In this document: piece by piece, positions 1-64,000 of the stretch
Numbering within the stretch: position 1 is the first letter of the stretch
How the letters are laid out: each line of letters opens with the position of its first letter
From: the human T2T-CHM13v2.0 reference genome, Homo sapiens
Length of the DNA: 64,000 nucleotides
Assembly (NCBI RefSeq): GCF_009914755.1
Contig: NC_060933.1
Reading direction: 5' to 3' (one strand)
Made by a program: the position numbers and the translations under genes
Notes under the pieces: generated by a model
The model's database searches: none
What the model saw: only the letters and a program-made list of their open reading frames with translations
Told to the model about the DNA's origin: nothing

Positions 1-279
<279 letters not shown>

Positions 280-1789
280 TCAGAGCATAAGCCAAAACAA
301 TTAGAAATAGCATGGCTTTAAATTAATTTTTCAAGAATCTTAAGGTGACAAATATTCTGTCATCTGTCATGCAAATCTAGTTCCACAGAAGGGCAAATTA
401 GGAATCCATTACCTGGAAAAACCATTCCTCATGCCTAGAAGAAGAATCTCTACAAGTAGGATTCTTGCTTTCAACATGCCCTTATAAATTGGAGTCAGAC
501 TGAATCATTTTTTCTTGGCAATGGACAAGAAAATCAGACTGTAACTGTAGCTTTGTCACTGAGAATTGGTCAACCATTTCAAAATAAGTTAAGTTTTCTC
601 CCTCTGATGTTTCTACTGGGGCTTGAAGGATTGATAAATATGCTTCTATTCTCTGTCAGAATTTTGAACTAAGGGAGAGATACCCAAAGATTCAGGCAGA
701 TGGAGATCAAGATGGCAGGTTTATTTTTAAAGGAGCTATGGGGAATCTTTGTGGTAACAATAGATTTTTCTGTTACTGTAGACACACATACCTTCCCAGC
801 CACAAGTGGTGCTAGACAACTGCACACCTCTCCATCCCACCTCCCATCCCAACAGATACATAGGCATTTTCTTCAGATGTTGATGAAAATAATTATTTTA
901 TCACTATATCCAGATAATTCCAACAAGCAATATGCTTGTTGAGGTGAAATAATTTTTCTAAGATACAAACAGAAAATATATACGATTGAAATAGACACTA
1001 GGTGATATTTCACATATGCAATATGAGCTCTGTTTCTTTGACAAGACAGATGAATGAAGAATTCATGTTTGAATGATTGGCATTAGTCTAAAGTATTAAA
1101 TAATGAAAGTGTCCATATTCTCTGCCCAGTATGATCTTTTAAAATATCATCCACACAAATACAAGTGAGGTCATATTTTTTACAATGAGGCATCAAATTT
1201 AAAGGCAGCAAAAAAGTAATGAATATACCTCTTAGGCTAATTGTTTACCTTAGTGGCTTTAATGATATGGAAAGTTGAAGTTTAGAGTGAGAAAAGCACC
1301 AAAAAAGAAAATAATCAGTCTCCTGACTTTCATATCTGGTAGTCTTAGAATGAATGTCAGAACTGTCACAGGTCAAATAATGGCCCAGTATGTTTTCAAA
1401 TAAGTGACACTGAACACCATGTTTTAGAAGTACATGATTGTCCTTCTTGATGTTAATCTCACAACTTAAGGACATGCTTGCCAAACATCATAATTTCTTT
1501 TAATAACTCATGTCAGATAAATCTCCAGTGGAGACCTATGCTCTGGACTCCAGACTTATGCCAAGTAGCCTAATTACTATCTCCACTTGCAGGCAAAATA
1601 GGCATCTCAAAGCGAACATACCTCAAAAAGAGCTCTTAATCTCCTACTATTCTCCCCACTTACCCAGCATCTTCCCCATTCTCACCTTCTCTCATCATGT
1701 TCCTCATATCAGGAGGTAATAGACTCCATCCTTATAGTTATACAGTTATTAAGCCACGAAACACCCTGTTTATACCCTTGGCAGCCCTA

Positions 1790-3102
1790 TTTTTTTCTTT
1801 AATTATACTTTAAGTTTTGTGATACAGGTGCAGAACATGCAGGTTTGTTACATAGGTATACATGTGCCATGATGGTTTGCTGCACCTATCAACCTGTCAT
1901 CTACATTAGGTATTTCTGCTAATGCTATCCCTCCCTTACCCCCCACCCCCTGACAGGCCCTTGTGTGTAATATTCCCCTCCCTGTATCCATGTGTTCTTA
2001 TTGTTCAACTCCCACTTATGAGTGAGAATATGCAGTGTTTGGTTTTCTGTTCCTGTGTTAGTTTGCTGAGACTGTGGTTTCCAGCTTCACCTATGTCCCT
2101 GCAAAGGACATGAACACATTCTTTTTTATGGCTGCATAATATTCCATGGTATATATGTGCCACATTTTCTTTATCCAGGCTGCTATCATTGATGGGCATT
2201 TGGGTTGGTTCCAAGTCTTTGCTATTGTGAATAGTGCTGCAGTAAACATACATGTGCTTGTGCCAACCCCATCAAAAAGTGGGCAAAGGATGTGAACAGA
2301 CTCTTCTCAAAAGAAGAAATTTATGCGGCCAACAAACATGAAAAAAAGCTCATCATCACTGTGCTGGGTCCATCCCGCAGACCCTGGCTGAGCAACAGAA
2401 GAAAGGAGTACTCAGACACAAATATACAGGGTAAGAGCAGGCTAGGAGGCTGCGAGCCCTAGGGGCAGAGGAGAGTTAGCAGTCTCAATAAGCCAGAGCT
2501 GCTTGTATTTATTCAGTACTGGTATAACGTCCAAGGCCTGGAGTCAACACAATTGCTGGGTAATTAACATTTTTGCTCCCTCTTACAGGGAGCAGTCTCA
2601 TGCTCAGAAGTTCAAAAGTCAGTTTCCTGATGACATAAGTAAACAAGCATATTTAGATAAACTTCTTCACTTTTCCTTGCACCTACTTCTCACCCTTAGC
2701 CTCAGAGAAAGAGAATTTTCTTCCTTCACCTTTATTCTCTCATGAAGCTTTTGCAAGACCTTCCAACCTTTCAAGAAGGCTTGTGTCTTTCCTTATAGCT
2801 TCTCCCACCACCCTGACCGATCTCCCACATCACTGGTCATTAGAGAAATGCAAATCAAAACCACAGTGAGATACCATCCCAAGCCAGTTAGAATGGCGAC
2901 CACTAAAAAGTCAGGAAACAATAGACACTGGAGAGGATATGGAGAAATAGGAATGCTTTTACACTGTTGATGGGAGTGTAAGTTAGTTCAACTGTTGTGA
3001 AAGGCAATGTGGTGATTTCTCAAGATTCTAGAACCAGAAATACCATTTGACCCAGCAATCCCATTACTAGGTTTCTACCCAAAGTATTATAAATCATTCT
3101 AC
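1790..3102 (-). mobile_element. 5'-truncated L1PA element with a 5' inversion (3' part 1790-2262 on -, inverted part 2263-3102 on +)
   Basis: Reverse-strand L1 3'UTR (TTATACTTTAAGTT...CATGTGCCATG). Switches at ~2263 to forward-strand ORF2 3' sequence (CCCATCAAAAAGTGGGCAAAGGA...ATAAATCATTCTAC). Confidence 0.88.
2362..2829 (-). mobile_element. Solo ERVK-class LTR (LTR22/HML-5-like) inserted in the L1
   Basis: TG...CA termini, 468 bp, exact 6-bp TSD TCACTG (2356-2361, 2830-2835). Subfamily assigned from memory. Confidence 0.75.
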
Positions 3103-3103
3103 G

Positions 3104-3394
3104 TTTTTTTTGACATGGAGTTTCACTCTTTTCATCCAGGTTGGAGTGCAATGGCATGATCTTGGCTCACTGCAACCACCACCTCCTGGGTTCAAGTGAT
3201 TCCCTTGCCTCAGCTTCCTGAGGAGCTGGGATTACAGGCACCCACCAACATGCCCGGCTAATGTTTGTATTTTTAGTAGAGACAGGGTTTCACCATGTTG
3301 GCCAGGCTGGTCTCAAACTCCTGACCTCAGGTAGTCCACCCATCTCAGCCTCCCTAAGTGCTGTGATTACAGGAGTAAGCCACCATTCCCAGCC
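3104..3394 (-). mobile_element. AluS SINE
   Basis: Reverse-complement full Alu dimer. Confidence 0.9.
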
Positions 3395-3697
3395 ACCCTC
3401 ATTTTTTTATAGCTCATACAATGTTAACAAATTTTATCAATAGTAATTCAAAACATCTTCAGATTCTGTTCCTGTCTCACCACCATCACTACCCCCCTGA
3501 TTCAAACCACCATCTCTCCACTCTCCAGTTAGGTTTACTGCTATAGCCGCCTAACTGGTCTTCCTACTTCCCTGTAGCCCCTTGCCTTCAGTCTATTCTT
3601 GTTTCTGCAATTAGGGTGATTCTTTAAGAATAAGTCAGACCGAGCCATTCTTCTCTTAAAACCCTCCAATGACTTCACTCTCCATCCCACTCAAGGT

Positions 3698-4132
3698 ATT
3701 AGTTTCCTCAGGCTACTGCAACAAATTACCACCAACTGAGTAGGTTAAAAGTACAGAAATTTATTCTCTCACAGTTCTGGAGGCTAGGAGTTGAAAGTAA
3801 GGTGTCATCAGTCTCAGGGTCTCTGAAGGCTCCAGGGGAGGATCCTTCCTTGTCTTTTCCTAGCTTCTCACAGTTGCCATCAATCCTTGGCATTCTCTGG
3901 CTTGTAGTTACATGACTCCATTCTCTTCCTTCATCTTCCCATACTTTATCCACTGTGTGTTTTTCTAAATATCCACGTTCTTACAAGCACACTAGTCATT
4001 TGATAAGGGCCCATCTGAATCCACTTAACTTGATTGACTAGGCAAGATTTTATTTCCAAGTAATGTCATATTTACAAGTACTGAGAGTTGGGATTTGAAC
4101 ATCTTTTTGGGGAAGACACAATTCAACCCACA
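3698..4132 (-). mobile_element. MLT1 (MaLR) LTR
   Basis: TATTAGTTTCCT...AAATTTATTCTCTCACAGTTCTGGAGGCTAG...ATTCAACCCACA. Confidence 0.7.
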
Positions 4133-4174
4133 TTACTCACATCCCAAAGCTCCTTACCATGCACGCATCTCCAG

Positions 4175-4326
4175 TCCTTTGGTATTCAAAGTGTGATACA
4201 CAGACCAGTAGCACCAGCATCCCCTGAAACTTGTAAGAAATATAAACTCTCCAGACCACCTGAATCAGAATCTTTATTTTAATGTGAAACCTTGGTGATT
4301 TATATGCAAATTAGAATTTGAGACAC
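4175..4326. mobile_element. MER5A-like hAT DNA transposon remnant
   Basis: CAAAGTGTG...CCTGAATCAGAATCT...TTTGAGAC. Confidence 0.55.
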
Positions 4327-6307
4327 ATACCCCTCAAAACGACCTGCCTACTTTTCTTATTATTTCATCTGCTCCTCACTCCATATCACTCTGTCATTAC
4401 TCTGCTTGTGTCATATTGGCCTTCTTGATATTCCTGTAGTGCCTGGACTATTCCTTCCCCAGATATTTGCATGGGTTATTTACTCACCTGCACCAGATAT
4501 AAAGATATAGTTATTATATATAGTGATATATAATTATACATATGTTATCACACATATATAAAACACAGTGCAGTTGTTCCTGGTTAATCTATTTTAAATA
4601 TACATCCTATCAACCCCATTCTTCTTCCTTGCTTTTTCTAATTCAAAAGTATTTATTTTCACAAATTTTTATCCACAGCTAAATATTACAGTGACTATTC
4701 CAAGCATTTTTCTATAAAGAAAGGTGTAGTTTACAGATTTGTTCAAAGTGGAAAAATATTTTCATCAGTAGTCTTTCTTCCCTGGTGTTAGGTTCACCCC
4801 TGAATATGTTCTGAACTCTTCCGGAGAGGCAGTCCTTCATCTAAATGTCAGTGGGTGGCAAAATGTTATATTCAAATCTGGATTATTCTGACACAGTGTC
4901 ACTTCAGAAAGTAGCTTAGTTTCATTTCTGGTTGATCCCCTTTGTTAGAATTAGGAATTTAAAAAAAAAATCTTTTGTATGTAATGATCTTTATAATAAT
5001 AATAAATCCTGCCCTGTGTTTGTCATTGGCATTAACCTCTGTCTACACCCTCTGATTCTCTAATTATGGCTCCAGTGGGTACAAAAGGTGAATTATGGTT
5101 ATTTGGCTCATGCAGCAAATTAATTGGAGAAACTGATGACAAATAGTCTGTGAAGAACTACAAGGTCTTGCCCCATGCTGTCCCATTTTAGTTACCATTT
5201 AGTTATGTAGGCATTACACAAATGCCTCAAATTAGGACACCTTTGCTGTCTCAGTAGGTCGAGTGTATGAAAATTTACTTTATGCAGAAGAAATAAATTC
5301 TAATTTATTGGTTACCAGAATCTTAATGTATGAAGGTTCTAAGTAAATATTTGATGAATTGATGGTAGCAGCGTTAATTTTTAAATGTTCCAAGCTCCTA
5401 GTTTTTTCGTTTTGTTTTTACAAAAGCCTTAAAGTTTGGTACTAAGGAAATCAAAGAATCAACTACCACCATCATGCTTCAGGGAAAGGGAAAAATGTCT
5501 ACCTTTGGGTCTAATCTGCCTCCCAGGCGAGCCTACAGGTACTAGAACTCTAACTGCAACTATGATGGCACAGGGAAAATGCATGTATGTAATATGCTTG
5601 TCGGCTTCAGCAACAACTCATGTATACATACACATTTACTATATGTAAACAGGTCCCGTATAATACTTAAAACACAAGTGTTTGATCTATAAATATTTGA
5701 TTCTTAGTATTTAAAATGCTTCTAATGTTTTAAAAGACAAAACTCCACCATGATATCACATTGAACATTAAAATTATTCCCACAGCAACACTTTTTTCAG
5801 AGAAACAATTGAGAAGTCAGTTATCTTAGTCACCACTAAAGGCACCTGGTGAGAAAAGCCTGAAGTAAATTTTAAATATTAAAAAATTAAAGAGACATCT
5901 AGTGCAGAGTTCAAACCTTTATGTTGAATTGTTTAAGAGTCATTACTGATTTCATGACGCTGATAAGTGTTTGAGATGAAATGATTTTTTAAAATGCAGA
6001 AAAAATGCTAACAGAATATTATATAGTTCCCCTAAAGATGCTTCTTCTAACCTCCAAGTATTAAATAAGATTGATCTAAATGTTAAGTACATATAAAGTA
6101 TATATTTGCTAGTCATCTATAAATTTTAAGTACAATTCCAGTGATATACCTGTATCTTTTGGAAGAGAAGAACTAAACCTGCCATTTCTTAGGCTAAGTA
6201 GACAATTCATAAGGTCCTTCCTTCCCCATTTATTCTGATTGCCAAGCTTTTGTTCAGTAAGCTCTTGGCATCTAGTGATTAACCAGTGACAGCAGACAGT
6301 AGTGTTC

Positions 6308-9300
6308 CTTGTGTTCCATATCGTATTTGCCATCCTCAATGTCTTCCAGGTGAGTTTTGCAGTGCGGGACTTTCAGGAAGATTTTATTCCTGTAGGACAA
6401 ATTAATGATAGAAACACAAACAAGAGTAGGAATGGGGAAGGATTTCAGCCCAGAGGAAGCCTCAGCTCTAAAGAGCAGTAATAATGAGAATTCAATGAGA
6501 TGGAAAGAACACATTCTTCTGATCCTATGGAACCTCATGCTTTTTATCACCTACATTATAATTTAGTGTCATTTCCCAGTCTCTGCTAAATACCCTGATT
6601 ACACCAGTAAAAGGAAAATCCCCATTTGTCTAAGATTATCTTGATGCAGTCTATTATCTCCTAAATGAAAATCCTGTCTTTGTGAGGACAGGGATTGCCC
6701 TTTTCTTGTTCATCACTATACCTCTATGCCTGATAGAGACCTTGGTACAGAGTAGGTTCTCAATAATCATTTGAATGAAATAAATCCTATGTACCACATA
6801 GCAGCTTCTCTGGAAACATCAAAAATCAAAGAACGAATGTCCTGTGAATGCCAGACAATCTGCTTGATTGTACTACAATGAAAAAAACATCTTCTTTGCT
6901 CTCCTGCAGCACGTAACTAATTACAATGCAGACCAGTTTGTTAGAAGAAATATAACAGAGGTATAGATAGCAAGCCTTTAAACCACAAGGAAGGAAGTGA
7001 TTAATTCTGTTTCACCCAATGGAGAGGTGATAATACAGGAAAAAACCTGCCCAAGGATTGAGGCCACTGTGAGCTTGTGAAGAGGCAGAGGCTGGAGGTG
7101 CACTTGAGATACTGCTTTCAGGATGCTTGTGCCAAGAACATATGAACCTTAATTTCTGTTACTGGGCCTGTGTCTCCAAGTTATAAAGTTCATATGTAAT
7201 GACCTTCATGATATGCCTCATTTGGAAGGAACTAGTTATCCCACCCCATAGCCAAGATTCTCATCACAACTATGTGAGGAATATTGTAGACACAAGAGGT
7301 GTATAAATAGCATAACCAACAGGACCTCCAGTTCTCAACCAAAGGAAAATGGGAAAATAGAAAATATCCTCCTAACATCATAACATTTAGAGTCCCTTGG
7401 TGTGGACCAACTGCCTCTCATTGAACAGTATCATGTACTGGACTCATTCCATAAACTCAGATAGAAAAAGAAGTAGTACAAATTTAACACCAGGTTAATA
7501 GTACTTTCTCTTTTGCTGGACAATAGACTATAATTAAAATGCACTTCTTTTTAATCTTTTTTTCTCAGGGATTATTCAGTTTACTCTTTGGATGCCTCTA
7601 GGATCTGAAGGTAAGAGCAATGACAGTTTCATGTTTCTAGAAAAGCGTGAAGTGCTTCTGGCATGTTGAAGTTACGATAGCTTCTTTTTAACAATGCAGG
7701 TACAGGAAGCTTTGCTGAATAAGTTTTCATTGTCGAGATGGTCTTCACAGCACTCAAAGGTAAACCTTTTCTCTGCAGATACTTTTCGTTTTATAACCTC
7801 ATGTATTCCACTAGCATTCTGAAGTACAGAGTACTAAATTTTTTCTTCAGGATTTTGATTAATTAGGCTAAATATATTGCATCCTCAAACCCATCTCCCT
7901 CAACAGCTATATTTGGCATAGATCATTCCATTGTTTTTGCTTCTCAAGTCATTCTGCCTATTAAACAGAGCCATAGAGCTGTCATTGAGATGCTACTCCA
8001 CATATTTAAATAGGGTTTAAAATAATATATGATATAAACTGAAGGTTGAAATCAAATGTTCAATGAGAAGCAGACTTCTGGGGGGATTCAAGGCATTAGA
8101 GAAAACAAGTTGAAGAATAATAATGGATAAAATTTTCTATAGTTCATTTTGGAACATAACTATTGCCCTTGGATATATCTGACTGCCTTTCACATGTCAG
8201 AAAATACTAGAAGCCTAACAAACAATAAAACTTGTATTTGACAGTTATTTTTCTAATACAGACGACAAGATTCCAGTATTTTAACGTGACCTCTGGGAGT
8301 GGGACTAGAGATGCCCGCAGTGACCACTAGAGGGTGGAAAATCAATCCTTCTAGGGATGTAAACAGCTTTGGTCCCACAAATTTGCTTTGTGATTTTCCC
8401 TTTTTTTCTCTCTTCTAGTCAACATCCCTGGGTTCATCCACACCTGTGTTTTCTATGAGTTCTCCAATATCAAGGAGATTTAACAGTTTGTTTGGTAAAA
8501 CAGGTGAGTAGTGGCCTCTATGTTCTCCCTGCTTGCCCAGAACACATTTGGTCAAATGGGAAGCCTCAACACCCCTACTCTTTCACCCCAATCATGGCAT
8601 TTACCTAAAATGTCCTCTTTTGGGGTAGAAGTTAAATAGAGGAACTTACATTTTCACAAATCACCAAAAAGTGGGTACAGAGGGCAGCTGCCTTTGTTGG
8701 GAACTTATAATAACTCATAAAGAATAAGATTTGGAGAATCTAGACAATGATTTGGAGAGCTGTCTGTCAAACTATCATCCATCAAAATGAGAACTGTAAA
8801 TTGCTGGCCTTGTCAAACACAGAGTTCTTCTCAAATTATGTCAAATAAGAGTAGATAGGTGATGTTTCAGGGTTACGGGGCAGCAAAGAATACAGTTAGA
8901 AAATCTTACTACAGGATCTCACTATTTAGGTTTGTTTTCCTTTTGTGTTCTTTTTATAAAGTGTGCTTGTGTTACACATGGAAGCACATAGAAGTGTGCA
9001 TGCATTACATAAGGGATCACCCTAGTTAGCTATTCTATTAGAAATATTCACAGTTAAATTTCTACCTTGGAAATTTGAAATGAATGGAATTAATAACTTT
9101 GGGCAACAGATCTCAGCTATTCTAGCAAATTGAAACCCCTGTCCCATGCCACCATCCCTCCCCCACAGGAAAATAAGCCCCAGGATTTCTTCTAGCTTTT
9201 TGAAACTCAACAGATCTCACAAATGCAGAGTTGAGAAATGTATCAATGTTCCACATTAAGGCTTTTCATATACAAGCAAATTTTGTGAATGCCTATAACT

Positions 9301-11720
9301 GTTAAAACTCCAGAGGACTTGGGTTCTTTTCTGCTTCAATTTGATGAATTACCCATGAAACTGGGGGACCTTCACTTCTGATTATGAAAGTCCCAATTGG
9401 GCATGTTTGGGGGCCCCATAAGTACCGTAACTTTGGTTTATGTTGTCAGCAGCCCCTAAGATCCCCCCAGGCCATGACGGAAACTTTGTTAGCGGTGGTG
9501 GCGGTTCAGCAATTTGATGGTAGGGTGGGCACTTCAACCCTTTTCTTGCCCGACACACACTCTCCACCCACTCCCTGTGCACAGTCCCCACCTCCCCGCA
9601 GACACAAGCCTGTGCAGTTGCTCAGAGGCTGCCTTCCTTGCTGCACTGATTCTCAGCAGTTCTGTTGACGTTCCTGACTCCTGCTTCTTTTCTGGTCCTG
9701 CCTTTTCTCTCCCTATAATTTTCTCTTTTCTTTCCCTTTACTCTCTTTACAAACCTCCACTTTCAGTAGAGCCTCCAGGTGCCTCCCAAGAGCTTCTGTA
9801 AGTCACCACAACCCAAGAGGACCAGGGAGATTCCCTCATGCAGATGTTCCCAGACCATGCATGTGATGGCATATGGAGGGCTTCCCACCTTGACATCTTC
9901 CCGTCCTTTGTAGAAACCTGGCTGCTGGTATGATGTGAAGTAGTGACTGCTTGTTGGCTGCCACACATGCATGAGAACGACAACTCTGTTAGTTCTCTGG
10001 CATTTCTAGGTCTTGGGAAGAGGGCAGGTATGGGTTGGTTTCCAGGCATGGCCGAGTTTACCTAGTGCCTAGACCACTGCTCCCCTGGGTCCCTTAGGAG
10101 ATGTTCACACCCCAAAGTTCATGATGGCTTGTCTTCAAGGCTGAGTTGCTGCTCTGTTTTTCAGGAACATATAATGTTTCCACCCCAGAAGCAACCAGCT
10201 CATCCCTGGAAAACTCATCCAGTGCTTATTCGTTGCTCAACTAAGAACAGGATAATCCAACATACGTGACCTCCTGGGGACAGTGGATGGATGTGCTTTT
10301 AAAAAGAGATCCTTGCAAAGCAATGGAGAATGTGTTCTTGGGGCAGGTTTCCGGGAGCAGATGTCAAAAAGACTTTCATAGAGAAGAGGCTTTCTTTTGT
10401 AAAGACAGACTGAAAATAATTGTTATGTTTATGTTTGTTCCCTCCCCCTCCCCCTTGTGTGATACCACATGTGTATAGTATTTAAGTGAAACTCAAGCCC
10501 TCGAAGGCCCAACTTCTCTGTCTATGTAATATAGAATTTCAAAGAGACATTTTCACTTCCTACAAATTGGGCACAAAGATAAGCTTTGATTAAAGTAGTA
10601 AGTAAAAGACAACCTAGGAAATACTTCAGTGAATTCTAAGAAGGAAGGAAGGAAGAAAGGAAGGAAAGAAGGGAGGGAAACAGGAAGAAAGGGAAAAAGA
10701 AGAAAAAGAGAAAGATGAAAATAGGAACAAATATAGACAAACAACATTAAGGGCCACGTTTTAAGATTTCCATGTTAATGATCTAATATAATCACTCAGA
10801 TAGTGCAACATTGAGAATTTTTTTTTAATGGCTCAAAAATGGAAACTGAAAGTAAGTCATGGGGAATGAATACTTTGGGCAGTGTCTTCCTGATGTCTTC
10901 TTAGCTAAGAGGAGAAAAAAAAGGCTGAAAAAATAGGGAGGAAATTCCTTCATCAGAACGACTTCAAGTGGATAATAATATTTATAAGAAATGAATGGAA
11001 GGAAACATGATTCTCCTGAGGCTAACTTTGTATGTTAAGGTTTGAACTAAGTGAATGTATCTGCAGAGGAAGTATTATAAAGATACGTCATTAGATCCAA
11101 GTGCTGATTAAATTTTTATAGTTTATCAGAAAAGCCTTGTATTTTAGTTCGTTCCATATTTTGAAAGCAAAAAATATATATTTTATATACCTTTCAATTG
11201 CCAAATTTGATATATCGCACTGAAGACAGACCCTGTCATATATTTAATGGCTTCAAGCAGGTACTTCTCTGTGCATTATAGAATAGATTTTAATAATCTT
11301 ATAGCATTGTACATTATTATTGCTGTTGTCACTGTTATTGTTACTGTGGATAATGGCCCTTGGTGTGTTGCATAGCTCCCTAGGTATTCTCTGTTTCCAT
11401 CTTTACTTTCCCAGACCAATATACATTAAGAATTTTGCATGGTCTAACTTGTGTTTATTCCAACCACTTGGAAAGCTCCTGGAAAGAAATTTTACATTTG
11501 GCTGTTCTGTGCTCCTAATGACACTTGACCTTGTTGAACAAATGGCAGAGACTTTCCCAAGGATTTGATTGTTTGTGAATTATCTGCATGTGTGCTTTTT
11601 TTCGTGTGTATGTATTTCATTAAAAAATATAAATACTTATGAAAATTGCATCCATATTAGAGTTAACCATGTGCTATGGATACAGCAACCCTACATTGCA
11701 AATAAAAGTCTGATCCCAAA
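6308..11720 (+). pseudogene. ADGRF5P: Unprocessed 3' fragment of ADGRF5 (GPR116): TM7, C-terminal tail and 3'UTR
   Basis: GT-AG exons: 6308-6349 (LVFHIVFAILNVFQ, 5'-truncated), 7569-7610 (GLFSLLFGCL*DLK, TAG 7599-7601), 7700-7759 (VQEALLNKFSLSRWSSQHSK), 8419-8503 (STSLGSSTPVFSMSSPISRRFNSLFGKT), 10165-10244 (GTYNVSTPEATSSSLENSSSAYSLLN*). AATAAA at 11701-11706. Confidence 0.93.
8321..8337 (+). promoter_or_regulatory. Candidate CTCF site
   Basis: TGACCACTAGAGGGTGG resembles the CTCF core CCAC(C/T)AG(A/G)(G/T)GGC; motif match only. Confidence 0.3.
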
Positions 11721-12618
11721 AGGAGAATAAGACAAAAATAGAGATGTGGGGCTACTTAGGATATGTGGGCTGTGTGGCAACAGAAATGGGCCCAGCCATT
11801 AGGAAGATGGGGCAAAAGAGGCTGAGATTCAACAGCCATTTCTTTATTGAGGTTCAAAGGAGTTTTCTTTTAATATTTTAACCCTTTAAAATATCTTCTT
11901 TTTATTTTTAATTTTAAATTCTACTTAAATTCTACTTCTGCCTCTCTTTTCTTCATGGGGAAGGAGAGGTATGGGACAGAGGTGGGACAGTTGATGTAAA
12001 TGAACTCTTTATTTCTACATATTCACAAATGACATAGACATCTACTTCCACATTTGCCTGAGAATTGTCACATCGCTGTCCCAAATGAATGGTGCATTAC
12101 TGAAAGTCCCTAAAGGAAATCATTGTTATGCTATAAATGCATGCCTTGTTCTTCAGGAATGATCAACTTTGGGCAGAGCTTGATACTAAGAAGATGGAGA
12201 CAGAGGTTGGGTTGGGGGAAATCCCTTGAATTAGAATTAGAATTAGAGAAAGAAGGCCTTTGGCTGATTTGGTTCCTGGAGTTATATCAAGAAGAATCGA
12301 GCCAGGCTTGGAACACAATGTTAGCAGGGCTATCTTGACATGATCAATCAAGGAAAGCACACAGTATCAGGAGCAGGATGTGGTTGTCATGTTCAAAAAT
12401 TCAGTGGGACAAGAAACGCTGAACTTCCACCCACTTCAGCCAGGATCCCTTGGGGAATCACTGTGTTCAACCCTGTGAAGGGAACTTTCATCGTAGCAGG
12501 AGCCTGTGGGAGTTACACAGGATGTGGATCTGGCCCACTGCTCCATTCGTTAACTGGGGCATGTTCCCTTATCCCCAACACACACAAATACACACATGCA
12601 CACATGTGCACATGTGCA

Positions 12619-12682
12619 CATACATGCATGTGTTTCACCCTTTCAAGCCACATACATGCATGTGTTTCACCCTTTCAAGCCA
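12619..12682 (+). repeat. Perfect 32-bp tandem duplication
   Basis: CATACATGCATGTGTTTCACCCTTTCAAGCCA x2, next to a CA/TG-rich tract. Confidence 0.9.
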
Positions 12683-13900
12683 CAGCACTGGGTCCAAATT
12701 CCAGAAAAGCTATGAAAGCAAATAATTGGAGAAACACTTGCTGGTTTTCTGCCCACTGCAATACAAGTTAGCCCAGCCACTACCCTTTCCCGGGAAAATC
12801 CTAAAATGAACAGTAGAATTCAAAATTGTAGAACAGCAGTTATGAAGCTGAGAATTTTATGAATGCAGGAGCCTCATTTGGCCCTGAGGTTGCCATCTCT
12901 CAATCAGTAATGATTACAAGGCTATTAGTAGCAGATTCCTGAGAATGAAGGCACATGGAGTTGTGCGATCTACTTTGTTCGTAAGGTGCCCAGTGCTTCC
13001 CTGTGTTCCTGACATCTCTCAGTGTATAAAGTCCATTCCCTGAGCCTAAACTTTCTTGCATTAAGAGCTTTCCATTAAGTCAGTTTCTTGCAAAGGGCTT
13101 TGTCCTAATGCATCAGAGTCTGTGAGGTTAGAATATTCACAAATGAGAAGCTAATACAGATTATAGGAATATTCTCTGGGAATATTCTAAGTCCAGACTA
13201 ACACATCATCTCTTGAGTAAGCCAGATGTCTGCTATCCTCCTCCCCCACTTCTTATTGTTTGCATGGGGAAATGGTTAAATAAATGTCTGTGGGGTTTTC
13301 AGGTTTTTGCTAAGGCCAGAAATTAAGAAAGACTGTGGGAAGTCACGGCCTTTTGTGGTTTGTATAGAGAATTTCAAAGAGATCCATGTTGGAATGCTTC
13401 AGAGAAAAAAAAAAAGTTACATGGAGCTGAGAAAGATTACAGTAATTAGTAAGTATAGAAAGGATGTGTGGGTGAGTTATTGAGGTGAATGGAGCAGGAA
13501 GTCACAATCATTTGAAGAAAAAAAGAAATAGGTGGTCCTAGAAATGCCAGGTAGGTGGAATGCGTTTATTTTGTGCCATGTGATGGTGAAGTCAAATAAG
13601 CCCTCCTCATCCAAAAGAGAAAACCCAGTGACCCAGGCCAGTAAAAGACTGATTTTTTAAGTGTCCAAAATGAAGGTGGAACTTACAGGGAACTTACCTC
13701 TTGATAGCGTTTTTAAAAGGGCAACCGGAATAGCATCTCATCATTTCGAGAGGACAGTAGTTTAGCTTTAATATTAGGTTCTGTTGGTTTCTAAAATTAT
13801 CACTTGGGATTTAAAATCACATCATGTATACCAGCACACAAATATGCTTCCTTTCCATACTATAACAATGAAATATCTAATGAGATCTCGTGAGCTGTCT

Positions 13901-14971
13901 TATCGGGGGACCTGCCCCGATAATCACATAGGTTCTTTTCTATTTTCCTAAGTGTCGACTGGCTTGAGAAATAAAAGGACAGAGTACAAAAGAGAGAAAT
14001 TTTAAAGCTGGGCGTCCAGGGGGAGATATCACACATTGGTAGGATCTGTGATGCCCCACAAGCCACAAAAACCAGCAAGTTTTTATTAGGGATTTTCAAA
14101 AGGGGAGGGAGTGTGCGAATAGGTGTGGGTGACAGACATCAAGTACTTAACAGGGTAATAGAATATCACAAGGCAAGTGGAGGCAGGGCGAGATCACAGG
14201 ACCACAGGATGGAGGCGAAATTAAAATTGCTAATGAAGTTTCGGGCACCATTGTCATTGATAACATCTTATCAGGAGGCAGCGTTTTGAGATCAACCGGT
14301 CTGACCAAAATTTATTAGGTGGGAATTTCCTCTTCCTAATAAGCCTGGGAGCGCTATGGGAGACTGGAGTTTATTTCACCTCTGCAATCTCGACCATAAG
14401 AGACAGGTACGCCCCGGGGGGGCCAGTTCAGAGACCTACCCCTAGGTGCGCATTCTCTTTCTCAGGGACGTTCCGTGCTGAGAAAAAGAATTCAGCAATA
14501 TTTCTCCCATTTGCTTTTGAAAGAAGAGAAATATGGCTCTGTTCTGCCCGGCTCACCGGCGGTCAGAGTTTAAGGTTCTCTCTCTTATTCCCTGAACAAT
14601 TGCTGTTATCCTCTTCTTTTTTCAGGGTGCCCACGTTTCGTATTGCTCAGACACACATGCTGTACAATTTGTGTAGTTAACGCAATTATTACAAGGTCCT
14701 AGAACGATATACATCCTCCTCAACTGACAGGATTAAGAGATTAAAGTAAAGACAGGAATAGGAAATTACAAGGGTATTGATTGGGGAAGTGATAAGTGTC
14801 CATGAAATCTTTACAATTTATGTTTAGAGATTGCAGTAAAGACAGGCATAAGAAATTACAAAAGTATTAATTTGGGGAACTAATAAATGTCCATAAAATC
14901 TTCACAATCCACGTTCTTCTGCCATGGCTTCAGCCCGTCCCTCCATTTGGGGTCCCTGACTTCCCGCAACA
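13901..14971 (-). mobile_element. MER11 solo LTR (HERV-K HML-8; MER11C-like)
   Basis: Reverse complement starts TGTTGCGGGAAGTCAGGGACCC; 1071 bp; exact TSD CTGTCT (13895-13900, 14972-14977). Confidence 0.88.
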
Positions 14972-15490
14972 CTGTCTCTGTAGTAATTGTTTGCCTTCTT
15001 GCAATGTGGTGCTGCTGCCTCTCAGGCTTCCGCATGTCACCCAGAATGCAGCTCTATTCTCCAAACAGCGAACGATCCTTTCCATCTTCCAGGTATGGGG
15101 GAGGCCGGCAGCTCGCCCCTGAGCTCAACTGGCTGGCAGGGCTGATGGCTTCCCTCACACCATCCGCACTCCCAAGCCGTGTGCAAAGATCCAGCACGTT
15201 ATAGAAGGTTTAAACAAGGGTCCTTGAAGTAAAGTTTTCAGAACCAGTTGTCTGGCGAACAAACAGATGCCTGTTCCAACATTTGTGTGAGGATGGCTTG
15301 AAATTTTCATTGACAGCTGAAAATAGAGCCCTCATGTCCTATAGATTAATATAAAGGATGTGAGGGCTCTATTTATCCTCTAGCACATTCTAGACGGAAA
15401 CCAAGTTTCCCACTGTTAGTGGACAGAAGAAGAAAAGAGGGGAGATGGGCCAACTCCCGAAGTCTGCTCTATGCCAGACACAAGTTCTGA

Positions 15491-15861
<371 letters not shown>

Positions 15862-16454
15862 TTCTTAAATGATTTTATACACACCCATTTTCCCCCTTTT
15901 ACCTGTAAACTTTGAAATGAAGTTGAAAGGCCACCAGTGTCCATGACAGGTCCCTCTGCACACATGGTGGCATGGTTAGGAGATACATGAGCCTGTTCCC
16001 ACCCCAGGGTTTTTATTCTGTCATGCAGAGCCAAGTGAAGGATGCCGGTGACTATTGAAGCCTAAACAGAACAAACCCAGGAGCCCGGGGGGAAAAATGG
16101 CTTTATTCTCAGTATGAAAGGCAAGAGGACCTGATTGGGCAAGTGGTGGGCAGATTGCTGTCACGGCCCACTTCCGATGACATTAAACAACAAAACCCAG
16201 GAATGACTTTGGACCCTGCCTTTTTCGGATTTTGATTGGTGCCATCCTGGTTCTTCCATCCTGCCAGCCAGCCGGCACCCCAGCAGTTGTGGGAAAAGGA
16301 ATTTGACTTTGATTAACTGAGAAAAACTGTGCATGCGTTTTCTGTTTTTTCTGGAACTGTGAGGGTTTTCCTATGCCCCAGGGGCTCCCTCACAGCTGTC
16401 CTATCCCAAGCATTCCCGACAGGAATCTCCAGCTGGGTTGGAGTGACAGCTGGC

Positions 16455-16610
16455 TTCCAGCACCGCAGCTCCGCAACCCCTGCTGGCGTCTCCCGAGGCT
16501 CGCGCGCCCCTGGTGGGCGTGAGAAGAGGCGTCCCCGCGGCGGTCCGGCCTCAGGAGGCCCGTGGGAGGCAGAGTCAGTCCCGGGGATGACGCGCCCAGT
16601 GGGCTACGTT
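16455..16610. promoter_or_regulatory. Small CpG-rich patch with a CTCF-like motif
   Basis: Dense CpG in an AT-rich context; GCGCCCCTGGTGG at 16504-16516. Confidence 0.4.
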
Positions 16611-16800
16611 CAGGAAGTCATTTGATCATATGGGCAGAGCGAAGGTCAAGGCATAGTGGATAACAGAAACCAGAAATGAAAAAAATCTCTTTCACTCCCG
16701 CCTCCTAACTTTCATATTATGATCCTTACAGGGGAAAGGGTAGTCAGAAAGCCACGTAGGACTGTGGAGGGAGGGAAATCCCAGTCACGTCGTTTCAGTG

Positions 16801-17248
16801 TGTGAAAGGCAAAGGAAATTTCGGGCCCCCAATCACTATGCAAAAAGGAAAAAATTAAGATGGAAGCTGAGCCATGCAAGAAACAGCCTTTTCCTTCTAT
16901 TGCTAAGCAAATAGCTAACAGATGAAAGGCCAGATATCTCCACAGAGAGCTACACTAGGTTCACCTTTTATGTAAAGTACCGATTTACTGAGATGAATAC
17001 ATCACTGACTATTTTCCTACCTGCTCCTTTTCTCCTGCAATGCATGGATTATGCCATGTGACCATACCCTCCCTCTTTCGCCTCCACTTTTCCCCTTTAA
17101 ATACTGAAACCTTCAAAATATCTTTGCAGAAAGACACAGACCACAGGCTGTCTCTGTGATTGTGTGTTCCATTATTCCAGGCATGTTCTTAACCTTGGTA
17201 AAATAAACTTCTAAGTTGATTGAGACCTGTCTCAAAGACTGGTTTACA
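16801..17248 (+). mobile_element. MER4-group (ERV1) solo LTR
   Basis: TGTGAAAGG...AATAAACTT...TTTACA; 4-bp TSD AGTG (16797-16800, 17249-17252). Confidence 0.75.
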
Positions 17249-18054
17249 AGTGTGCATAGCACATCTGCAGGCAGGCATACATTTCTGAGGCATACTCGCT
17301 GAGATAGCTCCTTCCTTTCTCTGTCCCCCTCTTACTGACTGAATCTCATTTATGGCACTAACAGCAAAGCTGAAAGCCCCAGAAAAGATCTGGTTCACCC
17401 ATTCCAGATAGGCTGCTGGAAGGTCGTTTGAGGAAGAAAAATGGGTGCCTTCCATATTTCATGTTAACCCAATACTTTTTCCATCAAGGCAGCTGCAAAA
17501 GGATTAACATAGGTGGTCCTATTCCCTTTCCTAATTCATCCATTGAAAGCCACTGCTGGCCTGGAGTTTCATTTTCAATCCATCATGAATCTGCAGATGA
17601 ATCTGCAGCTATCCCAGGGCAATCTGACAGTCCAGCCAGCAGCTGAGGCTGGATGGCAAGTTCCTATCCTCTGAGCACACATTGCTAACGTGTGATCCGA
17701 GAAGACCCAGGAGAAGTCAACAGGGCCAACTGCCGGCAGGGTTGGTCCTTGGTGTAGAGGGACAAGCTGAACTGGCCTTAAGTAATGAGGCAGACAGCTT
17801 CCCAGTTTGGGGGGATGTCACGCACCTTGGCCTGTTGCTCCTATACCCTCGGAATAGCTCTCACACCTTCTTCTTCATGTTGGACATTCCTTTTACAAAA
17901 ACAGAAATCTCAAAGACAGATAAAGTTAAGAAGGTTAATCTCAGGTTAATCTCAAGGAGAGAAAAGGTATGCAAATACACCTCTGGGTGAGAAACACAGT
18001 AACTTAAATTTACCCTCGAATGAAAATGGCTGGTAACTATATAACTATATTAAC

Positions 18055-18290
18055 CAACATTTTTTGAGCCCTTTCTGTGTACCTGCTGCTGTTCTAAGAT
18101 TTTTATGCGTATAATCTCATTTAAACTCTATAGCAAACCAAAAGTAACTAAATATTCTTTTTCTTTGCATTTTTAGAGGAAAAAACTAAGCACAGAGAGG
18201 TAAATAACTTGCCCACAGTCACACAGCTGAGGACCAGTAGAATCAGGATCTAAATGCAGTGTCTGACCTAGAACATGGGCATGTATCCAC
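18055..18290 (-). mobile_element. MIR SINE
   Basis: Core AAACTAAGCACAGAGAGGTAAATAACTTGCCCACAGTCACACAGC. Confidence 0.7.
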
Positions 18291-20496
18291 CACCTTATAT
18301 TGCTTCTCTATGCAACCTGATGCCAGTTACTTGCTTAAAAGTAGGCTTCCGTAGCAGGAAGAGTTTCAAATGCAAAAAATGAGAGGGAGAACAACAGTGA
18401 CAGAGAGGTTGGAGGAGTTAAGCCTTCTCCAAGCTTCATCTCACTTTATAATTCTACCTTGGGGCAGCCCAGGACATAATGACCAATGTTCTGGGCAAAC
18501 TTCAGAGTGCGCCTACTTCCTTTTTAAGTCTCTGGTGAAACATCAAAGAATTCCTGCTGTGCTGCTTTATTGAAAGTAGATCTCAACTTAGTTATCTAGT
18601 GGACCCCCCAGCTTGAGTCTTCAGTCAAGTGAGCTTCTTGTAAGGTCTCAATCACCAGTGTTGTTTTTATTTTTGTCTCAGATCTATCAAGAATTCTCGG
18701 TGTGTTGGATGGCATTTAGACATGTAGGAAGGCAATATGGCTTCCCAGAAATGAAGCGTGATTCTGAGGCTATGTTTAAACATATCAAGTGGAGAATTGG
18801 GACATTTGTCCTAATACGTTTAGCTAAGTCATGATTTTCCTTCTGATATGCAGACTGAAACAGCAGCTGATTTGCTACTTGAATGCTTTGCATTCTCTGC
18901 TTCATTTTGCATGGACAGGGGTATTGGGCTGTTCTTCAGCATTGATTGACAGCCAGTTTGGCAAATGTGGTATGGTGGTTAACAGCATTGGTTCTAGAGC
19001 CAAACTGTGTGCTTTTCAGTTGTAGGTCCACCACTTCTTAGTTTGACTGTTGGTAAAATAACTCTTTCTGCCTCAATTTACACTATGTGAAAGGAAATAA
19101 TAATGGTACATGCTCCATGGGTTGTTGTAAAATTCTTATAAAGCCTACAAAATCATATCTGGCATGCAATTATTGCTGAATAAAGTTAGCCTTTATTATT
19201 TTGCATCTTACTGTGTGTACATAAAAACTATAGTAGATATATATCATACACACATATATACATCATGCATCATGACTTAGCCAAATTTATTAGAGCAAAT
19301 GTTTCAATTCTCCTCCTGATATATTTAAACACAGCCTCAGAATTACACTTCATTTCTGAGAAGTCATACTTTCTTCCTATGTGTCTAAATAATATCCAAC
19401 ACTCAGAATTCTTGATAGATCTTGACAGAACTCAGATTTAGATGCCAGTTCTATTCAGAATCAAACTACATATGCCTTTCACATTGTCACTTTTAATTCA
19501 TGGTTAAGAGCTTTTGAGAGTAACGTCAAAGGTACGTGACATCCTAAATCATAACTTTATCAAGGTTTGAGTTTAAATCGTGCTCATTATGAAGCCAGAA
19601 TGGGTGAGTAATTCACATAACAAGTGTGTGAGCCTGGTTAACTACCCCATGTCTGCATTTCAAATCAGTTTTGGTAATCTTACATATTACATAATTTTAT
19701 TTAATCTTCAAACTAATTTCATTATTTCTTTTCTTTACAAATGAGCCAATTATGCACTATAACAGTGGTGTTAATTAAGGCTTTCTCAGTTACAGGTAAC
19801 AGAACCACAATCAAATTAGTTTAAGCAAAAGTGGGCACTTACCACGTAACTGGGAAAGATAGTAGATTGGTACACCTTCAGGTACAGCTAGATTCAGGTG
19901 CCCAAACAGTGTTCTCAGAGTTCTGGCTCTTCCTTTTGTGTTGTTTCCTCTCTTTGTGTATTTATTTCATTCCAAGGTAGATCTTCAAGGAGAGGAATTT
20001 ATGAGGTCCACAGACCGATAGATTGAGATTTAAAAAGAAGACTAACCCTTTTCTTCTCCAAATGTTCAGGTATATGTGGCAGTACAGGGTATCATGATTG
20101 GCTTAGTCTGAGCCATGTGCTGGCCCCATAGAAATAATTATATCCATTAGGATCATGTTTTCTGTGAATGCCAGACATTCAAAATAATAGCGACTTAAAG
20201 TAGAAGTTTATTTCTCTAACACAGATAAGCAGCCCAAGACTGGTGTGGCAGCCTGGCTCGGTGCAGTCCTCAGAAATCCAGATACTTTCTATTTTTTTAA
20301 TCTGCTTTTGCCAAGGTCACCACGTGGCCCCATTTGGCAGCTCTCACTCTGGCCATTACATCCCCTTATCAGTCATTAGGATAGAAGAAGGGACTACAGG
20401 TGTGCACCAAGACTCCTTTAGGAAAGGTTCCCAGAAGCTCACATGCAACATTCCTTCTTCCATTCCACTGGCCTGAATTTGATCACACTACCTCAC

Positions 20497-20866
20497 TGTA
20501 TCAGTCTGCTTTCACGCTGCTATAAAGAACTACCTGAGACTGGGTAATTTATAAAGGAAAGAGGTTTAATTGACTAGCAATTCTGCAAGGCTGGGGAAGC
20601 CTCAGGAAACTTACAATCATAGTGGAAAGCAAAGCGGAAGCAAGGCACGTCTTACATGGTAGCAAGACTTGAAAAGTGAGAGAACAAGGAGGTGTGCCAC
20701 ACTTTAAAACCATCAGCTTTCATGAGAACTCACTCACTATCACAAGAACAGCATGGGGGAAGCCACCCCCATGATCCAATAACCTCTCACCAGTTCCCTC
20801 CCTCCACACGTGGGGATTACAATTCAAGATGAGATTTGGGTGGGGACACAGAGACAAACCATATCA
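20497..20866 (-). mobile_element. MST/THE1-family MaLR LTR
   Basis: TGTATCAGTCTG...GAGATTTGGGTGGGGACACAGAGACAAACCATATCA. Confidence 0.8.
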
Positions 20867-21303
20867 CCCATCTACCTGCAAAGGAAGCAGGAGAAGGTAA
20901 ACTAGACTCTGAGTAGCCATTTGACCAGTTGGAGTTTGGGGATTCTATTACTGAGAAAAGAAGAATGGATGTTGGTGACCATTTTTGTTGGGGGCTGATA
21001 TCTGAACATCTCCTCTGCCTCCTGCTCTCTTCTCATACCTTTCTTATGACCCCATTTTTCTATTCTCCTTTTATTCTCTTGACCAGATAGGATCTTTAAA
21101 TGTTTTTAATGATTTTCATTGAGCTGGTGAGCCACACATGGGTCAATTTGTCCTAAATTTGTCTAGGCCCTGAGGGATGCTGTGACCCAGATGAGGCCCA
21201 TGTCTCAATCCATTCTGGGATTCCAGGACTAGTCCTTGGTAAAATTGTGGAAGGCAAAGAGAGATGGGTCTTGTCTTTACTCTGATATCACTGTTAGCTG
21301 CAA

Positions 21304-21308
<5 letters not shown>

Positions 21309-21353
<45 letters not shown>
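21309..21353 (+). repeat. (CA)n microsatellite, ~22 units
   Basis: Read directly. Confidence 0.97.
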
Positions 21354-21354
<1 letters not shown>

Positions 21355-22383
21355 CCTGTTAGGCTGCCTTACCCATATCAAATCTTTCCTATCATATTTT
21401 TTCACATCAGTACTCATTAGAGGTCACTGGCACCTGACTCCATTATCTCCCATCCCCCATTCATTAGGGTTTTCAAGAGTCTGCTAAATGACACTCACAG
21501 CTACAGGATAACTATAAATCTTTTCAAACTTTTCTTTGCTTAGAGACTTTTGAAAAACATACTTATATTAAAATTGGCATAAGAAAGATGTTTTAGCCAT
21601 ATTTATAAACATATAGAAATTTGAGTAGGTGACAAATCATCCATAAACCTGATATCCCTAATAAGGGAAACCAAGTAAAAAAGACCTTTACATAGTGTTC
21701 AATATGGATTTGCCTATATTTTATAGCACCTTCCAAACCTCTAATCTTATTAAGGTTTTCTGTAGTCAAACAAGAATAATAGATTCTGCTATTAAGTGGC
21801 TCTGTGACCTGCCTAAGGCACTTAGCCTCTCCAGAATTGCCTCAGTTTACCCAAATACAAGAGGTGGACTTCAGAATCTCTAAAAATTTCATCAAGCCAT
21901 AAAACAGATGATATAATTCATGAGAAAGGAGGAGCTCAAGAAGGGAAGGTGTGAGATCATCTGTAATTTGCTTGTAAATGTCTCCATATAGGTATTACAC
22001 TGTATACAGCCTGCAGGGGGACTATAATCCACACCCTGGGGGAGGTTAAATAGTATGCAAAGTATTCTGAAAAGGAATACACACTCCAATAGCAGTTAGT
22101 TAGTATTTGAAAGATCCTAATCAAAAGTCTCTACTGGAGAAATATCTGTTGCAAAACTTTAAATATTTCTATAACAAGCTATACCAGAGGGTTTGTTATT
22201 AGTATAAAGGATGCTTAAAATAATTTTTGCATTGGTTAAATACAATTATCAAGATAGCTATAGGTACAATACTTTGGCAGGCCCAGTGAACTAACTTTTG
22301 GGGTAGAACCTTTGACTAGAACTCTATTTGGTCCTAGTTTTCACTCACTTAATACAAGTTTTCATTGGCTCATCCAACTAGAG

Positions 22384-22596
22384 CAGTGATTCCCAATCAG
22401 TAATGATTTTGCCCCTTGGGGGACATTTGTCAATGTCTTAGAGATTTGGGATTGTCACTACTGGGGAAGTGTGCTATGAGCATAAAGTAAGTAGAGGCCA
22501 GGGATGCCACTAAACATATCACAATGCAGAGAACAGCCCTCACAGAAAAGAATATCCAGCTCAAAATATCACCAGGGCTGAGGTTCAGAAACCCTA
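22384..22596. mobile_element. MER20 hAT DNA transposon
   Basis: CAGTGATTCCCAA...GATTTTGCCCC...GGGACATTTG...GAGGTTCAGAAACCCT. Confidence 0.8.
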
Positions 22597-22760
22597 GGGT
22601 AGAGAGTTGACTGATCCTGGCCTTCAGATTATTTGAATGCATGTGTGTAGAATGAACCTTTAATCCAAGAGGCTTGGTGGTGGAGCACTTAAAAGGACAG
22701 AGCAGAGACTTCCCTACACATACAAAACAGGTTGGATGGCTATTTGTGGGTTTGTTGGTT

Positions 22761-23806
22761 TATCGGGGGAACCAGACTCCAATATTTCAATGCAAGTTCT
22801 TTCTATTTTCCCTAAGTGTTGGCTGGTCTGAGAAATAAAGAGAAAGAGCACAAAGGAGGAATTTTACAGCTGGGCCTCTGGGGGTAACATCACATATTGG
22901 GAGGTCCGTTATGTCCCCTGAGCCACAAAACCAGTAAGTTTTTATTAGGATTTTAAAAGCGGAGGGGGTGTACAAACAAAGAGAAGGTCACAAAGATCAC
23001 ATGCTTCAAAGGGCAATAAAGATCACAAGGCAAAGGCAAAATTAGAATTACTGATGAGGATCTATGTCCCACTGTGCACATACTGTCTTAATAAACATCT
23101 TAACAGAAAACAGGGTTCGAGAGCAGAGAACCAGTTTGACCAAAATTTACCAGGCTGGAATTTTCCAATCCTAGTAAGCCTGAGGGTACTGCAGGAGACC
23201 AGGGAATATTTCAGTCCTCATCTCAACCACATAAGACAGACACTTCCAGAGCGGCCATTTATAGACCTCCCCCCAGGAATGCATTCCTTCCCCAAGGTAT
23301 TCCTTGCTGGGAAAAGAATTCAGCAATATCTCTCCTACTTGCACATCTGTTTATATGCTCTCTGCAAGAAGAAAAATACAGTTCTATTCTGCCTGACCCT
23401 GCAGGCAGTCAGACCTTATGGTTATCTTCCCTTGTTCCCTGAAAATCGCTGTTATTCTGTTCTTTTTCAAGGTGCACTGATTTCACATTGTTCAAACACA
23501 CATGTTTTACAATCTATTTGTACAATAGTGGTCCTGAGGTGACATACATTCTCAGCTTATGAAGATAACGGGATTAAGAGAGTAAAGACAGACATAAGAA
23601 ATTATAAGACTATTATTAGGGAAGTGATAAATGTCCATGAAATCTTCACAATTTATGTTCAGAGACTGCAGTAAAGACAGGCATAAGAAATTATAAAAGT
23701 AGCAATTTTGGGAACTGATACATGGCCATGAAATCTTCACAACTGATGTTCTTCTGCCGCAGCTCCAGCTGGTCCCTCCGTTCAGAGTCCCTGACTTCCC
23801 ACAACA
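22761..23806 (-). mobile_element. MER11 solo LTR (MER11A-like)
   Basis: Same termini as the first MER11; TSD TTGGTT/ATGGTT with one mismatch. Confidence 0.85.
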
Positions 23807-25130
23807 ATGGTTAACAAATATGAATGTGTAGCAGAATTTAGTTCAAATCTTGATTCATTTTAACATAATCAGAGAGGGGGTTAGAGTTCCCATCCACTTC
23901 TAATTATCAGAGGCTCCAGATATTACTGAAAGAACCTGACATTTGTGAATGGCCAGATTGGCTCAGCTCAGTTCACAGAAGGAAAGGATGCAGATGGGGA
24001 TGTATCAAGGATATGGTGTGGGAAGCATGAGACATTTTCAAAATTTCAAGCCACTATGACTTATTCCCACTATGTAAGATTAAAGAAGTCAGACACTCAG
24101 ATTCAGGGAGGATTTCCCACATTTTTCATGTTGCTCATCTAAATCCCAAATTCCATACTGCCTAGAGATTATGAAATGCTTAATTTCTACCCACTCCCCA
24201 TCCTACATGCCCACTTTGCCATCACCATCCCAACACCTCAAAAGAATAAAGTATCTGCTAGTCCTCCTGGAATGATTGAGGGTTTGGGCTCAAAGAAAAG
24301 CTGAATACCATGTCAGATTTATGGTGAGCCAGATCATTAATCAACTGAGGTGACCATTAATCACCAAAAGTGATAAAGATAGATAGTAGGCATGGTACTG
24401 GTTGAGAATCTAGAGAGAAATAAATATCAAAATGCTTTACCCTCATTCTGGTACCTCCTTATCATTATTTTGACCTAGCAGTTTTAACTTGCAGTACTAG
24501 ATGAAAATACTAGGTTATCTTTGAAATTTGAGCTTCTGCTTCTTCCAGAGAGAAACTCATATATTTAAGAAATGTTGTCATTGGTTTGGGCTAGGGACCT
24601 TTCCATGTGAGACAGACCACAGCATGTTCCTTTTAATAAAACCAAAGGACAATAACAGCAGCAGCAGCAACAAAGCCTAGAGTTCACTTCTGAGGTCAGA
24701 TACTCAGCAGAGTGTTAAGGGCATAGCTTTCTTTAGGCCTAACTATGAGGTTAGTGGAGGGTTTGCAGGACTGTGAAGCACAGCGAGAAACAAAGCTGGA
24801 ATCCATTTCCAATCTGGACTTTGGAGATAATACAACTGGGCTGGTGACAGGATAGCTTCCTATCTAGTCTGAACATTGAATAGTAATATTTTCATACATA
24901 TTAAACTCTAAGATAGGTTCATATTCATTATCCCATTGTATTACTCTGCTACTCTGTAAGTAGTAAAGTCATGTGGAAGGAGATAGTCAGCTATTATTTC
25001 CATTTGACAAGTTAGTAAACTAAGATCAAGAGCTTAAATGATTTCTTACTAAAATTACCCAGCCAGCTGGATGGGCAATCCAAGCCTGCAGCCAGGATGC
25101 TTGGCTTCCAGACTTGTTTTCTATCCACTA

Positions 25131-25547
25131 GAGCAGTGGTTCTCAAGGTGTCTGTGAGGTGGGGGTTGTGGGGGAGTCAGTAGCAGTAGCAGCATGGCCT
25201 GAGAACTTATTAGATTCTGGCACATTCTTATACCTTGTTAGATCCTGGCACATTTAAGAATGTACATTCTTAGATCTCACCCTAGATCTACTGACCCAGT
25301 TTCTACAGAGGACAGGAAGATGTCAAGGTGGGAAGCCCTCCACATGCCATCACATGCATGGTCTGGGAACATCTGCATGAGGGAATCTCCCTGGTCCTCT
25401 TGGGTTGTGGTGACTTACGGAAGCTCTTGGGAGGGACCTGGAGGCTCTACTGAAAGTGGAGGTTTGTAAAGTGTGGGGCCCTGTAATCTGTTTTAATCAG
25501 TCCTCCCTGGGATACAGATGCACCTCAAGTTTGAGAGGTATTGCCCT
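25131..25547. mobile_element. MER5A-like element interrupted by a 173-bp templated insert (25299-25471)
   Basis: CAGTGGTTCTCAA...CTACTGACCCAG | insert | TGTGGGGCCC...AAGTTTGAGA. Confidence 0.7.
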
Positions 25548-27634
25548 CAGGGGTGCTGTTTTCACTTGCTACAAATTGTTCTCATACCTTTGCATTAAAG
25601 AAACTCTTGTTAATCTCTCATTTTGTTTCCAGTGCATTTTAACTCTACAAAATTGTCATAAAGTCTCTACTTAGGAAACCTTATAACTTAAAGGACCACT
25701 CAGAATCCTTAAAATATTTTTGTTTGTTAAATTTCCTGAGCTGACTCATTGCTGATTGGGTATAGAAACTTTAGCTTTTTTTTTTTTTTTTTTTTTTTCA
25801 CTTGATCTATCTTGGAACTTCCTTGCCCCAGCTAGATTTTTATCTCCTTAGGAACTATGGAAAGAAAGCATATCTAAAAATACTTCTTTAAAGTTCTCTG
25901 ATACCTTCTGTTTGTTAATATGATAATGTTGTACATAAATAGCTATAAAATATACTGTTAAACTTAAAAGATCTGGGAAAGAGCTTTTGAACACCCCCAA
26001 CCTTCAACACACACATGCACACCCACACGTACATACAATACCAGATACAAAGAAGGTGCTAACTCAATATTTATTAAATTTATTAAAGGGCTTCTCTTAG
26101 AATCTCAGAGGAAAGCAAATGCTGTGAAGCCGGGCTGCCTGGAAGTACCTTTATTTGAAATCTTTAACAAGATCTTAAAAGAGTAATGACAGTACTGTGT
26201 CTAATGAAAAATGAGTATTTGATTCTAACATATTCAACATAAGAATTTCATAATATATATTTGATCTGCAATATAAATGAGAGTTTCTATATCTTATTCA
26301 TTCATTTATTGTTTTATTCATTCAACCATTGTTGAGTGCCCACAATGTGCCAGCCATGCATCTAGGCACGTGGCCAGCATGGTCAATAACAACATGTGCC
26401 TGCCTTCATGGGGCTTACAGTCTATAGGAAAGACAGTCAATCAAACAAGTGGTTTACAATGAAGTATGATGAATGTTGTCACAGGACACACTAGATACAT
26501 TAGGAGCACATAGCAGAGTAACAGAATTATGTGGGGCAGAAAGATGACAAGGGTCACACATGGGGCTGGAGGCCTTAGACCTTGGAGGTCCTATCCAAAG
26601 CAAGGCTGACAAAAAAGCTGCCCCAAACTGCACTGACCATTGGAAGGTAAGGCCTGCATGGAGGAGGTGCTGCTGTGGTCTGGCCAATGCCAACAGGCAG
26701 GTCACTTCCTTGGCCTTTGGGAAAGGATGGCAATGATGGAGAAGGTCAAGAAGATCACACCAGCCGTGCCTCCAATCACCATGCCCAGGACGCTGCCGTG
26801 CAACTGCATGGCCTGACAGCGCTCCCATTTAGAAGAAAGCATGTCCAGAGATGCACCTGAGGGAAAAGGACATGAAGAGAGTGTGGGAACTCCCAGGCCT
26901 CAGGTGCCTCCTAGCAACACTCATCTCCACAGCAATAAAAATGGCAAACGCTCACTGAGCAGGTCCACGTGGTGCCTGGTCCCATTTCAAGTGCTGTATA
27001 TGGACCAACTAATTTAACCCTTCAACAACTTTTGAGGTGGAGGCTATTACTTGGCCATTCTCATCATCTTCATCTTACAGGAAGTTTAAATAATTTGCTC
27101 AAGGTCCCATTGTTAGTAAGCATTTCACACTTGAAATCTAATCCCAAGAGGTATGCCTCCAGATCCAGGCTTCTCAGCCACCTAGGATTCAGGAGGATGG
27201 TCTGAGACACTTAAAGGAATACATTGCCTGACACTGGCTAAGAATACAAGCTACAAAGGAAATTCCCCAGATACAGTCTGACTTAGAGCATCAGTGGTAG
27301 CTTGAAAACGTCTAAATAATATTAAATAAAATGTTACTGTAAGGTTAGTGTGTACTGTCACTATCTCACAAGGTTGCCCTGAAGTTCACCTGAGATAATG
27401 AGGACACTGTACCTATCAAGGTATTTGACACAGAGTAAGCACATAATGGCCAGCCCTTAGTTTTGTTTCTTAATGTTATCTGGTATAAAGACGAATTAAT
27501 CTCATAACCAAGGCATATAACTTGTAGTGTCTCATCCATACCTTTGTAAAAATTCCAGCCTTTGTTTCAAACATTCCCACTAGAAGGTCTACTCAGCAGA
27601 ATTCTACAAGGCAGAGTGAAACAATCAGAAGTCA

Positions 27635-28008
<374 letters not shown>

Positions 28009-28364
28009 TTACCTTCCAAGTCCTCATCTCTATCCTGAGAATTGACTTCTTAGAAATCAGTGAGTAATAGCAAGTTTATTTCATTTTTTTTCTGACCCAG
28101 TCCCCTCCAAACACAACTTCGTAATATCCCCTACTGTTATCTTAGAAAAACTTATTCTGCCAACTCTCAGCTGCAGGTTTCTAGGAGAGGAATAGTTTGG
28201 CTGAGTAGAGGCTGACATACAAGTGGCAACCCTGGCCTCCCTTAGCCTGGGAAGGATGAAGCGTGTTGGGGGCACACAATGGAATCTGGCATCTAAGGAC
28301 CTGTCAGGCAAAGATATGAAGACCCATGGCTTTGGAGCCCAGAAACAGATGGGCCTTCCCCAGT

Positions 28365-29435
28365 AAAAGGAGCCAGAGGGCTTCTTGGAAGAGTGATTGA
28401 TTCTATGGGTGGGGCAGGAAATATAAAAGATGAGCCTAGAGCATGCTATGGTGCCGGAAAGTAACATTGTGTTCATAAAATCTGATGTTGAAAGATCACA
28501 GGAGCCAACCTGGAAGAGCTCCCAAAGGCCAAAGCTGGGACAATAGAAGCAACAAAATAAATTATGAAATCATTGCAACAGAGCCCACTGAATCAATGTT
28601 TATGATTCCTTTGTGATATACATAAACAATCGCATAAACAAATTAACGGGGTGAAGGGGCCATTCTTCTTTACAGAAGAATTCTAATTAATGAATGTGAA
28701 GGACATAGGAAATCAACATTAGAAGATCCCAGTGGTGAGTATTGCAGCAGGTTGTATCAATAGATGCTGAAATTAGCATGTGAGGATTTGAGGAAAAGCA
28801 GGATGTCTCAATGGTCTTGAACTATCTCTCCCAAGATATGTATCAATTACAGAGGGAGAAATGGTAACTCTTCAGTGGAGAGGCCTGGTGGACATGCTGT
28901 TGGCCAGATGATGAAGGTTGACATCACCAGTAATGACATGTATCGGCATCATGTACCTGCTCACATGATGCAACAAGAAGGCACAGCACATATTTACTAA
29001 TCTTGCCACAAATGTGAAACCTCAATTTAATCATGAGAGAACAAGATGAACCAAAAAAAAATCCCTAACCAGTAATCTTCAAAAGTGTCAAGGTAATGAA
29101 AGACAAGAAAGAACTGAGGAATTGTCCCAGATTGGAGGGGATTAGGAGACAGGAGACATAAAAACTAAATGTAACGTGAGATCCGGAATTGGATCCTGAA
29201 ATAGAAAAAGAACATTAGTGGGAGAACTGGGAAGAGCCGAATAAGGCCTGTAATTTATTTACTAGCATTCTACCAATGTTCATTTCTTGGCTATGCTAAT
29301 TGTACTACGGTTTGTGTAATATGCCAACATTACGGAAAGCAGGGTGAATGGTATAGAGAAAGCCTCTGTAGTATTTTCGCAAGGTATCTGTAAGTCTAAA
29401 ATTATTTCAAAGCAAAAGCTACAAAAAGAAAAAAA
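28365..29435 (+). mobile_element. Old L1M (L1MC/MD-like) 3' region
   Basis: Ends with TGTAAGTCTAAAATTATTTCAAA followed by an A-rich tail. Confidence 0.6.
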
Positions 29436-31647
29436 AGGAGACTAAAAAGAACTCAGAAGTAATGTAAATTTTTGAGGTAGGCAGAATAGCTCCTACATCT
29501 GCTACTGTTCAAATGGAACTGTTGCTTCTGTCATCACATACCTCCTTTTGTGAAACAGTTTTCAGGGTTTTATGCAAGCAAACATTATAAAAAGAACTAT
29601 TAAAGTTCTTTTTAAATATTCAAATTTAAATATAGCAAACTGTACTGCTTTTTAATATTTAAACATTAAATATAGCAAACTGTGCTGCCAGACAGACCTA
29701 GATGCAAGTCCCAGCTTCAGCATTTTCCATCTGGGTACATTTTAGATAAATTACTTAACCTTTCTAAGCCTCAACTTCTTGATACACCAAATGGGGATAA
29801 GGAGAGCCCTTATGTCACAGGTGGCAGTGAGAATGAATTTAGATCATGCGTGTAAGATGCTCAGGAGACCACATGATGCATAACAAGGGGTCAGAAATAT
29901 CAGGTGTTCTTACTACTATTATTGAAAACATAACTTTAATAATAGTGCAGTGTAAATGACAGACTGTATAACTAATAATCATTAGGAGCTAATAATAACA
30001 TCTGTGTAGTCAGCAAAGATTTAAGCTTGGTCTTGAGACCCACTGTCATGGAGTAGAAAGTCCCTAGGCTAGAAGCCATCTTGGATGTTGTTAGAGTTAG
30101 AAATTCCAACAACATCCAAGATGCTGTTGACAATACCCCAGAGGAGGAAAAGGGGTGAAAGTCAAGAGACAAGGAGACCTGGGACGCCTCTGTCCCGGCA
30201 GCGTAAGCCCATGAATCCAGGGCACACCTTTGTAGAGTCAAGGAAAACCGCATCCAGCTGACCATCTGAGGTAGTCTTCGCCCTACTCTGCAAACAGCAG
30301 CCTTTACCAGGCATAAGCATGCACACGGCCCAGGTCTGCTGGCCTGCCTGTCTCCCCAGCCACAGAGCCTACCTGCACCTCGCCACCCGCTTCAGGTTCA
30401 CACAGATGCCATCATTTTGGCAAGGGTTTGGGTCACATGGGTCTCTGAAGTACTGTGGCCAGTTATGGTCCTCCAGGGGGCCTGTGTTCTTCACTGACGG
30501 CTTCTGTCAGCTGGGCTGCCCCTGGCTGAGGCTGACAGGTACGGCTTCCTCTAACATGGCCTTTCCTGAACCTTCTTTGGAGACCTGCTGCTCCTGGCCT
30601 TGGAGAATGAGGCCTTGGGGGCTCAGTCTTTTGCCTTTAGTGGGAACTTCAGTCTGGCTGAGGTGGGTGATATCTTCAGGAAATAGAGGGTCACGAGGAA
30701 GATCCAGGATTAGTAACTGACTACAGCGAACTCCCACTTCTGGTGAAAGTTCCCCAGCCTGATTCTATCTCTAGTGATATGTCACCCCCAGTGACATGGA
30801 AAAGTGGCTTTGAATCCAGCTGATTCCCACGGTACTAGCTAGTTTTATTTTAAGGTAATCCAGACACATTTTTATTTATTGAATTTGCAAAATGAAGCAT
30901 AAAGTTAGCATGGATAGACTGATGGAAACTAAATTGAAATCAGTGAACTGTTACCTCTGATAAAATTTTCAAAAAGATGACACTAAAATTTCAGTTTCTT
31001 TCAGGGACAGTTAAAATAAAGATGTGAGTCCTTGACCAATTGAAGAAAATGTGGTTCTCCTACAACACATTTTTTTTAACCTCATCCCCACCCTCCATGT
31101 GTGCTTTAAAATCAGGATAAAATCAGTAGAGTGCCAAGAGCATAGGATTATTTACTCAGGAAGACCAAGAAAAGTACCTTCAAAGTCCACAAACATGATG
31201 AGGTCATCATTTTTCAGGAAACTCCTCCTTTTCAGCATTTGGTGGGAGATGAAACCACTCCAGCCAAAGTCAATGCTTCTAAAACAATTACAGTCAGCAT
31301 GATAGGTTCCCACCCTGGACGGCCTGTCCCAGATGACAGTGTCATTTGTCGCTGCAAAATTGTAGGTAACATAAAATCACATTACCTCTTTAGACTTCAC
31401 TTTCCAGTTTGTCTTTTATGAGGATACAGGGCTTTGTGAATCAGAAAAAAATAAATAAATAAAAATAAAAATAAAAAAAGTGTTGGAAAAAAATTAAGCT
31501 ATTTACTCTTTCCAGGAGAATTGCAATTCAGAATTGAAAGATGGGAGAGGCAGAGAATCACAGCTCTGAGTGATCAGTTGTCTGCTACTGCGTGACTTTT
31601 TTAATGAAAAGAGAGGGACAGCTATGGCTTCTTTCTTCTGAGGCTTA

Positions 31648-31947
<300 letters not shown>

Positions 31948-34900
31948 TTATTTCATGAACATAGTGATATTGAGTGCTATTTTAGGAGTAAGTACATTAG
32001 CTCTGCACAGAGCCTAGCAAGTTCCGAGTATTTGATAAATGATTAGCAGTATCTGTTTCCTCAATCACAATGAGATCAATGAGGCAGGGATCACCTGATT
32101 CACTTGTATTGTAAGTACCTAGCACAGAGTTTGGCACATGGTAAGCCCTCAACAGATGTTTGATGAGTGAATTTAGGAAAGGGAAGGAGGATGTGATGGC
32201 ATTGAAAATCTTAACTTGAAACTCCAACACGCCTATGTTATCGGTATTCCCAGGCGGAAAATGTGAGGAGAACGTTACTCTTTCTTGCACCACAGAATCA
32301 CATCTGTGGGCCTCTCTGGTTCGAGGGGCAGTTCTTATTTATGCCAACACCACCCACCTGGAGATATGTGCAACTTGGAGGTAGTGAACACCAAACTTAA
32401 GGACATCCTGTTCCTGACATCAGGTCCTGGTCGAAGATGGTAATTATCACCTGTCTGTTTTCTACCGGCCACTCCAGGATAGCATCATTCTCCCCACTGC
32501 ACATGTAAAAAGCAAGTCTCAAATAGCCAGAGCTTTCTCTGCCATGGGGGTATAAAGTTAACCCAAAACCGCATCCCTCTGAATTGTAGAATCGAGGGCT
32601 CTGAAGCTTGTCCCCTTCGCTGGTGTTCTCAAGGACCTGGGAGAAATTCTGGACTGTCCAGACCCCTGTGGGGCAGGGGGTTTCTGTCAAGAGTGATGTC
32701 ATCCAGGTAAATTCCCCCAGTTGAGTTCCGAGGGTCGCCTTTTGTGCCCTGGAAAAGTTAGCGAAATTCCTGTTCCTCTTTGAGTACCACATGGGCAATT
32801 TTCCAATTATGGTCATCATCTCCTGAGGACAGAGAACAAGGCTGGTGAGAATTGTGGCCAACACTGAATGAGTACTTATTATGAGTGTGGCACAGTGCCA
32901 TGTGCTTTCCATAAATGATCTCATTAAATCCCCACAGCAGCCCTATAAAATAGGTACTATTATGAACTGGTTAAGTAACTTTTCCAAAGTTACATATTTA
33001 ATAAGGAAAAATGGTTTTTTAAAATACTATGATTTATTTTAAAATTCACATTCAAATCTTAACCATGAATTTGTTTTCCACTATCACTATAAGAATCCAG
33101 GTTCTGAATTTCCTCCTGAGTTGGCTGGTTCAACTGTAACCCCTAATGTTAGCAATGAAAGCCCATTAGGCTGAATCGTATAAAATGAAACCGACTCCCT
33201 CTCCAACATCTAGACTTTTTTCTCTTCCTTATATTATCTGAAAGTTCAGCACGTAGGGCAGTGAAGTAAGCCAAAGAGAGTACTATTGTCTAGAAATTCA
33301 CATTCTAATAAAGATTAGGTCTACTTGCTTTTTCTCTGAGCATGAACTGGAAGTGGGACTTTTGAATTAAGAGCTGAAGAAAGATGGTGAGAAGGCTGTC
33401 CTAGAGCATGGGATCCTGGGTTGAACAGCAGAAGAAGCCAGGCAGGAGCTTGGGGGCACTGGAGAGAGGAAACTGAAAGCAGAGCAACTCAGTTCCGCAA
33501 AGAGATGCGCCTACACTGATATTTTTGCACAGGACATTCCCTAGAGTTGGGCTTGAAGAGGAGAGGAAAAATGCTTCCAAGTGGAAGTCACATTGGCTAA
33601 ACTGAGTTCCTACAGATGAGTGTCTTTTTTCCTTCTTCTGTGTCTTTTAACCAGAAATCCACTGACAGAACTATACTTTCCCTGAAACAGAAAAGACCTT
33701 TAATCTCCCTTTGTTTTCAGACCATTCTCTCTAAGGACAACTTCAAGGGACAGGTGTACCAATGTTATGTTTCCTAGGGTGGAGCTGATTATGGCCTGTG
33801 TGGTTAGGTTACATGGGAACATAGGAGAGAGGTAGAGAAGGCACACGACCACCTCTGTAACATACAAATCTAGGTAGCTGCCATCTCCTGGGGAGAGCAC
33901 TGCAACCTACTGGAAGACACATGGACTTGAAGGGTAATAGGTGCCAGAAAGTCTAGGAATAGGAACAGAGATACAGCATTTGAACTATTTATCCAGCAGG
34001 TTATAGATCACGGGAATTCTGTCAAGAGAATAGGATTCCGTTCCTGCTGATGAGTACCTGCTTTGTTTTTTCTTAATATAGGATGTCCAAATGAGGTTGA
34101 GATGGGGGAATGTGGCACTGGGAAGGAGACCCAAGAGGGTCACATAAAGAACACTAAGTGATATTCAACTAACCTTTTTGAAAAGTTTCATTGACAAACC
34201 AGTATCAGAACAGACTACTTTAAAAATCCTTTCATACAGTGTTCCCAGGGACCGTACACAGGCATACTCTGAATTCAATGAAACACAAAGCACAGCAGTG
34301 TAAGAAACTAAATTAATCATGGGATGTTTGCTTGATTTTATGCTTTGAAGTAACACTGAGCTTTAGATGAAAGTGAGTGATAATAGGTCCCATCAATATT
34401 ATTGAAACTCTAACTCATTTTCTCATTAAATATTTACAATCCTTGGTAACATAACACATCCTCAACTCTTAAAGAATATCTACCTGTCATCCTTTCATCA
34501 TATAAACTATGATAAATTTCAACCAGAAAAGTGAACCCCTCAAAACTGTGATTTGTAGAGTTCCCAGGCAGCCCAGAGTGCCTTGGATATAGGGGATTTG
34601 GGAACCTGTTCTTACAAGTGACCTCTAAAGAAGGTTTCTCCTTCAAGAGCAGCAGATATATAAAAAATAATTCCTTTCTCTGGACTCATTTCAACTGATA
34701 AATGCCAAGGTAGGCAGTTGGATGCTAGGATAATCTGGCCATAAATCATGATTCAGGGTTATAAACAAAGTATATGCTTTATTTTGTTGTGGTGGTGGTT
34801 CCTTCATAACTAGGAAAAGGGAGACAAGCTTTCTTACTTTTCAACAAAAAGTTTCTCTATCTATACTCATTTACATGCTGACCTTCTTATATAAATACAC

Positions 34901-35054
34901 AAAGTGACTCTTAGGAACATGTAAGTGATTATAGGAAGTTAACATATACCAATGACTTATTTGCCACCAACTTTATAAGTAGGCTTCTAGTTACTGCAGC
35001 ATATTAAATAATGGTATCATTTGTTTTTCTGAAACATGCAAAACACTGGGTCAA

Positions 35055-35130
35055 TTTTTTTTTTTTAAGATGGTGTCTTGCTCTGTCGCCAGGCTGCAGA
35101 GCAGTGATGCAATCTTGGCTCACTGCAACC
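35055..35130 (-). mobile_element. Truncated Alu right-arm fragment at a block junction
   Basis: Poly-T...GCTCACTGCAACC, then an abrupt switch to GC-rich sequence. Confidence 0.8.
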
Positions 35131-35860
35131 ACATTGCTACCACTGTAGCCGAGCTGTGGTCTCTGATGTCACCACCAACTGCAGCGAGGTAAGCCACGGA
35201 GGCGCAGGCTCTGGCTCCAGCCTCCAGCATGCAGCGGTGTCTCTTCCTTCTCCTCGTCTTCCAGCCCGGCAGGAGAAGCTCCCGCTGCTAGCCTCCCTCC
35301 TACCGCTCCGTCACCAACACCACCAACAGGGAGGCAGCGCCCCAGGCTCCAGGCTCCAGGCTCCAGGCGGTGAAAACTAATGGACCCTTCTAGTTCTCTA
35401 ACCCAGGTACCTAGCAGCTGGACACACCGACACAGAAGACCCAAAAATGACGCACCACTTCCTCAGCATGCTTTATATACTGAAGTTACGGATCCTGGAC
35501 TACATGTTCTGATTGGATGAGAGAAAAACCTCTAGGCCTACTCTGATTGGACTTTATTTTCATGCTGTGATTGGTTATCTTAAGACTTGCTCTTATGCAA
35601 TCAGAACATGAAGTCTAGGAACCGGCATGCGCATAACCTCCGTATATAAATGATGCTGAAGAGCCGTTACGGTTTTTTTTTTTTTTTTTTTTTTAGGGTT
35701 CGGTGTTTTACTGTTGAGCTGCTCAGTGCCCAGCTTAGAGGACCAGGAAAAGGAGTCACCGGCCGTATGCTGGAGGCTTGAGACACGGCACAGAGGCGCA
35801 GCTCGCCTCGCTATGGTTGGTGGTGGCAGTGGAGATTGCGATTGCAGCGCGGCTGGAAGG
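35131..35860. promoter_or_regulatory. Inverted-repeat bidirectional promoter-like element flanked by divergent BAGE-exon-1-like (possibly ACRO1-related) units
   Basis: TATATAAA on - (35472-35479) and on + (35643-35650); ATTGG at 35512, 35546, 35570; NRF1-like GCATGCGCA at 35625-35633. GAGCTGCTC...GCTTAGAGGACCAGGA...CTGGAGGC resembles the BAGE 5' exon as recalled. Confidence 0.6.
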
Positions 35861-37105
35861 GTAGGAAGAGGAAAATAGTTTTGGGATAGATAGAGGGGTG
35901 GGTAAAGAGTTTGGTTATTGCCAAAGGGAAAAAAGGATAGCGAGGAGGAGAAGGCATTGCAAAAAGACGATGGGGAAAAGATGGTGGGGAAAAAAGGTTT
36001 TGGGTAGACGGAGGTGGAAAGACGGGTTGTGGAGCGGGAGTGAGGGAAGGTTTTGCAGAAAGACGGTGGATAGGAAGTTTATGGGTGGATGAAGGGGGAA
36101 AAGATGGTGGCAATTGGGGAGAGGAGAGAGTGGTGAGGTGGGGGAAATGGGCGAGCAGTAGGGAGAGAGGGTTTTGTGAAAAGACAGTGGGGAGAGAAGT
36201 TTTTGGGTAGATAGAGGAGCAGAAGAAGATAGCAAGTGGGAGAAGGAAAAAGAGGGTAACTAGCGGGAGGAAGACAAGGTTTTGCGAAAAAACAGTGGCA
36301 GAAAAGAAAGATGGTGGAGAAAAGATGGTAGGTAAAAAGTGTTTGGGTAGATGGAGGAGGGAAAGAGGGTGACAAGGAGGAGAAAGAGGGTGGCGAGAAG
36401 GGAGCAGGGAAAGAAGGTTGGGAAAAAGACGGGAAAATAGTTTGGGATAGATGCAGGGCAAAAAAAAGGGTGGCAAGCAGGATAGGGGAGAGAAGAGGAC
36501 GAGTGGGAAGAGGGGGCAGACTTTGTGAAAAGATGGGGAAATTTTGGGGGGTAGATGGGGGGAAGAGGGAGGTGAGCAGGAGTGGGGAGAAGGCTTCGAG
36601 AAAAGATGGTGGGGAAATGTTTTTGGGTAGATGGAGAAGGGAAAGAGTGGCAAGGAGGAGTAGGAGGAAAGACAATGAGGAAAACAGTTTTTGGGTAGAT
36701 AAAGGGGGAAAAGAGGGTGGTGAGCAGCAGGAGTGGGGAAAAGGCTTTGGGAAAAGACGGGGGGGAAATGTTTTTGCTTAGATGAAGGAGGAAAAGGGCA
36801 TGATGACAGCAGGAGGGGGAAAAAAGAGGGTGGCCAGGGAGAAGGGGGAAAATACGGTGGGAAAAAACGGGAGAAAGTGTTTGGGTAGATGGTTGGGGAA
36901 AAGCGTGGTGAGCGGGAGAATAGAGAAGGCTTTGCGAAATGACGCGGGGTGGGGCGGGGAGAAAACGAAATGATGGTGGGGAGATAACGGTGAAAAAGTT
37001 TGGGGGTAGATGGAGGAAGAGAAAGGGTGGTGAGAGGGAGAGGGCGAAATGCGGTCGGGAAAAGAAGGTGGGGAAATGGTGGGGGACAAAAGTTTTGGGT
37101 GGATT
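35861..37105 (+). repeat. Degenerate purine-rich (G/A) tandem repeat
   Basis: About 13 recurrences of TTTTGGGTAGATGG-like anchors at ~70-140 bp spacing; very few C on the + strand. Confidence 0.8.
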
Positions 37106-37109
37106 TTTA

Positions 37110-40100
37110 AAAATAAGATTATTTGTATTTTCACTTTTGAGTAGTTTGAGTTCTTTAGATATTTTGTGTATTAACCTCTTGCCTGATGCATAGTTTGCAA
37201 AGACTTTCTTCCATTCTCGGGTTCTGTCTTCATTATACTGATTGCTTCCTCTGCTTTGGAAAAGGTTTTAAGTTTAATGTAATTACATCTTTGCTTTCGT
37301 TGCTTGTGCTTTTGATGTCTATTTGAAAATTCCTTGTCCTAACCAATTTCATGAAGCATTTATCCTATGTTTTCTTCTCTGGTAGTTTCATAGTTTCAGG
37401 TCCTGTATTTAAATCTTTATTTTGAGTAGATTTTTGTATATGGTAAGGTAATGGCCTAGATGTATCCTTGTACATGTGGGTGTTGGGTTTTCCTAGTACA
37501 GTTTATTGAAGAGATTGTCTTTCCCGAAGGTGTGTTCTTGGGGCCTTTGTTAAAAATGAATTGACCGTAAACGCGTGAATTTATTTATGATTTCTCTATT
37601 CTGTTTCACTTGTCTATGTCTGTCTGTCTCATTCGTTCATCTCTCTTGTCTCTCCCCCGCCCCTTTTATTGATAGTACCATGCTGTTTTGATAGTACCAT
37701 CCTTACTATAAATTTGTAGTATATTTTGAAATCAGGTAGTGTGATGCCTCCAGCTTTTCTTTTTATTCCACATTCTTTTGTCTATCTGAGGTATTTTGAA
37801 CTTCCATGTGAATTTTAAGATTCTTTTTCTATTTCAGTGAAGAATGTCTTGTAATTGAACATGGATTGCATTGATTCTGTAGATCACATTGGGTGATACA
37901 CATATTTTAACATTCTTCTAGTGCATAGAGATGGGATATCTTTCCATTTACTTGTGTCTGCTTTAGTATCTTTCATCTATGTTTTATGAAGTTTTCATTT
38001 TGGGATCTCTTGCCTTTTTGGTTAAGTTTATTCCTAGATATCATTTTTTTTTTTGGTAATGAAATAGCTTTCTTGATTTCTTTCTTAGATATTTCACTAT
38101 TGGTGCATGGGTGTAGTATTCATTTTTATATTTTGATACTGTATCTTGGAACTTGACTAATTTATTATTTCTAGTAGGTTTTTTGTGGAATCTTTAGGGT
38201 TCTCTCTATATATGTTCATGTCACCTGGAAACAGACAATTTGACTCCTTTTTTCCAATTTGGATGCCTTTTATTGCATTCTCCTAATTGCTCTAGCTAGG
38301 ACTTCCAGTATTATGATGAACAAAAGTGGTGTAAAAGTAGCCACACTTGTTCCAGATCTTAGAGGAGAAGAGCTTTTAACTTTTCCTTATTGATTATGTT
38401 AGCTGTGGGTTTGTCATATATGGCCTTTATTGCACTGAGATATGTTCCTTCTGTACTCATGTTGTTGAGTTTTTATCATGAAGGAATGTTGACTTTTAAT
38501 TTTTTCAGCGTCTACTGAAATGATTATATGGTTTTTGTTGTTGATTTGCTGAATGTGATGTTGCATATTTATTTATTTGTGTTTATTGAATCATCCTCAT
38601 ATTCCTGGGATGAATGAAATCCACTTGATCATGGCAGATGATCTTTTTATTGCGTTGTCAAATGCAATTTTCAAGTATTTTGCTGAGGATTTCTTACACC
38701 TCTGTTCATGAGGGATATTTGCCTGTGGTTTCCTTTTTGTGTTGTGTTCTGGTCTGGTTTTTGTACCAGGGTCATGCTGTCCTCATAGAACAAGTTTCGA
38801 AGCCTTTCTTCGTCTTCATTTTATGGGGAATATTTTGAGTAAAATACATATTAGCTCTTTTAAAAATGTTTGGTAATTCAGCAGGAAAACCATGATTCTT
38901 GTGTTTTTCTTTGCCAGGAGACTTTTTATGACTGCTTTAATTGCATTACTCATTATTGGTCTGTTCAGGTTTTTTATTTTTATTTTTTATCATTCTATCT
39001 TGGGAATTCGTTATGTGTCTAGAAATGTATTCACTTCCAGATTTTTCAATTTGTTTGTGATGTTTTTAGTAATCTCTTAATGCTTCGTATTTCTGGGTTA
39101 CCAGTTGTAATGCCTTCTTTATGACTTTGTTTTCTTTTTCTTATCTAACTTCATCTAGTTAAAACTCGTCAATTTTGATTTTTTTTTAAAAACACCCCAG
39201 CTTTTGTTTCATTGACTTTTTGTATTTTTTGTTTCTATTTTTAAAATTTCTTCTCTAATCTTTATGGTATTTTTTCTGCGAATTCTAGCATTTGATTGTT
39301 CCTGTTTTTCTCATTACTGGAGGTGTACTGTCAGGCTATTTGAGATCTTCCTACTTTTCTGATGCAGGCATTTATAGCTATACACTTTTCCTCTTAGAAT
39401 TGCCTTTGGTGCATCCCACAGGATTTGTTATGTTGTGTTTCTATTCTTACTTGTTTCAATAAATATTTAATTTCCCTTGTGTTTTCTTCGTTTCTTTTAT
39501 TGGTTGTTCATGGGTGTGTATTTTAATTTCCATGTATTTGTACAGTTTTTAAAGTTCTATCTGTTATTGATTTTTAATACTATTCGACTGTGGTCACAAA
39601 AGATACTTGATATGAATTCAGTTTTTAAAAATGTGTTGGGTGACCGAGGCGGGATCACGAGGTCAGGAGATCGAGACCATCCTGGCTAACACGGTGAAAC
39701 TCCGTCTCTACTAAAAATACAAAAAATTAGCCGGGCGTGGTGGCCGGCTCCTCCGGAGGCTGAAGCAGGAGAATGGCGTCAACCCGGGAGGCGGAGCTTG
39801 CAGTGAGCCGAGATAGTGCCACTGCACTCCAGCCTGGGAGACAGAGACTCCACCTCAAAAAAAAAAAAAAAAGTGTTGTGACTTGTTTTTTGGCCTAACA
39901 CAGTCTGTCCTGTAGAATAATCGATGTGCCACTCAGTAGAATGAGCATTGTGCAGTTGCAGAGTGAAAAGCTGTGTAAATGTCTGTTAGGTCCATTCTGT
40001 ATAGAGTACAGTTTAACTGATGATGTTTTGTTGTCTGGATGATCTGTCCGTTCGCGATAGTGGGGTGTTGATTACGGTGGAGTGTTGAGGTACTCTATTA

Positions 40101-40725
40101 TTGTATTGCAGTCCCTCTGTCCTTTAAAGCCTGTTAATATTTGCATCTATATTTAGGTGCTTGAGTGTTGGTTGCATATGCACTTAACGGCTGTTTACTT
40201 CTTTCTCATTATATAATTATCTTTATTTTTTCTTTTTTTGAGTTAAAGGCTATTTTATCTAAGTATAGCTACTCCTGCTTTTTTTGTTTCCGTTTGTATG
40301 GAATATCTCTTATCATCCCTTGACTTTGTCTGTGTATGTCTTTATAGGTGAACTGAGTTCCTTGTAGGCAGGACATAATTGGGTCTTTTAATCCATTCAG
40401 CCACTCTGTCTTAATTTAATTTACATTCAAGATTATTATAGATAAAAACATACTACTGCCATTTTTTACTTTCTTGATTGTTTTGCTACTTTTTCTTTTG
40501 TTCTTTCTCCCTTCCTCTTTTCTTTCTGATCTCTTTTTATTTCTTCTCTTTCCTCTTTGCCTTTCTTCCTGTCTTTATTTGTAGTGAAGTAATTTTTTCT
40601 GGTAGTGTTTTAATTCCTTGCTTTTTATGTTTAGAGTGTCTGTTGATTTTTGTTTTCTGGTTACCATGAGGCTAAACAACATAATTATAACAAGTTACTT
40701 TAAACCGAAGAAAACTTAACTTTGA
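37110..40725 (-). mobile_element. Old, degraded L1M (L1MA-like) ORF2 region
   Basis: T-rich reverse-strand L1 motifs (TTTCCAATTTGGATGCCTTTTATT, CTAGCTAGGACTTCCAGTA, GGTAGTGTGATGCCTCCAGC). Confidence 0.85.
39638..39872 (+). mobile_element. AluY, 5'-truncated with an internal deletion, inside the L1
   Basis: GATCGAGACCATCCTGGCTAACACGG; AAAA(T/A)GTGTTG on both flanks. Confidence 0.88.
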
Positions 40726-40728
40726 TTG

Positions 40729-40873
40729 GTCTCAGCTACTCAGGAGGCTCAGGTGGGAGGACCGCTTGAGCCTGGGAGGCCGAGGTTGCAGTGAGCTGAA
40801 ATTGCGCCACTGCACTCTCTAGCCTGGGTGACAGAGTGAGACCATGTCTCACAAAATAAATAAATAAATAAAA
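40729..40873 (+). mobile_element. Alu right-arm fragment fused to the broken L1
   Basis: Starts mid-element (CTCAGCTACTCAGGAGG); (TAAA)n tail. Confidence 0.8.
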
Positions 40874-42852
40874 ATGCAATAGCTTTATAATGAATTCTGA
40901 TTGTAAATTTGGAGATGATATATTAAGGTATAAAGAGGAAAGTGAAAATCATAATCTCATTACCCAAGGATAACTACTTCTAATGTTTTGGTACATACGC
41001 TTCCTTATTCATAATCCCCTCTCTTTTACACACACACAAATGTACACGTAAAATAGATAGACTTTACACACATAAAATTTTATTGTAACATTTTGAGAAA
41101 CACGGTTTTGTAATTTTTTCTTTAAAAATATTGCAAATAAGTTCTGTGAATAACATATAATAACATACATCTTAGTTTTCAGATTTTGTTTTTTGCTCTT
41201 GGGGGTGGCAGGTTCGCTTTTGGCTAAAATGAATCGTCTCAGTATCTTTGATTTTCCTTCTCTCCTCTAAGCTGTTGCTTTTGGAAGGGGCGCCTGGATC
41301 TCCCTCCTATTTACTTGGGGGCAAACACATAGTATCATGGGGTTTTGAAGACACGTTGCCTGTGCCAGATAGCAACACTGGCTGTAGTTCTGAAAATATT
41401 AGCGTTTTTGTCCTGTGATTAATACTAAGATGTAAATGAAGTGGTTTAGATCACTGTAGCAAATGACCTAGCTATAACTGTGTGTGTGTTTTAGATCATT
41501 GTAGCCAATGATTTAGATACAACTCTGTGAGTACCTTTTAATTAAGGGCTCAAGATTTCTACACAGTATGTTCATTGTCTGCTTTATTTGTAGAAGCGTA
41601 AAAGCTGATACTTGGGTGATGTAAGAAAATGGATAGGTTTTACTATCACAAGGAAAAGGTAATATCCATACACTTTTGCCAAGGAGGCATGGGTTACTTA
41701 AATTGGCTTCTGGATATTGGAGTTTGGGTATGATAGCCTTACGTTGAATTTTTTGGTTACTGCTTGATAATATTTATTTCAGTAATTGTGTTTAGTAATT
41801 GATTGTGTGTGTTAATGAACAGTCCTGTCCTAAAAGCAAAAATGAAGTGGTTCAAGGGAGCATGAATTGTTAACATCTCCTTTAAACAAATAGGCTAGGT
41901 TAAAATTTTTTTACAGAGCTTTACAGTATTACATGTGAGTTTATTACACTATTACATGTCAATAAAAATGGCAGCAGAAGCTCTCTTAACTGACTTGCCA
42001 GATGGATTAGATCTCTCCATTCACTCAATAAAATGTCCATTTTATTGAGTTTTAATCCGTTCAGAATCCATTTAGAAATACTATCTTATTTAACCTGTAT
42101 CCTGTTTCAACTAGCAACTGGATTATAAGAGTATGTGTATTAAATATTTTAGAAGACAGATTCTTTTAAATAAATAAAAATTATCACACAGGCTGTCTTA
42201 AACTTTTAAAAAAGAGATCTGATTTTAGATTTGGTTAAAATACTAGCCTACATTAGTATTCTTTCTAGGAAATAAATATTCATATAAATTGTTTTTCCAG
42301 AAATTGGCCTTGAATACAGATTTCAGATCGTTGAAAACGGAACCATTTGAAATCTGCATTTCCTTTCCTTTTCCTAATTTATTTCAGTCGCTCAATAGGA
42401 TTTTCTCATGGAATTAACTTTTCCCTCTCAGCGTAGTTACATAAGCTTGCTGTTGTAATCATGAAAAATAATTACCCATTTCAGCACTTACTAACGTGGA
42501 CTTTACTTGAAGGGTCTCTGGTTTTAAAGTCAGAGCACATGGCTAGAGGCAGATGAAGAGTACCTCATCATTCATAGCCACTGAGTCTCTATAATTTCTA
42601 AATGCCTTTGGAAAGCTAGATCTCATACTCAAAAGCATGCTTTTGTGTTACAAATTTTTTAGTGAACTACTTACTCAGGTCATAATGCTTTTAAAGCCCT
42701 GCTTTTCTTTCCTCAGAATAAACTGAATTACATGTTACCAATAACAATGCCACATCATTTCAAAGGAAACTGAATTAAGTAATCCAAGTCCGGGTTGCTG
42801 AAAACTAGATGACACAGGGTAGGCACTGTTTTGGTTACCGTGCAAAGGATCT

Positions 42853-43208
42853 CTATTAGTCAGCTTGGGCTGCCATAATAAAATACCATAGAACTGGGTG
42901 GCTTAATTTTCTCACGGTTCTGGAGGCTAGAAGCTGTAGATCAGGGTGCTGCTGCTTTGGTTCCTGATGAGGGCTTTCTTCCTGGCTTATAGGTTGGCTG
43001 GCATCTTGTCCTCACATGGCAAAGGGGAGAGTACTGTAGTCTCACCTTGTCTTAAAACGACACCAGTTCTATCAGATTAGAGTCCCACCCCATGACCTCA
43101 TTTAACTGTTAGTACCTCCTCACAGGCCCTGTCTCCAAATTTAGCTATATTAGGGATTAAAGATTCAACATATACATTTTGAGAGGGCACAAACGTTCAG
43201 TCCGTAAA
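42853..43208 (-). mobile_element. MLT1A/MSTD-like MaLR LTR
   Basis: TATTAGTCAGCTTGGGCTGCCATAATAAAATACCATAG...ACGTTCAGTCCGTAA. Confidence 0.7.
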
Positions 43209-43725
43209 AGAAACTAGTTGTTTAATTAACAAGGATTGTTGAGCCCTGATATCTTGTTATACCTGCCTGTGTCCTTCCCCCATTCCCCTCCACTCTCATT
43301 TCCTCAAAAACACTCAGATAAGGATTTTTTTCAGATACTGTTATTGTTACTTATCAAACTACGTAGTAACATTATGAATTATAAATGTTATTAGCCATTG
43401 AGAAAGTAGCTGTGCACTGACTGACCCCAATTGACTGGGAGGGCTAGATGGTGCCTTCTCTGTGGTGGAAGATAGGTTGGAGAAATGTGGTTGGTAGCAA
43501 ATGCTGTCTGATTTGAACAGCTTTAAAGAAGGCTGGTTCTAGTTGATTTCAGTTCTCTCCAGATGCCATTTGAATCTAAACCAATTTTCTAGTTCTTATC
43601 ATTACAGAATTGTCTTCTGGAACAATTATTTCTTTTTGTTACTTGGTAGCAATATGGATGTAGCTTTCTGAATCATTAAGGCATTTTAACTCATCTTTCA
43701 TTCTCTTATTTTTTAAGTCCTTTAG

Positions 43726-47881
<4,156 letters not shown>

Positions 47882-49354
47882 GTAACAATAATAATAAAAA
47901 TAATCCTAGACCCCTAGAATTAGAAGGACTCTTGCACTATGAGAGGATTCTATTTTAGAGCACCTGGAAAGATGGTTTTCCAACCTCTATCCTAGTGCCA
48001 GGGAATTTCTTCTCAGAAGTGTTCCATCGATAGCTCTCATTTTTGAAAAGGTTATGCCTTTTAAATCAAAGTCTGTAACCCTTTGATTTCTACCATTTTG
48101 TCTTGGTTTTGTCTTCTGAAAGAAAGCGGTGTTTAAAATTGAGGAGTGTTGTATGTGAAGACACTAATAAAAGGAACGCCAATATATAAACGTTTCTCCT
48201 TACCCTTTTTTTGGTTAGTGTTTGAACTTTATGGCTTTTCTTTCTGGAGGACAAGATTGAGAAAAGTCTTTTTATTATTTACATTTTAGTAAATAGTAAC
48301 CGTCTAGAGTTTGAGTGGCAAGAATTTTGAAGTTTGGCTGCCCTTGTGTACTACTGGTAGATTTTCTGCAAGTTGCTATTTACTGTTTGTTTCTTATTTA
48401 TCAGAAAATAATTGAGGAGATAGCAGCCAATCTGAGCTAATTCAGATTTGTAAGGTCCTTAGTGTCCTGAAATAGTTAACATATTTCTTAATCTAAAGCA
48501 AGTCCCCCAATGCACTTAAAGAAGTGTGGATTAACTTTTTAAATATGTTTGAGGACATGGTGAAGCATACTAAACACATATTTAACCAATGCTTCCCATT
48601 TTCACTTTCTAATAATTTTATGATAGTTTGTAATTGTTTTGTTTGGAATTAGTGATGAATGGAAATCACTTAAAAAAAAAAGTTGAGAAGTCATATCTGC
48701 TTAGGTGGCTTTCCTGCGGTGTTTTCATCCATCAAAGATGTTTATTTGTGAAGTGAAAGATAAAGAAATTTACTTCAGAAGACTGAGTGTATGGTTTAGG
48801 TGATTATTAATAGAGGGAAGTAGATAAAAGGTTAAGAAACCTGAAGAGAGAAAAAAAATGAGCCAGAAAAAGATGAGAACATGTACAGCATTTTGGCATC
48901 ATGCCATGTCAGATCTGAAAGGAACCCCAGCCGCCTACTAAAACTCTCGATAGCTCTGTAATACCTGCAACAGTTGGAAACTGGATAGCTTCAGTGACGG
49001 CAAATCCGCTGTTGCACATCAGTTTGTTCCATTGGTGGCTGCTTGTGTTATCATCTCATGCTTTCATTCACTAAAACTGTTTTCTACATTCATTCTCCAC
49101 TATTCCTGGTTCTTCCTTCTAGAGCTATGTAAATAAATCTGAATTTCTAGTTTTCTTTAAGATTTGACCTTCCTTCATGTATCTTAATGGCTTCTTGACC
49201 TACTTTCCTCTCCAAAAGTGCATACAAGTTCATACTAAACTGATTCATTTCTTCTATTTCACATGTAATATGGAGTCTAAACCCTTTATCTCTGCTCTTA
49301 ACAGAGTAGATTGGTTGCAGTTTCTTGGGTGCAGGAATGAAAAAATGAGTACAT

Positions 49355-49522
49355 TTGCCTCAGCCTCCCATATAGCTGGGACTGTATAGGTGCATGCCAC
49401 TACACCTGGTTAATTTTTGTATTTTTTGGTAGAGACGGTGTATCACCCTGTTGGGCCAGGTTTGTCTTGAACTCCAGACCTCACTGCCTGCCTTGGCCTC
49501 CCAAATTACTGGGATTACAGGC
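49355..49522 (-). mobile_element. Truncated Alu at the probable PARG/GTF2I block junction
   Basis: Begins mid right arm (TGCCTCAGCCTCCC) with no tail. Confidence 0.75.
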
Positions 49523-50204
49523 ATAAGTCACTGCGTCTGGCTTGGGGGAGTTACTGTTGAAGTATTGTCTTTGTATCCCAAAGCAGGCCCTTCTGAAACT
49601 GATGATGTTGATGAAAAACTCCTTCTACTGAAGTCTTTGCAATGTATAATCTTTTCACTTCCATTTTCCTACATACTGTTTCTATTGGTTCCTTGTATTC
49701 CACAGACTGTGTTTTAGTATTTATAAGTATAGTGTTCCTTTTCTATGTGGAAAAGGGAAAATGTATTGGCCTTTTTTTAACATATAAATGAACTTCACAA
49801 GCAACAATTTTTCAAATCAGTTTTCCCTGTTGTGAATCTCGAAGTGGGTACATGATGCACTTTCCCATTTAAGGTAAAGTACACATTTATCCCTTATCTC
49901 AGAACAGTCAGAAGTCAGGTTCTTATTGTATGGTTAGTAATGCAAATATTGATAAGGTCATGTCAATACTTAGTATTTAGAAGAATTCTGAAATAGCACT
50001 TGTTACTCTGTAAGTTTTATGCATTTATTACTTTTTTTGAATTTTTTATAATGTTCCCAAACTTGACTGCCTTACTTCTATCTCTTCTGGCCTCAAGTAC
50101 AACAAGATGTATTTTCTTTAGATTTAGCATATAATATAAATTCAATTGTTTATTTCAGATTTTGAAAGAACAAAGAGGAACTACAGAATCATTGCTTACA
50201 TTGA

Positions 50205-50591
50205 CACCGGCCCTGTTGTCCCAATGGATGGGTTTTTTTTGGATGAACGTCAAAATTGACCCTGCTGTTAAAGCTTGAAACTTGGATCTGTTGTATCTGA
50301 GTTCTCTCCTCAAAAAAAGACCTTCAGGAAGTATCAGATAACTGAAACATACCAGATCACAGCACCACATGCCTCCTGCCCCTCCCTAATTTCTGTTCTC
50401 TTATACATTGTTAAATTTTTTTCCTGCCCCTATTAGTCAAGCCCATGGATTTGAGACTGAGCTTCCAGCTCCTGGGCCGCAGCACCAGGTTAAAGCTTTC
50501 TTCCTTGGCAGTACTTGTCACCTCAGTGACTGGCTTTTTCTCCGATGAGCAGGAGGACCTGGACGAAACCCCTAGTGTTTGGGTAATAACA
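50205..50591 (+). mobile_element. ERV1-class LTR (MER50-like)
   Basis: 3' end GGATTTGAGACTGA...TAAAGCTTTCTTCCTTGGCA...AAACCCCTAGTGTTTGGGTAATAACA. Confidence 0.55.
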
Positions 50592-51838
50592 TGAACGACC
50601 ATCTTAACTGTTATTCTTTATTGAAATTTTACTTTTTAACTACTGGCCTCTTGTTCATTATCTCCCATTCTTTTGACTTCATATCTCTTTTTTCGTTGAC
50701 TTTACAGTCAAGGAACTTGATGCTCCCTAAATCCAAATATTACGGTTAAAAGAAGAGAGAGGAAATGTGTGCAGAGAAAGTGTATTTTACAAATGAATTA
50801 AAGGTGGATTCTGAGATACAGGTTTATAGATTTACCTAGAGTTTTGAGTTCAGGTGAGTTTTCACAATATGCAGTAAGTGGAAAAGAATCCCAAAATAAT
50901 TGTGACATGAAAAAGCTAGATGTTGAAAACCAAAAAGATTTCACTTTGGTATGGCACTTTTAATTCAAGAATACTAGCCACCAAATGAGTTTTTCTGACT
51001 GTAATCATTGCTCTTTAAAAATTGAGATGTATTTATAACTTTTGTTTGACTTTTAGTACAGCTTCTGAATTTAGTTATCAACAGATAGGACAAAATAGAT
51101 GAGCATCTGCTTCCCTTCCCCCTAAACAATGTATTCTTACCGAAATGTAATATATTTTTATTTATACTTGAAGACAGTGTTTTTCAATCTTTTCCATGTT
51201 AGTAGCTCAGATCTTTAAGGACAGAGGATGTGTACTGGGGGCAGTTTGTGGTCTTAATCCTAAGTGGCACTCTGATATTTTAGATTATTTCTTTCATATT
51301 TGTGAGTAAAACTTCTGCTCCAGTAGGATGAGCCTGTTTACCTTGTGACTGCCTAACAGATCTGTTGCTTTATATGCCAGTTTTTAGAAGCAGGCAGATT
51401 ACGTTACTTGGATTAAAATGTTTTTGACACTAAAGGTAGTATCTTAAATTTTTACATATGAGTTACTTTAAGTACAACTTTGCTTAAATTATGGGGATCG
51501 AGTTTCCATAACTTTCACCATAGTGAAAATGGAAAGCAGGGAACATTCCACAGCAAATCCTGAACTTATTTACAGAGTTAATTGAGCAAAGCAGGCATTC
51601 ACACTTGTGTGTGTGTGTCAGTGACAGATGAGCATGGTACTTGTAGCATAATTGTGCTGCTTCAGATTCCAATATCCAGTAATTTTATCATGTAGCTAGA
51701 GTAACTAATATTAAGTCCCCAAGCCTACTTGGGTCTACTGTATTTGTATTTTAAAAGAATGTTTTTAAGCTACCAAATAGACATGTTATATATTTCTTCT
51801 GAATTAGAAAACGTTATTTGGATTAATAGAGTTAATAG

Positions 51839-52164
<326 letters not shown>

Positions 52165-52368
52165 TATTATGTCTTAAAAGTGCTTGCATCGTCACCTAGA
52201 TTATTTTTTATCTTTCAATGTGAGTTTTTATTGGTTTATATGTTGTTTGTTTTCTTTTTAGGAAGCCATCATTCTTTAGAGGGCAATGACCAAACAGTAC
52301 CAGCAGAAATTGAAGTACCAGCAGAAGGCTAAGAAGGTTAGGAGAAAAAGACATTTTGTATTTTACTG

Positions 52369-52658
52369 TTTTTTTCTTTTTTTTTTTTTAGACGAAGTCT
52401 TGCTCTGTCACCAGGCTAGAGTGCAGTGGCACGATCTCGGCTCACTGCAACCTCTGATTCCCTGGTTCAAGTGATTCTCCTGCCTCAGCCTCCTAAGTAG
52501 CTGGGATTATAGGCACAGACCACCACATCCAGCTATTTTTTGTATTTTTGGTAGAGACCAGGGTTTCACCATGTTGGCCAGGATGGTCTCAATCTTTTGA
52601 CCTCCTGATCCACCCACCTCGGCCTCCCAACATGCTGGGATTACAGATGTGGGCGCTT
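52369..52658 (-). mobile_element. AluS between GTF2I-like exon 11 and exon 2
   Basis: Full reverse-strand dimer; no evident TSD. Confidence 0.85.
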
Positions 52659-53867
52659 GGCCACCTCCTCTTGGGAGAAATGCATTGATTCTGGTTGCCA
52701 CGTGGATTTATTTTGGGAGTGATATTCATCTAACTTCATGGAAATAATACTAGATAGAAAGTTAGCGGATGAATTCTCTATCTGATGAGAGTTTTGGGCA
52801 AATCGAATACCAAGTTACCAAGTTTTGTTTTTTTCTCTGATGCAAAGAAACAATTTGCCAGCCAGTGAAAAACTCTCACAGCTCTGGATGTGAGTTTAGG
52901 ATACTGGATTTCTACCATTCAATTTCTTACTACTTTTCTTGCACAGGGATCATGGCACAAGCTGCAGTTTCCACCCTGCCCATTGAAGATGAGGAGTCCA
53001 TGGAAGATGAGGAGTCCGTTGAAGATGAGTCTGTTGAAGATGAGTCCGCAGAGAACAGGATGGTGGTGACATTGCTCATATCAGCTCTTGAGTCCATGGT
53101 GAGACCTTCTGTTCTAACATTCTGTAATTGGGTAGTACTGGGTGGTAGATAAGGTTGATTTGTTTTTGTAGAATTTATAATTTTATGATTTATAGTTCTA
53201 ATGAGTAGATCTTTTTCTTGAATAGTAATTATGGTCAAACACTTCTGACCAAATGTGCCATGTTGTCCAGCCTGGTCTCAAAATTCGGGGCTCAAGAGAC
53301 CTGCCCACCTTGGCCTCCCAAAATACTGGGATTACAGGTGTAAGCCCCTGAATCTGGCCAGATATTTTTCTTTTTATGGCTGAATAATACTCTGTGTATG
53401 TATATATTACATTTTCTTTATCCATTCACCTACTGATGGGCATTAGGGTTGGTTCTACCTTTTGGCCACTGTGAATAATGCTGCTGTTAAACGGGTGTAC
53501 AAATACCTGTTTGAGTCCCTGCTCTCAGTTATTTTGGGTATATACACTTAAAGGGTGTTGGTGGATCATATAATTCTGTGCTTAATATTTTTAAGGAGCT
53601 GCTAAACCATTTTCCACAGTGGGCTGTACCATTTTACATTCCAAAAGGCAATGCATACAGCTTCCAATTTCTCTATAGCATTGCTGACAGTTAATATTTT
53701 CTGTTTATGTATTGTATTTTTATAGTGTTTGAAATTAATCTGAGGGTTTTTGCTGATACCAAAATATTAGGAAAGGTTTTCCAAAAATAATACTGCTTAT
53801 TATAAAGAATTTTATGTGTTACTTGATGCCCTGTGATCCATTTTCTCAGTAAGAAGAGGAACTTCTT

Positions 53868-54172
53868 GGCTGGGCGCAGCAGCTCATGCCTGTAATCCCA
53901 GCACTTTGGGAGGCCGAGGCAGGTGGATCACAAGGTCAGGAGTTCAAGACCAGCCTGGCCAACATAGTGAAACCCAGTCTCTACTAAACAAACAAACAAA
54001 CAAAAATTAGCTGGGTGTGGTGGCGGGCACCTCTAATCCCAGCTACTCGGAAGGCTGAGGCAGAGAATTGGTTGAACCTGGGAGGCGGAGGTTGCAGTGA
54101 CCGAGATTGCGCCACTGCACCCAGCCTGTGTGATAGAGTGAGACTCCATCTCAAAAAAAAAAAAAAAAAAAA
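53868..54172 (+). mobile_element. AluS (Sg-like)
   Basis: TSD AAGAAGAGGAACTTCT. Confidence 0.9.
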
Positions 54173-54281
54173 TGGAAAGAAGAGGAACTTCTCTCCATTC
54201 AACCTCAGTCCACTGCACCAACTCTTCTGTGTCGGGTTGTGCAGGGGAGAAAGGGAGCTTGGCACCTCTTTGCTGTGTTGA

Positions 54282-54778
<497 letters not shown>

Positions 54779-54781
54779 TAG

Positions 54782-55090
<309 letters not shown>

Positions 55091-55169
55091 TAAGGCTGAT
55101 TTATTTTTGTAGAACTTACAATTTTATGATTTTCAGTTGTAATGAGTAGACCTTTTTCGTGAATAGTAG

Positions 55170-58738
<3,569 letters not shown>

Positions 58739-58739
58739 C

Positions 58740-59564
<825 letters not shown>

Positions 59565-61924
59565 CCTGGTATGACAAAGATAAGAAGTCGGTCGTGAAAA
59601 TTTCTGAATGTGGTTTAGGACAAGGAACCCCAGTAAGATTCAGAGACAACCTAGAAAATTGAAAGAAAATTTTACTACTGAAATCATCCTTCTATAAAAA
59701 ATAATAGAAGATGTCAAATATGAAAATAAAACTGTCCTCTGGGCCCTCAATTTTCTGTGTTATGGGAGAAGGCAGACAGCTACTCAGCAGTTATATCCCA
59801 TAAGAATGGATAATACTAAAACAACTGACAGCATCAAGTATTGGTTGGAAAGTGGAACTGATTCTCTCATTTTCATTGTAGTTTAAGATGGCATAACCAC
59901 TTAGGAAAATGTCTCCCCATTTCATACAATGCCAAATATATACTTATTTTATAACCCAGAAAATCCACTCTTATGTACTTAAACTCAAGAAAGGTGAAAA
60001 TATTATTACAGAAAAAAATATGTATATCTGATTTGTTCGTAGCAGGTTTATTCATGATAGCCTCAAATCAGAAACTGCTTTTGTGTCTATCAATAGTGGA
60101 ATGGATTAAAAACAAAACAAGCAAAGGCCTCAAACCTGTGGTATAGTCATAAAATTGAATATTACAAAATAATGAATAATCAATAGGAGCAAAATGATGT
60201 GTCACAAGCATGTTTAGTGAGTGAACATAAAAATTATATAATTTATAGTTTCACTTACATAAATGGTGAAAACAGACAAAACTAACCTTTTGTGGAAAGA
60301 ATCAAAACCGTGGAAGCCTCTGTGTTCAAATACTGACTGGAAATGGGCAGGAGAAAACATGTTTCTGCCAGATCTTCTATATGCCTGATGTGCATTCACT
60401 CGATGTATTTTGCGTATACTATTTTTGCAAATAAAACTGAGATAAAGGCAAAATAACTCAAGAGAAAATAGGTAGAAATAGGTAGAGTTGGGATAGAAGC
60501 CTTGGAAGCTACCCCTGTACCTTGCCCACCTGGCACAGGCCGAGGAAGTCCTGGGACAATGCTGTGAGCGACCTGAGGGCCGTCCAGGGGAGCCCCGCCA
60601 GCCCATGCTGGCGCCCGAGCTGCCCGCCGCCATCTGAATATGTTGCAAAGACAGTGCTGGCTTGGCAACCGGTGACGCTCCACGCCCCACCCCGACCCCC
60701 ACTTCTACCCAAGTAGTGGCAACGCTAGAGACAGATGCCTGGGCGGCAGCGGTTAAGTCTGGCAGTTGGCCAGGCGGCCAAAGGACGGGAAGTGGCTGTT
60801 CACCCCATCCCAGTTCCACAGAGAACTCAACCACTATGGCCCCTGAGCGGACCTTCAGGCCTGGTGGGCTGTGCTCTGTGCCCGCAAACCTGACGCCATC
60901 CAGGGGAGCTCCGCCTTCCCGCGCCAGCGCCTCAGCTGCTGCAGAAAACTGCAAAACTGCAAGTTGCACACGGGCAGAGATGACGGAGCAACCCCCAACC
61001 CTCCGCGCCACTCACCCTACCTGCACACCTGCCGCGCGGACCCTGGGGCGGGTGCCTGGGCGCCCAAGTCAGGCAGTCCGCACAGCAGTGGCACCAGGGT
61101 GAAAACCTGCTGCTCGGTACCATCCCGGTTACCACGAAGAGCCAGTCCCGGCGGCCCCTGCGTTCTTGGAGGAGGCCAAGTCAGAGCAACCTCTCAAGTG
61201 GGAGGGCGATGCACTTGACCCTGAGGACATCAGGTACCAGGCCCGCCAGCTCACGCCGGCATCGGAGCCGCAGCTGCAGTCTAGACGTGGTGCACCGGCA
61301 GCAAGTGACTGGACACTCCAGACCAGGCCCGCCCCGCAGTAGCGTGGATCCTGAGGCCAGACCCCCAGGCGGCAAAATCAGGCAACCGGCCCCGCCAGCA
61401 GCCGCTGTTTCATCCGTGTGGACACAGAGTGCCCAGCGCCAGGGCCCAGGATCCAGAAAGATGTCCAAGAGGAGCGGACCTTGAGGCCAGGTGGGCTGTG
61501 CGCTCTGCGGCCCTGAGGCCATCCAAAGGAAGCTCCGCCAACCTGCGCCAGTGCCAGATCTGCAGCTGCAAACCGCGCGTGTGGCACTGGCAGCAGTGAG
61601 GGCGGGTGGGGGAAGGAGCAGCCCCTGACTCTACCTCCATCCCTCTCCAGCTACCTGACACTAGCCACACAGATTTCAGGGCCAGAGCCTCAGCGTTCAG
61701 CCAATCCGCGAAGCCACTCAGGTGGCCGCGGAGTGCCCTTGCCAGCACCGTATCTCCCTTCCGAGGAGGAGCGGGGCGGGCTGCAAGGCCAGACAGGCCC
61801 TCCTTCTCAGGCCGGGCTGGCTGCGCGCCTGCGATCCTGGGGCCGCCCGGGCGATCCCAGGAGAACCGGCGAGCCCATCGGCGCACGCCCAGAGCTGCAG
61901 CCCCACCTGCTGGCGCGCGCCTCT

Positions 61925-62027
61925 AGGGAGCGTCTTCCGGGAGCCCGGCAGCAACCGCGGTGCAGGCGCGCGCCGCCAGGGAGCGTCTTCTGGGAGCCCG
62001 GCAGCAACTGCCGTGCAGGCGCGCGCC
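61925..62027 (+). repeat. 53-bp tandem duplication in the proximal promoter
   Basis: AGGGAGCGTCTTC(C/T)GGGAGCCCGGCAGCAAC...GTGCAGGCGCGCGCC x2. Confidence 0.9.
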
Positions 62028-62280
62028 CAACGGCTTTGCGAGGCTCACTCGGTCTGAGAGGTCGGAGGCTGCGAGTGTCGCTGCTGAAGGCTGTGGTGGA
62101 CCGGGCTGGATCGCGGATTGTGGAGTAGATTATAGATTTGAAATAGCGGAGTTGGGGTTGGATCGGGGCTTTGGGGTTGGATAGGGGATTTGGGGCTGGG
62201 TCGGCCGGGGTCGGGGAGGGGGGTGGTGAAAAGGTGACAGGGAGCTGCCCTCGCTCAAGAGCCGGTGGTTGGGGGTCTGA

Positions 62281-62499
<219 letters not shown>

Positions 62500-62832
62500 T
62501 AGCGGGGGCTCAGCCGGGGGTGGGAGGGGGCCCCCAGGCCCGGCTTCCCCGCAGACCCTGGGACGGGGCCGTGCAGGGCGCCGGGCACCCTCGGAGCGGC
62601 GGAGCCAAACGGACTCTCAGCTGTTTTCCATCCCTCATAATTCCCTGGCTGGAGCAGTTGGAGAATTTGAGTGATTTAACTCACAAAGTTAAGCATATAC
62701 AGCGTTGTTATTTTTAACGTACACGTTTAAAACATGGTTTATATACATTATAGGAGGTGCCTAATGAGAGTACTTGTTCCCCTATCAAAAATAACCGTGA
62801 GTTGTTTCAGTGGGCGAAAAGTTCTCAGATAA

Positions 62833-63231
<399 letters not shown>

Positions 63232-64000
63232 TAAGATATATATATATTACTGATATGTATACATATATAACACATATAATATGTTATATATATCAGTTAT
63301 ATATACACATTAGATGAAAAGTACCTCTTCATTTTACAGGAAATTCTTTCAAATCAAATCATCAAACACTCTAAAAGTGGGCAAAGTACCTTTTTCCAGA
63401 TCTACAAGTTACTTATATACATAGGAAAAAATCCTTCGCATTTCTGGTATAAGAATTTAAACTAAAAGAGGAATGAAACAGTTTTCTATCCACAATATTT
63501 GTGAGGATGTTTTATACTGCTGCTTGAAGTTGCTGATTACTTTTCAAAGTACTCATTTGAAAATGGTAAGTACTACATTTAAAAAATGTGTATGCCCTTT
63601 ACCCACCAATTCCATTATACTAAAATACCCTTAGGAAATAAAGATACATGCACTTTATTTTTCACAGTACTTTAAAGAGAACCCATAGAATGGATCCTAT
63701 AAATAAATTTCAGTTGCATCCATAGGATGGAATAATATGTGACCACTGAAGGTGGCAGTAGATACAGAAGTACGTTGATGTGCAAAGATGTATTTTGTTA
63801 TAGCTAGCAAGGAGAAAAAATTAGTTAAATTATACATACACAAACATACTATGGTCTTGTTTTAGCAAAAATATGTACAAAATATAAAATTTGTAATTTC
63901 TGAGCATTTGTATTTTAAGTAAAGTTTTTTTCCTTTTTCTTATCTGTGATTGCTGCAGTGAGTACAAAACTTCTAGTAAAAGTTTATTATTAATGGACTA

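What the first reader, a model, noticed from the sequence alone, without database searches (positions are those of the whole stretch)
35131..35860. Palindromic bidirectional promoter placed between promoterless gene fragments that point away from it on both sides
Seen: the core is an inverted duplication. The left arm CAGCATGCTTTATATACTGAAGTTA...TCCTGGACTACATGTTCTGATTGGAT (~35464-35518) mirrors the right arm ATGCAATCAGAACATGAAGTCTAGGA...TAACCTCCGTATATAAATGATGCTG (~35595-35658). This gives an outward-facing TATATAAA on each strand, with CCAAT boxes between them and related GC-rich units on both sides. Knowledge (recalled): these units resemble exon 1 of the BAGE cancer-testis genes, which arose by juxtaposing such a 5' element with duplicated KMT2C/MLL3 exons. 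Inference: the - TATA faces the MEP1A pseudo-exons, which keep splice sites and AATAAA. The + TATA faces the PARG and GTF2I pseudo-exons and ANKRD20A. One cassette could therefore drive two divergent chimeric transcripts, as a BAGE-like gene-birth module.
Basis: partly seen in the sequence, partly recalled or inferred. Interest (0 to 1): 0.8.

Follow-up and report, generated by a model that had tools for sequence, protein, structure and literature searches.

The report
Truncated BAGE-type palindromic promoter copy
This is a worn copy of an old two-faced promoter, the same module that heads the BAGE cancer-testis genes, sitting at a duplication seam on chromosome 9; one face is annotated as starting a non-coding RNA, and the other points at a dead meprin gene copy with no sign of use.

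Summary
The imperfect palindrome at 35131-35873 is real and far beyond chance. It is one copy of a low-copy pericentromeric duplicon family: at least 38 copies were fetched from CHM13. Published BAGE primers place the BAGE 5' module inside this family. The positional equivalent of BAGE exon 1 is the window's LEFT arm read on the minus strand, not the right arm. The ancestral core reads TATA, octamer, 3 ATTGG, 3 CCAAT, octamer, TATA. It matches the family majority at 91.5% against 76-77% in the flanks. The window copy is decayed: a 62-bp deletion removed two CCAAT boxes, a third is now GCAAT, and both octamers are gone. At 35130/35131 the module is fused to a chr6 (MEP1A-side) duplicon carrying only MATH and EGF pseudo-exons in minus sense, which parallels the chr7q36 segment lying downstream of BAGE. 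On the plus strand, two RefSeq model first exons start inside the element (35595 and 35673, the latter 30 nt after TATATAAA) and splice from 35860 to downstream pseudo-exons. Nothing supports minus-strand use. Verdict: a new paralog of a known gene-birth module. The structure is confirmed and plus-strand activity is plausible, but bidirectional activity is unproven.

The parts
35055..35130 (.). End of the chr6 (MEP1A-side) duplicon: a truncated intronic Alu fragment
   Evidence: Window 34140-35130 matches chr6:46667700-46668717 at 93% and the match stops at 35130. Alignment A2 shows the chr6 Alu continuing where the window switches source.
35130..35131 (.). Duplicon junction between MEP1A-derived sequence and the palindrome duplicon, with 3-bp microhomology (ACC)
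   Evidence: A2. All 5 chr9 pericentromeric copies share it. Other family members continue at least 1.5 kb further left.
35131..35310 (-). Outer GC-rich unit of the left arm, a second copy of the exon-like unit. Its outer end, which in other copies carries a GGGTAGGTGAGT donor-like site, is cut off.
   Evidence: 71-73% identical to BAGE loci.
35302..35303 (-). Candidate minus-strand splice donor GAGCG|GTAGGA (the exon would end at 35304). It mirrors the annotated right-arm donor.
   Evidence: Read from the sequence. The motif CCTACCGCTC is conserved in all 8 rows of A1. Use is inferred, not shown.
35311..35449 (-). Inner unit of the left arm, the positional equivalent of BAGE exon 1 (BAGE +1 at about 35434, +32 primer at about 35377-35402, BS99f at about 35310-35324)
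   Evidence: 60-62% identical to BAGE loci.
35472..35479 (-). Minus-strand TATATAAA
   Evidence: TTTATATA is present in 22 of 38 family copies and in 0 of 5 BAGE-clade copies.
35510..35574 (+). Three NF-Y-type boxes (C/G)TGATTGG at 35510-35516, 35544-35550 and 35568-35574, spaced 34 and 24 bp
   Evidence: Nearly invariant across 38 copies.
35575..35596 (+). Asymmetric central spacer TTATCTTAAGACTTGCTCTTAT, which fixes the orientation of the module
   Evidence: It has the same orientation in reverse-complemented BAGE loci.
35597..35612 (+). Degenerate fourth box (GCAAT instead of CCAAT) and the site of the 62-bp deletion that removed two further CCAAT boxes
35643..35650 (+). Plus-strand TATATAAA
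   Evidence: The RefSeq alternative first exon starts at 35673, 30 nt downstream (hub table).
35673..35694 (+). T22 run, expanded in this lineage. With AG at 35695-35696 it forms the acceptor of the internal exon that starts at 35697.
   Evidence: Other copies carry only TTTTCAG|G here.
35595..35860 (+). Right-arm exon of lncRNA LOC102724431: first-exon variants from 35595 and 35673, internal variant from 35697, donor G|GTAGGA after 35860
   Evidence: Hub RefSeq table. No AG precedes 35595 or 35673, so both are first exons.
35861..37100 (+). G-rich, strongly skewed flank that belongs to the family duplicon
   Evidence: GC skew +0.63 to +0.83. It is homologous in family copies and lies on the non-BAGE side of BAGE loci.
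26057..32824 (-). MEP1AP3: a 5'-truncated meprin A alpha copy (MATH to EGF to 3' end) with acceptor at 32824 and AATAAA near 26070-26085
   Evidence: Hub table.

Best explanation
The element is a truncated, partly decayed copy of an ancient palindromic promoter module carried by a pericentromeric duplicon family. The BAGE genes' promoter and exon 1 belong to the same family. In the ancestral module each arm, read outward from a 22-bp asymmetric centre, carried three CCAAT boxes, an octamer, a TATA box about 8 bp further out, a first-exon-like GC-rich unit of about 150 nt, and a GT donor.

In the window, a duplicated block whose edge falls inside the left arm (35131) was joined to a 5'-truncated MEP1A copy. 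The core has lost two CCAAT boxes, a third by mutation, and both octamers.

Most likely mode of action (inferred): NF-Y at the three remaining boxes plus TBP at the + TATA give a weak promoter, probably silenced by methylation. It starts some LOC102724431 transcripts at about 35673. The right arm more often serves as an internal exon (35697-35860) for transcripts that start at 27958. The minus arm keeps a TATA, a BAGE-exon-1-like unit and a donor-like site facing the MEP1AP3 acceptor 2.5 kb away, but it is probably silent or nearly so in this copy.

Shown: the palindrome, family membership, BAGE paralogy and orientation, the junction, core conservation, and the decay. Taken from annotation: the plus-strand starts and splices. 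Inferred: factor binding, methylation control, and minus-strand silence.
For: Palindrome.

Family: 136 matches in CHM13; 38 copies aligned.

BAGE link: primers from PMC3757347 hit 11 loci exactly with 0 hits for the control pattern. The second primer lies 67 nt away at the same 11 loci. Collinear alignment A1 holds with BAGE loci reverse-complemented. The family's left flank is BAGE intron 1. A chr7:153.55 Mb segment at 95% lies 12-22 kb downstream of the chr21 BAGE-type start, in sense.

Core conservation (23 non-redundant rows): 91.5% match to majority over 254 columns, against 76.8% and 75.8% in the flanks. Restricted to A/T-majority columns the figures are 91.7% against 77.7% and 79.0%, so CpG decay alone does not explain the difference.

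The arms are older than the family: a left arm matches its own right arm at 79.4% and other copies' right arms at 79.2%, but left matches left at 86.1% (16 copies).

Decay of the window copy: 3 ATTGG and 0 CCAAT, whereas 17 of 38 copies have 3+3. It has no octamer, whereas 18 of 38 copies have one. It folds at -43 kcal/mol against -89.5 for the chr17 copy.

Junction.

Plus-strand use: the hub RefSeq table. 35673 lies 30 nt after the TATA, and no AG precedes 35595 or 35673.

GC skew flips sign at the palindrome in 4 of 4 copies examined and in the window, as expected for divergent outward transcription.

BAGE loci are reported as hypermethylated in normal tissue and hypomethylated in cancers (PMC3757347, abstract).
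Against: The RefSeq transcripts are predicted models. A start that coincides exactly with the first T of a T22 run (35673) could be an alignment or model artefact, and 35595 lies upstream of the TATA.

No expression, CAGE, methylation or ChIP data could be consulted. The RefSeq functional-element list for the window has no entry in the element.

Core conservation could be inflated, because copies were found and anchored by similarity to the core and flank alignment is harder.

Taking '+32' and '99' as distances from the BAGE start is my reading of the primer names. The primary BAGE papers were not held.

The minus arm is structurally as complete as the plus arm (TATA, unit, donor-like site), so calling it silent rests only on the absence of annotation.
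Confidence: 0.5

Rival explanations
1. One reading: the cassette is an active bidirectional promoter. Besides the plus-strand lncRNA, its minus TATA starts a transcript near 35435-35450 that splices from the left arm (donor at about 35304) to the MEP1AP3 acceptor at 32824 and ends at the MEP1A AATAAA. That would be a BAGE-like chimeric gene, probably only in germline or demethylated cells.
For: The left arm is the positional equivalent of the arm BAGE uses. It keeps TATATAAA, which BAGE copies lack. It has a conserved donor-like GAGCG|GTAGGA. An intact acceptor and polyA signals lie in the MEP1A fragment, in sense. All three surviving NF-Y boxes lie nearer the minus TATA. The architecture parallels BAGE with its chr7-derived segment. 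A paralog, MEP1AP4, is listed among expressed prognostic genes in TCGA liver cancer (PMC9486098, Table 1 passage read); this is weak and prone to multi-mapping.
Against: No minus-strand transcript is annotated: MEP1AP3 is a 'Curated Genomic' pseudogene without a transcript (hub table). The junction removed the family's outer donor-like site. The left unit has no ATG, and the ATGs just inside the MEP1A exon are out of the MATH frame (my reading). The region is probably heterochromatic and methylated, by analogy with BAGE loci.
Confidence: 0.2
2. Inert relic: neither TATA fires in this copy. The right arm is only an exonised piece (T-run acceptor plus inherited donor) of a lncRNA driven from the repeat-derived start at 27958. 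The two model first exons inside the element are artefacts of incomplete read support.
For: The main RefSeq model starts at 27958 and uses 35697-35860 as an internal exon (hub table). The core has lost half its CCAAT boxes and both octamers. 35673 is exactly the first base of a T22 run. 35595 is not TATA-positioned. No RefSeq functional element lies here.
Against: Two of five RefSeq models independently begin inside the element. One is at the canonical 30-nt distance from a consensus TATATAAA. Three consensus NF-Y boxes remain.
Confidence: 0.25
3. The palindrome matters structurally rather than as a promoter: it extrudes as a cruciform or hairpin and acts as a breakage or recombination hotspot that seeds duplicon junctions.
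For: Intact copies fold very strongly (-89.5 kcal/mol, z -15.5). The window's block edge (35131) and the chr2:95.45 copy's edge lie within about 10-20 bp of each other but have different outside flanks.
Against: The two edges are more simply explained by one ancestral block inserted at two places; the chr2 copy is the window clade's relative. The edges lie about 340 bp from the TATA, outside the strongly pairing core. The pattern of conservation follows transcription-factor motifs (CCAAT, octamer, TATA) at fixed spacing, not stem pairing: the arms are only 79% alike.
Confidence: 0.05

Closest known systems
BAGE 5' module (promoter plus exon 1 of the BAGE cancer-testis genes, formed by juxtacentromeric reshuffling with MLL3/KMT2C fragments; Ruault et al. 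2003, known to me only as cited in PMC4041455 and PMC3084872)
   Same: Same duplicon family with collinear homology over the whole 35100-35900 region. Same palindromic CCAAT core. A foreign 3' gene fragment lies in sense downstream of the same (left) arm: chr7q36-derived for BAGE, chr6 MEP1A-derived here. An ANKRD20A-exon-1-like sequence lies on the opposite side and points away, in 9 of 11 BAGE loci at 6-8 kb and in the window at 26 kb.
   Different: Separate clade. Only 60-73% identical in the arms and 82-85% in the core. BAGE primers do not match the window copy. The window keeps the left TATA that BAGE lost, but lost 62 bp of core. The family's left flank (BAGE intron 1, at least 1.5 kb) is missing here, so the foreign fragment abuts the arm directly. 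No transcript is known from that arm.
NF-Y CCAAT-array bidirectional promoters, e.g. Mrps12/Sarsm (PMC1802594; title and abstract seen in the search listing)
   Same: A short region (under 250 bp) with an array of CCAAT boxes between two outward-facing starts.
   Different: Those promoters are single-copy, typically TATA-less CpG-island promoters of housekeeping genes (recalled). This one is a true inverted duplication with a TATA on each side, is multi-copy in segmental duplications, and its factor binding is untested.
Divergent histone H2A/H2B promoters (recalled knowledge, no call)
   Same: The ancestral arms show CCAAT boxes, an octamer (ATTTGCAT/ATGCAAAT) about 8 bp inside a TATA box, and divergent arrangement.
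   Different: No similarity to histone loci appeared in the genome search and there is no histone coding sequence. The window copy has no octamer. This is a resemblance of layout only.

Membership tests
BAGE loci (the set co-amplified by the published COBRA primers) | Sequence homology to the BAGE promoter/exon 1 region | tested here: met
   Collinear alignment A1. 82-85% identical in the core and 60-73% in the arms.
BAGE loci (the set co-amplified by the published COBRA primers) | Matches BAGE.BS+32f and BS99f; close identity among loci (heterochromatic gene families with >90% identity, PMC3084872 passage) | tested here: not met
   No hit at the window locus with up to 2 mismatches. The BAGE clade is separate, support 100/100.
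BAGE loci (the set co-amplified by the published COBRA primers) | MLL3/KMT2C-derived sequence downstream of exon 1 | tested here: not met
   The window has chr6 MEP1A-derived sequence instead. The chr21 BAGE-type locus has chr7:153.55 Mb sequence at 95%.
BAGE loci (the set co-amplified by the published COBRA primers) | Cancer/testis-restricted expression; hypermethylated in normal tissue | not testable with these tools
   No expression or methylation data were available.
Bidirectional (divergent) promoter | Two opposite-strand transcription starts within about 1 kb | tested here: inconclusive
   Plus-strand first exons at 35595 and 35673 are RefSeq predicted models (hub table). No minus-strand start is annotated. 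The structural parts exist for both strands.
Bidirectional (divergent) promoter | Shared core elements (CCAAT/NF-Y) between the starts | tested here: met
   Three consensus TGATTGG lie within 65 bp, between two outward TATATAAA boxes 164 bp apart. They are conserved across the family. Binding itself was not tested.
Segmental-duplication mosaic junction | Abrupt switch between sequences whose closest relatives lie at different genomic loci | tested here: met
   chr6:46.67 Mb (93%) up to 35130; the palindrome family from 35131.
ACRO1 or other satellite | Head-to-tail tandem array | tested here: not met
   TRF on 34500-39500 finds only three micro-arrays of 27-49 bp. No Rfam family matched: best E 0.17, 14.5 bits against a 40-bit gathering score. 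No tRNA. Dfam itself could not be searched.

The most novel reading that the evidence does not exclude
The palindromic TATA-octamer-3xCCAAT | 3xCCAAT-octamer-TATA module is a selectively maintained, portable divergent promoter. As its duplicon spread through human pericentromeres, it repeatedly captured foreign 3' gene fragments behind the same arm: KMT2C gave BAGE, MEP1A gave MEP1AP3 and its paralogs, and a chr5:170.49 Mb segment sits at the chr9:44.2 and chr5:181.84 BAGE-type loci. On this reading it is a recurrent gene-birth engine, BAGE is only the known success, and the MEP1AP3 fusion is a germline- or tumour-restricted chimeric transcript not yet annotated.
Probability: 0.2. Interest if true: 0.7.

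Novelty: new member of a known kind. Interest (0 to 1): 0.45.

Why it matters
BAGE is a textbook case of gene birth by pericentromeric reshuffling. This window shows a second, independent fusion of the same promoter arm to a different gene fragment. The BAGE promoter turns out to be one half of an older palindrome whose CCAAT/octamer/TATA core is much better conserved than its flanks across dozens of copies. If the core is under selection, these heterochromatic duplicons carry a functional regulatory module that can activate whatever lands beside it. That bears on the origin of cancer-testis genes and on aberrant transcription when pericentromeres lose methylation. If this copy is silent, it is simply another decayed paralog in a segmental-duplication mosaic.

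Tried and rejected
- Rfam and tRNA scan: nothing relevant.
- TRF: no satellite, so the ACRO1 idea is dropped.
- REP522 as a possible identity: one search listed 13 papers. I did not open any, so no description of the repeat was seen, and the lead was not pursued.
- Primary BAGE papers (Ruault 2002 and 2003; Grunau 2006): not held. Tables S1 and S2 of PMC3084872 are old .doc files and were not read. They may hold BAGE2 primers.
- My first inference of a family-wide left boundary at 35130 was wrong. It arose from using the window as query; other copies continue left.
- My idea that the window copy derives from chr9:106.72 was also dropped. That copy is the one truncated on the right at window 38005, while other members continue to at least 39600.
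- Pfam on plus-strand lncRNA exon ORFs: no hits, so there is no domain evidence for PARG or GTF2I.
- The chr9:44.2 BAGE-type locus was searched for chr7 sequence downstream. It gave chr5 matches instead (37 of 18841 candidates scored).
- Literature searches for LOC102724431, BAGE with NF-Y/CCAAT, MEP1AP and BAGE2/ANKRD20A/promoter found no description of this promoter architecture in the held library.
- Histone-promoter origin: no histone-locus match; kept only as a resemblance of layout.

Full report
**Observation.** The sequence at 35131-35873 is an imperfect inverted duplication centred near 35585.
- The repeat finder reports five arm pairs of 23-46 nt at 72-84% complementarity.
- A local alignment of the reverse-complemented left half against the right half scores 58. 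The 200 shuffles gave 19.1 +/- 2.6 (max 33); the non-inverted control scored 22 and the reversed-only control 17.
- As single-stranded DNA, 35440-35690 folds at -43 kcal/mol (z -6.9).
- Outward TATATAAA boxes lie at 35643-35650 (+) and 35479-35472 (-).
- Three NF-Y-type TGATTGG boxes lie between them at 35510, 35544 and 35568. That motif is not enriched in the window as a whole (14 seen, 13.8 expected); only the cluster is unusual.

**It is one copy of a duplicon family.** A search of the window's own genome (CHM13) gave 136 matches.
- Four copies at 96-98% lie in the chr9 pericentromere, and one at 86% lies at chr9:106.72 Mb.
- Copies at 68-84% lie on chr2, 7, 9, 10, 13, 14, 15, 17, 18, 20, 21 and 22. 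Only 40 of 73 candidates were scored, so counts are lower bounds.
- I fetched 37 further copies and aligned them with the window.
- In intact copies the core reads, left to right: TTTATATA, 8 bp, ATGCAAAT, three ATTGG, a 22-bp asymmetric spacer, three CCAAT, ATTTGCAT, about 9 bp, TATATAAA. The boxes are spaced 34/24/27/24/33 bp.
- 17 of 38 copies keep all six boxes. 18 of 38 keep an octamer on one side and 2 of 38 on both.
- The chr17:28.03 Mb copy pairs over about 320 bp per arm (score 151) and folds at -89.5 kcal/mol, z -15.5.

**Conservation.** I used 23 non-redundant rows. I dropped 15:
- nine near-duplicates (L002-5, L013, L015, L017, L018, L023);
- L036, a divergent BAGE-clade copy with a large gap in the core;
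- L032, which has an internal deletion;
- four rows with ambiguous orientation or half elements (L025, L026, L037, L038).

The TATA-to-TATA core matches the column majority at 91.5% (254 columns), against 76.8% and 75.8% in the 150-column flanks. Restricted to A/T-majority columns the figures are 91.7% against 77.7% and 79.0%, so CpG decay alone does not explain the difference. Two caveats apply: copies were found and anchored through the core, and flank alignment is harder.

Within a copy, the left arm matches its own right arm at 79.4%. That equals its match to other copies' right arms (79.2%) and is below left-versus-left (86.1%) across 16 copies. The inverted duplication therefore predates the family's spread, and the arms are not being homogenised.

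GC skew changes sign at the palindrome in all four copies examined. In the window it is -0.17 to -0.24 on the left and +0.63 to +0.83 for 1.3 kb on the right. This is the pattern expected of outward transcription from both faces.

**Link to BAGE.** PMC3757347 (Methods passage read) gives bisulfite primers BAGE.BS+32f and BAGE.BS99f.
- With converted positions written as Y, both hit the same 11 CHM13 loci exactly, 67 nt apart: chr5, chr9:44.198 Mb, chr13 x3, chr15, chr18, chr21 x3 and chr22. The first primer's control pattern gave 0 hits.
- Those loci align with window 35100-35900 over the whole length, but only when reverse-complemented (A1).
- Three things fix the orientation. The asymmetric spacer reads the same way. 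The G-rich flank homologous to window 35829-37066 lies on the side away from BAGE. The family's left flank continues for at least 1.5 kb as what would be BAGE intron 1.
- So the positional equivalent of BAGE exon 1 is the window's left arm on the minus strand. BAGE +1 aligns to about 35434, the +32 primer to about 35377-35402, and BS99f to about 35310-35324.
- Identity to BAGE loci is 82-85% in the core but only 60-73% in the arms.
- The BAGE copies form their own clade (100/100). The window sits in a 7-row clade with the other chr9 pericentromeric copies, chr9:106.72 and chr2:95.45 (100/99). This tree used 34 rows with 4 left out, and its midpoint root is for drawing only.
- BAGE copies lack the TATA on the side they use (0 of 5). 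Reading '+32' as distance from the transcription start is my inference from the primer names.
- Downstream of the chr21:10.71 Mb BAGE-type start, at 12-22 kb, the sequence matches chr7:153.55 Mb at 95%, in sense. That fits the MLL3/KMT2C origin cited in PMC4041455 (passage read). That chr7:153.55 Mb is KMT2C rests on recalled map position.

**The window copy is truncated and decayed.**
- Window 34140-35130 matches chr6:46.6677 Mb at 93% and the match stops at 35130.
- Alignment A2 shows the chr6 Alu running on where the window switches to family sequence, with ACC shared at the seam.
- All five chr9 pericentromeric copies share this seam.
- The seam removes the family's outer GGGTAGGTGAGT site.
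- The chr2:95.45 Mb relative ends within about 10-20 bp of the same point but has a different outside flank. The simplest account is a duplicated block whose edge lies in the left arm and which was inserted at two places.
- To the right the family block continues to at least 39600.
- Inside the core, the window clade (window, L002-L006) lost 62 bp between two ATCAGAACATG repeats, which removed two CCAAT boxes.
- In the five chr9 pericentromeric copies (window and L002-L005) the third box is GCAAT; it is still CCAAT at chr9:106.72.
- Both octamers are gone from all of these copies.

**Flanking fragments.**
- On the minus strand, the MEP1AP3 blocks encode MATH (E 5.5e-16), the rest of MATH, and EGF, in that order going leftwards. 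This is only the 3' part of meprin alpha (3 of 87 ORF pieces hit). The acceptor at 32824 is intact and two AATAAA lie near the annotated end.
- On the plus strand, the hub's RefSeq table gives lncRNA LOC102724431. Its listed model starts at 27958 and uses 35697-35860 as an internal exon. Other models have exons 35595-35860 and 35673-35860. No AG precedes either start, so these are first exons.
- 35673 lies 30 nt after the first T of TATATAAA. It is also the first base of a T22 run, which with AG at 35695-35696 makes the acceptor for 35697.
- The donor after 35860 (G|GTAGGA) is inherited from the family.
- Window 43600-44050 matches chr10:46.78 and 50.72 Mb at 90-91%, which is compatible with PARG by recalled position.
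- 52200-53200 gave no chr7 match among the 40 candidates scored, so GTF2I is not confirmed.

**How it most likely works.** The layout (CCAAT array, octamer, TATA, first-exon-like unit, donor, in mirror image) and its conservation point to an ancestral divergent promoter read by NF-Y, an octamer factor and TBP. That step is inference from motifs. BAGE shows that the left arm can drive a chimeric gene, and RefSeq models suggest the right arm can start transcripts here. For this copy I put:
- about 0.5 on weak plus-strand-only activity;
- 0.2 on true bidirectional activity including a MEP1AP3 chimera;
- 0.25 on an inert relic whose right arm is only an exon;
- 0.05 on a structural, recombinogenic role.

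By analogy with BAGE loci, which are hypermethylated in normal tissue and hypomethylated in cancers (PMC3757347 abstract; PMC3084872 passages), any activity is probably confined to germline or demethylated cells. The element has 30 CpG in 770 bp, o/e 0.57.

**Comparison and novelty.** The closest known thing is the BAGE 5' module. This copy is a paralog of it, not a BAGE locus: the primers do not match, the clade is separate, and there is no KMT2C part. In layout it resembles NF-Y CCAAT-array bidirectional promoters (PMC1802594, abstract in listing) and, by recall, divergent H2A/H2B promoters.

I found no description of the palindromic six-box architecture in the held library. The primary BAGE papers were not available, so it may already be in print. 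I class it as a new member of a known kind, of moderate interest.

Noticed in passing
window 35861-37100: A 1.3-kb purine-rich stretch with extreme GC skew (+0.63 to +0.83) lies just downstream of the right arm. It is conserved in family copies. The skew flips sign exactly at the palindrome, and the stretch could be R-loop-prone.
   Followed up: partly
window 61964-62498 and BAGE-type loci (e.g. chr9:44189589-44189928): A sequence like ANKRD20A2P exon 1 (77-82% over query 5-322) lies 6-8 kb from the palindrome in 9 of 11 primer-exact BAGE loci. It sits on the side opposite BAGE and points away, the same topology as in the window (26 kb). BAGE and ANKRD20A-type 5' ends were therefore neighbours in one ancestral block.
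   Followed up: partly
L048 (chr9:44200501-44210500): Downstream of the chr9:44.198 Mb BAGE-type start the sequence matches chr5 (chr5:170.49 Mb at 90% over 7 kb; chr5:181.845 Mb at 92-96%), not chr7. This suggests another, different juxtaposition behind the same arm (37 of 18841 candidates scored).
   Followed up: no
CHM13 chr5:181.84, chr15:5.48 and chr22:11.10 Mb: Primer-exact BAGE-type loci exist on chr5, chr15 and chr22 in CHM13, in addition to the chr9, 13, 18 and 21 reported in PMC3084872.
   Followed up: no
family copies L008-L038, core: Perfect octamers (ATGCAAAT/ATTTGCAT) sit about 8 bp inside each TATA at mirror positions: 18 of 38 copies have one and 2 have both. The window has none. 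The ancestral layout resembles histone H2B-type promoters (recalled).
   Followed up: partly
L007 (chr2:95.45 Mb) versus window 35131: The chr2 relative's left edge lies within about 10-20 bp of the window's junction but has an unrelated outside flank. The chr2 block is collinear with window pieces out to ANKRD20A exon 1 but spans about 90 kb instead of 27 kb.
   Followed up: partly
window 27958-28059: The main LOC102724431 model starts inside a stretch masked as repeat (27635-27983) and runs antisense through MEP1AP3. Its start is probably repeat-derived.
   Followed up: no
window 37700-39600: This stretch holds an interspersed repeat with many 68-73% matches genome-wide (chrX, 1, 11, 13, 15, 18, 22). 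It is embedded in the family duplicon.
   Followed up: no
literature: MEP1AP4, a paralog of MEP1AP3, appears in a 19-gene prognostic expression signature for TCGA liver cancer (PMC9486098, Table 1 passage). This hints that some MEP1A pseudogene copy is transcribed in tumours.
   Followed up: no
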